Positions 1 through 64,000 of a DNA stretch of 64,000 nucleotides are shown here, piece after piece. The stretch's first letter is position 1; each line of letters begins with the position of its first letter. The notes below the pieces were generated by a model. That model was not told the DNA's origin, did no database searches, and saw only the letters and a list, made by a program, of their open reading frames with translations. The stretch is from Spirochaetia bacterium (GTDB lineage Bacteria > Spirochaetota > Spirochaetia > SZUA-6 > Bin103), in NCBI GenBank assembly GCA_965203055.1, contig OZ241863.1, positions 3,872,001-3,936,000 of the forward strand. Reading direction: 5' to 3'. Both the position numbers and the translations under genes were made by a program.

Positions 1-1323
1 TTTCCGGTGTGGTACCCGCTCGACCAGGCCGGAACCCCCAACTACGAGCAGCCGCTGCTGGCCGCGCCGGAGTCGCTGCCGGTGGACCCGCTGAGCGACG
101 CGCCGCCCGGCTACGCGCCCGATCAACGCGACCGGCCGGGCGGGTTCACCGCCGAAGCCGACGTGTTCGATACCTGGTTCACCAGCTCCCTGACACCCCA
201 GATCGGCAGCGGCTGGATCCTCGATCGCGAACGCCACGAGCGGCTGTCGCCGATGGATATCCGGCCGCAGGGGCACGACATCATCCGCACCTGGGCGTTC
301 TACACCATCGTCAAGGCGCACCTTCACTTCGACGCCATCCCGTGGCGGCATGCCTTGATCTCCGGCTGGATCCTCGATCCGGAACGCAAGAAGATGTCCA
401 AGAGCCGCGGCAACACGGTCACCCCGCAGCAGATCATCGACACCCACCACGCCGACGCCGCGCGCTACTGGGCGGCCAGCGCGCGGCTGGGGGTGGACAC
501 CGCCTACGACGAGTCGGTGTTCAAGGTCGGGCGCCGGCTGGTGACCAAGCTGTACAACGCCGGCAAGTTCGTGACCGGCATCGTGGCCGCGGCGCACGCC
601 GAGCCGGGCGGGAGGCCCGGCGTGGAAGCGGTGACCGACGAGTTGGACCGCGGCTTTCTGCAGCAGCTCCGCGCCCTGGTGGAACGGGCTACCGCCGCGT
701 TCGACGACTTCGACTACGCCGCGGCGCTGGCGCATACCGAAGAGTTCTTCTGGGGCAACTTTACCGATTCCTACATCGAGCTGGCCAAGAATCGCGCCAA
801 GGGCAGCGGCGGCGCGAGCCGCGCCGCGCGCGCTTCGGCCGTGGCCGCCCTCGACTTCGCGCTGCGCGCGCTGGTGCGCCTGTTCGCGCCGGTGCTGCCC
901 TACGTCACCGAGGAGGTGTGGTCGTGGGACTACGCGCCGCGCGCGGCGGCTGAGCTGGCCGAGGGGGACGGCGGCGGCGCCGGCGGCGACCTGCCGGCCG
1001 CCTGTTCGGTGCACCGCGCCGCGTGGCCGGCGGCGGCCGAGTTCGCGCCCCTCAGAGCGCCCGACAACGACGCCAGCTTCGCCGCCGCCAAGGCCTGCCT
1101 GGCGGCCATTCACCGGCACAAGACCCAGGCCTCGGTATCGGTGGCGCGGGCGGTCGACTCCATCCGCCTCGCCGCCCATCCGAGCACGGTGCGGGTCGCC
1201 GAGGCGGTAACCGGCGACGTGATCAGCGCGGTGCGCGCCGCGAGCTTCGAGCTGGTGGAAGACGATTCCCTCGCCGCCGGCGAGTTCGCCGTGCGGGCGG
1301 CCGAGTTCGCCGCCCGCGCCTGA
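1..1323 (+). CDS. valS: Valine--tRNA ligase, C-terminal part (gene starts left of window)
   Basis: DVFDTWFTSS, RPQGHDIIRTWAFYT, KMSKS motif, anticodon-binding helical domain; short C-terminus without the long coiled coil. Confidence 0.93.
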   Translation, partial: FPVWYPLDQAGTPNYEQPLLAAPESLPVDPLSDAPPGYAPDQRDRPGGFTAEADVFDTWFTSSLTPQIGSGWILDRERHERLSPMDIRPQGHDIIRTWAFYTIVKAHLHFDAIPWRHALISGWILDPERKKMSKSRGNTVTPQQIIDTHHADAARYWAASARLGVDTAYDESVFKVGRRLVTKLYNAGKFVTGIVAAAHAEPGGRPGVEAVTDELDRGFLQQLRALVERATAAFDDFDYAAALAHTEEFFWGNFTDSYIELAKNRAKGSGGASRAARASAVAALDFALRALVRLFAPVLPYVTEEVWSWDYAPRAAAELAEGDGGGAGGDLPAACSVHRAAWPAAAEFAPLRAPDNDASFAAAKACLAAIHRHKTQASVSVARAVDSIRLAAHPSTVRVAEAVTGDVISAVRAASFELVEDDSLAAGEFAVRAAEFAARA

Positions 1324-1337
1324 GCGGAGCGCGGGCG

Positions 1338-2480
1338 GTGGCGGCGCAACCGCGCGTCCCCGGCGCCAGCCGGCGCGTGGTGCGCGGGCGCGGCGCGGTG
1401 GCCAACCCCGGCAACCGCTTCGACGGCATCGACCACCTGCCCGACCCCGAGGCCCTGCAGGCGCAGGCCGACGCCGGCGAGGCCCCCGAGCGCCCGCGCA
1501 CCGAGCTGCTGCGCGACCGCTCGCGCAGCATCATCACCGGTAACGACAGCCCGGACGTGGGCTTCGCCGCCTCCATCAACCCCTACCGGGGCTGCGAGCA
1601 CGGCTGCGCCTACTGCTTCGCCCGGCCCACTCACGAGTACCTGGGCATGTCCGCCGGCCTCGACTTCGAGACCAGGATCCTGGTCAAGGAACACGCCCCG
1701 GAACTGCTACGCCGCGAGCTGGCGCGGCCCGGATGGCGCCCGCAGGCGCTCGGCCTGAGCGGCGTCACCGACCCCTACCAGCCGATCGAGCGCCGCCTGC
1801 GGGTGACGCGCGGCTGCCTGGAGGTGCTGTGCGAGGCGCGCAATCCGGTGCATGTGATTACCAAGAACTACTTGGTGACGCGCGACGTCGACCTGTTGGG
1901 GGAGCTGGCGCGGCAGCGGCTGGCCGCGGTGTGCATGTCGCTGCCCACCATCGACAGCGCCTTGAGCCGCGCGCTGGAGCCGCGCACCAGCCAGCCGCAA
2001 CGGCGCCTGGAGGCGATTGCGCGGCTCGCCGCCGCCGGCATACCGGTGGTGGTGCTGGTGGCGCCGGTCATTCCCGGACTCACCGACCACGAGATACCGG
2101 CCATCATCGCCGCCGCGCGCCGCGCCGGCGCCACCGGCGCCGGCTACGTCACCCTGCGGCTGCCGCTGGCGGTGGCGCCGCTGTTCAGCGCCTGGCTCGA
2201 GGAACACCGCCCCAACCACGCGCGCAAGGTGCTGCAGCGGGTCCGCGACCTGCGCGGCGGCGCCTTGAACGAGGCCGCCTTCGGCCACCGCATGCGCGGG
2301 CGCGGGCCGTTTGCGAAGTTGATCGAGCAGCTCTTCGCCGGCGCCTGCCGCCGCCACGGCATCGCCCCCGAGCTCCCGGCGCTGCGCACCGACCTGTTCC
2401 GGCGCCCGCGCGCCGACGCCGCGCAACTCCCGCTGTTCGCCGAGGACGGCGCCGAGCGCGGCGCGGAGGGCGGCCCGTGA
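1338..2480 (+). CDS. PA0069/Rv2578c-family radical SAM protein
   Basis: SINPYRGCEHGCAYCFAR (CxxxCxxC), TDPYQPIE; GTG at 1338 after GGAG. Confidence 0.88.
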   Translation: MAAQPRVPGASRRVVRGRGAVANPGNRFDGIDHLPDPEALQAQADAGEAPERPRTELLRDRSRSIITGNDSPDVGFAASINPYRGCEHGCAYCFARPTHEYLGMSAGLDFETRILVKEHAPELLRRELARPGWRPQALGLSGVTDPYQPIERRLRVTRGCLEVLCEARNPVHVITKNYLVTRDVDLLGELARQRLAAVCMSLPTIDSALSRALEPRTSQPQRRLEAIARLAAAGIPVVVLVAPVIPGLTDHEIPAIIAAARRAGATGAGYVTLRLPLAVAPLFSAWLEEHRPNHARKVLQRVRDLRGGALNEAAFGHRMRGRGPFAKLIEQLFAGACRRHGIAPELPALRTDLFRRPRADAAQLPLFAEDGAERGAEGGP

Positions 2481-2800
2481 GCGGCGCGGCGCAGGAGGCG
2501 CCCTGGCCCGAGGCAATCGACGCCCCGGACGCCGGAACGGAGGCGCGCGAGCCGCCGTTGTTTCAGGTGATCATGCACAACGACCACTACACCACCATGG
2601 ACTTCGTGGTGAGCGTGCTCGAGAGCGTGTTCTACAAGTCGCCCTCCGAGGCTACGCAGATCATGCTCGCGATTCATCGCCGCGGCGCGGGCCGCTGCGG
2701 CGTCTATACCCGCGAGGTGGCGGAAATGAAGATCGAGCAGGTGCATCGGCTGGCGCGGCGGCGCGAGTTTCCGCTGCGCTGTTCGCTGCAAGAGGAATGA
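2477..2800 (+). CDS. clpS: ATP-dependent Clp protease adaptor ClpS
   Basis: VIMHNDHYTTMDFVV...IMLAIHRRG...FPLRC; GTGA overlap with upstream stop; precedes clpA. Confidence 0.93.
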   Translation: MSGAAQEAPWPEAIDAPDAGTEAREPPLFQVIMHNDHYTTMDFVVSVLESVFYKSPSEATQIMLAIHRRGAGRCGVYTREVAEMKIEQVHRLARRREFPLRCSLQEE

Positions 2801-2807
2801 TTCGACG

Positions 2808-5156
<2,349 letters not shown>

Positions 5157-5190
5157 TTCGGGCGCGGCGCGCTACCCGTTACGTCCTGCG

Positions 5191-6342
5191 TTACAGTGGG
5201 CGCTCGTAGATGCGGTAGCGTTTGTAGACCCGCGCGCCCAGCTTCTCCAGCGTGTTGCGCATGGCGTAGTTGTCCTCCAGCACCCACGAAAACTCGCCGC
5301 GCCGGTATCCCTTGGCCACGCCGCGGGTGTAGGTCTCGTAGTAGAACACCGCGTCCAGGCCAAGGTTGCGGAACTTGTGGCGCACCCCGGCCAGCGCCAC
5401 CCGCAGCAGGTCGATCTTGCGGCGGTACCACAGCACCTTGAGCACGCCGGTGGGAAGCAGCCGCCCGTTGAGGCGCCGCAGCACCTGGTGGAAGTCGGGC
5501 AGCGCCAGCGAGAAGCCCGCCGGCTCACCGTCCACGAACGCCAGCAGCGCCAGGTCGGGGTCGATCACCATCTTCAGGTCGGCCACGCTGTAGTCGATCT
5601 CGGCGTCGCTCCACGGCACGAATCCCCAGTTCCTGGTCCAGGCGTCGTTGTAGATCTGCTTGACCAGCGCCATTTCGCGGTCGAGTTGGCGCAGGTTCGC
5701 GCTGCGAATGGTGACGTTGTGGCGGCGGCGCACCAACTCCGCCAGCCGCGCGGCGCGCGGCGGCACCGGCGTCTCGCGCGAGTCCATGTAGAGCGCCACC
5801 AGGTCCTTGGCCTTGACCAGCCCGGCGGCCTGCAGCAGACGCGGGTAGTAGGAGGGATTGTAGGCCATGAGGATGGCGGGCGGGAGGTCGTACGCATCGA
5901 GCAGGATGCCGAGCGACTCCGCGGTGGAGGGGTTGACCGGCCCGCGCAGGCAGGTCATGCCGCGCGCCTTCAGCCAGCGGCCGGCGGCGTCCAGCAGGGC
6001 GCGCGCTACCGCCGTCAGGTCCTCGGCCTCGAAGAAGCCGAAGAAGCCGGTGCGTTCCTCGTGGAACTTGTTGTACTCATGATCGATGATGGCGGCCGCG
6101 GTGCCCGCGACCTCGCCGCCGCGGTAGGCCAGGAAGGGCTGGATCTCGGCATGTCGGTAGAACGGGTTGCGCGCGGTATCGAGTTTCTTCCTGAAGTCCG
6201 AGAGCAGCGGCGGCACCCACGCCGAGTTGCCGCGGTAGACCGACCACGGGAACCGCATGAAGCGCCGCCGCTCGGCCGCGCTCCGCACCGCCGCCACCCG
6301 TATCGCTTCCTGGGAGGTCTTGCGGGCGGCGGCGACTGCCAT
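5191..6342 (-). CDS. YghO-like tandem GNAT acyltransferase (bacterial ceramide synthase-like family)
   Basis: FPWSVY..WVPPL, GFFGFFE, GPVNPST, YNPSYY, WTRNWGFVP, EFSWVLEDN, YKRYRIY; start uncertain. Confidence 0.75.
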   Translation of the reverse strand: MAVAAARKTSQEAIRVAAVRSAAERRRFMRFPWSVYRGNSAWVPPLLSDFRKKLDTARNPFYRHAEIQPFLAYRGGEVAGTAAAIIDHEYNKFHEERTGFFGFFEAEDLTAVARALLDAAGRWLKARGMTCLRGPVNPSTAESLGILLDAYDLPPAILMAYNPSYYPRLLQAAGLVKAKDLVALYMDSRETPVPPRAARLAELVRRRHNVTIRSANLRQLDREMALVKQIYNDAWTRNWGFVPWSDAEIDYSVADLKMVIDPDLALLAFVDGEPAGFSLALPDFHQVLRRLNGRLLPTGVLKVLWYRRKIDLLRVALAGVRHKFRNLGLDAVFYYETYTRGVAKGYRRGEFSWVLEDNYAMRNTLEKLGARVYKRYRIYERPL

Positions 6343-6444
6343 AAGCGGTAGCGCAGCATACCATGAAGATGCGCTTTCCCGTATCGTAACTCCGAGCATG
6401 AGGATGGCGACCGCGAACCATGCCAGGGATGGCGCAGCTCACCG

Positions 6445-7425
6445 GTGCGGGTAGCGGTGACCGGCGGCAGCGGGTTCATCGGCGCCCATCTGCTGGCCGC
6501 GCTCGCCGCGCGCGGCGACCGGGTGCGCTGCCTGTTGCGCCCGGGCAGCGACCGCGCGCATCTGCCGGCGGCGGTGGAACCGGTGGTCGCGGCCGATCTG
6601 ACCGCCGCCGGCGCCCTGGAGCGGCTGGTGCGCGGCAGCGACGCCGTGGTGCACCTCGCCGGGTTGACCCGGTCGTGGAGCGCGCGGGAGTTGCAGCGCG
6701 TCAACCGTGACGGCAGCGCGGCGCTGTGCGCGGCGCTGGCGCGGGCGCGCCCGGCGGTGGGCCAGCTCATCATGGTCAGCAGTCAGGCCGCGGTGGGTCC
6801 CTCCTGCGGGCGCCGGCCGCGCCGCGAGCAGGATCCGCCGGCTCCGGTCACCGCCTACGGGCGCAGCAAGCTGGCCGCCGAGCGCGTGCGGCAGCGCCAT
6901 CCCCGGTTGCCGATCACCGTACTGCGCCCGCCCGCGGTGTACGGCCCCGGAGACCGCGACATATTCGCCTACTTTCGCCTGGTACGATCCGGCCTGCGCC
7001 CCGAACTGGTGCCTGCGGGCCGCCTCAGCATGGTGTACGTCGGCAACCTGGTGGACGCGCTGCTGCTGCTGCTGGAGCGGCCGCCGCGCGCCGGGCACCG
7101 CGTCTACCACGTGGCCGACCGCGGCGTGGTGACCATGAGCACGGTGGCGCGCTGGATCGCCGCCGCCTACGGGCGCCCCACCCTGCGGCTGCCGGTGCCG
7201 CTGGCCGCCCTGGCCGTGGCCGGGCTGCCGCTGGCCGCCGCCGGCCGCCTGCTGCGCCGCGACCTGCTGCTGAGCCGCGACAAGCTGCGCGAGATCGCGC
7301 AACCGTCCTGGGTGTTCGCCGCAAGCCGCATTCAGCGCCAACTCGGCTACCGGCCGCGCGTCACCACCCGCGACGGCATCCGGCGCACCGCGCAGTGGTA
7401 CCTGGAACACCGCTGGCTACGCTGA
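6445..7425 (+). CDS. NAD-dependent epimerase/dehydratase family protein (extended SDR)
   Basis: VTGGSGFIG Rossmann motif, YGRSK catalytic motif, RPPAVYGPGD. Confidence 0.88.
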   Translation: MRVAVTGGSGFIGAHLLAALAARGDRVRCLLRPGSDRAHLPAAVEPVVAADLTAAGALERLVRGSDAVVHLAGLTRSWSARELQRVNRDGSAALCAALARARPAVGQLIMVSSQAAVGPSCGRRPRREQDPPAPVTAYGRSKLAAERVRQRHPRLPITVLRPPAVYGPGDRDIFAYFRLVRSGLRPELVPAGRLSMVYVGNLVDALLLLLERPPRAGHRVYHVADRGVVTMSTVARWIAAAYGRPTLRLPVPLAALAVAGLPLAAAGRLLRRDLLLSRDKLREIAQPSWVFAASRIQRQLGYRPRVTTRDGIRRTAQWYLEHRWLR

Positions 7426-7449
7426 CGTTACGCCTTGACTCCGGCAGGG

Positions 7450-7791
7450 TTACGGTCGTTCTGCCGGCGGTTCCGGCACAAGCGCGGGGGACGGCCACGG
7501 GCGGCGCAGGTCCTCGACACGGGTTCCCATCACGGCCAAGCGCGTCTCAACGGCGCCTACCCTGGTTTCCACCACGGCCAAGCGGGTCTCAATGGCACCC
7601 ACTCGGTCGGTCAGCTTGCGCACCTCTCCGCCCAGGTCCTTCACGTCGTTCTCGATGCCCTTCACGTCGTTCTCGATGCGCGCCAAGCTCTGCCGTACAT
7701 CCGCGCGGCCATCCCGCAGGATTGCCCACGCCAGCGCACCAAGCGCTACCACGGCCGGCGCAAGGCTTATCAGCAGGTTGGCGGGCTCCAT
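7450..7791 (-). CDS. Small membrane-anchored coiled-coil protein, unknown function
   Basis: N-terminal hydrophobic helix then heptads IENDVKG/IENDVKD and GAIETRLAVV/GAVETRLAVM encoded by 21- and 42-bp tandem repeats. Confidence 0.65.
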   Translation of the reverse strand: MEPANLLISLAPAVVALGALAWAILRDGRADVRQSLARIENDVKGIENDVKDLGGEVRKLTDRVGAIETRLAVVETRVGAVETRLAVMGTRVEDLRRPWPSPALVPEPPAERP

Positions 7792-7846
7792 GCCGGTCAC
7801 CTTACCGCGATTCGTCTGGTGGTGTGTGAAGTCGCGGGCTGCCAGT

Positions 7847-10006
7847 CTACGGGGCGGGCTCGCGGTGCAGGGACTGCACCGCCGGCAGGCTCTTCAGGTG
7901 CTTGATCACGCGGCCGTAGTCACGTCGGCTCTTCACCGCCACGGTGAAGCGGCCGGTGAGGTGGGCCTGGCTGTCCGGGTCCAGATAGCCGGACACCAGC
8001 GTGCCGCCGTCGTTGTGGATGATGCGCTCGATCTCCGAGTAGAGGCGCGCGTCGGGCGCGGCGGTGACGGTGAAGCTGTAGCTCAGCCGCGGCGCCGGCA
8101 TTTCCCACGCCACCTCCACGCCGCGCTCGTCGAAGTCGCGAATGTTGAGCACGTTGGCGCAGGCGGCGCGGTGCACGGTGATGCCTTGGCCGCGTGACAC
8201 GTAGCCGACGATCTCGTCGGCCGGGGTGGGCTGGCAGCAGCGCGCCAGCCGGATCAGCAGGCCGGCGTCGTTGCCGTCGCGCAGCCCCACCCGCCAGGAC
8301 GCGTCGTCGCCGGAAGCCGGTTCGTCGGGCCGGGCGCCGGCGCCGGGCGCCCGGCGGCGGCGGGGCGCCGGGTCCGAGGTCCGGGCCGGGCGCGCCGGCT
8401 GCGCCACGATGTTGCGCTGGATGATCAGGTCGGGGTTCTCCTGGATCAACCAGTGGCGGATCTTGGAGCGGGCGCGGGCGGTCTTGACCGAGCGCAGCCA
8501 GCCGACGTGCGGCCGGGCGCGGGGGCTGGTGATGATCTGAATCACCTGCGTGTTCTTCAGTTCCCCGCTCAGCGGCACGATGCTGCCGTTGGCCTTCGCC
8601 GCCTGACAGTGGTTTCCCACCTCGGTGTGAATGTGATAGGCGAAGTCGATGGGAGTGGACCCGCGCGGCAGCTCGATGATGTCTCCCTCCGGCGTGAACA
8701 CGTAGATCGAATCGCGCAGCAGCTCGCGCTTGATCTCATCCAGGAACTCGGTGGAAGCCGCCTGCGCCCCCTGCCAGTCGCGCAGCTTGTTGATGATCGA
8801 CAGCTTGCCGGCGAGCGCCGCGGCGTCGCCGTTGCGCGGTGACTTGTACAGCCAGTGGGCGGCGATGCCGTTCTCCGCGGTCTCGTGCATCTGAGCGCTG
8901 CGGATCTGAAATTCGATGGTGGTTCCCCCGGGGCCCATCACCGTGGTGTGCAGGCTCTGGTAGCGGTTGGACTTGGGCATCGCGATGTAGTCCTTGAACC
9001 GCCCCTCGATCGGCAGCCAAAGCTGGTGCACCAGGCCGAGAATCTCGTAGCATTCGCCGGCGGAAGCGCAGATGATCCGCACCCCCAGCAGATCGTGGAT
9101 TTCGTCCGCGGAGTGGCCGCGGCCCTTCATCTTCTGGAAGATCGAGTAGAAGTGCTTGGCGCGGCTCTCCACCCGCAATTGGACGCCCGCGTCGCGCGCC
9201 GCGGCGGTGAGCTGTTCGGTAACGCGCCGCAGGTAGACGTCGCGCTCCGCCCGCGTCGCCGCCACGAACTCCTTGAGTTGCTCGTAGGCGCGCGGGTAGA
9301 GGTGCTTCATCGCCAAGTCTTCCAATTCGGTGCGGATCCGGTAGAGGCCGAGCCGCCCTGCCAACGGACAGTAGATGTCCATGCACTCGCGCGCGATACG
9401 GGTGCGGTTGTCGGGGTTGTGGAACTCCAGCGTGCGCATGTTGTGCAGCTTGTCGGCCAGCTTGATGAGGATTACGCGCACGTCGCGCACCATCGCGAAC
9501 AACATCTTGCGGATCGACTCCGCCGCCCGCGCCCAGTGGCTCTGCCCCTTGATGATGGAGATCTTGGTGACCCCCTGGACCAGACCGGCCACCTCGGCGC
9601 CGAACGCGGCGGTGATCTCTTCGAGGGTCGAGCCGGTGTCTTCCACCACGTCATGGAGCAGCGCGGCCATCACCGTGTCCGCGTCGAGGCGGGTTTCCAC
9701 CAGAATGGCGGCTACTTCCAGCGGGTGAATGATGAACGGGTCGCCGCTGGCCCGGAACTGCCCCGAGTGGCGCGCGTTGGCCCAGCGCGCCGCGGCGATG
9801 ATCCTGCCCTGCGCGGCTTCGTCGTATTCCTCCGCCGCGGCCTCGAGGCGCTCGCAGAAGCGGTTGACCAGCCGCCGCGAGGCCTGCGTCACCCGCGGGT
9901 AGCCGGCATGCGGGCCGCGGTCGCGGGTCGCCACCGCCGCCGGGGGCGCGCCGCCGGGCGCGGCCGCGGCGGGCGGCGGCGCGGCGGGCGGAGGCCCCCC
10001 GCTCAC
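7847..10006 (-). CDS. rel: Bifunctional (p)ppGpp synthetase/hydrolase Rel
   Basis: HD domain (HPLEVA, LLHDVVEDT), RFKDY, YQSLHT, TGS (DFAYHIHT), ZFD (ARCCQP), ACT-like end; start at GTG overlapping prmC stop is uncertain. Confidence 0.93.
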   Translation of the reverse strand: MSGGPPPAAPPPAAAAPGGAPPAAVATRDRGPHAGYPRVTQASRRLVNRFCERLEAAAEEYDEAAQGRIIAAARWANARHSGQFRASGDPFIIHPLEVAAILVETRLDADTVMAALLHDVVEDTGSTLEEITAAFGAEVAGLVQGVTKISIIKGQSHWARAAESIRKMLFAMVRDVRVILIKLADKLHNMRTLEFHNPDNRTRIARECMDIYCPLAGRLGLYRIRTELEDLAMKHLYPRAYEQLKEFVAATRAERDVYLRRVTEQLTAAARDAGVQLRVESRAKHFYSIFQKMKGRGHSADEIHDLLGVRIICASAGECYEILGLVHQLWLPIEGRFKDYIAMPKSNRYQSLHTTVMGPGGTTIEFQIRSAQMHETAENGIAAHWLYKSPRNGDAAALAGKLSIINKLRDWQGAQAASTEFLDEIKRELLRDSIYVFTPEGDIIELPRGSTPIDFAYHIHTEVGNHCQAAKANGSIVPLSGELKNTQVIQIITSPRARPHVGWLRSVKTARARSKIRHWLIQENPDLIIQRNIVAQPARPARTSDPAPRRRRAPGAGARPDEPASGDDASWRVGLRDGNDAGLLIRLARCCQPTPADEIVGYVSRGQGITVHRAACANVLNIRDFDERGVEVAWEMPAPRLSYSFTVTAAPDARLYSEIERIIHNDGGTLVSGYLDPDSQAHLTGRFTVAVKSRRDYGRVIKHLKSLPAVQSLHREPAP

Positions 10007-10916
10007 CGCGTTCCCCGGTGGGCGATCAACACCCGCGGCAATCCCGCCAGGTCGCGCCACAGCTCGACGGGCGCGAAGCCGCGCCGCTCCAGTGCGGGCG
10101 CCAGCGCCGCGGCGCCGCCGGCGCCGGTCTCCAGCAGCAATGCGCCCCCCGGCCGCAGGCGCCGCCGCGCGCAGTCGAGCAGGCGGCGGCTCGGCCCCAG
10201 CCCGTCGGCGCCGCCGTCCAGCGCCAGCGCCGGCTCCGGCCAACCCCGCCGGCGCAGCCGCGCAACCTCCGCGCTGGTCAGGTAGGGCAGGTTGGCTACG
10301 ATCAGGTCCCAGCGCGCCGGCGCCGGCGGCAGCAGGTCGCACACCCGCAGCCGCAACCGCCCCGCGCCCAGGCGGTCGCGGTTGCCCCGCGCCGCGGCCA
10401 CCGCCGCCGGCGACAGATCCGAGGCGCTCACCCGCCACGCCGGGCGCTCGAGCTGCAGGGTCACGGCCACCGCGCCGCTGCCGGTGCCGACCTCGTGCAG
10501 CGCCGGGACCCCGCCGGCCGCGGCGCCGGCGTCACCCCGGCGCAGCGCCGCCTGCACCAGCAGCTCGGTCTCCGGGCGCGGGATCAGCACGCGCCGGTCC
10601 ACGCGGAAGGGGCGCCCGTAGAACTCCTTGCAGCCGCGCAGGTAGGCTACCGGTTCGCCGGCCGCGCGCCGCTCCAGGACCTGCTCGAAGCGCGCCCTGG
10701 TGAGCTCCGGCAACGGCTCCGGATAGGCCGCGAACAGCCGCTCCTTGGAGACCGCCAGCAGGTGCGCCAGCAACACCGCGGCGTCCAGGTAGGGGGTGTC
10801 CGCGCCGCGCGCGCGCAGCCGGGCGGCGGCCGCGCCCACCGCGGCGCCGACCGTGACCGGCGCGGCGCCGCGCGCCCGCGGCAGCGCCGCCGGCGCCGCC
10901 ACTGCGGCCGCGGCCA

Positions 10917-10917
<1 letters not shown>
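10003..10917 (-). CDS. prmC: Release factor glutamine methyltransferase
   Basis: GEPVAYL, VLIPRPETE, GTGSG, NLPY; follows prfA. Confidence 0.92.
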
Positions 10918-12013
<1,096 letters not shown>

Positions 12014-12017
<4 letters not shown>

Positions 12018-12595
12018 GACTTACGCGGCGCCGGACTGCTCCGGGGCTGGCGATGGAACAGGAAGCCGAACAGGCTGCCGCAGACCCCGCCGGCGATGTG
12101 CGCGAACTGGGAAACGGTGTCGTCCGCGAACGCGCCCAGCACCTCGCGCACCAGGTACACCACCACCACCAGGATGAAGGTGAGCGGTATCTCGCCGCTG
12201 GCGATGTTGGTGAAGGAACTGAGCAGGATCATCATGAACACCACGCCGCTCGCCCCCATGAGGCCGGTATCGAGGAACAGGACATTGATCACTCCGGTAA
12301 CCAGCGCGGTGACCAGCATCATGGCCAGCAGCGGGCCGGAATGGTACTTCTCTTCCAGTATCGGCCCGATCAACAGGATGAGCGAGAAATTGGCAACCAG
12401 ATGGGTCCAGTCCTGGTGACCGGCGACGTGGGAGATCACGCGGAAGTAGCTCAGCGGCGACTGGCCGTCGAACGTCGGCGGCACCGCGAAGTAGAGCCGC
12501 GACACCTGGCCGCCGGCCAGCAGATCCGCGGCCAGCACCGCGACGCTGACCAGGGCGAAGGAAAGTACGGACGGCGCGTTGTAGCGGATCTTCAT
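12014..12595 (-). CDS. Rhomboid family intramembrane serine protease
   Basis: HLVAN, GASG, AHIAGG motifs; hydrophobic. Confidence 0.85.
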
Positions 12596-13947
12596 AGCTG
12601 TGCTCCTCCAAGCAGTTCCATGATGCGGGCGTTGGCCTCCGCCAGCGCCTGCTCATCGACCGCCTCCAGCCGCAGCCGCAGCAGCGGCTCGGTGTTGCTC
12701 GGGCGCAGATTGAACCAGAACCGGTCGTAGCTCACGCTGACCCCGTCCAGCTCCTCCCGGCGGCCGTCGGCGCAGGCGGCCCGCACCCGCTGCAGCGCCG
12801 CGTTCGGGTCGCGCCCGTCGAGGCGGATGTTCACCTCCTCCTGCTGCGCGTAGCGGGCGCGCAGCGGCGCCGCCAGCTCCGACAGCGGGCGCCCGCGCCG
12901 CAGCATCAGGTTGAGCAGCATGCCGAGCCCGTAGATGGCGGACTCGGTGTAGAAGGAGTCGCTGACCCGGAAGTAGAGGTGGCCCGAGGTTTCGTTGCCG
13001 TACCACGCGCCGGAGCGCACCATCGCGTCATGGAGGTGGCTGTACCCTACCCGGGCCTTCACCGGGATGCCGCCGGCCGCGGCGATCTCCTCCGGCAACA
13101 CCCGGGAGGAGATCAGGTCGTAGACGATGGCCGCGCCCGGATGCTGCTCCAGCACGGCGCCGGCGATCAGGGCGCCGGCGAAGTAGCTCTCCAGCGCGCG
13201 TCCGGTCTCGTCGAAGAACAGGATGCGGTCGCCGTCGCCGTCCAGCACCGCGCCCAGCGCCGCCCCGGCGCGCGGCACCGCGGCCGCCGCCTGGCGCTGG
13301 CTGGCGGCCTCCAGCGGGTTGGGCGGGTGGGCGGGGAACGATCCGTCGGGGGCGCCGTTGAGCAGCACGGCGTCCAGGCCCAGGCGTTCCGCGGCAGCGG
13401 CCAGCAGCCCCCCGGCCGAGCCGTTGGAAGCGTCCAGCACCACCTTCATACCGCGCGCCTCGGGACGCACGTGGGCGGTGGCGAACGCCACGTAGGACTC
13501 TAACGCCGCGGCCGGCAGCGCCGGCAACGGCGCCGGGACCGCGGGCGGGACGCCGGCGTCGCCGGCCACCGCCGCTTCGATGGCGCGCAACCCCTTGGCG
13601 TAGCTCACCGAGCCGCCGTTGCCGTCGTACAGCTTGAAGCCGTGGTACTGCGGCGGATTGTGGGACGCGGTGGCCATCACGCCGGCGCCGTAGCCGCGCT
13701 GCAACTGCAGGTAATGCAGCGCCGGGGTGCTGATGCAGCCGGCGTCGCGCAGCGCGCTCCCGGCGCTGGCGGCGCCGGCGCCGAAGGCGCGCAGCAGCTC
13801 CGCCGAGTGGGTGCGCGCGTCGGCGCCGCCGAGCATCTCCGCGGCGCCGCTGAAACGGGCAAAGGCGCGCCCCACCCGGAACGCCAGGACAGCGTCGATC
13901 TCGGCGCCGTAGATGCCGCGAATGTCATACGCCTTGAACGGATTCAT
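12592..13947 (-). CDS. Phosphomannomutase/phosphoglucomutase
   Basis: FKAYDIRG, TASHNP, DGDGDR, RPSNTEP. Confidence 0.92.
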   Translation of the reverse strand: MNPFKAYDIRGIYGAEIDAVLAFRVGRAFARFSGAAEMLGGADARTHSAELLRAFGAGAASAGSALRDAGCISTPALHYLQLQRGYGAGVMATASHNPPQYHGFKLYDGNGGSVSYAKGLRAIEAAVAGDAGVPPAVPAPLPALPAAALESYVAFATAHVRPEARGMKVVLDASNGSAGGLLAAAAERLGLDAVLLNGAPDGSFPAHPPNPLEAASQRQAAAAVPRAGAALGAVLDGDGDRILFFDETGRALESYFAGALIAGAVLEQHPGAAIVYDLISSRVLPEEIAAAGGIPVKARVGYSHLHDAMVRSGAWYGNETSGHLYFRVSDSFYTESAIYGLGMLLNLMLRRGRPLSELAAPLRARYAQQEEVNIRLDGRDPNAALQRVRAACADGRREELDGVSVSYDRFWFNLRPSNTEPLLRLRLEAVDEQALAEANARIMELLGGAQL

Positions 13948-15908
13948 ACGGTCGTGGCGCCGGCCCCCTCCAGGATCCGTTCCACCTCCTCCCATGCCGC
14001 CGCGGCGGCCTGCTGCGCGCGGCCGTTGGCCTGCAGCTTGCGCTTCAGGTCGCGGACCCGCGCGCCGTCGGGGTAGACCGCCGGATCGCCGAGCTGATCT
14101 TGCAACCGGCGCTCGGTTTGCTGCAACCGGTCCAGCTCGTCGAGCAGCGCCTGCTGGCGGCGGCGCAACGCCTCCGGCGCGCGCTCCCCGCGCAGGCGCC
14201 CCGCAGCGCGCCGGGCGCCGGACCGCGGCCGCCGCGGCGCCCGCCCGGCCGCCGCATCACGCCCGCCCGGCGGCGGCGTGAGCGCCGGCGGCGTCGGCGC
14301 GGCCGCGCCCGCGCTTCGCTTCCACTGAAAATAGTCCCATCCGCCGTGATAGAAGCGCACCTCGTCGCGGGTCACCTCCAGCACCTTGGTGGCAAGCTGA
14401 GCGATGAAGTACTCGTCGTGCGAGGCGAATACCAGGGTGCCGGCGTAGCGCCGCAGGGCCTGCGTGAGGATGCCGATGGCGCTCAGGTCGAGGTGGCTGG
14501 TAGGCTCGTCGAGCAACAGCAGGTTGGCCGGCTGCAACAGCAACCGGACCAGCGCCACCCGGCTGCGCTCGCCGCCGCTGAGCACCCGCAACGGCTTGAA
14601 CACGTCGTCGCCGCTGAACAGGAACGCGCCGAGCAGGTTGCGCAAGCGCGGCATCATCTCGCCCGGCGCCACCGCTTCCACGTCTTCCAGCACGCAGTGG
14701 CTGCCGGTCAGTTGTTCGGCGCGGTCCTGGGCGTAGTACCCGACCGTGACCCCGGTGCCCAGCACCACCTGGCCGGCGGCGAGCGGCGCGGCTCCGGCCA
14801 GGGCGCGCAGCAGAGTCGACTTGCCGGCGCCGTTGTCGCCCAACAACGCCAGGCGGTCGCCCCGGTCCAGCTCCAGATCCAGATCGCGGATCACCTGCCG
14901 GGAGCCGTAGGAGAGGCTCAGTCCCGCCGCCCCGAGCGCCCGCCGGCCGCCCGGCGGCGCCGGCGGGAAGCTGAAGCTGAGGTGCGACTGCACCGGCGGC
15001 GGTTCCAGCCGCGGCAGGCGCTCGAGCTGCTTGAGGCGGCTCTGCACCAGGCGCGCCTTGGAGGCGTTGGCGCGGAACTTGCGCACGAACGCCTCCATGC
15101 GCGCGATTTCCTCCTGCTGGCGTTCGTAGGCGGCGGCCATCTGCTCCAGCTCCGCGGCGCGCCGCTGCAGGTATTCCGAGAACAGGCCGGGCCAGGTGCG
15201 CAGCCGGCCGCGGTAGATTTCCGCCACCCGGTCGCAGGTGCGGTCCAGCAACGTGCGGTCGTGCGCCACCAGCAGGAACCCGCCGGGCCAGGTGCGCAGG
15301 TAGCCCTCCAGCCACTGGCGCGCTTCCAGGTCGAGATAGTTGGACGGCTCGTCGAGAAGCAGCAGATCGGAGTTCCGCAGCAGCAGCTTGGCCAGGGCGA
15401 TGCGCATCTGCCAGCCGGAGGAGAAGGCGGAGGTCTCCTGGTCGGCGTCGCGCGGCCGGAATCCCAGGCCGCGGCTGACGCGGTCGAGGCGCGCGGCGCG
15501 CTCGGCGGCGCCGTCCGCGCTCACCCGCTCGGTGAGCTGCGCGTAGCGCTCCAGCAGGCGGTCGAGCCGGGCGCCGTCGCCGGCCGCGGCCATCTCCTCC
15601 TCGACCTGCCGCAGCTCGCGCTCGGCGGCCAGCTCGGCGGCGAACGCGAGCGTCAACTCCTCGTGCAGGGTGCGTCCGGAGTGCTCCACTCCGGACTGCG
15701 CCAGGTAGGCGATGCTGACGCCGCGCCGCGCGATGACGCGCCCCCGGTCGGCGCTGCCGTGCCCGGCGATGATGCGCATCAGGGTGGACTTGCCGCTGCC
15801 GTTGGCCCCGCACAGGGCAATGCGGGCTCCCCGGTCGATCGTCAGACTGACGCCGTCCAGCACCACCTGCGCGCCGTACGCCACGGAGAGATCGGTGACT
15901 GTTACCAT
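13944..15908 (-). CDS. ABC-F family ATP-binding protein
   Basis: Two ABC domains (GANGSGKST, GDNGAGKST), FSSGW/LSGGE signatures, linker, no TM, C-terminal coiled coil. Confidence 0.92.
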   Translation of the reverse strand: MVTVTDLSVAYGAQVVLDGVSLTIDRGARIALCGANGSGKSTLMRIIAGHGSADRGRVIARRGVSIAYLAQSGVEHSGRTLHEELTLAFAAELAAERELRQVEEEMAAAGDGARLDRLLERYAQLTERVSADGAAERAARLDRVSRGLGFRPRDADQETSAFSSGWQMRIALAKLLLRNSDLLLLDEPSNYLDLEARQWLEGYLRTWPGGFLLVAHDRTLLDRTCDRVAEIYRGRLRTWPGLFSEYLQRRAAELEQMAAAYERQQEEIARMEAFVRKFRANASKARLVQSRLKQLERLPRLEPPPVQSHLSFSFPPAPPGGRRALGAAGLSLSYGSRQVIRDLDLELDRGDRLALLGDNGAGKSTLLRALAGAAPLAAGQVVLGTGVTVGYYAQDRAEQLTGSHCVLEDVEAVAPGEMMPRLRNLLGAFLFSGDDVFKPLRVLSGGERSRVALVRLLLQPANLLLLDEPTSHLDLSAIGILTQALRRYAGTLVFASHDEYFIAQLATKVLEVTRDEVRFYHGGWDYFQWKRSAGAAAPTPPALTPPPGGRDAAAGRAPRRPRSGARRAAGRLRGERAPEALRRRQQALLDELDRLQQTERRLQDQLGDPAVYPDGARVRDLKRKLQANGRAQQAAAAAWEEVERILEGAGATTV

Positions 15909-15923
15909 GTGCGTTGCGCCGCA

Positions 15924-15932
15924 AGTGTAGCA
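15924..15932 (-). promoter_or_regulatory. Extended -10 (TGcTACACT) for the ABC-F operon
   Basis: TGn-TACACT 15 nt before the ATG. Confidence 0.45.
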
Positions 15933-15970
15933 TCAGTCGGGCGCGCATTTCGTCAGGCCGCTTGGCGGCC

Positions 15971-16026
15971 CGTCCCTGTCCCCGGTCCCCGGCCAATCCC
16001 CAGTCCTCCAATCCCCAGTCCCAGTG
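15971..16026 (-). repeat. Degenerate G-rich short tandem repeats (GGGACT/GGGGATT-like) 3' of the HNH gene
   Basis: minus strand gggactggggattggaggactggggattggccggggaccggggacagggacggg; shorter version in copy 2. Confidence 0.7.
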
Positions 16027-16064
16027 TAGGAAATGAGATCGCCGCGAGACGTTGAATCACCGGT

Positions 16065-17390
16065 CTACCGGCGCTGGCCATCCTCGTCGGGGCGCCCGAA
16101 TCCGGCGCCGGCGTGGCGATAGCGGTGATGCGCGGCGCACAGCAGCCGGAGATTGTTCGGCTCGGCGCCGCCGCCGCAGGCATACGGCACGACGTGATCG
16201 ATCTGCAGCAGGTGTTGCGAGCCGCAACGGCGCCCGCTGGCGCGGTCCACGTAGCGGCAGCGGCCCCGGTCGCGCCGCCACACCTCGCGCTTGACCGCCG
16301 GGATGGCGCGGCCGGTCACGCCCTTCTTCGCTGCCGAAGTCCGGGTCCGCGGCGGCGCAGCCGGCTGCGCGCACGCCGCAGCCTGCCGGCCGAGACGCCG
16401 CGTCTTCGCCGCCGAAGTGGTGTCGCCCGCCGGCTTCGCTGCCGAAGTGACCGGGCGGTCAGCGGCTTCGTCTCCCGGCTGCGCCGGCGTCTGAGCCGAT
16501 ACCTTCGCCGCCGAAGGAGCGGCGCGGTCCGCGCCGGCCTCCTGCTTCGCTGCCGAGGCCGCCTGCGTCTTCGGCGCCGAAGTTTGCTCGGCGCCTTTGG
16601 CCGGCGCGGTGCGCCGCCCGCGCGGCGGCCGGGCCGGGTCGTGGCGGTCGAGCCCTTCCCGCACCAGCCGCCCCATGAGCTGCCCCATCGTCAGGTGCGG
16701 GTCTACGTGGGACAGGAGGCCCTGGAGCCGCTCCAAGCCGCGCCGGCACTCATCGTCGATCACCGCCTTGATCTCCCAGCGCCCGCCGCCCAGGGGCCGC
16801 ACCCGAGCCGCCGGCGCCGCCAGCTCGGGGTCCACCTCGGCCAGCAACTGCATCACCTCCCGGCTGCTCTTGCCGGACGCCTGCTCCACCAGCTCCCGCC
16901 GCGCCTCCGAGTCCAGCACCGGCACCGGCGCCGGCTTCCGCTCCGCCGGCCGCGGCGGCCCCGAGCCGTTCTGCGACTGAGCGGCAGCCCCGAACCCGGC
17001 CCCGCCCGGCGTGCTACGCGCCGCCCGCTCCTTCCTGCGCTCCTGCCGGTCGAAGGCATGCTGCAACTGCGCCGCCGCGTTCAGCGTCATCATGCCATTC
17101 TGCAGGCGCTCGCGCACGCCGTCGACCTCCGCGCAGAGCCGCATCGCCTTGATGCGCCGCCACGCTGCGGCGTCGCTGTAGCCCAGTTCGCGCACCGCGT
17201 AATCGAACAGGCTCGAGAACCCGCGGCGCAGATACAGGCGGCGCCTATGAATCTCGCGCAGGTGGTCGATCACGACCACTTCGAGATGGTGTTCGATGCC
17301 GGAAAGTTCCTTGGTCCGCTCCAGCAGGAGGTCGTCTGAGAGGGCGGAAACGGTAGTGGTGATGGCCCCGTCGGAACCCTGATTGTTCAT
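16065..17390 (-). CDS. HNH endonuclease with DUF222-like helical N-terminus (copy 1)
   Basis: C-terminal CRY..C..LQIDHVVP..GG..NNLRLLCAAHH; N-terminal LYLRRGFSSLFDYAVRELGYS; Ala/Pro linker with SAAK repeats. Confidence 0.88.
   Translation of the reverse strand: MNNQGSDGAITTTVSALSDDLLLERTKELSGIEHHLEVVVIDHLREIHRRRLYLRRGFSSLFDYAVRELGYSDAAAWRRIKAMRLCAEVDGVRERLQNGMMTLNAAAQLQHAFDRQERRKERAARSTPGGAGFGAAAQSQNGSGPPRPAERKPAPVPVLDSEARRELVEQASGKSSREVMQLLAEVDPELAAPAARVRPLGGGRWEIKAVIDDECRRGLERLQGLLSHVDPHLTMGQLMGRLVREGLDRHDPARPPRGRRTAPAKGAEQTSAPKTQAASAAKQEAGADRAAPSAAKVSAQTPAQPGDEAADRPVTSAAKPAGDTTSAAKTRRLGRQAAACAQPAAPPRTRTSAAKKGVTGRAIPAVKREVWRRDRGRCRYVDRASGRRCGSQHLLQIDHVVPYACGGGAEPNNLRLLCAAHHRYRHAGAGFGRPDEDGQRR
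16326..16582. repeat. Six dispersed 14-bp palindromes CTTCG-N4-CGAAG inside the HNH linker
   Basis: at 16326, 16404, 16434, 16503, 16545 (degenerate), 16569; each encodes (T)SA(A/P)K. Confidence 0.85.
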
Positions 17391-17396
17391 GACATA

Positions 17397-17425
17397 AATA
17401 TAACCATGGAAACTATTTGAGTCAA
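17397..17425 (-). promoter_or_regulatory. Sigma70 promoter giving a leaderless HNH mRNA
   Basis: TTGACT-N17-TATATT-N6-ATG; same spacing in copy 2; -35 lies in palindrome TTGAGTCAA. Confidence 0.8.
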
Positions 17426-17444
17426 GGTATTCGGCCCGTAAGAT

Positions 17445-17584
17445 GCCACCTGCGGGCGTGACTAGGCGGCGCATTTCCAAGCGGCTGGACATTCCGTCAG
17501 ATGCTGCTGCCGAGAACGTCGCCGGCGTCGACAGGGGGTACCGAGGGGCCGGCTGCGACGCCGGCGCGGGCTGGAAGTGCGCCC
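17445..17584 (+). ncRNA. Candidate structured RNA (or ssDNA end structure) divergent from the HNH gene, copy 1
   Basis: stems 17468-17479/17572-17583 and 17521-17530/17556-17565; conserved in copy 2 with G.U-compatible changes. Confidence 0.45.
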
Positions 17585-17586
17585 CA

Positions 17587-19341
17587 TCAGTCGGCAGCGG
17601 AGAAGTACATCACCACCGGGGTCGGGCTGACTTCGGTGACCAGCAGGGTAACCGGGTCCGGCTGGGCCGGGGTCAGGCGGATGCCGTTGGCGTCATACTC
17701 GGCCAGCACGGTGAGCTCCGCCGCCGGTTCGAACGCCGGCGCCGGACGCGCCGCGGCGGCCGCCGGCTCAGCCCGACCTGCCGCTTCGCCGGAGTCAGCG
17801 CCGACGCCTGGGCCACTGGCGAGCGGAGCGGCCGCGGGCGGCGGGTCGGCAGCCTCAGGCGGCGAGTCGGCGGCGCCGGGCGGGGCGGCTTCCGCAGGCG
17901 ACGGATCGGCAGGCGCGCCGGAGTCCGCGGCCCCCGGACCATCGGCGGGCGGAGCTTCCGCGGGCGGTGGGTCGGCAGCCTCAGGCGGCGAGTCGGCGGC
18001 GCCGGGCGGGGCGGCTTCCGCAGGCGGCGGATCGGCAGCGGCAGGCGGCGCGCCGGAGTCAGCGCCGGCGCCGGGGCCATTGGCGGGCGGAGCCGCGGGC
18101 GGCGGGCCGGCAGCTTCGGGCGGCGGGCCGGCGGCGCCGGGCGGGGCGAACAGAAAGGTGATCACCGCATCGTAGCGGCCGGCCAGTTCCTCGCCCGGCG
18201 CGTAGCGAAAGTCGATCCATCCGCTGCCCGGCAGCCCCGCCGGCACCAATCCGGGAACCAGCGCCTGGAAGCCACGCCAGCGGTAGCCGCGTTCCGGGTC
18301 CAGCTCGATGGTGCCGTAGCCGGTGCTGCGCCACACCGCGCCGCGCGCCAGCAGCCTGGCGTAGCGTTGGTCGCGGCGCGCCAGTTCCGCGGCGATCAGC
18401 TCGGTCACGTCGCTGCTCAGGGCGGTGAAGATCCGCGTGACCGTGCGCGCGCCTTCGGCGTAGGTAACGGCCAGCCGGGTGGCGCTCTGCAAGGTGAGCC
18501 GCAACCGACTGACCGTGTCCTCCAGCAGCAGCACGTAGCGCCCGTCGCCGACCCGCTCGATGCTCTCGTAGGCGAACTCGCGCGTTCCCGCCGCCGTGAC
18601 CAGCCGGAACACCTGCGCCGCGGGGTCGGGAAACAGGCCGTACTCGGCCCGAAACCGGTTCAGGTCATAGCGCCCGGTAACCACCATCGCGCGGAACTCG
18701 TCGGGCCGCCACACGGTCGCCAGCAGATGCTCCAGGGTAGCGTCCTCGGCCAGCAGGCGGGCCGCCTCGGCATGCGGATCGCCGCGCGACTCGAACACCG
18801 GCAGAAACTCGCCAAAGGTATAGCCGGTGGTGCCATCCGCGGCGAGCACCTCATACCAGTAGTTCTCGTACACGCCGACCTGCTCCGGCTGCGCGGAGCG
18901 CTCCAGCACCTTGGCCACCTCGCCGGCGCGCAGCTTGTAGACGATGTCGGCGGTGGCGGAGGCCGCGCTGCGCACCGGCAGGCCGTTGCGCGCGGCGTAA
19001 CCGTAGCTGGCGGCGAACGGAGCGTAGCGCGCGGCGAATGCGGCCGCCTGCTCCGGTTCCGGGAACACGCGCACCCGCCAGCGCGCCACCGGCACCGGTT
19101 CCGCGCCGCGCTCCGCGGCGCCGGGCCGGACCATATAGCGATTCTCGATGGAGGACTCTTCCAGCACCAGGATGACGGCGCCCGCGGGCAGCGCGCCGCC
19201 ATCGCTCCACAGCACGACGCCGTGGCCCAGCGGCGCCGGCCCGCAGGACGCCGCCAGCAACGCCAGGAGCGCGCCGCCGGCGGCTGCGGCGGCGCTCCTC
19301 CCGCCAAGCCAGGCCGCCGCGCCGAAGTGCGGCCCCATCAC
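17587..19341 (-). CDS. SH3-domain lipoprotein with Pro/Ala-rich repeat insert
   Basis: lipobox LAASC, SH3b-like VYKLRAGEVAKVL..YWYEVLAADGTTGYTFG. Confidence 0.7.
   Translation of the reverse strand: MMGPHFGAAAWLGGRSAAAAAGGALLALLAASCGPAPLGHGVVLWSDGGALPAGAVILVLEESSIENRYMVRPGAAERGAEPVPVARWRVRVFPEPEQAAAFAARYAPFAASYGYAARNGLPVRSAASATADIVYKLRAGEVAKVLERSAQPEQVGVYENYWYEVLAADGTTGYTFGEFLPVFESRGDPHAEAARLLAEDATLEHLLATVWRPDEFRAMVVTGRYDLNRFRAEYGLFPDPAAQVFRLVTAAGTREFAYESIERVGDGRYVLLLEDTVSRLRLTLQSATRLAVTYAEGARTVTRIFTALSSDVTELIAAELARRDQRYARLLARGAVWRSTGYGTIELDPERGYRWRGFQALVPGLVPAGLPGSGWIDFRYAPGEELAGRYDAVITFLFAPPGAAGPPPEAAGPPPAAPPANGPGAGADSGAPPAAADPPPAEAAPPGAADSPPEAADPPPAEAPPADGPGAADSGAPADPSPAEAAPPGAADSPPEAADPPPAAAPLASGPGVGADSGEAAGRAEPAAAAARPAPAFEPAAELTVLAEYDANGIRLTPAQPDPVTLLVTEVSPTPVVMYFSAAD
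17833..18110. repeat. 126-bp (42-aa) tandem repeat encoding a Pro/Ala/acidic linker
   Basis: agcctcaggcggcgagtcggcggcgccgggcgggg at 17851 and 17977. Confidence 0.85.
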
Positions 19342-20654
19342 GCGCGCGCGGCGGCGCCGGGAGGCTCACCGCGGCGCGGCACCTGCAGGACCTGCCCGGG
19401 ATGCAGCACGCTGGTCGGGCGCAGTCCATTGGCGGAAGCGAGCGCCTCGACGGTGGTGCCGTGCGACCGCGCGATTCTCCACAGCGAGTCGCCGCGCGCA
19501 ACGCGGTAGTCGGCTTCGAACGGGCGGCTGTCGCGCGGCGCCGGCGCCGGAAACCGCACCGCGCCGGGATCGACGCCGCGCACCAGCGGAATGCGGAGCC
19601 CGGCGCCGACCCGCATGCGGCGTGGATGCACCCCGGCGTTGTAGTGGCGAATGAGGGCCACGCTCACGTTGAACGCCTCGGCCAGCTCGGACATGGTATC
19701 GCCGCTGCGGATGATGTGCCGGTGCAACCGCACCAGCTCGCCGGCGGGGTCCTCCAGCACCGCGAGCAGGCGGAGGTAGGCGTCCGCCGGCACCTTCAGC
19801 AGGTACGACTTGCTGCCGCGGACCGTGGGAGTCAGACCGTACATCAGTTCCGCGTTGGCCTGCTCCAGGAGATCGCCGGAGATGCCGCTGAGCTTGCCGA
19901 GCTGGCGCAGCTCCACCCCCGGCGGCACCGTGATCCGCTGCCAGCGCTGGAGCTGATCCAGCGCCGGCGTGTCGCCGGCAGGGTAGGTGCGCATCGCCAG
20001 CACCAAGCCGAAGAAGCGGGGCACGAAGTCGCTGGTCTCGCGCGGCAGCACTCCGCGGCGACGCAGCTCCCAGAAGTCGCGCGTGCCCGCCCGCTGCACG
20101 TCACGGCGCACGCGGCCCAACCCGGCGTTGTACGCCGCCAACGCCAGCTCCCAACTGCCCAGCTCGCGGTAGTTGACCTCCAGGATGCGCAACGCCACCT
20201 CGGTTGCCTTCCAGAAGTCGCGCCGCTCGTCGATCAGCTCATCCACCACCAGGCCGTGCAGCCGGGCGGTGCCGGTCATGAGCTGCCACAGGCCGACCGC
20301 CCCCGCCGGCGACCTGGCCACGCCTACGTAGGACGATTCGATCGCCGGCAGGAACACCAGCTCCGCCGGCAGCCCCCGCTCCTCCAGCTGCTCCAGCACG
20401 TGATCTGCGTAGAGGGCGGCCCGCCCCAGGATGCGCTGCATCCACGGCCGCCACCCGGCGCTGGAGTAGACGGCGGCATAGTGCCGCACGCGCTGCTGGT
20501 CGGGGACTTCGAGGGACACCGGTACCAGGTCCAGCAGGTGCTGGGCGGCGCCCGGCAGCGCCCCGCCGACCAGCAACGCCGCCACCGCGGCGGCGCACGC
20601 CCGGCCGGCGCCCCGCCGGCGCGGCCCACGGCAATATGAGGTATGCGCAGTCAT
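19338..20654 (-). CDS. MltD-like lytic transglycosylase with two LysM domains
   Basis: LPAIESSY, AVGLWQLM, LAAYNAG, ETSDFVP; LysM YRVARGDSLWRIA. Confidence 0.9.
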   Translation of the reverse strand: MTAHTSYCRGPRRRGAGRACAAAVAALLVGGALPGAAQHLLDLVPVSLEVPDQQRVRHYAAVYSSAGWRPWMQRILGRAALYADHVLEQLEERGLPAELVFLPAIESSYVGVARSPAGAVGLWQLMTGTARLHGLVVDELIDERRDFWKATEVALRILEVNYRELGSWELALAAYNAGLGRVRRDVQRAGTRDFWELRRRGVLPRETSDFVPRFFGLVLAMRTYPAGDTPALDQLQRWQRITVPPGVELRQLGKLSGISGDLLEQANAELMYGLTPTVRGSKSYLLKVPADAYLRLLAVLEDPAGELVRLHRHIIRSGDTMSELAEAFNVSVALIRHYNAGVHPRRMRVGAGLRIPLVRGVDPGAVRFPAPAPRDSRPFEADYRVARGDSLWRIARSHGTTVEALASANGLRPTSVLHPGQVLQVPRRGEPPGAAARA

Positions 20655-21697
20655 AATTTCTCGCCCAAGAATATGCCGGCCCACTCCCAGCGGCCATCTA
20701 TTTCGGGATCGGCCTTGAAATCGATACGCCGAAAGTAGAGGTACCAGGTCCGGACCCGGTGCGACCAACCGGTGGTGCGGAGAAACGCCTCGTTGGCGTT
20801 GGAGTCCGGGTCCAACTCGGCGTCGAACCGAACCCGCGCCAGGGCGAACGCGGCCAGATCGAAGACCTGCGCCGCGCTCTCGTCGGCCACCTGCTGCTCC
20901 CACGACATAGTGAAGAAGCCGGACTTGGAGCGCAACCGGTTCAGCGCGCGCAGGTCGCGGGCGCCGATGGCGCGCTTGATCTCCCCTACCAGGGAGTCGA
21001 GGTCCTCCATCACCCAACTCTTGTCGGAGAAGTGGAAGTTGACCTTGTCGAGGATCTCGCGGTGCACGTTGGGGAACCCGGGGATGGCCGTCGCGTGCTG
21101 CAGGTATACCCGGTAGGCGCCCACCGCCTGCTCCCACTCGCCGAGCGCCTCGTAGGCGCGGGCCAGGTAGAAGTGGCTGCGCCCCGGATCGATGGCGCCG
21201 CGAAACCGGTCGATCAGCTCCTCGTACAGCTCCGCCAGCCGGCGCGGATCGCGTTCCAGGGCGATCAACTCGCTGAGGGACGCCAAGTGGATCGAGCGCC
21301 CCGCGACGAGCGCGTCGGGATAGTCGAGCGCGCGCTCGTAGTAGTGAACCGCCTGCGGCGCCGCCTCCAGCTCCCGATACCCCTCCGCCGCCGCCATCAG
21401 GTAGACGGCGTTGTAGACATCCGCCGGGTGCTGCTCCACGTAGGTGGTAAGGAACAGCAGCGCGCGCCGCGGCGCGCCGGCGGCGCGCAGCACCTTGGAG
21501 ATCTCCTGCACGATCACGAACCGCTGTTCCGCGCCGCCGGTCTCCCTGTCCAGCAACGCCAGCAGCTCGACGAGCTGGCGGTCGTACTCGCGATTCCCGA
21601 CCCGATACTCGGGATGGTCGGCGCTGCAGCCGAACAGCAGCGCGGCGACCGCCAGCAGCCCGCCCGCCGCGGCGCCCGGCCGCCGCCCCTGCCTCAT
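20651..21697 (-). CDS. Tetratricopeptide-repeat lipoprotein
   Basis: LLFGC lipobox; TPR-like helices (HFYLARAYEALGEWEQAVGAY); coupled to the MltD-like gene. Confidence 0.75.
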   Translation of the reverse strand: MRQGRRPGAAAGGLLAVAALLFGCSADHPEYRVGNREYDRQLVELLALLDRETGGAEQRFVIVQEISKVLRAAGAPRRALLFLTTYVEQHPADVYNAVYLMAAAEGYRELEAAPQAVHYYERALDYPDALVAGRSIHLASLSELIALERDPRRLAELYEELIDRFRGAIDPGRSHFYLARAYEALGEWEQAVGAYRVYLQHATAIPGFPNVHREILDKVNFHFSDKSWVMEDLDSLVGEIKRAIGARDLRALNRLRSKSGFFTMSWEQQVADESAAQVFDLAAFALARVRFDAELDPDSNANEAFLRTTGWSHRVRTWYLYFRRIDFKADPEIDGRWEWAGIFLGEKL

Positions 21698-21745
21698 GCC
21701 GCGGCGCGCGGCGCGGCCCGGCGCGCCGGGAGCCCCGGGCGCGCG

Positions 21746-22345
21746 CTAGAACGCAATCGCCAGATCGAGACCGAAACCGAGCTGGAACCCGCTTACGACC
21801 GGACGTATGCCGTTCTCCAGCACGCTCCCTTGAGCGTCGTCGTCAAGCGGTTCGAGGTCGGCGAACGGCATGCGGTACACCATGCTGCCGCGCGGCGTCA
21901 CCGCGACCGGCCCCCACACGAACTGGTAGCCGATCTGGGTGACGACCGCGAGCCGGAACCCGGGCGCCTCGGTCTTGTCGTGGTCTTGGAGGAACAGGTA
22001 GCCGGGAGCCAGTCCCAGGCCGGCGAAGAATCCCCGGGGAGCGTCGTTCTGCGGGTAATAGTTGGCGCCAAGGTCGGCGTAGAGTTCCCAGTAGGTCCAC
22101 GTGTCCGGCACCAGCGCGCGCTCGTCCCGCCATATCAGGCTCCAGGCGGGGGAGTAGAACACGGGGCGCACGAAGATGCCCAGATCGTTCCGCACCAACT
22201 GCTGGAACGACGCGCTGTAGACCCCGAACAGCGGGGCGGCGGCGTCGACGCCGATCAAGGTGTCGCGCTCGTGGGTCTCGGCGAAGGCCGGGCCGGCCCC
22301 CAGCAGCGCCACCGCCAGAGCGCTGCGTAGAATTAGTCGTCGCAT
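21746..22345 (-). CDS. Probable small outer-membrane beta-barrel protein
   Basis: signal peptide AFA-E, amphipathic strands, C-terminal GLDLAIAF beta-signal. Confidence 0.65.
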   Translation of the reverse strand: MRRLILRSALAVALLGAGPAFAETHERDTLIGVDAAAPLFGVYSASFQQLVRNDLGIFVRPVFYSPAWSLIWRDERALVPDTWTYWELYADLGANYYPQNDAPRGFFAGLGLAPGYLFLQDHDKTEAPGFRLAVVTQIGYQFVWGPVAVTPRGSMVYRMPFADLEPLDDDAQGSVLENGIRPVVSGFQLGFGLDLAIAF

Positions 22346-22436
22346 GGGCCGAATCTTCGCCAGCGGGTATCGCCTCGTCAAGCCGAGCGGGTGGCCGCCG
22401 TGGCCGCCGGCCACGGCCGGCCGCGGCCCGGGCGGT

Positions 22437-23525
22437 TCAGTCCAGCCGCCAGGCCACGCCGTACTTGGCGGCGGCGGTTCTGAACCAGTCGATCACCTCC
22501 GGATGGTAGGGAATGCCATGGGCGCGCCGGTCGGCCTCGGTGCGGGCTTCGGGATAGCCGGAGTAGAGCACCGGACCGGCGCCGGGAACGGCGGGACACT
22601 CCAGCAGATCGGTGAGGTACTGATCCAGATCGGCCATGAACTCCTGCGGCTCCGAGAAGCAGGCAATGTCGTACGCCAGGAAGTGATGCACCGAGCCGGC
22701 CCGCCGCCGGGGACCCGCGCCGGAGGCGCACAGCACGCTGGTGATGATCTCGCCGATCACCGACAGCGCGTAGCCCTTCTGCGAGCCGCCCTCGCGCGTC
22801 GAGCCGAGGGGCAACATCAGGTACTTCTCCGGTATCGGCGCTTCGTCCATGATCGGATTGCCGTGCTGGTCGGTGATCCACCCGGGCAGCACCGTCTGCC
22901 CCAGCCGCTTCGCCAGGGTGAGCTTGTTGCCGGCCACCACGCTCGGAGAGGCATCGTACACGAAGGGCGGATTGCGCTGCGCCGGCGCCGCGAACGCCAT
23001 CGCGTTGAGCCCGAGCAGCGGCCTGGTGCCGTAGGTCGGCACCATCGCCACCCCGCCGGTGGTGGTGGCCTGCCCCAGCATGCGGTGCGGCAGCGCCATC
23101 TGGGCGTAGTAGGAACAGGGGCCGAGATGGCGGCAGTTCATGACCGAAACCGAGCCGATGCCGAACTCGGCGGCGCGTCTGATCGCCTCGTTCATCGCCG
23201 CCGGCGAGACCACCATGCCGTGGCCGCCGTCGCCGTCGATCACGCAGGTCGCCTTGTGATCGCGCGCCAAGCGCCAGCTCGGCGCGGGATTGATGGCGCC
23301 GCCGTCGAGCCCCTGGAGGTAGGAACGGAGCATGTTGCTGACGCCGTGGGTGTCGATGCCGCGCAGGTCGGCGTACAGCAGCACGTCGGCCGTCTGGCGG
23401 GCGTCAGCCTCCGGCATGCCGGCCGCCTGCAGCAGCCGCTCGGTGGTCCAGCGCACGTCCTCGGCCGCGACCCGGACCGCGATCTCGTTGGGAACCTGGA
23501 ACTTCTTCAGCACCTCGGCCGGCAT
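22437..23525 (-). CDS. Ldh_2 family (malate/L-lactate/sulfolactate-type) oxidoreductase
   Basis: [31 protein letters not shown]; start uncertain. Confidence 0.88.
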
Positions 23526-23706
23526 CGTAGCACATGGAGCAGCGACCGTGCCGGCGGTCAACTGCAGGCCGCGGCAGGCCGCGCCGGCCGACCTGCGCCG
23601 ATCCGATTCGCGCGGGCGGTTCGGGCGGTTGAGCAGCGGCGGACGGGCGGCTACACTCCGGGCCAGCGTGGCGCGCCGGACGGCGGGCGCCAACGGGAGG
23701 ACGCGC

Positions 23707-24948
23707 GTGGGCCAATCCATTACCATGACCGGCGCGGGGCTGCAGGTCCCCGACCGACCCCTCATCCCCTTCATCGAAGGAGACGGCACCGGGCCCGATA
23801 TCTGGGCCGCGGCGGTGCGCGTGTTCGACGCCGCGGTAGCGCAGGCCTACGGCGCCCGGCGCAGCGTGGAGTGGATGGAGGTGCTGGCCGGCCAAAAGGC
23901 GTTCGACCGCACCGGGAGCTGGCTGCCGGAGGCCACCGAAACGGCGTTCCGCGACCATCTGGTGGGCATCAAGGGGCCGCTCACCACGCCGGTAGGCGGC
24001 GGCATCCGCAGTCTCAACGTGGCCCTGCGCCAGCGCCTCGATCTGTACGTATGCCTGCGCCCGGTAAAGTACTACCCCGGGGTCCCGTCGCCGGTGCGGG
24101 CGCCGGAGCGGGTCGACATGGTGGTGTTCCGGGAGAACACCGAAGACGTCTACGCCGGCTTCGAGGCCGCGGCCGGCAGCGCCGAGGCGCGCAAGCTGCT
24201 GGATTTCCTGCGCGAGGAACTGGGCTGGTCGCTGCGCGCCGATTCCGGCATCGGCATCAAGCCGATCAGTCGGACCGGCACCGAGCGCCTGGTACGGGCG
24301 GCAGTCGAGTACGCCATCGCCAACGGCCGCCGCAGCGTGACCCTGGTCCACAAGGGCAACATCCAGAAGTTCACCGAGGGCGCCTTCCGCGAATGGGGCT
24401 ACCAGACGGCGGCCGAGCATTACCCGGAGCAGACGGTAGCCTGGGAGGCGGTGGACGGCGAGGTCCCGCCGGGGAAGATCGTGATCAAGGACACCATCGC
24501 CGACATCTTCCTGCAGCAGGTGCTGACCCGGCCGGCGGAGTTCGACGTGGTGGCCACGATGAACCTGAACGGCGATTACATCTCCGACGCGCTGGCCGCG
24601 CAGGTGGGCGGCATCGGCATCGCTCCCGGCGCCAACGTCAACTATCGGAGCGGCCACGCCATCTTCGAGGCGACCCACGGCACCGCGCCCAAGTACGCCG
24701 GCAAGAACGTGATCAACCCGTCGTCGGTGATCCTGTCCGGGGTGATGCTGTTCGAGTACCTCGGCTGGACCGAGGCGGCGCGGCTGATCGACCGGGCCCT
24801 GACGCGCACCATCGGCGAGCGCTGCGTTACCTACGACTTTGCCCGGCTCATGGAGGGCGCGACCCAGGTTACCACCAGCGCGTTCGCCGACCGCATCATC
24901 GCCCACTTGCGCGCGCAGCCGGCCGCCGCCGGCGCGCGGGCCGGTTAG
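23707..24948 (+). CDS. icd: NADP-dependent isocitrate dehydrogenase
   Basis: [57 protein letters not shown]. Confidence 0.96.
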
Positions 24949-25010
24949 GGCGGCCGCGCCGCACCGGCCCGGCGATCACGCTCCAACCCGTTTCCCGCGA
25001 GGACTCGATA

Positions 25011-27203
25011 TTGTCAATCTACGGCGTCAGCGGCCCGCACCGGCGCACCGGGGCCGCCTCTACAGTAAAGCCCGCCGCCGGGCGGGAGGGCCGCGCGCGG
25101 CGCGCCCGCAGCCGGCCGCCCGCAGCCCGCCGCCGCTGGCGGTGGCAGTGGCGATGGTGGGCGCTGCTCCTGGCGTGCGGCGCGGCCGCGCCGCTGCCGG
25201 CGCGCGACGCGGCGAGCGAGATTGCGGCCGGCTTCGAGCAGGTGGTGGCGGCCGGCGAATACCGCTACGCCCGCAGCCGCCGCGCCGGGGTGTTCCTGTC
25301 CCTGGACGGAGGGCGCACCTGGCAGCCGCGCAGCGCCGGCCTCCCGCACCGGGTAGTGCACCCGTTCCCGCAGCCGCCGGAGTACCGCTACATCACCTCC
25401 CTCGGCGTCGATCCGAGCGATCCGTTGCGGGTGGCGGCCACCACCGCGCGCAGCCTGCACCTGAGCGAGGACGGCGGCGCGTCATGGCAGGCGATACCGG
25501 TCAGGGAACCGGTGCGCGGCGTCGCCTACTTCACCAGCGTGGCGCCGTCGCCGCATCAGCCCGACGCCCTGCTGCTCGGCACCTCGTTCAACGGTCTCTA
25601 CGAAACCACCGACCGGGGCGCGACCTGGCACTACCTCCCGGCGGCGAGCCGGGCTCTGATCCAGGACACGCGCTACCTCGAAGAGGCCGCGGCGCTCAGC
25701 TACGACCCCGGCGCCGCGGACGCGGTCGCGATGCTGGCCGGCTTCGACGGCGGCGTGTACTACCATCCTGATCGGCGCGCCCCCACCGAAGGGGCGGGCG
25801 CCGGCGGCTGGCAGCGCTACCCGGTGCCGGCCGCGGCCACCACCCACCTGAGCTTCGTGCGGCGCGGCGCGGCGTGGGCCCTGGAGGCCGACGCCGGCCG
25901 GTCCCGCTGGCGGCTCACCGAGGCCGGTGCCTGGGTTCCGGTGGCGCGCGCCACGCCCGCGTCGGCGAGCCCGCGGCCGCGGCAGAGCGCGCCGCCGGGC
26001 GCGGCGCGGGCGGCGGGCATACCGATGGCGCCGCCTCCGGCCGCCGTCCGGCCGCTGCCGGAACCGGAACCGGCGCGCGCCGCCGCGGAGCTCCACCCGC
26101 GGGCGCGGGCGGCGCAGCGCAACGGCATCTACCTGAGCGCCGGCAGCGCCGCGGCGCGGCTGCCGGAATTCCTGGAGTTTCTCCGGCACCACGGCCTCAA
26201 CTCGTTCGTGGTCGACCTGAAGGACGACAGCGGCTATCTCACCTACGATTCGGCCGTACCGCTGGCGCATGAGATGGGCGCCGTCCGCGCCTCGATCGAG
26301 CTGGACGAACTGGTCGCGCAGGCGCACGCCGCCGGCATCTACGTGATCGCCCGGCTGGTGGTGTTCAAGGATTCGTTCCTCTACCGCTGGCAGGATCATC
26401 GCCTGGCGATATGGGACCGGGAGCAGGACGCTCCCTGGCGCAATCTCATCCCCGTCGCCGGCGGCGGGGATGCCGGCAGCGCGGAAGCCGGCGCCGGGGA
26501 GGCGGCGGACGCTTCGGAGGCGGACGCCGGGGAGACGGGCGCCGGGACGGCGCGCTTCGAACAGCGTGAGTTCTGGGTGGACCCGTTCGCCGCCGAGGCC
26601 TGGGAGTACAACGTCGCGGTGGCCGCGGAGCTGGCCGCGCGCGGCGTGGACGAGATTCAGTTCGACTACATTCGCTTCCCATCGGACGGCCCGGTGGAGC
26701 GCGCCGGCTACCGCCACCGCCGGCCCGGGATGACCCGGATCGACGCGATCGAGTCGTTCCTGGCGCTGGCCCGGGAACAGGTCCGGGTGCCGATCAGCAC
26801 CGACCTGTTCGGGTTCAATTCCTGGTACCGGAGCGGCAACTGGATCGGTCAGAACATCGACGTGCTCTCCGAGTACGTGGACGTAATCAGCCCGATGTAC
26901 TACCCCTCCCACTTTCCGGACCACTTCCTGAGCGACCGCAGCTACCTGGATCGCGCCTACGTCATCTACGAGCGGGGGGTGCGCCGGGCGCGCCGCCTGG
27001 CGCGCGGGCGGAGCTTCATCCGCCCCTACGTGCAAGCCTTCCTCATCGGCGGCGAGCTGAACATGGACGAGGAGGAGTACGGCCGCTACCTGACGCTCCA
27101 GCTCGAGGGCACCCGCACCGCCGGCGCGGCCGGCTTCACCCTGTGGAACGCTTCGAACCGGTACTATATGGTCACCGAGCCGTTGCGGCCCTACCTGAGG
27201 TAA
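25011..27203 (+). CDS. Secreted putative glycoside hydrolase (DUF4015-like TIM barrel) with N-terminal BNR/Asp-box propeller-like region
   Basis: SLDGGRTW, SEDGGASW, TTDRGATW Asp-boxes; VVDLKDDSG, IARLVVFKD, DEIQFDYIRFP, ISPMYYPSHF; start uncertain (TTG 25011). Confidence 0.78.
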   Translation: MSIYGVSGPHRRTGAASTVKPAAGREGRARRARSRPPAARRRWRWQWRWWALLLACGAAAPLPARDAASEIAAGFEQVVAAGEYRYARSRRAGVFLSLDGGRTWQPRSAGLPHRVVHPFPQPPEYRYITSLGVDPSDPLRVAATTARSLHLSEDGGASWQAIPVREPVRGVAYFTSVAPSPHQPDALLLGTSFNGLYETTDRGATWHYLPAASRALIQDTRYLEEAAALSYDPGAADAVAMLAGFDGGVYYHPDRRAPTEGAGAGGWQRYPVPAAATTHLSFVRRGAAWALEADAGRSRWRLTEAGAWVPVARATPASASPRPRQSAPPGAARAAGIPMAPPPAAVRPLPEPEPARAAAELHPRARAAQRNGIYLSAGSAAARLPEFLEFLRHHGLNSFVVDLKDDSGYLTYDSAVPLAHEMGAVRASIELDELVAQAHAAGIYVIARLVVFKDSFLYRWQDHRLAIWDREQDAPWRNLIPVAGGGDAGSAEAGAGEAADASEADAGETGAGTARFEQREFWVDPFAAEAWEYNVAVAAELAARGVDEIQFDYIRFPSDGPVERAGYRHRRPGMTRIDAIESFLALAREQVRVPISTDLFGFNSWYRSGNWIGQNIDVLSEYVDVISPMYYPSHFPDHFLSDRSYLDRAYVIYERGVRRARRLARGRSFIRPYVQAFLIGGELNMDEEEYGRYLTLQLEGTRTAGAAGFTLWNASNRYYMVTEPLRPYLR

Positions 27204-27223
27204 CCGAGGAGAGGAGATTTGGG

Positions 27224-27682
27224 ATGAGAGTGCGCATGGTTCCGGCGCCGGCGCGCGCCGCGGCGCTCCTGCTCGGCGCCGCGCTGCTGGCGAGCTGCGT
27301 CACCGAAGTGCCCGAGGTGGCCGCGGACCTTACCCCCGCGGAGTACTTCCAGCGGGCCCAGGAAGCGACGGCGCGGCAGGCGTACCAGCTCGCCCTGCGC
27401 TGGTACGCCGCGTTCCGCCAGCGGTACGCCGACGATCCGTCGGCGGAGCAGACCGCGCGCCTGCTCTGGGCCGAGTACGAAACCGCGTTCCTCTACCACA
27501 AGATGGACGACGACGAGACCGCGCTGCGCCTGCTGCGCCAACTGGTGCGCCGCTACGAACTGCCGGCCGCAGCCGATTACCCGCCCGGCCCCCGCATCCT
27601 GGCGCAGCGCGTCATTCGCGAGCTCGACCCGGCCGCCGCCGACGCGGGCGCGGAGGCGGCCCCCGAAGCGCAGCTCCCCTAG
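27224..27682 (+). CDS. Small TPR-like lipoprotein
   Basis: strong SD, lipobox LLASC, EYFQRAQEA and WAEYETAFLYHK helices. Confidence 0.75.
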   Translation: MRVRMVPAPARAAALLLGAALLASCVTEVPEVAADLTPAEYFQRAQEATARQAYQLALRWYAAFRQRYADDPSAEQTARLLWAEYETAFLYHKMDDDETALRLLRQLVRRYELPAAADYPPGPRILAQRVIRELDPAAADAGAEAAPEAQLP

Positions 27683-27745
27683 CCTGGCCGCCCGGACCTG
27701 AGCGCGCGCAAAAGCGGCGGCGACGAGGCGCCGTTGAATGAAGGC

Positions 27746-28780
27746 ATGCGACCTCAATCATATCGGACCGCCCGCAACGGGCGCCTCGTCGCCATGGCCA
27801 TCGCCGCCTGGGGCTGCCTGGGCTGCGAGCCTATCGGCCACGCGCTGGTGGAGGATGTCGATCTCCTGCCGCCGGTGTTCAATGGGATCACGGTTACCTC
27901 CGCCACCAGCCTCATCGCGCGCTTCGACGAACCGGTCACCATGGCGCAGGATTCGGTGTCGATCGACCCCGGACCGGCGGTGACCGGAATCCGCGGCGGC
28001 AAGGAGGTGGAGCTCACCCTGGCCGCGCCGCTGGTGGCCGGCAAGCGCTACACCCTGCGCGCCAAGGCCAGCGACCAGCGCGGCAACAGCACCACCTTCG
28101 TGGCGCAGCTCTGGGGCTACAACCCGCGCCCGCCGGAGCTGGTGATCAACGAATTCACCACCCAGGGTTCCAAGAAGCGGCCGGACGCCATCGAACTCTA
28201 CGTTACCCGCGGCGGCAATCTTGGCGGGGTGGCCGTGTATGACGGCGCCAACGACAACTATCGCGACCGCGTGGTGCTGCCCGGGGTGGAAGTGGCCGCC
28301 GGCGATTACCTCGTCATTCACGCCACCGCCAACGGGCTCGGCGAGGACGAGGACACCGGCCCCGACCAGTCGGACCACGAGTTGGCACTGGCCGGGGTGT
28401 GGGACTTCTGGATGGAGGAGGGCACCGGCCTCTCCGGGAGGAACGGGGTGCTCACCGTGCACGCCGCGCCGGACGGCGCGTTGCTCGACGGCGTGCTCTA
28501 CAGCAATCGAACCTCGGACTCGGACAGCCGCTACCGCGGGTTCGGCAGCAAGGCGACCATGCTGCGCGCCGACCGCCTGGCGGAGCTGGGAGGCTGGAAG
28601 TTCTCCGGGGAGCGAATCGCGCCGGAAGACGCGATCAGTTCAGCGGCCACTACCTCCACCCGCTCGCTGAACCGCGACGGCAACGCCACCGATACCGACA
28701 GCGCCGCCGACTGGCACACGGTGCCAACCCGCGGGTCGAGCTTCGGCGCGCCCAACAGCGAGGAGGTGCACGGCGGGTAG
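27746..28780 (+). CDS. Lipoprotein with Ig-like and lamin-tail-like domains
   Basis: CLGC lipobox-like, ARFDEPV Ig-like strand, LVINEF..DAIELY lamin-tail motif. Confidence 0.65.
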   Translation: MRPQSYRTARNGRLVAMAIAAWGCLGCEPIGHALVEDVDLLPPVFNGITVTSATSLIARFDEPVTMAQDSVSIDPGPAVTGIRGGKEVELTLAAPLVAGKRYTLRAKASDQRGNSTTFVAQLWGYNPRPPELVINEFTTQGSKKRPDAIELYVTRGGNLGGVAVYDGANDNYRDRVVLPGVEVAAGDYLVIHATANGLGEDEDTGPDQSDHELALAGVWDFWMEEGTGLSGRNGVLTVHAAPDGALLDGVLYSNRTSDSDSRYRGFGSKATMLRADRLAELGGWKFSGERIAPEDAISSAATTSTRSLNRDGNATDTDSAADWHTVPTRGSSFGAPNSEEVHGG

Positions 28781-28786
28781 CGCGCG

Positions 28787-28814
28787 CGCCGGCGCCGCGG
28801 CAGCGGCGCCGGCG
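28787..28814. terminator. Perfect 12-bp GC hairpin between convergent genes
   Basis: cgccggcgccgc-ggca-gcggcgccggcg; no U tract. Confidence 0.4.
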
Positions 28815-28854
28815 GTGCGGCCGGCGCCCGTCCGCTGCGGGCCTGCTACGCCTG

Positions 28855-29178
28855 CTACACGTGGGCCTTGAACATCCCCTCGATGGTCTCGCGCGGCACG
28901 GCGCCCACCTGCTGGCCGACCACGTCGCCGTCCTTGAACAGCAGCAGGGTGGGGATGCTGACGATGTTGTACTGCTGCGCAATCGCGCCGTTATCGTCGA
29001 CGTTGACCTTGGCGACCTTCAACTTGCCGGCGTAGTCCTGCGAGATCTGCTCCAGGACCGGGGCGATCATCTTGCACGGCATGCACCATTCGGCCCAGAA
29101 GTCGACCACTACGGGGGTCTCCGACTGGATTACCTCGGCGGTGAAGTTGTCTTGCGTGATTGTCACTTCGGCTGACAT
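28855..29178 (-). CDS. trxA: Thioredoxin
   Basis: VDFWAEWCMPCK, SIPTL; AAGGAG SD. Confidence 0.95.
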   Translation of the reverse strand: MSAEVTITQDNFTAEVIQSETPVVVDFWAEWCMPCKMIAPVLEQISQDYAGKLKVAKVNVDDNGAIAQQYNIVSIPTLLLFKDGDVVGQQVGAVPRETIEGMFKAHV

Positions 29179-29256
29179 TTGCGGCTCTCCTTGGGGAAGT
29201 AGTAGCGGGATGCACCGGCGCCAATATACTGATTGGAGCGCGCTGCTAGGAAGTGT

Positions 29257-30002
29257 TCAGGAAGCCAGCAGGGCCGCCGCGGCCTCGGCCATCAGGCGGC
29301 GCGGCGCGGCGTTCGGATTGCGGCGCAGCAGTTGCACGAACCAGGTGCCGACCACCACGTAGGCCACGTGCGGGCCCAGCGCCTCCACCTGGGCGCGGTC
29401 GCGAATGCCGAAGCCGGCCAGCGGTTGGCCGCCGAGCGCGCGAATGGCGCCCAGGAAGGCGAGATTGTCCGCCCCGATTGCGGTGTAGCTGCCGGTGATG
29501 CCCTTGCGCAGCGCCGCGTACACCCAGTCGCTGTTGCGCGCGCGGCCTACCACCATGCGCAGCCGCTCCGGCGTCGTGGTGGGCACCACCACGGGAATCA
29601 CGGCGATGCCGGCGTCGGCGCCGGCCGCGTACAGCCCCTCGTCGTAGTCGGGCGGCAGGTCGGGCGCGATGATCGCGTTGGCGCCGGCTTCCCGGCAGGA
29701 GCGCACGAAGTCGGCCACGCCGTTCTGGAAGATCAGGTTGGCGTAGCTCATCACCGCGATCGGGACCTCGCTGCCGGCGCGCAGGGCGGCGACCAGCTCG
29801 AACCCGCGCCGGAGCGTGAAGCCGGCCTGCAGCGCGGCGTCGCACGCCGCCTGGATGTGCGGCCCGTCGGCGGTGGGATCGCTGAACGGGAACTGCACCT
29901 CCAGGAACGCCGCGCCGCCCTCCACCAGCCCCCGGCCCGCTTCCAGGGACGCCTGCCAGTCGGGGAACGAAGCCACCAGGTGAGCCATGACGCGCGGCGC
30001 GC

Positions 30003-30006
<4 letters not shown>
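29257..30006 (-). CDS. trpA: Tryptophan synthase alpha chain
   Basis: LEVQFPFSDPTADGPHIQ, AGFGI. Confidence 0.93.
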
Positions 30007-31240
<1,234 letters not shown>

Positions 31241-31244
<4 letters not shown>

Positions 31245-32713
31245 CCTGCAGTGCTCCGTGCCGTGCCGGCTGCCGCCGGCAGCCGGCGGAAGAAGGCGCG
31301 CAGCTTGCCCGCGTCCTTGCGTCCCGGGGCCGCCTCCAGGCCGCTGGAAGCGTCGATCAGCTCCGGCCGATGCGCGCCGACCACCGCGGCCACGTTGTCG
31401 GGACCAATGCCCCCGGCCAGCCACAACGGGCGCGGCGGCGGCTCGGCCGCGGCGCGGCGCGCCAGCACGGCGCCATCGACGCGGCGCCCGCTGCCGCCGC
31501 GCAGCGCGGGGGCGAAGGCGTCCAGCAACACCCGCGGGCAGCGGTAGCGGCGCTCCGGCGCGAGGTCCGCGGGCGCGCCGACGCGCAGCGCCTTGTAGTA
31601 GGGAAATGCCAGTTGGTAGCACTCCTCCGGCTGCTCGTCGCCATGCAACTGCACCGCGTCGAGCAGCCCGGCGCGCAGCAGCGGCCGCGCCTCGCCGGTA
31701 TCGTTCACCACCACCCCGACCTTGGTTACCGCCAGATCGGCCAGTTCGGCCAGCAGCTCCGGCGCGGCGCGGCGCGGCGACGGCGCCAGGATGAACCCCA
31801 GCAGGTCGGCGCCCAGCTCCACCGCGGTCTCGGCGTCGGTGCGGTTGGTAATGCCGCACACCTTTACCAGCGGGCGCCCGCGGCGCGCGCTGCGGGCCGC
31901 GAACACCCGTTCCCAGAACGGGCGCCGCCCGCCGGCTGGCGGCGCCGCGCCCAGCGCCTGGCGCAGCTCCGCCGCCAACTGCGGGCGCCGCATCACCGCC
32001 TCCCCCACCAGCACGCCGTCGAAGCCGGCCGCGCGCGCGAACGCGGCGTCTTCGGCGCATTCGATGCCCGATTCGTACAGCAGGGTGGTGGGCCAGTCCA
32101 CCGCCGGGCGCAACCGCGCCGGCAGCGTCGAGTCCACCGCGAAGGTGGTCAGGTCGCGGCTGTTGATGCCGGTCAACCGCGGGCGCACCGCGCGCGCCTT
32201 GGCCAGGTCCGCGGCGTCGTGCACCTCCACCAGCGGGGTCATGCCCAGGGCGAGGGCGCGCCGGTGCAGCGCGTCCAGCTCCGGCGCGGAAAGGCAGGCG
32301 GCGAGCAGCAGCACGGCATCGGCGCCGGCGCGCAGGGAGACCTCCAGGTCGCGTTCATCCAGCAGGAAGTCCTTGCGCAGCACGCTGAGCTGCGGGCAGG
32401 CCGCCTTGACCGCGCTCAGGTCGGCCAGCGCGCCGCCGAAGTGGTCCGGCTCGGTGAGCACCGAGACGGCGCGCACCCCCGCGGCGGCATAGCGGCGCGC
32501 CTGGCTCACCGCATCCAGCCCGGGGGCGATCGCCCCGCGCGACGGCGAGCGGCGCTTGATCTCGCATACCAGCAGCGCCCCGGGCGCCGCTCCCGGCGCG
32601 AGCAACGGCACCAGCGGCTGCTCCCGCCGCGCCGGCAGCGGCTCGCCCAACGCCGCGCCTTCCGCCGCTACCCGGCGCCGGCGGCCGGCCACGATCTCCT
32701 CCAGGTAGGCCAT
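31241..32713 (-). CDS. trpCF: Fused indole-3-glycerol-phosphate synthase / phosphoribosylanthranilate isomerase
   Basis: EIKRRSPSRG, LRKDF; then VKVCGIT, VQLHGDE, LAGGIGPDNV. Confidence 0.93.
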
Positions 32714-32728
32714 CGGGTCAGCGCCCCC

Positions 32729-34426
32729 TCATCCGCCGGCGCCGGCGGGACGGCCGGGCGCGGCCGCGGCCGGCGCCCCCTCCGCTCCCGGCGCGCCCCT
32801 CGCGGCCGGCGCCGGCGGCGGCTCATCGAGCACGGCGCGGATGGCGGCCAGCACCTGCTCCAGCTTGGCCGCGGCGGCGCCGCCGGCCAGCGCCTCGCGG
32901 GCGCGCCGATACCCTTCCGCGATGTGGGGCGCGGCGCCGCACACGTAGAGCGCCGCGCCGGCGTTCAGCGCTACCGCGTCGCGCAACGCCGGGCGCCCGC
33001 CGCCGGCCAGCAGCTCGCGCGCCAGCGCCGCGTTGCCGGCCGCGCCGGCGCCCTTCAGCTCCTCCAGCGCGGCGACGGAAATACCGCACGCCGCGGGGTC
33101 GAACAGGTATTCGTGACACTGGTCATCTTCCCCGATCTCCACCACGTGGGTAATGCCGGTCACCGAAATCTCGTCCTGGCCGTCGGCGCCGTGCACCACC
33201 AGCACGCGCCGCACGCCGAGCATGCGCGCCGCGCGCGCCAGCGGCTCGCACAGCGCCCGGTCGTACACCCCGATGAGCTGGAACTCCGCCCCCGCCGGGT
33301 TGACCAGCGGCCCGACCAGATTCAGCACCGTCTTGATGCCCAGCTCGGCGCGCACCGCGGCGGCGTGGCGCATGGCGCCGTGGTAGGCGGGCGCGAACAG
33401 GAAGGCGAACCCGGTCCGCGCCAGCACCGCCGCGGCCTGCGGCGGCGTCAACCCCGGGTCCACGCCGAGGGCGGCGAAGAAGTCGGCGCTGCCGGTAGGG
33501 GAGCTGACCCCGCGGTTGCCGTGCTTGGCCACCGGCACCCCGCAGCTCGCCGCCACCAGCGCCGCCAGCGACGAGATGTTGAAGGTCGCCAGGCCGTCGC
33601 CGCCGGTGCCGCAGGTGTCCACCACGAAGCCGCCGGCCCGCTCCAGGCGCTGCTTCTTGCGCGCCAGCACCGAGGCGCAGCCGGCGATCTCCTGCGCCGC
33701 GTGGCCCTTCATGCTGAGCGCCACCAGCATGGCGGCGAGCTGGCTGGCCGGCAGCCGTCCTTCGGTCACTTCGTCCATCAGCTCGGCCGCGGACTCCACG
33801 CTCAGCGCGGCGCCGTTCATGACCTGTTCCAGGAGCGGGCGGAAGGCGAACGGCTCGCGCCGGTAGTCGAGGAAGTTGGCCAGGACGCGCCGCCCCGCCT
33901 CGGAGGCGATCGACTCGGGATGGAACTGCACCCCTTCCACGATCCAGGTGCGATGGCGGATGCCCATCACCTCGCCGTCCGGCGCCGCGGCGGTGACCTC
34001 GAACTCCGCCGGCAGGGTGTCGCGCTGCACCGCCAGCGAGTGGTAGCGGGTGAACTCCGCGGGGGAGGGAATGCCGCGGAACAGGCCGCGCCCGTCGAGG
34101 CTGATCCGATCGGTCTTGCCGTGCACGATGCGGCCCGCGCCGACGATGCCGGCGCCGAACGCCTGTCCGATCACCTGCTGGCCCAGGCACACCCCCAGCA
34201 GCGGCACGCGGCCGGCGAAGTGACGCACCACCTGCAGCGAGATGCCGGCATCCTCCGGGCGCCCCGGCCCCGGCGAAATCACGATCCCCTGCGGCTGCAA
34301 CTGCTCCAGCCGGTCCAGCGTGACGCGGTCGTTGCGGAACACCCGCACCGGGGCGTCGGTGAGCTCCGACAGGTACTGGAACAGGTTGTAGGTAAACGAA
34401 TCGTAGTTGTCGATGATGACGTACAT
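32729..34426 (-). CDS. trpGD: Fused anthranilate synthase component II / anthranilate phosphoribosyltransferase
   Basis: [21 protein letters not shown]; then [15 protein letters not shown]. Confidence 0.94.
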
Positions 34427-34450
34427 GAACCGCGGCCTCCTGCCGTACCG

Positions 34451-35881
34451 CTACAGCTTCACGCCCACGGCCGCGGTCAGGGCGCGCAGCTTGTTCTGCG
34501 TCTCTTCATACTCGCGCCGCGGCACCGAGTCGTAGACGATGCCGGCGCCGGCGTGCAGCACCAGCCGGTTGCCCCGCTTGACCGCCGAGCGGATCGCGAT
34601 GCAGGAATCGAGCGACCCGCCCGGCTCCACGTAGCCGACGATCCCGGCGTAGAAGCCGCGCGTTTCGCTCTCCAGGGCATCCAGGGTCTCCATCGCCTGG
34701 ATCTTCGGCGCCCCCGTCACGGTGCCAGCGGGGAAGGTGGCGCGCACCGCGTGGGCGCCGTTCATCCCCGGCTGCAGGTCGCTTTCCACCTGCGACACGA
34801 TGTGCATCACGTGCGAGTAGTGCTCGATGACGTTGCGCTCGGTCACCGCCACGCTGCCCGGGCGCGACACCCGGCCCAGGTCGTTGCGCGCCAGGTCCAC
34901 CAGCATCAGGTGCTCGGCCAGCTCCTTCTCGTCGGACAGCAGGTCCGCCTGCAGCGCCTCGTCCTCGCGCCGGTCGGCGCCGCGGCGCCGGGTGCCGGCA
35001 ATCGGGCGCATGAGCGCGCGCCCGCCGGAGACCTTGACGTGCACCTCCGGCGACGCGCCGAAGAGCTGGAACTCGCCGTAGTCCAGGTAGAACATGTAGG
35101 GCGAGGGATTGGTCGAGCGCAAGTTGCGGTACGCTTCCAGCGCCGGCAGCGGGGTATCGATCACCAGGCGGCGCGACAGCACCGCCTGGAACAGGTTGCC
35201 CTTGATGATCTCGCCGCGCAGGAACTCGACGCCGTCCAGGTACCATTCCTCGTCGCCGCTGCCGGTCACCTGCGCCGCCGGCTGCGCCGGCGCCGCGGTC
35301 ATGAAGTTGAAGTCCAGGTCGTTGATGCGCCGTTCGGTGTCGTCGAGGGCGCGCTCCAGGTCGATGCGGTGCTCGTGGTAGTTGACCCCCAGCAGAATGA
35401 GGGAGTCGGTGTAGTGATCGAACACCACGAACACGTGGCCGAACACGAACCAGGCGTCCGGCAACTCCAGCGAGTCGCTCTTGCGCTCCAGGCGCACGGT
35501 GTCGAAGCGGGTCGCGTACTCATAGGAAAGGTAGCCGATGCCGCCCGCCGGAAACGGAAACGGATGCTGCGCCCCGGCGTGTTGATCGGCGAAGTAGCGC
35601 AGCACGTCGAGCACGTCGCGCCCGCTGCTGCGCAGCCGCAGGCGGCTGCCGTCGCGGGTCATGATCATCTCGCCGCGGCGTTCCCGGACGGTAAACGCCG
35701 GCTGCAGCAGCAGGATGCTGTAGCGCTCCCGGCCGCGGTGAAAGGAGGCCGATTCCAGCAGCACGCTGGCGTCGAGCTTGCGCGCCAGCGTGTAGGGCGT
35801 GAAGCGCTCCCCCGGAATGGTGCGCAGGACCGTGTCCGGTTGGGGCCGCCCGGCCGCGGCGCCGGCAGTTGTCGTATTCAT
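34451..35881 (-). CDS. trpE: Anthranilate synthase component I
   Basis: LLESAS, NPSPYM, PIAGTRRRG, EHLMLVDLARND, FPAGTVTGAPK. Confidence 0.96.
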   Translation of the reverse strand: MNTTTAGAAAGRPQPDTVLRTIPGERFTPYTLARKLDASVLLESASFHRGRERYSILLLQPAFTVRERRGEMIMTRDGSRLRLRSSGRDVLDVLRYFADQHAGAQHPFPFPAGGIGYLSYEYATRFDTVRLERKSDSLELPDAWFVFGHVFVVFDHYTDSLILLGVNYHEHRIDLERALDDTERRINDLDFNFMTAAPAQPAAQVTGSGDEEWYLDGVEFLRGEIIKGNLFQAVLSRRLVIDTPLPALEAYRNLRSTNPSPYMFYLDYGEFQLFGASPEVHVKVSGGRALMRPIAGTRRRGADRREDEALQADLLSDEKELAEHLMLVDLARNDLGRVSRPGSVAVTERNVIEHYSHVMHIVSQVESDLQPGMNGAHAVRATFPAGTVTGAPKIQAMETLDALESETRGFYAGIVGYVEPGGSLDSCIAIRSAVKRGNRLVLHAGAGIVYDSVPRREYEETQNKLRALTAAVGVKL

Positions 35882-35950
35882 GGTGCTCCTCGTCGTCGAA
35901 TGGGCGCCGGGGCCGGGTCACCGGGGGAGCGGGCTTGCAGGCGGTTCGGC

Positions 35951-36001
35951 AAACAAAGAGCCGCCGGCCCCGGTCGCTCCCGGCAACCGGAACCCGCGGC
36001 T
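35951..36001 (-). terminator. trp attenuator terminator hairpin
   Basis: minus strand agccgcgggttccggttgc-cggga-gcgaccggggccggcggct followed by CTTTGTTT. Confidence 0.75.
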
Positions 36002-36043
36002 TTCACAGGGCGCATGGCGCCCGTTTGGCGTGGCGGCTCCCGG

Positions 36044-36091
36044 TTACTCCGAGGGCCACCACCGGAGGTGGCTCGCTACGGCCAACGTCAT
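36044..36091 (-). CDS. trpL: trp operon leader peptide MTLAVASHLRWWPSE
   Basis: tandem TGG TGG codons; upstream of terminator and trpE; not in ORF track; alternative ATG at 36100. Confidence 0.85.
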   Translation of the reverse strand: MTLAVASHLRWWPSE

Positions 36092-36098
36092 GGCCGCC

Positions 36099-36128
36099 AT
36101 GATACGGAAGGCCGCGGCAACGGGTCAA
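36099..36128 (-). promoter_or_regulatory. trp promoter
   Basis: TTGACC-N18-TATCAT-N7-ATG of leader. Confidence 0.7.
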
Positions 36129-36162
36129 CCGCCCGCGCGGCGGCCTCGGCGGCCGCCCGGCG

Positions 36163-36570
36163 CTACGATGCCGCCTCCTGCGGCGCGGGCGCGGCGGCCT
36201 CATCGTGGCCGTGGCCGTTGCCGTGGCCGTTGCCGGCAGCGCGGCGGCGCGGCTGGAACTCGACGTGCTCGGCCACGATCAGCACCTTGGCGCGGGAATT
36301 GCCCTCCGCATCCTCCCAGCGATCCTGCTTGAGCCGGCCGACCACGCGCACGCCGCGCCCCTTCGTCAGGTGCTCGGCGCACACCGCCGCCAGCTTGCCC
36401 CAGGCCGTGGTCTCGATGAACGAGACCTCGTCATGGCGTTCGCCCTCTATCTTGTAGGAGCGGTTCGAGGCCACCACCAGCGTGCACACCGGGGTGCCCT
36501 TCGGGGTGTAGCGCAGTTCGGGGTCCCGGCACAGGTTCCCTTCCATCAGCACGGAGTTGAGGTTATTCAC
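36163..36570 (-). CDS. ssb: Single-stranded DNA-binding protein
   Basis: NNLNSVLMEGNLCRDPELRYTP, KGRGVRVVGRLKQDRW; GGAGG SD before GTG; lacks acidic PF tail. Confidence 0.93.
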   Translation of the reverse strand: MNNLNSVLMEGNLCRDPELRYTPKGTPVCTLVVASNRSYKIEGERHDEVSFIETTAWGKLAAVCAEHLTKGRGVRVVGRLKQDRWEDAEGNSRAKVLIVAEHVEFQPRRRAAGNGHGNGHGHDEAAAPAPQEAAS

Positions 36571-36665
36571 GGTATCCCTCCAGGTAAGATCGGCGGCGCC
36601 GCGGCCGCGGCCCGCCGTCACCTGCTATCAACTGCGCCCCGTGCGGCGCGCTTCAAGATGAGCTC

Positions 36666-36700
36666 AAAAAAAAGCGGCGCACCCGCAAGGGGTGCGCCGC
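36666..36700 (-). terminator. Intrinsic terminator of the outer-sheath protein gene
   Basis: GCGGCGCACCC stem plus 8-U tract on minus strand. Confidence 0.9.
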
Positions 36701-36739
36701 CGTGGTAGCGAGGGGTGTATTGAGAACCCTGCGCGCCGC

Positions 36740-38194
36740 CTAGGAGTAGGTGATCTTGGCCCAGGCGGTGACTTCGCCCTGCTTGGCCTTCTTGCTCGCC
36801 CCTTCCCCGTCGGTCAACTGGGTGCTCTCCCACTGCAGGCCGAACTCGGTGGCCGGAACCGCCTCGGTCAGAACCGCGGCGATCTTCAGCCCCACGTCGG
36901 CAGCGTCATCGTCGAGCTGGTTGAGCGTCACCGTCGCCTGCGGAGTCAGCGCTCCGCCCATGGCGTCGAGCTTGTAGCTCAACTTGCCCTCGAGGAACAT
37001 GTCCATGACGTTGTTTCGGTGATTGAGGGCCTCGGTACCTTCGTTACCGCCGTTGATGTCGAACAGCCCCCAGGTAAGGCCCATGCCGAGCCGGTCCACC
37101 AGGCCGCCGCTGTCATCCAGCTTCACCATGACGTCGCTGGCGACGTCCCTCTTGGTAGAGTAGATGTAGTCCGCGCCGAGGGTGGTCTTGTTGTCGTCCA
37201 TCGCGACCAGCGTCACGTCGGCGCCGGCGCCGAACTCGAAGTCCATCGATTCGTTTACGTCGGTGGTCTCGATGTTATCGGCATCACCGGTCATTACGAC
37301 GTCGGCGCCGCCGCGCAACGTGATGGCGCGGCCCTCGCCGAAGCTGGTGGACAGCTCGGCCGCAAAGCCGGTGTCGTCCGCATTCGCGGTCGTGTCCTTT
37401 TCGCCCTTGAGGCCCTGTACCACCTGCAGCTTGAGGCCGGCCGGACCCAGGGAGACGCCCATGTCGGCGCTGACGACGAAGCTTCCCTCGTTGGGCTTCT
37501 TGGCGTCGTCCCACCCCAAGCTCGAGGTAATCCCCAGCGCGACCTTCAGGTCGCCGGAGTCGTAGCCAAGCGCGATCCCGGCGCCGCCCAGGTCGAGGCC
37601 GACGTCCTTGCCGTCGTCATCGCTCTCGGCGGTGCGGTCGCCCATCGGATCACCCTCGGATACCTCGTCGTCCTCGATGTGAGCGACCAGGTCCGCCTCG
37701 TTGTCCGGCGCGCTGTGAATCTGCAGGAACAGCGGCCCGTTCTTCAGCTTGGCGGTGACATCGGGCGCCTCGACGATCAAATGGGAACGCGACGTCGTCG
37801 TCTTTTCGCACTTGTTGATCGCTAGCTGATTCTCCTTGACGCCGTCGTTATCCAAATCGTCTTGGCACTGGTCCGCGTCGTAGCGCAGCTCGGAGTCCTC
37901 GTCGTCGCTGTCGATGATGATCTTGAAATCCTTCAACTCGATCGAACCGACCCAGCCCGGCTCCATCATGTCGTCGCCCATCATGTTGCTGGTGCTCTGC
38001 TCGGCGACCAGCTCGATCTTGATGTCGGCGCTGGCGTCGTTCTTGAAGCCGAAGTGCGAGTCGTCGATGTCGTACCCAGCGGTGGTCTTCGCGTCGCCGG
38101 AGAGACTGAAGTTCGTTCCGATTGCCATTTGCCCATACAGGCCGGCCGAGCCCGCGGCAAGTAGCACCACTAGCAGAAGTGATAGCTTCTTCAT
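36740..38194 (-). CDS. Major outer sheath/porin-like beta-barrel protein (Msp/MOSP-like)
   Basis: MKK signal peptide, strong SD, SGDAKTTAGYDID..GFKN N-terminus, acidic loops, C-terminal AKITYS, own terminator. Confidence 0.7.
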   Translation of the reverse strand: MKKLSLLLVVLLAAGSAGLYGQMAIGTNFSLSGDAKTTAGYDIDDSHFGFKNDASADIKIELVAEQSTSNMMGDDMMEPGWVGSIELKDFKIIIDSDDEDSELRYDADQCQDDLDNDGVKENQLAINKCEKTTTSRSHLIVEAPDVTAKLKNGPLFLQIHSAPDNEADLVAHIEDDEVSEGDPMGDRTAESDDDGKDVGLDLGGAGIALGYDSGDLKVALGITSSLGWDDAKKPNEGSFVVSADMGVSLGPAGLKLQVVQGLKGEKDTTANADDTGFAAELSTSFGEGRAITLRGGADVVMTGDADNIETTDVNESMDFEFGAGADVTLVAMDDNKTTLGADYIYSTKRDVASDVMVKLDDSGGLVDRLGMGLTWGLFDINGGNEGTEALNHRNNVMDMFLEGKLSYKLDAMGGALTPQATVTLNQLDDDAADVGLKIAAVLTEAVPATEFGLQWESTQLTDGEGASKKAKQGEVTAWAKITYS

Positions 38195-38768
38195 CACTTC
38201 CTCCTTCACTTATTGCCGGGGCCTGTGTACGGGGCCTTTAGTCGGGCCAACGGCCCGGCAGAACCCTGCCCCCGCTATCCGATGGCGCAACAATGTACAC
38301 GCAATCGAATGTTGTCAACACTGTTGGCTGGCGGCGGCGCGCCGCCACTGCTGGCGGCCACGGACCGGCGCCCCGGTACCTTACTCGATGCCCACGCGCT
38401 CCGCAACGCGCACCCGAGCCCTGCGGGATACCGCCAGATCGCCTTCCCCGGGCGCCGGCGGCGCGCAGGACCTTAGCCCGCGGCGCGCGCCGCAGCGCAC
38501 TGCTGCCGGCGCCGAGACGGCTGAGGGTCACCTCACCCAAGAACGCCCACGGTAGCATCAGCCGGAGAGCTTGTCCAGTGCGCCGCCGGGCCGGCTTGCG
38601 CCAACCCTGCGTGCCCCGTGCATGCCGGCCCCGCGCCGGTACCGGGGGCGACCATGGCCGATTCCCCTCTGCCTGTCAAGCCGCCGCCGCCCCTGCCGGG
38701 CAACCTGGCTTTCCCCTTACATCATCGGCCCCGGAGCGCCCCCCCGTTACCGCAACTTGCCCGCGCCC

Positions 38769-38823
38769 CACACCACCCCTGCGACCCTGCGCCAACACAC
38801 CACCCCTGCGCGCCCTGCACCAA
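38769..38823. repeat. 27/28-bp tandem repeat in a C-rich intergenic region
   Basis: cacaccacccctgcgaccctgcgccaa / cacaccacccctgcgcgccctgcaccaa. Confidence 0.75.
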
Positions 38824-39092
38824 TCCCATCGACGAGCGCGTTAGCTGAGCAGCTACGCTGCGGCAGCAGGTACGGCGTCCGGCAAGCGGCCGCGCTCGCT
38901 CGCGGCCACCGCCGACGGCGCCCCCTGGTGCCCGATTGGGCTGACGCGCTCATCTTCGACTCCCCGCGCCGCCATGTAAAGCGCTGCCGACGCCGCGCCG
39001 TTGTAGGTCATCGATGGCGCCGCCGCTGCTCCGGCGCACGGCCACCTGTTCCGCGGCCACGTCCGGCACGCGCCGCCATCGACGGAGACCCC

Positions 39093-40067
39093 ATGAACGA
39101 CCCTTCGTACAAGCGCCTGCTCAACCACCGGCGCATCATCAAGGACCTGCTGCTCGGCTTCATCGCCCCGCTGCGCCCGCCCGGTTGGGCTGACTCGCTC
39201 GACTTCGACTCCCTGCGCGACGGCCCGACCGAGCAAATCACCGATGACCTGCGCCGGCGCTTCAGCGACGTCGTCTGGTCCATCGACCGGCGCGCCGCAG
39301 GCGATCGCGCGCAGACCGTGCAGGTAGTGATCGAGCACCAGTCATCGGTGGACCACTCGATGCCGCTGCGGTTCCTCAACTACAGCAGCCTGCACTACCA
39401 GCGGAAGTACCGCGACCACCAGTGGCGCAAGGGCGACACTGCCGACCTGGTGCTGCACGTCGTGCTGTACAACGGCAGCGCCCGCTGGAACGCCCCGCAG
39501 TCGCTGGCGGAGCTGGTGCCGAGGTGGGAACACGACGGTCCGGCGCAGCTCGCGCTGAGCTATGACGTGGTTGATCTGGTGGCGCTGGCAGCGGATGACC
39601 TGCCGCGCCCCAACCTGATAACCTGGATGGCGGACGTGGAGCGCAGCCGGCGCGCCGGCGAGCTGGCGGAGCGGGTGCGGGAGTTGGGACAGTGGCTCGC
39701 CGCAGAGGACGAGCCGGAACTGACGAAGAGTTTCGACCTGTGGCTCGGCGCCATGACCCGGAAGTGGGGCGTCAAGTTGCCGTCGATTCGCGACCACGAG
39801 GAGGCACGCGCAGTGTTCTTGGAGAAGATCGATCGCTGGGAAGCTGAGTTCCTGCAAGAGGGACGTCAGCAAGGCCGCCAGGAGGGCCGGTTGGAAGGCC
39901 GCCAGGAGGGCCGCCAGGAAGGCCGGTTGGAAACTATCGAAGGGTTCCTGCGAGCGGGCATCGGGTGGCCGGTGATCGAATCCGCCACCGGCATCGACGA
40001 GCACACCTACCGCACCCTCAAACACGACTCCGCCAACGGCATGGAGCCGGCCGCGCCGCCGCGTTAA
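39093..40067 (+). CDS. Rpn/YhgA-like PD-(D/E)XK nuclease (Transposase_31 family)
   Basis: MNDPSYKRLL, LDFDSL, SDVVW, IEHQSSVDHSMPLRF, VLYNGSARW, C-terminal (QEGR)n repeats; GGAG SD. Confidence 0.9.
   Translation: MNDPSYKRLLNHRRIIKDLLLGFIAPLRPPGWADSLDFDSLRDGPTEQITDDLRRRFSDVVWSIDRRAAGDRAQTVQVVIEHQSSVDHSMPLRFLNYSSLHYQRKYRDHQWRKGDTADLVLHVVLYNGSARWNAPQSLAELVPRWEHDGPAQLALSYDVVDLVALAADDLPRPNLITWMADVERSRRAGELAERVRELGQWLAAEDEPELTKSFDLWLGAMTRKWGVKLPSIRDHEEARAVFLEKIDRWEAEFLQEGRQQGRQEGRLEGRQEGRQEGRLETIEGFLRAGIGWPVIESATGIDEHTYRTLKHDSANGMEPAAPPR
39813..40067 (+). CDS. Putative in-frame intragenic Rpn small (antitoxin) protein, 84 aa
   Basis: GAGGAGG at 39798-39804, GTG 8 nt later, in frame just before the EGR repeats. 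Confidence 0.6.
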   Translation: MFLEKIDRWEAEFLQEGRQQGRQEGRLEGRQEGRQEGRLETIEGFLRAGIGWPVIESATGIDEHTYRTLKHDSANGMEPAAPPR

Positions 40068-40099
40068 CTTCCTGCTGTCTGGGCACGTCTACCGCGAGC

Positions 40100-40232
40100 G
40101 CGGCCGCCCCCGTGCTGGCAACCTCGACCGCGCCCCAGACCGGCGCGCGTTCCCGCCGCCGCCCGCGCAGAATGATGTCGGTAGCGATGACCCGGTGCTC
40201 CTGCGCCGCAATGATACGGCCCTCGTCGGCGG
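40100..40232 (-). pseudogene. Possible gene remnant (AADEGRIIAAQEHRVIATDIILRGRRR..AVEVAS)
   Basis: coding-like frame with a D..E-x-S pattern reminiscent of PD-(D/E)XK proteins; no start. Confidence 0.3.
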
Positions 40233-40291
40233 CTTGGCGGCCAAGCCCAAGTCCCAGTCCCAGTGTAGATGACGTTTCTCGGAGATCTTGA

Positions 40292-41656
40292 TCACCGGTC
40301 TACCGGCGCCTGACCATCCTCGCCGGGGCGCCCGAATCCGGCGCCGGCGTGGCGGTAGCGGTGATGGGCGGCGCACAGCAGCCGGAGATTGTTCGGCTCG
40401 GCGGCGCCGCCGCAGGCATACGGCACGACGTGATCGATCTGCAGCAGGTGTTGGGAGCCGCAGCGGCGCCCGCTGGTGCGGTCCACGTAGCGGCAGCGGC
40501 CCCCGTCGCGCCGCCAGACCTCGCGCTTGACCGCCGCCGGGATGGCGCGGCCGGTCGCGCCGCCGGCCTTCGCTGCCGAAGTCTCGGTCCGCGCCGGCGG
40601 CGCAGCCCGCGCCACGCACGCCACCGCAGCCGGCCGGCCGAGGCGCCGCGTCTTCGGCGCCGAAGCTGCGTCGCCCGCCGGCTTCGCTGCCGAAGTGTCC
40701 GAGCGGTCAGCGGCTGCGTCTCCCGGCTGCGCCGGCGCCTGAGCCGATACCTTCGCCGCCGAAGGAGCGGCGCGGTCCGCGCTGGCCTCCTGCTTCGCTG
40801 CCGGGGCAGCGCCGCGAGCCGAGGCTGCCTGCGTCTTCGCCGCCGAAGTCTGCTCGGCGCCTTTGGCCGGCGCGGCGCGCCGCCCGCGCGGCGGCCGGGC
40901 CGGGTCGTGACGGTCGAGCCCTTCCCGCACCAGCCGCCCCATGAGCTGCCCCATCGTCAGGTGCGGATCGACGTGGGACAGGAGGCCCTTGAGCCGCTCC
41001 AAGCCGCGCCGGCACTCATCGTCGATCACCGCCTTGAGCTCCCAGCGCCCGCCGCCCAGCGGCCGCACCCGATCCGCCGGCGCCGCCAGCTCCGGGTCCA
41101 CCTCGGCCAGCAACTGCATCACCTGCCGGCTGCTCTTGCCGGACGCCTGCTCCACCAGCTCCCGCCGCGCCTCCGGGTCCAGCACCGGCGCCGGCGCCGG
41201 CTTCCGCTCCGCCGGCCGCGGCGGCGCCGAGCCGTTCTGCGACTGGGCGGCAGCCCCGCACCCGACACCGCCCGGCGCGCTACGCGCCGCCCGTTCCTTC
41301 TTGCGCTCCTGACGGTCGAAGGCATGCTGCAACTGCGCGGCCGCGTTCAGCGTCATCGTGCCATTCTGCAGGCGTTCGCGCACGCCCTCGACGTCCGCGC
41401 AGAGCCGCATCGCCTTGATGCGCCGCCACGCTGCGGCGTCGCTGTAACCCAGTTCGCGCACCGCGTAGTCGAACAGGCTGGAGAACCCGCGGCGCAGATA
41501 CAGGCGCCGCTTCTGAATCTCGCGCAGGTGGTCGATGACGACCACTTCGAGATGGTGTTCGATGCCGGACAGTTCCTTGGTCCGCTCCAGCAGGCGGTCG
41601 TCTGAGAGGGCGGAAACGGTAGTGGTGACGGCCTCGTCGGAAGCCTGATCGTTCAT
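40292..41656 (-). CDS. HNH endonuclease with DUF222-like N-terminus (copy 2)
   Basis: close paralogue of 16065-17390; intact HNH motif; linker indels; different last residues via 1-nt indel. Confidence 0.88.
   Translation of the reverse strand: MNDQASDEAVTTTVSALSDDRLLERTKELSGIEHHLEVVVIDHLREIQKRRLYLRRGFSSLFDYAVRELGYSDAAAWRRIKAMRLCADVEGVRERLQNGTMTLNAAAQLQHAFDRQERKKERAARSAPGGVGCGAAAQSQNGSAPPRPAERKPAPAPVLDPEARRELVEQASGKSSRQVMQLLAEVDPELAAPADRVRPLGGGRWELKAVIDDECRRGLERLKGLLSHVDPHLTMGQLMGRLVREGLDRHDPARPPRGRRAAPAKGAEQTSAAKTQAASARGAAPAAKQEASADRAAPSAAKVSAQAPAQPGDAAADRSDTSAAKPAGDAASAPKTRRLGRPAAVACVARAAPPARTETSAAKAGGATGRAIPAAVKREVWRRDGGRCRYVDRTSGRRCGSQHLLQIDHVVPYACGGAAEPNNLRLLCAAHHRYRHAGAGFGRPGEDGQAPVDR
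40568..40848. repeat. CTTCG-N4-CGAAG palindromes in HNH linker, copy 2
   Basis: at 40568, 40652, 40682, 40751, 40793 (degenerate), 40835. Confidence 0.85.
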
Positions 41657-41662
41657 GACATA

Positions 41663-41691
41663 AGTATAATCATGGGAACTACTTGAGTCAA
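41663..41691 (-). promoter_or_regulatory. Sigma70 promoter, leaderless HNH mRNA (copy 2)
   Basis: TTGACT-N17-TATACT-N6-ATG. Confidence 0.8.
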
Positions 41692-41710
41692 GTTATTCGG
41701 CCCGGAAGAT

Positions 41711-41956
41711 GCCACCTGCGGGCGTGACTCGGCGGCGCATTTCCAAGCGGCTGGACGTTACTTCAGATGCTGCTGCCGAGAATGTCGCCGGCGTCGACAG
41801 GGCGCGATCTGCCGGGTACCGACGGGCCGGCTGCGGCGCCGGCGCGGGCGGCGTTGAGGGCGAGCACGCGGGCGAGCACTTCGTCGCGGACTCCGGCGCG
41901 GTCCTTTCAGCGGCTTCGAGGGCGGGATCGGTACCAACAAATTGGAAGTGCGTCCC
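41711..41956 (+). ncRNA. Candidate structured RNA, copy 2 (with ~90-nt extra segment)
   Basis: stems 41734-41746/41942-41954 and 41787-41796/41834-41843. Confidence 0.45.
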
Positions 41957-41998
41957 GACCGGACCGGCCGTCGGGGTCGGCCGCGGGATCGCGCGCCC

Positions 41999-42449
41999 GC
42001 CGCGCCCGAACCTGATATAACCTGGATGGCGGACGTGGAGCGCAGCCGGCGCGCCGGGGAGCTGGCGGAGCGGGTGCGGGAGTTGGGACAGTGGCTCGCC
42101 GCAGAGGACGAGCCGGAACTGACGAAGAGTTTCGACCTGTGGCTCGGCGCCATGACCCGGAAGTGGGGCGTCAAGTTGCCGTCGATTCGCGACCACGAGG
42201 AGGCACGCGCAGTGTTCTTGGAGAAGATCGATCGCTGGGAAGCTGAGTTCCTGCAAGAAGGCCGTCAGCAGGGCCGCCAGCAGGGCCGCCAGGAAGGCCG
42301 GTTGGAAACTATCGAAGGGTTCCTGCGAGCGGGCATCGGGTGGCCGGTCATCGAATCCGCCACCGGCATCGACGAGCGCACCTACCGCACCCTCAAACAC
42401 GACGCCGCCAACGGCACGGAGCCGGCCGCGCCGCGTTAGCTTCCCGCTG
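41999..42449 (+). repeat. Direct duplicate of the 3' half of the Rpn gene (39602-40077)
   Basis: near-identical sequence; 2-nt insertion near 42017; two fewer 12-bp EGR repeat units. Confidence 0.92.
42212..42439 (+). CDS. Putative stand-alone Rpn small (antitoxin) protein, 75 aa
   Basis: GAGGAGG at 42197-42203 + GTG retained, frame intact to TAG. Confidence 0.55.
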   Translation: MFLEKIDRWEAEFLQEGRQQGRQQGRQEGRLETIEGFLRAGIGWPVIESATGIDERTYRTLKHDAANGTEPAAPR

Positions 42450-42566
42450 CCCGCCCCGCGCTACCATCCGGTCGCCGTCCCTGGGTCCCTTGGCCTTGTG
42501 TGCCTTGGTGTGCCTTGGCGCCGTTGTTGACCGGAGGCGAAGGGGGCCGCTACCATCGCCCCCCTA

Positions 42567-43736
42567 ATGGCGGCCGAATTCAGTCTTTCGATCTATCCTT
42601 GGGTCTACGTCAGCAAGTTCGACGGCGAGGCGTGGGAGCGGCAGTACGTCGAGAAGCGCCATCTGACCCCCGCCGAGGAGGAGGCGCTGCCGGAGGCGGA
42701 ACGCGAGCGGCTCTACCGCGAGCGCAACGAGTTCCCCGGCCTGCCGCTGGTCAACTACACCACCCAATACGCGATGGCCTGCTTCGAGGGCCTCAAGGCG
42801 TTCCCGCAGCCGGACGGCTCGCTCAAGCTGTTTCGCCCGCGCGAGAACGGGGTGCGCATGCAGCGCTCCATGGAGGGGCTGTACATGCCGGGCGTGCCGG
42901 CGGATCAGTTCGTGGCGGCCGCGCGCGGGGTGGTGGCGCGCAACCAGGCCATCGGCTTTGCGCCGGCCTACGATCCGGCCTGGGAGCGGGACGACTTCGC
43001 CGCCGGCCACTCGGTGTACGTGCGGCCCTTCTCCCTGGCCGAGGGCGGCATCGGCGTGAACCTGAGCCGCACGCCCTGGTTCATCGTGGTCACCACCCGC
43101 GTCGGCTCCTACTTCGCCGACGACGCGGCCTCGAGCGCGGTCACCACCAGCCGGGTGCGCGCCACGCCCGGCGGCACCGGCTGGATCAAGTGCAGCGCCA
43201 ACTACGTGGTCAGCGCGCTGGCCAAGCGCGAGGCGGAGGCGGCCGGGTTCATCGAGTGCGTGTTCCTGGACGCCGCACACCACCGCTACGTCGAGGAAGG
43301 CTCCTCCTGCAACCTGTTCTTCGTACTCGGCGGCGGCCGCCTGGTGACGCCGGCGCTCGGCGATACGGTGTTGCCCGGCATCACCCGCCGCACCATCATC
43401 GAGGTGGCGCAGGAAGAGGGAATGGCGGTCGAGGAACGCCCGGTGCCGATCGATGAGGTGCTCGATGACGCGGTCGAAGCGTTCGGCACCGGCACCGCGG
43501 CCGGGGTGACCTACTTCAGTTCACTGCGCCACGAAGGCACCGAGAAGGTATTCGGCGACGGCCGCATGGGGCCGGTGAGCCGCCGCTTCCTGCGCACCCT
43601 GAAGGGGGTGCAGTACGGCGCCCTGGAGGATCGCCATGGCTGGATGGTGCCGGTGACGGAGGGCGGCGCGGGCGCGGAAGCTGACGGCGCCGCCACTGCG
43701 GCGGCCGCGGTGAGCCTTGCCGGCGCCGCACGCTGA
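42567..43736 (+). CDS. ilvE: Branched-chain amino acid aminotransferase (class IV PLP)
   Basis: CFEGLKAF, LFRP, YVRP, IKCSANY, EEGSSCN, LPGITR, GTGTAA; promoter TTGACC-N18-TACCAT at 42527-42556. Confidence 0.9.
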   Translation: MAAEFSLSIYPWVYVSKFDGEAWERQYVEKRHLTPAEEEALPEAERERLYRERNEFPGLPLVNYTTQYAMACFEGLKAFPQPDGSLKLFRPRENGVRMQRSMEGLYMPGVPADQFVAAARGVVARNQAIGFAPAYDPAWERDDFAAGHSVYVRPFSLAEGGIGVNLSRTPWFIVVTTRVGSYFADDAASSAVTTSRVRATPGGTGWIKCSANYVVSALAKREAEAAGFIECVFLDAAHHRYVEEGSSCNLFFVLGGGRLVTPALGDTVLPGITRRTIIEVAQEEGMAVEERPVPIDEVLDDAVEAFGTGTAAGVTYFSSLRHEGTEKVFGDGRMGPVSRRFLRTLKGVQYGALEDRHGWMVPVTEGGAGAEADGAATAAAAVSLAGAAR

Positions 43737-43755
43737 CGCGCGGCGGCGCCGGCTG

Positions 43756-44124
43756 GTGCGCGCGGCGCTGGTGCCGTACGCGCTGCTGGTGCTGGCGGCG
43801 TCACTCTACCCGTCGGTGCCGGCCTGGGCGGCGGGGGGCGCCGACCGCGCCGCTCACTTCCTTGCCTATCTGGTGTTGGGCGCGCTGCTCGCGCTGAGCC
43901 TGGGAGTTGCGGCCCGCGACGCGGCCGGCCGCCCGCTGCCGGGCGGCTGGTGGCGCGCCGGCGGCGCGCTGCTGATCGGCGCCTGCTACGGCGCCGGCCT
44001 GGAAGCGCTGCAACGCTTTACCGGGCGGGTACCGGAACTGGACGACGTGGCCGCCGATCTGCTGGGCGCCGCGGCCGGGGTGGTCGGCGCCACGCTGTTC
44101 AGTCGGCTGCGCGGAGCAGCGTGA
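43756..44124 (+). CDS. VanZ-like membrane protein
   Basis: DRAAHFLAY..G, EALQRF.GR..ELDDVAADLLG. Confidence 0.8.
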   Translation: MRAALVPYALLVLAASLYPSVPAWAAGGADRAAHFLAYLVLGALLALSLGVAARDAAGRPLPGGWWRAGGALLIGACYGAGLEALQRFTGRVPELDDVAADLLGAAAGVVGATLFSRLRGAA

Positions 44125-45874
44125 GCGCGTTGCTGCGCATCCCGGTAGTGGCGGCCAGCGCCGCGGCCAGACGCCGGTGCAGGGCGCGCCAGCGCGCGCC
44201 GTCGGCCGCCACCGCGGCCACGAGGCGCGCGTGCTGCGGATGGCGCGCGCGCAGGCGCCCCGCCCACAGGGCCAGCAGATTGGCCACGGCGGCAGCCTCC
44301 TGCTGCAGCAGGTAGGCCTGGAATTCATTGACCACCAGCCATTCGTAGTCGGTATCGTAGCCGACCGCGTCCAGCAGCAGATGCCAGTACTGCCGCTCGC
44401 CGGGGGTCAGCTCCTGCCACAGCGCGCGGGCCGCTTCCTGATAGGGGAGGTGGATGAAGTAGAGTCCGTGCAGCGCTTCGTGGCGCAGCAGCAGGCGGCG
44501 CAGCTCGCGCCCGGAGCCTTGCGATATCGACAGCACGGCGCCGGCGCCGGCGCGCCAGCCGGCGGCCGCCGGGTCGGGCTCGATGATGCCGTGGGTCACC
44601 GCCACCGCGCGCAGCAGCAGCTCCTCGCCGGTCAGGGTCAGGCCGGCCGCCTGCGCCGCGGTGAAGAACCGCGCCAGGTCGGGAGCGGCGTAGTCGTGGG
44701 CGTTGTAGCCGCGCAGTCCGCCCAGCTCGCGGTCGCTGAGCAGCCGCCCGCGGTAGCCGCGCTTTTCGACGTAGAACGCGAGCCGGCGGAAGAAACGCGC
44801 CTGGGTGGCGTAATCCGCGGTATCGAACACCAGCAGCGGGGCGTCCCGGTTTTGGCGCGCGCCGTTCCAGGCATAGAGCTCGAACTCCGGGCGCCGCCAC
44901 CGCGCCGGGGGCAGGCGCAAGGTGGTGCTGAGATCGGCCGGCAACGCCACCAGGTCCGCGCCCGGCTGCGCGGCCGGCAGCGCCTCCACCGCGGCGGTTG
45001 CCAGACCGGTGTGCGGCCCCCCCTCCTCCACCTGCTGCAACCGCAGGCGCTGCGGCCGAAAGCCGATCTCGCCGCCGTGCAGATGGATCAACTGGCGGCC
45101 CGGGCGCAGGGTGACCAGCCAGGCGCGGCGCGCGGCGCCCGCTTCCAGGACCACGCGCAGCTCGCGGTAGTCGGCGGCGGCGGCGTTCCGCAGACCGATG
45201 ACCAGCAGCCACTGCAGGGCGCCGGGGCCGCCGTCCCCGGCGCCCTGCTCCGGGTAGTGCCAGGGGGCCAGCTCCAGGTCCACCGGCCACAACGCGGCGC
45301 CGTCGAAGCGGGCGCCGGCGCGCGCGGCGAAGCCGCTGCCGGCGAGCAGCGTCCCGTCCCGCGCCAGCAGCGGCCCGCCGCGCCGCGTCACCGCGGCCGC
45401 GCGCAACTCCAGGCGCCCGCCGGCCGCGGCCGCCGGCGCGCGCAGTTGCAGGCCCCCCAGCTCCAGCGGCTGCTCGATGGCCAGCCGATAGCGCAGTTGG
45501 CCGCGCCCGCCGATCCGTACCTGCTCGCTGCGCGCCACGCGGTCGGCGGCGTCGTACAGCTCGACGGTGAAGGTCTCCAGCTCGCTGGTCAGGTCCAGCG
45601 CCAGCGCTTCGCCCGGGCGCAGCGGCACCGGCGCGGCCAGCTCGAAGCGCGCCGTGGCCAGGATGCCGTGCTGCGGCGCGATCGCGGCGCCGGCCACCTG
45701 CGCGGCGCGCGCGGCCGCGGCCTCGGCGCCGGAGCGGCGCACGGCGCGCAGCGCGACCGGCTCCCCCGCCGCAGTGGTGAACGGCACCTCGTCCGCGCCG
45801 GCCAGCCCGCAGGCGGCGGCCGCGGCGGCCAGCGCCGCCGCCGCGGCCGCGCGCAGCAGGGAGCGCAGCCGCAT
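44099..45874 (-). CDS. Hypothetical lipoprotein with C-terminal HExxH motif
   Basis: AAAC lipobox-like; FFRRLAFYVEK.G, YNAHDY, LRHEALHGLYF, NEFQAY. Confidence 0.7.
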   Translation of the reverse strand: MRLRSLLRAAAAAALAAAAAACGLAGADEVPFTTAAGEPVALRAVRRSGAEAAAARAAQVAGAAIAPQHGILATARFELAAPVPLRPGEALALDLTSELETFTVELYDAADRVARSEQVRIGGRGQLRYRLAIEQPLELGGLQLRAPAAAAGGRLELRAAAVTRRGGPLLARDGTLLAGSGFAARAGARFDGAALWPVDLELAPWHYPEQGAGDGGPGALQWLLVIGLRNAAAADYRELRVVLEAGAARRAWLVTLRPGRQLIHLHGGEIGFRPQRLRLQQVEEGGPHTGLATAAVEALPAAQPGADLVALPADLSTTLRLPPARWRRPEFELYAWNGARQNRDAPLLVFDTADYATQARFFRRLAFYVEKRGYRGRLLSDRELGGLRGYNAHDYAAPDLARFFTAAQAAGLTLTGEELLLRAVAVTHGIIEPDPAAAGWRAGAGAVLSISQGSGRELRRLLLRHEALHGLYFIHLPYQEAARALWQELTPGERQYWHLLLDAVGYDTDYEWLVVNEFQAYLLQQEAAAVANLLALWAGRLRARHPQHARLVAAVAADGARWRALHRRLAAALAATTGMRSNALTLLRAAD

Positions 45875-46521
45875 CAGCGCAACTCCGGCAGGCGCCGCGC
45901 CGCCTCCGCCTGCAGCACAGCGCGAACCTGCGCCGCGGCCAGCGGATAGCCGGCCGCGGCCAGCGTGGTGCAGAACTCGCGGTGACCGCGCCCGCGCCGG
46001 TAGTCGGGCGCGCGCGGCGGAAAGGGCAGGAAGCGCTCGAACTCGGCGGGATCGTTGTTCACCAGCAGGCTCGCCTGGTAGAACAGCGCCCGGCGGCGGC
46101 GGAACACGCTGCTGCCGGCAATCTTGCGGTCGCCGATCGCCAGGTCCGAGATGCCGCGCTGCTCCACCCCCTGCACGCCGCAGCGGCGCAGGGCGGCAAT
46201 GAACCACTCGTTGATGGCGCGCGCATAGGCGCGGTTGCGGTAGGGATGGTCCACCTCGGTCACCAGCGCCACCACTACCTGGCCGGGGGTGAGCAGCACG
46301 GTGCCGCCGCCGCCGCGGCGGCGCCGGATCGGCACCCCCGCGGCGCGCGCCGCGGCCTCATCCACCTCGGCCGCGGCGGCGCCGGCCGCGCCCAACACCA
46401 CTACCCGCCGGCGCGGCTCGTAGACCCGCAACTGCGGCTGCCGGGACGACTCCCAGGCGGCCAGCAGGTCATCGTTCTCGAGCCGGCCGGCGCCCTCCGC
46501 GCCGGCCGGCTCAGGCGCCGT
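45874..46521 (-). CDS. Lipoate-protein ligase A family catalytic domain
   Basis: IRRRRGGGGTVL, SDLAIGDRKIAGSS, PDYRRGRGH; first canonical start is TTG 46431, ACG at 46521 proposed. Confidence 0.82.
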   Translation of the reverse strand, partial: TAPEPAGAEGAGRLENDDLLAAWESSRQPQLRVYEPRRRVVVLGAAGAAAAEVDEAAARAAGVPIRRRRGGGGTVLLTPGQVVVALVTEVDHPYRNRAYARAINEWFIAALRRCGVQGVEQRGISDLAIGDRKIAGSSVFRRRRALFYQASLLVNNDPAEFERFLPFPPRAPDYRRGRGHREFCTTLAAAGYPLAAAQVRAVLQAEAARRLPELR

Positions 46522-47734
46522 AGCGCGCCACCTTGCCGGCGTGGCCCAGGGCGATCGGCAGCAGCGCCCGTCCCGGAACCACGCCCCAGGAGCCGCCGGC
46601 GCAGGCGCGTTCGCCGAACGCGCGCACCGCGTCGGGGCGCGCGCCCGCGGCGTGGATCAGGAACGGCACCGGGTGGGCGGTGTGCGCCCGCGCGGCGCTG
46701 GGCGTGGAGTGGTCGCCGGTGACGATGACCACGTCGGGTCCCGGCGCGAGCAGCTCCGGCAGGAACGCGTCCACCCGCTCGATTTCCGCCACCTTGGCGT
46801 CGAAGTCGCCATCCTCGCCGGTGGAGTCGGTGTACTTGTGATGGACGAAGAAGTAGTCGTGGTCCGGCCAGGCCGCGGCCAGCGCGCGCGCCTGCGCCGG
46901 CAGATCGGCGAGGCCGTCGATCACCGCCATCCCTACGAGGCGGCTCACTCCCTTGTAGTCGGGGTACACCGCCAGGGCCACCGGGCGCAGGCCGAAGCGC
47001 TCCCCCAGACCCGGTATCTCAGGCAGTTGCGCGAAGCCGCGCAGCAGCACCTCGTTGGCCGGCGCCGCGTCCGCCAGCAGCTCGCGGGCGCGCGCCGCGA
47101 AGGCCGCGATCAGCGCCGCGGTGCGCTCCCCGCCGGGAGCGGTCGCGCGCGGCTCCCGCGCCGGTACGCCGGTGACCTGCGGGTCGGTGTCGGCCACTGC
47201 GGCGCTGAGGCCGGCGCCGCGCAACACCACCACGGCGCGGTAGTCGCGCACCGGCCGTACCGCCAGCTCCACGCCGGGCAGCTCGATGGCGTCCAGCCGC
47301 GCCGCCAGCTCGGCGCAGCGCGCGGTAGCGATGCGCCCGGCGCGCCGGTCGGTCACCGCGCCGGCGGCGTCGCGGGTAGCGAAGTTCAAGCGCACCGCGA
47401 GGTCGCCGCCGCGCACCGGAAAGCCGATGCCGAGCGCGGCGACGATGCCGCGCCCGATCGGGTAGCGCAGCGGATCGTAGCCGAACAGGGCCAGGTGCCC
47501 GGGCGCCGAACCGGGGGCGATGCCGTAGTCGACCGGGAGCTGCAGGCCGCACTCCGCGGCGCTCGCCAGGGCGTCGAGGTTCGGCGTACGCGCCGCCTCC
47601 AGCTCGGTGGGTCCGCCGGGGGCGCGCGGCAGACCGCCCAAGCCATCCATCACCAACAACAGGATGCGCCGGTCGTTGCGCACCTGCAGGGCGGCGAGCG
47701 GGTCGCCGGCGGGACCGTGAGTAGCGTGTTGCAT
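46511..47734 (-). CDS. apgM: 2,3-bisphosphoglycerate-independent phosphoglycerate mutase (ApgM/archaeal type)
   Basis: VMDGLGG, TELEAARTPNLD, PGSAPGHLALFGYDP, TDSTGEDG, TGDHSTP. Confidence 0.92.
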   Translation of the reverse strand: MQHATHGPAGDPLAALQVRNDRRILLLVMDGLGGLPRAPGGPTELEAARTPNLDALASAAECGLQLPVDYGIAPGSAPGHLALFGYDPLRYPIGRGIVAALGIGFPVRGGDLAVRLNFATRDAAGAVTDRRAGRIATARCAELAARLDAIELPGVELAVRPVRDYRAVVVLRGAGLSAAVADTDPQVTGVPAREPRATAPGGERTAALIAAFAARARELLADAAPANEVLLRGFAQLPEIPGLGERFGLRPVALAVYPDYKGVSRLVGMAVIDGLADLPAQARALAAAWPDHDYFFVHHKYTDSTGEDGDFDAKVAEIERVDAFLPELLAPGPDVVIVTGDHSTPSAARAHTAHPVPFLIHAAGARPDAVRAFGERACAGGSWGVVPGRALLPIALGHAGKVARYGA

Positions 47735-47769
47735 TGCGATGGCGGCAGTGTGCGGGCTGAACCGCCGCC

Positions 47770-48492
47770 TTAGCAAGAGGCCGGCGCCGCGCAGGAGGGG
47801 CACAGCGCCGCTACCACGCAGCGCCCGCACTGCGGCCGGCGCGCGCTGCAGCAGCGGCGGCCATGGTAGTTGACCACCGCCGACAGCTCGGTCTGGTGGC
47901 GCCGCGGCACGAAGCTGCGGATCTCCGCCTCGATCCGGTCGGGTGCGGTGGCCGCGGTCAGCCCGAGGCGCCCGGCGACGCGCCGGAAGTGGGTATCCAC
48001 CACCACCGCCGGCCCCCCGAACCAGTGCGCCAGCATCACGTTGGCGGTCTTGCGCCCGACCCCCGGCAGCGCCGCCAGGGCGGCGAGCGAGTCGGGCACC
48101 CGGCCGCGGTGGCGGAGGCCGATGGCGCGCGCGCAGGCAATCAGGTTGCGCGCCTTGTTGCGGAAGAAGCCGGTGGAGCGGATCAGTTGCTGCAGCTCCG
48201 CCGGGTCCGCGGCGGCAAGCGCGGCCGGCTCCGGGTAGCGGCGAAACAGCGCGGGCGTGACCGCGTTTACCCGCTCGTCGGTGCACTGCGCCGAGAGGAT
48301 GGTGGCTACCAGCAGCTCGTAGGCGTTGCGATGGCGCAGCGGGCAGGGGGTGTGCGGATACTCCTTGCGGAGGGCGGCGCGGATGCGCGCGGCCCGGTCC
48401 CGCAACACGGCGGGTTCCCGCAGCGCGCTACGGTCCGCGCGCGAGCCGGCGCCCTCCCCGCGCCCGGCGGGGGGCGCCGCGGCCGGCGTCAT
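47770..48492 (-). CDS. nth: Endonuclease III
   Basis: LSAQCTDERVN, LPGVGRKTANV, VDTH, C-x6-C-x2-C-x5-C. Confidence 0.95.
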   Translation of the reverse strand: MTPAAAPPAGRGEGAGSRADRSALREPAVLRDRAARIRAALRKEYPHTPCPLRHRNAYELLVATILSAQCTDERVNAVTPALFRRYPEPAALAAADPAELQQLIRSTGFFRNKARNLIACARAIGLRHRGRVPDSLAALAALPGVGRKTANVMLAHWFGGPAVVVDTHFRRVAGRLGLTAATAPDRIEAEIRSFVPRRHQTELSAVVNYHGRRCCSARRPQCGRCVVAALCPSCAAPASC

Positions 48493-48539
48493 GCGGCGCT
48501 GGCCGCGGGCCGATACACTGGCCTCGGGGGCGGCGCGCG

Positions 48540-49418
48540 GTGGCGATCGGCGGCAACGGTCAACGGCAACGGTTCGTGGCGCTCACCGGCGCCGGGCGCG
48601 GCATCGGCGCCGCCACTGCGCGCGCGTTGCGCGCCGCCGGCTACACGGTGGTGGCGGGCGTCCGCCAGCCGCCCGCCGGCGCCGCCGCGGGGCGCCGCGG
48701 GGCGGCGCCGGGCGGGGTGCGCTACCTGCCCCTCGACCTGACCGACGGCGGCTCCATCGAGCGGTTCGCCGCGGCCACCGCGGAGCTGGCCTCCGGCTCC
48801 CTGCTGGCGGCCATCAACAACGCCGGGGTGGGCGCGCTCGGCCCCGCGGAACAGTTTCCGGCAGCGCGCGCGCGGCAGGTGTTCGAGGTCAACCTGTGGG
48901 GGGCGGTGCAGCTCACCCAGCGCCTGCTGCCGTTGCTGCGCGCCCATGCCGCGCGCGCGGCGCCCGCCTATCTGCTCAACGTCGGCTCCCTGATCGCCGA
49001 GTACCCGGTGCCCTACCACGCGCTGTACGCCGCCTCCAAGGGAGCGCTGCGCGCCTACAGCCTGGCGTTGCGCGGCGAGCTGACCCGGCAGGGCGTGGCG
49101 GTGGTCCTGCTGGAGCCGGGCGACGTCGCCACCGGCAGCGCGCCGCTGCGCGGCGCCGCCGCAGCCGAGGCGTACCGCGCCGGCTACGCCCGGGTGGAGG
49201 CGGCCCGGGCGCGCAAGATGGCGGCCGCGCCGGCGCCGGAGGTGGTGGCGCGGCGGGTGGTGCGGGTGCTGGGCGCGCGCCGCCCGCCGCCGATCGTGGC
49301 ATGCGGGCGCGGCGCCGCGGGGCTGCGCTTCCTGCGGCGCCTGCTGCCGGACCGGCTCGCCGAAGCGCTCACGCTGCGCGCCTACGGCCTGCACCGGGGC
49401 GCCGGCAGCGGGCCCTGA
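48540..49418 (+). CDS. Short-chain dehydrogenase/reductase
   Basis: TGAGRGIG, NNAG, YAASK. Confidence 0.9.
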   Translation: MAIGGNGQRQRFVALTGAGRGIGAATARALRAAGYTVVAGVRQPPAGAAAGRRGAAPGGVRYLPLDLTDGGSIERFAAATAELASGSLLAAINNAGVGALGPAEQFPAARARQVFEVNLWGAVQLTQRLLPLLRAHAARAAPAYLLNVGSLIAEYPVPYHALYAASKGALRAYSLALRGELTRQGVAVVLLEPGDVATGSAPLRGAAAAEAYRAGYARVEAARARKMAAAPAPEVVARRVVRVLGARRPPPIVACGRGAAGLRFLRRLLPDRLAEALTLRAYGLHRGAGSGP

Positions 49419-49446
49419 GCGGCGCGCGCGGCGCCGCCGGCGAGCG

Positions 49447-50661
49447 TTACAGGTAGCGCTGCTCGACGGCATCGAGTTGGCGCGGGCGCAATGACACGGC
49501 TTCCGGGTCGCGCCCGAAGCACACGCCGAGCGCCTCGTAGAACGCCACCGTCTCCGGCGCGACGTGACACTGCTCGATGGCGGCCGCGGTCGCCAGATAG
49601 CGCACTTCGCCGCGGTCGCCGCCGGCGGCCGTCACCCCCGAGATGCCGGCCGCCAGTAGGGCGACTGCGCCGGCGCCGATCTGCTTGCCGAAGTTCACGT
49701 CGTAGGCGGTCGAGCCGCCGGAGCGCACCAGGTGGCTGGGGGTCAACTCGCGCACCTCGGGAGTCTCGTAGATGCCGGCCACGAACTGGCCGGTGGCGCG
49801 CATGTAGGCGCCGGTATCGGGGTCGGCCGCGATGCGCTGCTCCAGCCCGGCACGCACGTACCTGCCGGCCCCGGCCAGCTTGCCGTGGCCGAAGGCGTCC
49901 ACCCCCGCGCCGGCGTCGGTCATCACCGCCCCGCCGGCGTCGCGCAGCCCCTCGGCCACCACGATGGTGTAGGTGCCGGCGTACACGTCGCTGCCGCGCA
50001 CGCGCCGGAACAGGCGCTCCTTGGCATGGCGGTAGACCACCTCCAGATCGGCCGGCACCTCCGGCAGCAGGATGCAGTCGGCATCCGCCGCCACCCCGCC
50101 GCGCAGCGCGGTGTGGCCGGCGTAGCGGCCGAACACCTCGGTGATCATGATGCGATTGTGGGTGGCGCCGGTGGTCTTGGCGTCCTGCACCAGGCGCGCG
50201 ATCCGGTTGACCGCCGAATCGCCGCCCACCGAGTAGGTTTGCAGGTCGAGGTCCATGGTCTTCGGCGCGTGCACGCAGCGAATCCCCTGCGCCACCAGGT
50301 CCACCACCACGCTGCCGGTATCGTCGCCGCCGGAGATCACCAGCGCGTCGAGCGCGTGGCGCTCCAGGCCGCGCTTGATGCGTTCGTACTTGCCGGGATC
50401 GTCGATCTTCGAAATCTTGACCCGGGAATGGCCGGCCTCGGAGCCGGCGCGGGTGGAATCAATGCGGTCGGCCCGCTCCCGGTCCAGCCGCACCAGGCGC
50501 GCCAGATCGACCAGGTTGTAGAGGCCGGCGTAGCCGTTCGGAATGACGTACGCGCCGATTCCCAGGTGCTCGCACATTCCGGCCATGCCGCGGATGACGC
50601 CGTTCAATCCGCCCGCATCACCGCCGCTGGTGATGATGCCGACGTTGCGGAGCTCTGCCAT
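49447..50661 (-). CDS. pfkA: 6-phosphofructokinase family, probably PPi-dependent
   Basis: TSGGDAGGLN, GGDD, PKTMD, EVFGRYAG, VVAEG. Confidence 0.9.
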   Translation of the reverse strand: MAELRNVGIITSGGDAGGLNGVIRGMAGMCEHLGIGAYVIPNGYAGLYNLVDLARLVRLDRERADRIDSTRAGSEAGHSRVKISKIDDPGKYERIKRGLERHALDALVISGGDDTGSVVVDLVAQGIRCVHAPKTMDLDLQTYSVGGDSAVNRIARLVQDAKTTGATHNRIMITEVFGRYAGHTALRGGVAADADCILLPEVPADLEVVYRHAKERLFRRVRGSDVYAGTYTIVVAEGLRDAGGAVMTDAGAGVDAFGHGKLAGAGRYVRAGLEQRIAADPDTGAYMRATGQFVAGIYETPEVRELTPSHLVRSGGSTAYDVNFGKQIGAGAVALLAAGISGVTAAGGDRGEVRYLATAAAIEQCHVAPETVAFYEALGVCFGRDPEAVSLRPRQLDAVEQRYL

Positions 50662-50730
50662 GGCGTGACCTTGCCGCCGGGCGCCCGCCCCTGTCAACGC
50701 GAACGGAGGCGTGGGCGGCGTGGGCCGCGG

Positions 50731-51378
50731 CTACAGCAGGTAGTGGGCCACGACGCCGGCTCCCACCGGCAACACCAGGTTGTCGTAGTCGCGGGTCGGC
50801 GCCGCCTCCAGCAGCGCCGCGGCCACGGCCAGGATCAGGGACGCGGCCAGGTCGCCGGTGAGGCGCAGGCTGATCGCAAGCACCACGACGCAGCAGGCCA
50901 TGCTGCCGGCCACGCTCTTGCCCCCGGTGCCGGGGATCTTGATGCGCCCCAGCGCGGTGCCCACCACCCCCGCGGCGCTGTCGCCGAAGGCGAGCGCGTA
51001 GATGGCCAGGGAGGCGGCCGGTTCCGGGTACAGCAGCAGGGCCAGCATGGCGCCCAGGCCGAGGGTCACCGGACCGAGCACGAACCCGCGGCCGTCGCGC
51101 TCGCGCAACGCGAGCATGGTAACGTCAGAGATCACGGCCACGTGGATCCCCAGCAGCCGCGCCTGCTCCGCGGCGACGTAGATCACGATGCCCACGCCGA
51201 GCAACCCGGCCGCCAACGACACGTCGACCGCCGCAATGGCGGGGACCGCCGCAATCGCCACGTGGATCGCCTTGCGGAACAGCTCGATCTGCGTCGCGCT
51301 GCGCGTCTCCGGGCGCGCGGCGCCGCGCGCCGCGCGGCCAAGCTGAGTTGCGGCGAAGACGATGCGATCCAGGCGCAC
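50731..51378 (-). CDS. Dolichol/phytol kinase-like CTP-dependent membrane kinase
   Basis: ELFRKAIH, FGDSAAGVVG, GKSVAGS, DNLVLP; start uncertain. Confidence 0.8.
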   Translation of the reverse strand: MRLDRIVFAATQLGRAARGAARPETRSATQIELFRKAIHVAIAAVPAIAAVDVSLAAGLLGVGIVIYVAAEQARLLGIHVAVISDVTMLALRERDGRGFVLGPVTLGLGAMLALLLYPEPAASLAIYALAFGDSAAGVVGTALGRIKIPGTGGKSVAGSMACCVVVLAISLRLTGDLAASLILAVAAALLEAAPTRDYDNLVLPVGAGVVAHYLL

Positions 51379-51452
51379 TGTATCCAATGGTGCCAACCGC
51401 CGGCGCGCCCGGTCAATACCCACCGAGAAGAGAAGGAAGGCTGGCTGACGTA

Positions 51453-51482
51453 TTGACAGGCGGGCTGCGCGGCGGATAGGTT
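51453..51482 (+). promoter_or_regulatory. tRNA promoter
   Basis: TTGACA-N18-TAGGTT; followed by palindrome ggggccgccggcggcccc (51491-51508). Confidence 0.6.
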
Positions 51483-51511
51483 TCATCCGCGGGGCCGCCG
51501 GCGGCCCCGGA

Positions 51512-51583
51512 GGGCGATTAACTCAGCGGTAGAGTGCTACCTTCACACGGTAGAAGCCACTGGTTCGATCCCAGTATCGCCCA
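51512..51583 (+). tRNA. tRNA-Val(CAC)
   Basis: acceptor GGGCGAT/ATCGCCC, anticodon stem CTACC-TTCACAC-GGTAG, T loop GGTTCGATCC; CCA not encoded. Confidence 0.96.
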
Positions 51584-51594
51584 GCGCAGGCGGG

Positions 51595-52641
51595 TCAGCG
51601 CAGCTTCTTGCGCATCCGGCGCAGCATGGCGCGGCGCGCGTTGCCGCGCCCCGCAGTGCCGCCCAGGCGCTGGTTGCCCAGCCGCCGCTGCCCCCCCGGC
51701 GGATGGCTGGCGAGGATCATCAGCATCGCCACCCCGCCGACGATCATCGCCGCGCTCAACAGTTGGCCGGTGGTGAAGTTCCACATGCTGAACTGCGCCG
51801 GGTTGGCGGTGGCGGCGAAGGAGAGCGGAAATCCCAACCCTTCGTCCGGCTCGCGCAGATACTCGACGGCGAACCGCACCACCCCGTAGCCGATCACGTA
51901 CATGATCAGCAGGAAGCCGGGGAACGGCCGCCTCTTGCGCAACACGAACCACAGCAGCGCCCACAGGAACACCCCCTCGAAGAACGCCTCGAAGAGCTGG
52001 GACGGGTAGCGCGGCAGGTTGACCAGCGCCGCGCCTTCGGCGAGCGGCAGGCCGGCCTCCGCCGCCACCTCGCGCACCCACTGCTCGCTGGTCGGGTATT
52101 CCGGCGCCGTCGGGAATATGATCCCGATCGGGGAGCTGGTAATACGCCCGTAGAGCTCGCCGTTGATGAAGTTGCCCAGCCGCCCGAAGGTGTAGCCGAG
52201 GGGCGCGCAGGCGGCGATCAGGTCGGCCACGTGCAACGTTGGCAAGCGCTTTACGCGGCAGTAGATCAACACCGCGAGGATCGCCCCCGCCAGCCCCCCG
52301 TGATAGGACATGCCCTGCAGCCCGGTGAAGCGCAGTGCCCCGTCCACCCGTTGAAACGGAAACACGATCTGCAGCGGGTTGCGCAGGTAGAACCCGGTCG
52401 GGTCGTAGATCAGGACCGAGAACAGGCGCCCGCCGAGCAGCACGCCGACGATTCCCCAGAAGAACAGGCTGAGCACCGTGTCCCGATCGGTCTGCAGCTC
52501 GCCGCGCTTCACTGCGAGCTGCACGAACAGGTAGTAGGTGACGGCAAACGCCACCAGGTACATCAGCCCATACCATCGAATGGGCAACCCGGGAATTATC
52601 TCCGGCCGCAACCAGGTGGGAAACTCCGCGTAACCGATCAT
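51595..52641 (-). CDS. lgt: Prolipoprotein diacylglyceryl transferase
   Basis: IRWYGLMY, GMSYHGG, GRLGNFINGELYGR, PSQLFEA..EG. Confidence 0.95.
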   Translation of the reverse strand: MIGYAEFPTWLRPEIIPGLPIRWYGLMYLVAFAVTYYLFVQLAVKRGELQTDRDTVLSLFFWGIVGVLLGGRLFSVLIYDPTGFYLRNPLQIVFPFQRVDGALRFTGLQGMSYHGGLAGAILAVLIYCRVKRLPTLHVADLIAACAPLGYTFGRLGNFINGELYGRITSSPIGIIFPTAPEYPTSEQWVREVAAEAGLPLAEGAALVNLPRYPSQLFEAFFEGVFLWALLWFVLRKRRPFPGFLLIMYVIGYGVVRFAVEYLREPDEGLGFPLSFAATANPAQFSMWNFTTGQLLSAAMIVGGVAMLMILASHPPGGQRRLGNQRLGGTAGRGNARRAMLRRMRKKLR

Positions 52642-52690
52642 TCGTGCCAATGCCCCGCCGCAGGCACTATACTTCTTTCACGGCACCGAG

Positions 52691-54148
52691 ATGCAAGCGA
52701 CCATGACGCTTCTACCGCTGCGCCGGCTGGCGGGCAGACCCTGGACCCGGCGCGCGCGGACCGCCGTGCTCTCGCCCCTCCTGCTGCTCATGACCGTGGC
52801 GCCGCACGCCATGGCGCAGGAGGAGGATGAGCAGGCTCGCCAATTCGTCGGGATGTTCGCGGAGGTGTTCGAATTCATCCGCGACAACTACGTCGACGAA
52901 ACCAGCGTCGATCCCGAGCTGCTCATCGAAGGCGCCCTGGACGGCATGTTCGAGGCGCTCGACGACCCCTACTCCGCCTATATCCGGCCGGACGAAGTGG
53001 TGGAGATTACCGATCTGACGCGGGGCGAGTTCGGCGGCGTAGGGATGTACGTGGCGGCGCACAGCGACGGCGGCGTGGAGGTGATCTCGCCGATCGAGGG
53101 CCAGCCCGCCTATCGGGCGGGGGTCCGGGCCGGGGACCTGATCGTGGCGGTCGACGGCGAATCGGCGCTGGAGTTCGAGGTCAGCGACATCATCACCCGC
53201 CTGCGCGGGACGCCGGGCACCACCGTGAACGTCACGTTTCGGCGCCACGGCACCGTTACCTTCGAAGTCGCCATCGAACGGGCCATGATCGAAGTGGTCA
53301 CCGTGCGGCACGCGTTCATCGACGACGCCATCGGCTACCTGCGCATCAGCCAGTTCACCCGCCTCACCCCGGAACGGGTGGCGCAGGCGCTGCGGGAGTT
53401 GCAGGGCGCCGCCGGACTGATCGTCGATCTGCGCAGCAATCCGGGCGGGCTGCTCTCCGCGGTGGTGCAGGTGGCCGACTACTTCCTCTCCTCGGGGGTG
53501 ATCGTCGCGACCCGCTCGCGGGTGGAGGCCGAGAATCAGGTCCACACCGCCGCGCAGCACACCACGGTGGTGGACGCCGGGCTGCCGCTGGTGGTGCTGA
53601 TCGACCGCGGCTCGGCCTCGGCGTCCGAGATCCTGGCGGCCGCGCTCGGCGAGAACGACCGCGCCTGGCTGCTCGGCGAGCAGACCTACGGCAAGGGCTC
53701 GGTGCAGCAGGTACGCCACTTCGACGAGCGCGCCGTGAAGGTGACCACGGCGCGCTATCTTACGCCCAGCGGCGCCAGCATCGACTCGGTCGGCGTGACC
53801 CCGCATCAGGAGCTGGCCGAACCGGAGCGCTCGGAGGAGGAGAAGGCGGAGCTGGAGGAGCTGTTCGAGAGTGGCCGGCTGCGCGCCTTCGTGCGCGAAA
53901 CCCCGCAGCCGAGCGCCGCGCAGAGCGAGACCTTCGTCGCCGAGCTGCAGCGCTCGGGGGTAGAACTGGACGCCGACCTGCTGCGGCGCCTGATCCACGA
54001 TGAAGTGCGCCGCGCCATGCCGGCGCCTCCGGTATACGATCTGCGCTACGACCTGGTGCTGCAGGAGGCGGTCCGCCTCCTGCAGCAGGGACTGGTACCG
54101 GCCCGCGCCGCGCAGCAACGGCGCGAACCCGCCGCGGCCGCCTCCTGA
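52691..54148 (+). CDS. ctpA: S41 carboxyl-terminal processing protease (PDZ)
   Basis: LDDPYS, GEFGGVG, DLRSNPGG, SASASEI, TYGKGSVQ. Confidence 0.92.
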   Translation: MQATMTLLPLRRLAGRPWTRRARTAVLSPLLLLMTVAPHAMAQEEDEQARQFVGMFAEVFEFIRDNYVDETSVDPELLIEGALDGMFEALDDPYSAYIRPDEVVEITDLTRGEFGGVGMYVAAHSDGGVEVISPIEGQPAYRAGVRAGDLIVAVDGESALEFEVSDIITRLRGTPGTTVNVTFRRHGTVTFEVAIERAMIEVVTVRHAFIDDAIGYLRISQFTRLTPERVAQALRELQGAAGLIVDLRSNPGGLLSAVVQVADYFLSSGVIVATRSRVEAENQVHTAAQHTTVVDAGLPLVVLIDRGSASASEILAAALGENDRAWLLGEQTYGKGSVQQVRHFDERAVKVTTARYLTPSGASIDSVGVTPHQELAEPERSEEEKAELEELFESGRLRAFVRETPQPSAAQSETFVAELQRSGVELDADLLRRLIHDEVRRAMPAPPVYDLRYDLVLQEAVRLLQQGLVPARAAQQRREPAAAAS

Positions 54149-54192
54149 ATCTCCGCGCCGGCTGCCGCGCCCCGCGCGCGCCGGGTTGAGGG

Positions 54193-55041
54193 ATGCGTCA
54201 GTTCCTGCTGCCGGCGGCGCGCCCCGGCGCCGAGGTGGAGGTGGCCGGCGCCGACTTTCACCACCTGGTACGGGTGCGGCGGCTGGCCGCCGGCGCCGCG
54301 CTCATCGTGGTGGACGCGGCCGGCGCGCGCTACCGGGCCACCGTGACGCAGGTGGCGGAGCGCTCCCTGCGCCTCACCATCGGCGGCCCCGCGGCGGCGC
54401 CCGGCGGCGGACCGCCCGCCGGCTGCCGGCTGGCGTTGATCCAGGCGCTGCCCCGGGGCGCGCTGATGGACCGGATCGTCCGCCAGGCTACCGAGTTGGG
54501 AGCGGCCGCCATCGTGCCGGTAGTCGCGGCGCGCACCCAGGGACGGCCCGCGCCCGCGGCGCTGGCGCGCATGCGGGCGCGCTGGCAGCGCATCGCCCGC
54601 CAGGCCGCGCAGCAGAGCGGCGCGCCGGCGCCGCTGATCGGTGAGCCGCAGGCGCTGGCGCAGTACCTGCGGCAGCGCCCGCCGGCCGCGCTGGAGTTGC
54701 TGTTCCACCCCGGCGCGGCGCCGCTGCATGAGGTTGCTGATGGGGGCCGGGGCGCGGCGCCCGGCCTGGAGGTGCGCTGCGCCGTGGGGCCCGAAGGCGG
54801 CTTCTCGGCGGCCGAGCAGGAGTTGTTTCGCGCCTGCGGCTTTCGCTGCGCCGGCCTGCCGGCGGCGGTGCTGCGCGTGGACACCGCCGCGGTGGCGGCG
54901 CTGGCGGCGACCGGTCAGTTGCTGGCCGCGGCCGCAGCCGCCTGTCGGCCGCCCGCGCCGCCGCCGGCGCAGCCCTGCGCGGCCCCCCGCCGGACCGCCG
55001 GCGCGGCCGGACGGCAGCCGCATTTGCCCGCCCCGCAGTAA
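54193..55041 (+). CDS. rsmE: 16S rRNA m3U1498 methyltransferase
   Basis: HHLVRVRR, QATELG, VGPEGGFS, LRVDTA. Confidence 0.9.
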   Translation: MRQFLLPAARPGAEVEVAGADFHHLVRVRRLAAGAALIVVDAAGARYRATVTQVAERSLRLTIGGPAAAPGGGPPAGCRLALIQALPRGALMDRIVRQATELGAAAIVPVVAARTQGRPAPAALARMRARWQRIARQAAQQSGAPAPLIGEPQALAQYLRQRPPAALELLFHPGAAPLHEVADGGRGAAPGLEVRCAVGPEGGFSAAEQELFRACGFRCAGLPAAVLRVDTAAVAALAATGQLLAAAAAACRPPAPPPAQPCAAPRRTAGAAGRQPHLPAPQ

Positions 55042-55060
55042 CCGGATAAGGTGGCGAATC

Positions 55061-56233
<1,173 letters not shown>

Positions 56234-56256
56234 TATAATAGGAGCGGATTGACGAA

Positions 56257-56637
56257 ATGGCAGACCCTGCAAAGATCGAAAGCTTTCTGCTCTCCCTGTC
56301 GCTTACCTACGAAGAAGTGGGCGACCAGACCTGGGTGATCAACGACGACGAAAAGGGCCTCGAGAACGTCCTCGTGATCCTCGCGCACCCGGTGGTCATC
56401 ATCCGGGTCAAGGTGATGGCCATTCCCGCCACGGAACGGGAACGGTTCTTCGAGCAACTGTTGCGGCTGAATCAGTCGGACATGATTCACGGCGCCTACG
56501 CGCTGGAGGGCGACGACGTGATCCTGCTCAACACCCTGGTCGGAGAGACGCTCGACCTCGAGGAATTCCAGGCGACCCTGGACGCGATCGGACTCGCCCT
56601 GGCCCAGCACTACCAGATGCTGGCCGGGTACCGCTAG
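56257..56637 (+). CDS. YbjN/CesT-like (type III chaperone fold) protein
   Basis: small acidic protein, FFEQLLRLN..MIHGAYAL, LDLEEFQATLDAI; TATAAT at 56234 and AGGAG upstream. Confidence 0.72.
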   Translation: MADPAKIESFLLSLSLTYEEVGDQTWVINDDEKGLENVLVILAHPVVIIRVKVMAIPATERERFFEQLLRLNQSDMIHGAYALEGDDVILLNTLVGETLDLEEFQATLDAIGLALAQHYQMLAGYR

Positions 56638-56657
56638 GAGAGAGAGGAGGCCACCGG

Positions 56658-57365
56658 ATGGGATTGTTCAAGCGCTTCCAGCGCGTAGTGCGCTCCAACA
56701 TCAACGACATGATCAGCAAGGCGGAGAATCCGGAGAAGATGCTCAACCAGTTGATCGTGGAGATGAACGAGCAGCTCATCGACTCCAAGAAGAGCGTGGC
56801 GTCGGCCATCGCCGACGAGAAGCGGCTGCAGCGCCAGCTTCTGGAGCAGCGCCGCAGCGCCGACCTGTGGGAGCAGCGGGCGATGGATGCGGTGCGCGCC
56901 GGCAAGGACGATCTGGCCAAGCAGGCGCTGGTCCGCAAGCAGGAACACGCCGACTACGCGGCCGACTACCAGAAGCAGTACGACGCCCAGCACACCTCGG
57001 TGGAGCAGCTCAAGGACTCGTTGCGCCATCTCCAGCAGAAGATCGACGAAGCCAGCCGCAAGAAGAACCTGCTCCTCGCGCGCGCCAAGCGGGCGGAGGC
57101 GCAGCAACGTATTCAGGCCACCATCGGCGCGGCCCGCAACACCTCCGCCTTCGACGCCTTCGACCGCATGGCCGCCAAGGTGGAGCAGGCCGAGGCGGAA
57201 GCGGAGGCGACCGACGACCTGGCCAAGCTGGACGCCGGGGGCGCCGACCTGGAGCGCCAGTTCAAGGAGCTGGAAGGCGGCAGCGCGGACCAGCTGCTCG
57301 AAGACCTGAAGTCGAAGATGAAGCAGATCGAGGACAAGAGCTCCCCGGGAGACTCCCGCTCGTAG
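56658..57365 (+). CDS. pspA: PspA/IM30 family protein
   Basis: MGLFKRF..RSNIND..KAENPEKML.Q, coiled coil, AFDRM..KV. Confidence 0.93.
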   Translation: MGLFKRFQRVVRSNINDMISKAENPEKMLNQLIVEMNEQLIDSKKSVASAIADEKRLQRQLLEQRRSADLWEQRAMDAVRAGKDDLAKQALVRKQEHADYAADYQKQYDAQHTSVEQLKDSLRHLQQKIDEASRKKNLLLARAKRAEAQQRIQATIGAARNTSAFDAFDRMAAKVEQAEAEAEATDDLAKLDAGGADLERQFKELEGGSADQLLEDLKSKMKQIEDKSSPGDSRS

Positions 57366-58069
57366 GAGCCCGGCGGCGCCCGCAGGCGCGGGGCCGGCGC
57401 CGGGCCGCGCGGCGATGACCGATTCGGCGGACCTCGCAAGGGTGCTGTTCGTGTCGCAGGATCCGCTGCTCGACGCGCGCCTGCGCCGCGTCCGGAGCGG
57501 CGCGCGGCGCGGCCGCGGCGGCTTCCGGCTGCTGCTGGCCCGAGAGTTCGACCCGCACCTCGACGTCGCCCTGTTCATCCTGCCGGCGGCGGCCACCAAC
57601 ACGATACTGGCGCCCGACGGGCGCCTGGCGCTGCCGGTGCTGGCCTACGGCCCGGAGCAGGGGCTGGCCGGCGCGCTGCTGCGCGGCTGCGTCGATTACC
57701 TGCGCGACCCGTGGACGTTGACCGAGCTGGAGCTGCGGGTCAGCCGCTGGCTGGAGGGGCGCCCGGCGGCGCGGCGCTTCGGCGGCGGCCTGCGGCTCGA
57801 CGGCACCACCCTGCAGGGGCCGGCCGGCGCGGTGGCGCTGTCGGTAGCCGAGACGCGGCTGCTGGGGATGCTGCTGGACAACGCCGGCCGGGTCACCAGC
57901 CGCGAAGCCCTGTTCTACCGGCTGTGGGGCAGGCAGCCCGACCCGCCCAGCCGGGTGGTGGACGTGCACGTGGCCGCGCTGCGCCGCAAGTGCCGCCGCG
58001 CCGGCGGCCGCGGCCTGACCATCAGCGCGGTGCGCGGCGAAGGCTACCTGCTGGCCGCCGCCGACGGCG

Positions 58070-60352
<2,283 letters not shown>

Positions 60353-60462
60353 TGGTGCCTCGCAGTGAAGTTCGCCCACGCTGTCCGCCCTCCCGTGGCA
60401 CTGCGCGCAGCGCGGGAGGCGCCGGAACAGGAGCATGGCAGCAGGGGTGTGGGGTTCGCATC

Positions 60463-60561
60463 TAAGGTAGTGCCGGCGCGTGGTTGGCGTCAAACCAACG
60501 AAGTAGCGGCAAAGTAGCGGCAAGGGCACGAATTGACGGATTCCGGCCCGGCCCCTATGGT
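60463..60561. promoter_or_regulatory. Divergent promoters with an 11-bp tandem direct repeat between them
   Basis: minus TTGACG-N18-TACCTT; plus TTGACG-N17-TATGGT; AAGTAGCGGCA x2 at 60501-60522. Confidence 0.6.
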
Positions 60562-60568
60562 GCGCCGG

Positions 60569-61045
60569 GTGCGGGCACGGATCACGTTGCGCTCCAATCC
60601 GCGCGTGCTGATCCCCGTCGCCGCGGCGGCGGGGCTGGTGGCGGGAGCGGTACTGCTGGCGGCGCTGGTGCAGATCGTAGCGGGGGGCTTGGCGCTGCTG
60701 CTGACCGGTTACTTCGGCTACCGCATCGTGCGCTTCGTCAGCAAGCAGCTCGCCAGTTACGTCGCCGCCGACGCCGGCGGGGTGACGATTTGCGAGTACG
60801 GCGAGGAGACCCATCACTACCCGTGGGAGCAGGTTACCTGCGCCGGGCACGCCCGCGCCGCGGACGGCGGCGAGCTGCTCTACGTGTACGTGGAACGCGA
60901 CGACCGCCTGGTCACCATCTCCCCGGAGTTCGAGAACTTCCGGCCGCTGCGGGGCGAGTTGCAGCGCTACCTCCCCGCCGCCGACCTGGAGCTGGCGGCC
61001 GGCGAGTCGCTGGCCGACCGGCTGCGCCGGCGCCTCTCGACGTAA
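60569..61045 (+). CDS. Hypothetical membrane protein (two TM helices + PH-like domain)
   Basis: hydrophobic N-half, then GVTI..YPWEQV; start GTG 60569 or ATG 60557. Confidence 0.7.
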
Positions 61046-61055
61046 GGAGGAGCGG

Positions 61056-64000
61056 ATGTCGCTTGAAGAGCGGGCGAAGGAGTGGCCGGCGCAGTGGCTG
61101 CGGGAAGGCCGCGCGCAGGATACGCGGTTGATCGAGCGGTGGCTGCCGATCGCGGCGCTTGGGATCGAGAGTATCCGCGAGCGGACGCCGATGACCCCGT
61201 TCCCGGCGCCGAACCGGTTGCACGTGTGGTGGGCGCGGCGGCCGTTGGTGGCGTCGCGGGCGGCGGTGCTGGCGTCGCTGCTGCCGGCGGACGCGGACCG
61301 GGATAGGTTTCTGCATGTGCTCGGCATCCACGGCGACCCGGTGGCCACGCGCCGCCGGATCGACGCCGCCAAGAGATCGGGGAACCGATTCAAGGGGCAG
61401 GCTTACAGCTATCCGCGCGCGTTTGGTTACGCGCCGGGGCAAACGGATCAGGAGTGGTTGCGTACCGCTCTCGAGACGCCGCTGAGTGAGTGCAACATCC
61501 TCGATCCTGCGGCAGGAGGCGGCAGCATCCCCTTCGAGACGATACGGCTCGGAGCGGCGGCTATCGCCAACGATCTCAATCCGGTGTCGGCGCTGATAAT
61601 GGATGCTTCGGTGAAGTGGCCTTCCTCATTCGGCTCGGATCTCCACCGCGAGTTCGATGACCTGTCGAAGCGGTTCATTGCGGCGAGAGAAGATCGCCTT
61701 GCCCCGTACTTCCCCAAGGAGGAAGGAACCAGGCCAAGACCGGATGATGTCGTCAATGCCATAGCCACCAACTTTCTGTGGGCGCGGACGGTGAGTTGTC
61801 CGTATTGCGGGGGGCGGGTGCCGCTGGCGCCGAACTGGCGGTTGGCGCCGGACGGGACGGGGGTGCGGCTGGAACCGCAGCCCGGCGGTGATTCAAGTAA
61901 TCCGAGTGCGCCGGGTGAGGCGCCGGGAGCGCCGGGGCGGGTGTGCCGGTTCGAGGTGGTGCATTCGGCGCGGGAGCAGGCGGCGGGGACGGTGGCACGC
62001 GGGGCGGGCAGCTGCCCGTGGCCGGATTGCGGGCGGGTGATCTCGGGCGACGAGATCAAGGCGCAGGCGCAGGCCGGAGCGATGGGCGAGCAACTGTTCG
62101 CGGTGGTCTACAAGGAACGGGTGAACACGTATACCAAGACCGGCCGCCGGCGCGAGAAGTGGGTGCGCCGCTACCGCGCGCCGCGCCCGGAAGACGACAA
62201 CGCCGCCGAGATAGCGGCGCGGCTGGCGGAGAAGCTGCCGGAGTGGGAGGCGTTCGACCTGGTGCCAAGCGAGCGGTTCTCGGAGGAGAGCAACGACGAT
62301 CGCCCGATCCAGTACGGCATGCCGCGCTGGCGGGACCTGTTCTCCCCGCGGCAGCTCCTGTGCCACGGCACCGGCGTAGAGGTGTTCCGCGAGTTGCTGG
62401 AAGCCGACCGCGCCGCCGGCGCGCTGACCCCGCTGCGCCAGGCCGCCTACGGCTTCCTGGCCCTCTCGCTCGACAAGACCCGTGACTACAACTCCCGCAT
62501 GACTCGCTGGCACGTAGGGCGCGAAGTAATGGTCAATACCTTCGACCGGCACGACTTCTCCTTCAAGTGGTCCTACGCCGAGATGGCGCCGCTGATCACC
62601 GGCCTGGGCTACGACTGGGCCATCCGCCAGACCGCCAAGTGCATCCGGGAACTGGTCGCCCTGGTGCGTCCCGGCGCCGGCGGCTCCGGTGCTCTAGGAG
62701 ATCTGTTCCCTGAGTCGGGCGCGCGGCCCGCCGTCACCATCACCTGCAAGCCGGGCGACAACCTCGACCATATCCCCGACGGCAGCGTCGACGCCGTGGT
62801 CATGGACCCGCCCTACTACGACAACGTGATGTACGCCGAGCTGTCCGACTTCTTCTACGTCTGGCTCAAGCGCACCGCCGGCCACGTCTTTCCCGCGCTG
62901 TTCCGCCGCCGCCTCACCGACAAGGAGAACGAGGCGGTCGCCAATCCCGCCCGGTTCCGCGGCCAGCCGGGCGCGCAGGCGCTCGCCGGGCGCGACTACC
63001 AGGAGCGGATGGCGAGCATCTTCGCCGAGATGCGCCGCGTGCTGAAATCCGACGGGGTGATGACGCTGATGTTCACCCACAAGGCGGCCGGCGCCTGGGA
63101 CGCGCTGACCACCGGGCTGATGGAGGCCGGCTTCGCGATCACCGCGTCATGGCCGATCAACACCGAGGCGGAGGGCAGCCTGCACGTGCGCAACAAGGCG
63201 GCTGCCAACAGCACCATCTTCCTGGCCTGCCGCCCGCGCACCGCGGCGCGCGAAGCGGACGAGACCCCGTACTACTGGGAAGACATCGAGCCTCGGGTAG
63301 CGGGCGCGGTGCGCGCCCGGGTGGCGGAGTATCAGGCGGCCGGCATCCGCGGGGTCGATCTCTACCTGGCCTGCTTCGGTCCTGCCCTGGAAGAATTCTC
63401 GCGCCACTGGCCGCTGGCGCGCGGCACGCCGCGCCCGGCGCCGCAGGAACGGCGGCGGGGCCGACGGCAGCCGGAGTTGGAGGCGGAGCGGGACCCCTAC
63501 GCGGTGAGCCCGGAAGACGTGCTGGACACCGCCCGGCGGGAGGTGAAGCGCTGGCGGCTGGAGCAGTTGACGCAGCGGCGGGCGGACGCCGACCTGGACC
63601 CTGCCACCGCCTTCTTCGTGCTGGCGTGGGACGCCTTCGAGGCGCCGGTGTTCGCCTACGACGAGGCGCTGCGGCTGGCGCGCGCGGTGGGCGTCGACCT
63701 GGAGCGGGAGGTGGTGGGCCGGCTGGCGGAGAAGCGCGGCAGCGACCTGCGGCTGTGGGACTCGACGCGGCGCGCCGCCGGCGGAGCGCTGGGGCCGCCC
63801 GACGGGGCGCGCGGCATGATCGACGCCGTGCACCACGCCGCCAACCTGGCGCGCACCCGCTCGCTCGACGATGCCCGCAAGCTGCTCGACGAGAAGCTGG
63901 GGACGCGCGAGGGGGCGTTCCTGACCGCGCTGGAAGCGGTGCTGGAAGTGCTGCCGGTCAGCAAGAGGTGGACCGGGATCGACCTGCCGGGAGAGGCGGC
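61056..64000 (+). CDS. DUF1156-domain adenine DNA methyltransferase (continues past right edge; absent from ORF track)
   Basis: [33 protein letters not shown] (SAM motif), Cys pairs, [12 protein letters not shown] in frame, MFTHK. Confidence 0.9.

Follow-up and report, generated by a model that had tools for sequence, protein, structure and literature searches.

An HNH nuclease element in a Spirochaetia genome is most likely an ISKra4-type cassette moved in trans

A 1.65-kb element in the window (the whole 64-kb stretch of DNA that was analysed), whose sole gene encodes an HNH protein, is quite probably a non-autonomous ISKra4 derivative of the mobile insertion cassette type, with an HNH gene as its passenger and transposition most likely in trans. 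Since its ends, its target duplication and its promoter-seeking are common to an insertion sequence (IS) resident in the same genome, the transposase of that IS, and not a new HNH mechanism, is the most likely mover. The original prediction, a mobile unit spread by the HNH protein or by a trans-acting enzyme, therefore stands as to the discrete mobile unit and the trans-acting enzyme, but not as to an HNH-based mechanism.

The sequence CATCAGTCGG was present at 15931-15940 and 17585-17594 and nowhere else in the 64-kb window; shuffled sequences gave an expectation of 0.16 occurrences, and 1 of 100 shuffles reached two. A 10-bp target duplication had been proposed from this repeat, which is indeed exact at both places, although the duplication proper covers 8-9 bp, either CATCAGTC or CATCAGTCG; the other one or two G's can equally be assigned to the terminal G's of the inverted repeat. 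One unstranded copy, CATCAGTC(G), lies beside the 3' (right) end of the element at 15931..15939 (the 10-mer as first read extends to 15940), and the other lies beside the 5' (left) end at 17585..17593, where it overlaps the stop codon of the SH3 gene at 17587-17589. Upstream of the insertion is this gene for an SH3_3-domain protein (17587..19341, minus strand), and downstream is an ABC-F ATPase gene (13944..15908, minus strand), whose upstream region is faced by the right end of the element. Orthologous SH3-gene loci from 23 relatives were compared for the empty site. The ABC-F start lies directly downstream of the SH3 gene in 20 of the 23 loci, with a gap of 17-70 nt where it was read, and an HNH match is absent from this locus in all 23. 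In the closest relatives GTGTAGCATCAGCC occurs once at the SH3/ABC-F locus, and the empty site carries CATCAGCC in a single copy. Because the two genes abut in relatives with no HNH gene between them, the window element is a genuine insertion between the SH3 and ABC-F genes, and the empty site anticipated there by the original prediction is real.

The inverted ends that had been described just inside the repeat were recovered as GGGCGCACTTCCA at 17572-17584 and AAATGCGCGCCC at 15939-15950, both on the minus strand. The left-end core GGGCGCACTTCCA comprises 13 nt identical to the left end of the IS, followed by an internal deletion. The damaged right-end inverted repeat, together with sub-terminal sequence common to the IS, spans 15939..15970 (minus strand) and reads ...GCCAAGCGGCCTGACG/AAATGCGCGCCC; set against a complete copy at G000:968884-970597 and the 3' end of the IS, it is missing 16 nt (CTTACCTACATTTTGG) and contains an inserted GC. 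About 12 nt of the IS-type repeat are kept. With both ends damaged, the window copy is probably immobile now. Between the ends, all on the minus strand, lie a 3' untranslated stretch (15971..16064) that contains a short CCCCAGTCC-type repeat run, the HNH protein gene (16065..17390; 441 aa from the ATG common to all copies, with the frame open to 17492) and the element's own promoter (17397..17425; TTGACT, 17 nt, TATATT; 10/12 to consensus). With the -10 box ending 6 nt ahead of the ATG, the transcript is probably leaderless. An internal right-end-type inverted repeat, GGCGCATTTCCAAGCGGCTGG, is located on the plus strand at 17468..17488, with its outer end pointing to the HNH promoter, whose -35 box lies 41 nt downstream; 25 copies of such internal repeats were found genome-wide.

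The same genome contains an intact ISKra4-family IS of 1,521 bp, with which the HNH element has its ends (GGGCGCAYTTCC...) in common; the core GGGCGCACTTCCAA also bounds nine copies of that IS (one of them 1,254 bp). The IS ORF encodes a 467-aa DDE transposase that scored 214.6 bits against NF033572, the NCBIfam ISKra4 transposase model (cut-off 205), and eight transposase copies in the genome exceed this cut-off. The IS copies are 98-100% identical to one another, and the resident IS is evidently active. At the 5' end, 23 of the first 24 nt of the HNH element match the IS, and at the 3' end 33 of 40 nt match, including the CCTGACGC stretch that holds the stop codon of the IS transposase. The ends are the sole sequence shared by the two, and both show the asymmetry between left and right end, oriented alike with respect to the gene. 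No ISKra4-type transposase was found inside the HNH element, only in the separate 1,521-bp IS. Duplications around the nine IS copies, taken in the GGGCGCAC register, measured 9, 8, 8, 8, 8, 9, 0, 9 and 9 bp.

The two kinds of element also share a preference for promoters. When a -35-like box was defined as TTG plus at least 5/6 identity to TTGACA, starting 13-19 nt from the junction, such boxes were present at 4/18 right ends of the IS and 7/29 of the HNH elements, against 0/9 and 1/28 left ends, respectively, and 0.7% of random genome positions, with a peak beside right ends at position 17. The IS and the HNH elements share the placement of their right end, about 16 nt ahead of a -35 box resembling TTGACA; the site of the window copy itself is not canonical, the hexamer at the expected distance from its right junction being TTGCGG (3/6 to TTGACA). 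The earlier view that the element matches no standard IS family has to be abandoned, as its ends, its 8-9-bp duplications and the -35 geometry of its family are those of the ISKra4 group.

The HNH element is multicopy, with about 36 copies in the 4.56-Mb genome. The blastn search against the genome returned 32 HSPs of at least 1,300 nt, the protein has 44 matches in G000, and the element's own promoter motif precedes 36 HNH copies. The close paralogue previously noticed within the window was confirmed as a second copy (40247..41957, minus strand; HNH ORF 40292..41656, 454 aa), 91% identical to the window element over 40247-41849. It has a left-end repeat near 41942-41957 (GACGCACTTCCAAT) and no recognisable right-end repeat, and on either side of it lies a copy of the 3' portion of an Rpn/YhgA-like gene (39618-40059 and 42017-42434). 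Aligning the copies, as the original prediction had suggested, gave common ends and duplications for part of the family only. Among elements with both ends detected, 4 of 10 have flanks that agree at 8 or more of 9 positions, where permutation would give 0.59, and the window copy provides a fifth case; the other six show no clear duplication, and 13 of 23 near-full HNH genes lack one or both ends in an automatic scan whose misses included the damaged ends of the window copy.

These features suggest a simple model. The unit would have kept the left and right terminal inverted repeats of the IS, with a promoter-plus-ORF HNH cassette replacing the transposase gene; an ISKra4-group transposase supplied in trans would bind both ends and insert the unit, leaving an 8-9-bp staggered duplication and a right end that faces the promoter region between the SH3 stop and the ABC-F start. 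The composite may have arisen when an ISKra4-type end landed upstream of an HNH promoter, and the HNH protein would then be a passenger or a selfish helper, not a recombinase. We infer that the resident transposase, or an older variant of it, moved the HNH elements. The present transposase seems less secure in this role, as pairwise identities of 84-94.8% among HNH elements (median 90.8%), beside 98-100% for the active IS, point to no visible recent HNH transposition.

The HNH protein itself was predicted to be the only gene product, with no DDE, HUH, recombinase or RT family in the element, and protein-family profile searches, which returned HNH families only, agreed. Pfam HNH (PF01844) matched the C-terminus with 26-28 bits (cut-off 21.4 bits). 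The protein consists of N-terminal and middle helical DNA-binding domains, Ala/Pro/Ser-rich linkers and a C-terminal HNH domain with QIDHVVPY...NLRLLCAAHH, in which the catalytic DH...N...H and the zinc-binding Cys/His positions hardly vary among 40 relatives. Its AlphaFold model (domain pLDDT >90) resembles HNH nucleases (McrA, GVE2 HNH and the IscB HNH domain; Z 6-7.4) and ParB/KorB DNA-binding domains (Z 6-6.5), with no RNase H/DDE fold among the structure matches listed and no RuvC fold in the model, suggesting a ParB/KorB-like DNA-binding domain joined to an HNH nuclease and no hidden DDE transposase. IscB was excluded as an identity, since NF040563 gave 21-24 bits against a cut-off of 175 bits, over the HNH part alone. 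The folded domains have a dN/dS of 0.15-0.35, against about 1 in the linkers, and the full HNH motif is kept in 18 of 20 long ORFs; this purifying selection shows that the HNH protein matters to something, and the passenger would not be neutral. Its supposed DUF222-like N-terminus holds only remotely: Pfam DUF222 (PF02720) matched no window protein even at E up to 10 and was absent from a six-frame genome scan, whereas 4 of 22 distant relatives gave sub-threshold matches (16.7-21.2 bits against a 24.4-bit cut-off) and the neighbours of the protein in a language-model search (Atlas) include DUF222-named clusters (score 0.94). Judged by these comparisons, the relation to DUF222 appears remote at best.

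The HNH family extends beyond this genome: within one Spirochaetia family, 20 of 23 genomes have dozens of matches, and some of these genomes are without an ISKra4 transposase. G011, G007, G012 and G017 hold 34-54 HNH matches each, and the family HMM for the transposase found no match in G011 and G007, only a 75-bit fragment in G012 and only weak matches (30 bits or less) in G017. Promoter and ORF alone are common to the seven G011 loci of the 75-82% identity class and to all five G012 loci compared, and the IS-type end motif within 1.5 kb is absent at 7 of 8 HNH loci from other genomes. One end-less G011 copy was compared with an empty site in G015: the copy begins with a sequence matching the repeat core at 9/11 positions, and its right side faces a TTGACC that in G015 lies 16 nt from the junction, so that it looks like a decayed ISKra4-type insertion. 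Protein identity within the family reaches 91% across genomes that have diverged to 41-50% identity (tblastn) in their SH3 and ABC-F orthologues.

It is conceivable, if rather unlikely, that the DUF222-like HNH cassette is selfish in its own right: its sequence-specific nuclease would help it to spread or to be retained, through homing or as TnpB/IscB do, and the cassette would repeatedly colonise defective IS shells (ISKra4 here) and could disperse bare where no matching transposase exists. If true, this would suggest a second instance, here protein-guided, of transposons driven by their nuclease cargo, and a mechanism for REP13E12-type repeats. We consider it improbable that the HNH protein itself mobilises the element, as an HNH-based transposase or as a homing-type nuclease whose cuts lead to copying of the cassette into new sites, with ISKra4-like ends that are either incidental or a second means of transport. 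The promoter-plus-ORF copies dispersed in G011 and G012 without ISKra4 ends, the genomes with 34-54 matches without the transposase, the selection on the folded domains with the retained HNH motif and the gene's own strong promoter are all consistent with such an enzyme, and the predicted pairing of a DNA-binding domain with HNH resembles free-standing homing endonucleases, a fit of architecture alone. Yet every transposition signature of the window element and its subfamily, namely asymmetric repeats, 8-9-bp duplications and the right-end-to-promoter geometry, belongs to ISKra4, the end-less G011 copy resembles a decayed insertion of that type, and with no pair above 94.8% identity no recent autonomous activity is seen. 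We know of no HNH nuclease that generates fixed staggered target duplications.

A division of labour in which the DDE transposase cuts and joins while the HNH nuclease raises copy number or persistence, as an accessory drive or retention factor, is very improbable as well. It would account for the excess of the cassette over its autonomous partner (36 promoter-bearing HNH copies against nine IS), and the domain-wise purifying selection, the conserved promoter and the high protein identity across otherwise diverged genomes point the same way; the excess, however, could reflect the age and small size of a neutral passenger, the nuclease target is only putative, and no structured RNA partner (0 Rfam matches for 15800-17750 at E up to 1) or match in a defence-system library was obtained. 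A dispersed paralogous gene family under gene conversion, with a chance 10-bp repeat and no transposable element, is practically untenable: many copies do have ragged or missing ends and homology often stops at the promoter and the ORF end, but this reading is contradicted by the empty site exactly at the repeat in relatives, duplications above the permutation expectation, ends common to a bona fide IS and the -35 peak at position 17.

With the cassette read as an ISKra4 derivative, an apparent "HNH transposase" comes down to an ordinary mechanism, trans-mobilisation by a promoter-targeting ISKra4 transposase. Because they insert a short way upstream of promoters and contain a promoter that faces outwards, after which no terminator was found, the elements may rewire the expression of neighbours such as the ABC-F gene. 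They could also open a way into the long-unexplained REP13E12/DUF222-HNH repeats.

Passages in Guerillot et al. 2014 (PMC3942029) describe ISKra4-related families as having inverted repeats of 18-39 bp, with a C conserved at the terminus, and 8- or 9-bp direct repeats, place insertions of the group 13-17 bp upstream of sigma-A promoters, and mention extra genes in some ISKra4 elements. As far as those passages go, the window family is like ISKra4 IS (p-MULT 4, Mutator-like DDE) in its terminal repeats with terminal G/C, its 8-9-bp repeats and its fixed short distance, in one orientation, upstream of sigma-A-type -35 boxes. It differs in having no transposase gene and, as cargo, an HNH nuclease with its own promoter, in the extra internal right-end-like repeat and in its about fourfold excess over the autonomous IS. 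Mobile insertion cassettes (MICs), which are non-autonomous IS derivatives moved in trans, are similar in combining IS-type repeats and duplications around a passenger with no transposase and a cognate IS elsewhere. Published examples of MICs are low in copy number and have resistance or metabolic genes as cargo, whereas the passenger here is a nuclease under purifying selection in dozens of copies. REP13E12/DUF222-HNH repeats are multicopy units of ~1.4 kb encoding a helical N-terminal domain and a C-terminal HNH, all of which the HNH element resembles, although its protein falls below the Pfam DUF222 threshold; to our knowledge, no IS-type ends or target duplications have been described for REP13E12. 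For these repeats of Mycobacterium tuberculosis, a passage in PMC10589994 cites Gordon et al. 1999. Like IscB/ISC elements, the HNH element has an HNH-domain nuclease gene with the transposase supplied in trans, but its protein has no RuvC domain and a C-terminal HNH, and no Rfam RNA family accompanies it. ISC elements likewise place the nuclease gene in a transposon that needs a transposase in trans, together with a HEARO (omega) RNA, and IS200/IS605-type ends are unlike the inverted repeats with target duplications seen here. The pattern of an HNH passenger nevertheless resembles the nuclease cargo of IS200/IS605 elements (TnpB and IscB), nucleases that help IS200/IS605 and IS607 elements persist.

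The word CATCAGTCGG occurs exactly twice in the 64-kb window, at 15931-15940 and 17585-17594, while 0.16 occurrences were expected from shuffles and 1 of 100 shuffles reached two. The two copies enclose a unit of about 1.65 kb between an ABC-F ATPase gene (13944..15908, minus strand) and an SH3_3-domain protein gene (17587..19341, minus strand), and within it lies an HNH protein gene on the same strand, whose frame is open over 16065..17492. The original prediction that an empty SH3/ABC-F junction would be found in relatives was borne out. A search of 24 relatives with the SH3 protein yielded 23 orthologous loci, of which 20 have the ABC-F start immediately after the SH3 gene and three show no ABC-F match; HNH matches are absent from all 23. 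The intergenic sequence of the closest relatives reads ...CCAAGTGTAGCATCAGCC..., with the duplicated word present once, and the same word stands on both sides of the HNH element in G000, the genome holding the window. In each of four public runs (X1, X3, X5 and X9), contigs covering the ABC-F flank continue into the element interior, and those of X1, X3 and X9 also cross the SH3-side junction, which the listed contig of X5 just touches with too few element bases to bridge it. Since contigs join the flanks to the element in the sampled runs, the insertion is common to the sampled populations; no contig among those listed for the four runs makes a joint skipping 15940-17585, a kind of evidence that cannot prove absence. 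Over 16007-17521 the summed contig depth of these runs exceeded the flanks roughly 20- to 100-fold. This ratio gives no copy number; the excess is consistent with many copies in the community being collapsed together. Within the SH3-domain gene itself, a unit of about 111-135 nt occurs three times in tandem (17802-18173) and encodes a Pro/Ala-rich repeat.

Read in gene direction, the HNH element starts with a left inverted repeat (GGGCGCACTTCCAATTTGTTGGTACC...), followed by a variable leader of 80-330 nt, an internal repeat of the right-end type (...CCAGCCGCTTGGAAATGCGCC) with its outer end towards the gene, a 41-nt spacer, a promoter (TTGACT, 17 nt, TATAYT), an ORF some 450 codons long, a 3' stretch of about 80 nt and a right inverted repeat (...CTTACCTACATTTTGGAAATGCGCCC). 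The HNH mRNA is probably leaderless, because the promoter ends 6 nt before the ATG. The window copy retains 13 nt of the left repeat (17572-17584), and its right repeat is shortened, with a GC insertion and 16 nt missing; the inverted ends matching at 9 of 11 positions that had been described here are thus present, but as remnants of damaged longer repeats. An independent MITE derived from the 5' leader was rejected, as 47 of 59 leader HSPs adjoin HNH genes and the stand-alone ones are fragments only, so that no leader MITE family is evident. The close paralogue reported 24 kb away was confirmed, with its ORF at 40292..41656. A gene for an Rpn/YhgA-like putative transposase lies at 38571-40067 (PF04754, E 3.5e-18), and its 3' 440 bp (39618-40059) recur as a direct repeat at 42017-42434, beyond this second HNH copy. 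Because the Rpn/YhgA-like family is itself multicopy (57 blastn HSPs in G000), the latter piece is probably a remnant of another paralogue and no giant target duplication.

The element had been thought to match no standard IS family, a view that did not survive a search of G000 for its end motif outside the HNH gene loci. Nine copies of a second element have this motif at their ends; eight are 1,521 bp long and one is 1,254 bp. The 467-aa ORF of this second element reaches 214.6 bits with NF033572, the model for ISKra4 family transposases (cut-off 205), and eight copies in G000 lie above the cut-off of this family HMM. The IS and the HNH element are alike at their ends only, at 23 of 24 nt on the 5' side and 33 of 40 nt on the 3' side, where the match includes the CCTGACGC stretch holding the stop codon of the IS transposase. 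In both, the left end (AATTTGT...) and the right end (AAAAYGTAGGTA.GCGTCAGGC) have the same orientation to the gene. The window element is best read as a non-autonomous ISKra4 derivative, namely a mobile insertion cassette whose passenger is the HNH gene, and an ISKra4-group DDE transposase acting in trans most likely inserted it. Of the original reading, a mobile unit without a transposase whose spread depends on the HNH protein or a trans-acting enzyme, the second option is retained in this more specific form. The relative G010 has an ISKra4 IS of its own (L039:2880-3060; transposase 65% identical) whose right end, TTTTGGAAGTGCGCCC, is the same; a TTGACG stands 16 nt beyond it, in the promoter geometry seen in G000. 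Variants of the repeat core (CGGGCACTTCCAAAAACGTAGG..., GGCGCACTTCCAAAGTGTGTTGGTGAC...) were also seen in G000 at 599636, 1814266, 2493299 and 4255028, and at 1281228, 1727359 and 4102301; they are associated with neither the HNH gene nor the 1,521-bp IS and may be other ISKra4-type MITEs or subfamilies.

With the register taken from GGGCGCAC, exact duplications at the nine IS copies measured 9, 8, 8, 8, 8, 9, 0, 9 and 9 bp. For the HNH elements, both ends were found automatically at 10 of 23 near-full genes, and 4 of these 10 matched at 8 or more of 9 duplication positions, compared with a mean of 0.59 such matches (maximum 4) in 2,000 permutations of the flank pairs, in line with the suggestion that other copies would carry duplications too. 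The window copy is a fifth HNH-element case with a target duplication. Taken together, the IS and HNH data indicate that the repeat described as a 10-bp target duplication, although exact at both places, is a duplication of 8-9 bp plus G's possibly belonging to the inverted repeat. The right ends also have a preferred neighborhood: at 4 of 18 right ends of the IS and 7 of 29 of the HNH elements, a -35-like box has its start 13-19 nt away from the junction, with a sharp peak at position 17, while the same box was found at 0 of 9 IS and 1 of 28 HNH left ends and at 0.7% of random genome positions. One full IS copy (G000:C1:623722-625242), flanked by the 9-bp duplication TTCCGGGCC, has inserted into an HNH element exactly 16 nt before the -35 box of that element's promoter, which shows directly how the promoter-targeting rule applies to an HNH promoter.

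HNH is the element's only gene, as predicted, and in Pfam searches with E up to 10 the protein has no DUF222, DDE, HUH, recombinase or RT family, matching HNH families only, at its C-terminus (PF01844, 26.2 bits; PF14279, sub-threshold). The HNH nuclease proposed originally was therefore confirmed; the DUF222-like N-terminus found no Pfam match, and is echoed only by language-model neighbours of residues 1-262, which include DUF222-named clusters (score 0.94), and by sub-threshold DUF222 matches in 4 of 22 distant relatives, with no PF02720 match anywhere in G000. An alignment of 40 relatives has three conserved blocks with low-complexity linkers between them, and the AlphaFold model has a mean pLDDT of 76, with domains above 90. 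In structural comparison, residues 364-442 resemble HNH nucleases (EcoKMcrA, Z 7.4; GVE2 HNH, Z 7.1; IscB HNH domain, Z 6.9), and residues 32-190 resemble ParB/KorB/SopB DNA-binding domains at Z 6-6.5, which is modest for helical folds. A hidden DDE fold was rejected: Foldseek against PDB gave no match with E of 0.001 or lower, HNH domains ranking first among the weaker ones, and no RNase H-like or DDE fold was listed in the VIA-align wide search, an absence of match rather than proof. IscB/HEARO was likewise discarded, since the NCBIfam IscB model covered the HNH part alone and reached 21-24 bits (cut-off 175), and no Rfam family matches the element; membership of a defence system was dropped when PADLOC gave no match. 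Among 36 promoter-bearing copies, 20 have an ORF of 400-520 aa, and 18 of these 20 keep QIDHVVPY...NLRLLCAAHH. Over 190 pairs, dN/dS was 0.15 in the N-terminal domain, 0.35 in both the middle and HNH domains, and 1.0-1.3 in the linkers. Motif retention and low dN/dS in the domains thus indicate that the HNH protein has been kept functional.

G000 is a single contig of 4,557,819 bp with 68.75% G+C. Blastn of the element against it confirmed a multicopy family, with 32 HSPs of at least 1,300 nt (identity about 75-92%, all but one 86-92%, leaving aside its own 100% match) and many fragments; the HNH protein has 44 matches, and the conserved promoter is found on 36 copies. In the genome-wide list of ends, the left end is missing from the copies near 4.27 and 4.32 Mb. 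A divergent copy at G000:C1:1319849-1321120 (L091:3523-4896) has a glucose-6-phosphate dehydrogenase gene some 1.4 kb away. It is 69% identical in protein and about 75% in DNA over the ORF only, neither end repeats nor the shared promoter were detected with it, and it may belong to an older subfamily without IS ends. Within the taxonomic family of G000, 20 of 23 genomes contain the HNH gene, the highest count being 74 matches, and in other families of the order only marginal matches were obtained, in 2 of 17 genomes; the related loci found by a single-protein search of genome contigs belong to "MAG: Spirochaetia bacterium" records. Between G000 and the relative G011 the HNH family is 91% identical in protein sequence, compared with 41% for SH3 and 50% for ABC-F orthologues (tblastn), suggesting that the element has apparently moved between lineages by horizontal transfer.

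Not all copies fit transposition by the resident IS, and the HNH cassette may add a drive of its own or move by a second route. The apparent transfer between lineages agrees with this alternative, as does the age gap within G000, where IS copies are 98-100% identical but HNH elements 84-94.8% (median 90.8%); by these identities the HNH family is old and differs in age from the IS copies. Several HNH-rich genomes also lack a full ISKra4 transposase match: G011 (35 HNH matches) and G007 (42) have none, G012 (34) has a 75-bit fragment, and in G017 (54) no such match exceeds 30 bits. G011 copies about 90% identical to those of G000 (L050-L052) have the same ends, but seven G011 copies of the 75-82% class have the promoter and ORF alone in common, about 1.45 kb, and 5 of 5 loci compared in G012 share these parts only; no end motif lies within 1.5 kb at 7 of 8 HNH loci from other genomes. 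We compared end-less G011 copies as filled sites with G015, which has only 2 HNH matches. At L076 an insertion was accompanied by the loss of about 260 nt and by no duplication, and the flanks of L062 and L066 are repeats or not syntenic with G015. At L064, G011 has about 1.7 kb where G015 has 14 nt; this insert starts ...GCGGACTTCTT, with 9 of 11 positions as in the repeat core, and on its 3' side is turned towards a TTGACC located 16 nt from the junction in G015. It looks like a decayed ISKra4-type insertion. Directly upstream of another G011 HNH copy, L063:1-1260 is a different repeat of about 1.26 kb, with at least five copies at 94-100% identity in G011 and also present in G012, G014, G015, G019 and G023.

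For the window element, interpreted as an ISKra4 derivative, the ISKra4 promoter-target rule makes an origin by end capture plausible. ISKra4-type ends would insert ahead of promoters, the right end turned towards them; one such end would have landed upstream of the strong HNH promoter, giving the internal repeat, and a more distal right end would then have been used together with the left end. We found no HNH passenger within ISKra4 ends in the titles, opening abstract lines and passages covered of the DUF222-HNH, REP13E12, HNH insertion-sequence and ISKra4 literature, and the portion of PMC10589994 covered treats REP13E12/DUF222-HNH purely as a repetitive element. In the sections of Guerillot et al. 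2014 (PMC3942029) covered here, Mutator-like families are described with inverted repeats of 18-39 bp, a conserved terminal cytosine and direct repeats of 8 or 9 bp, members of the ISKra4 group lie 13-17 bp from sigma-A promoters, and some ISKra4 elements carry extra genes.
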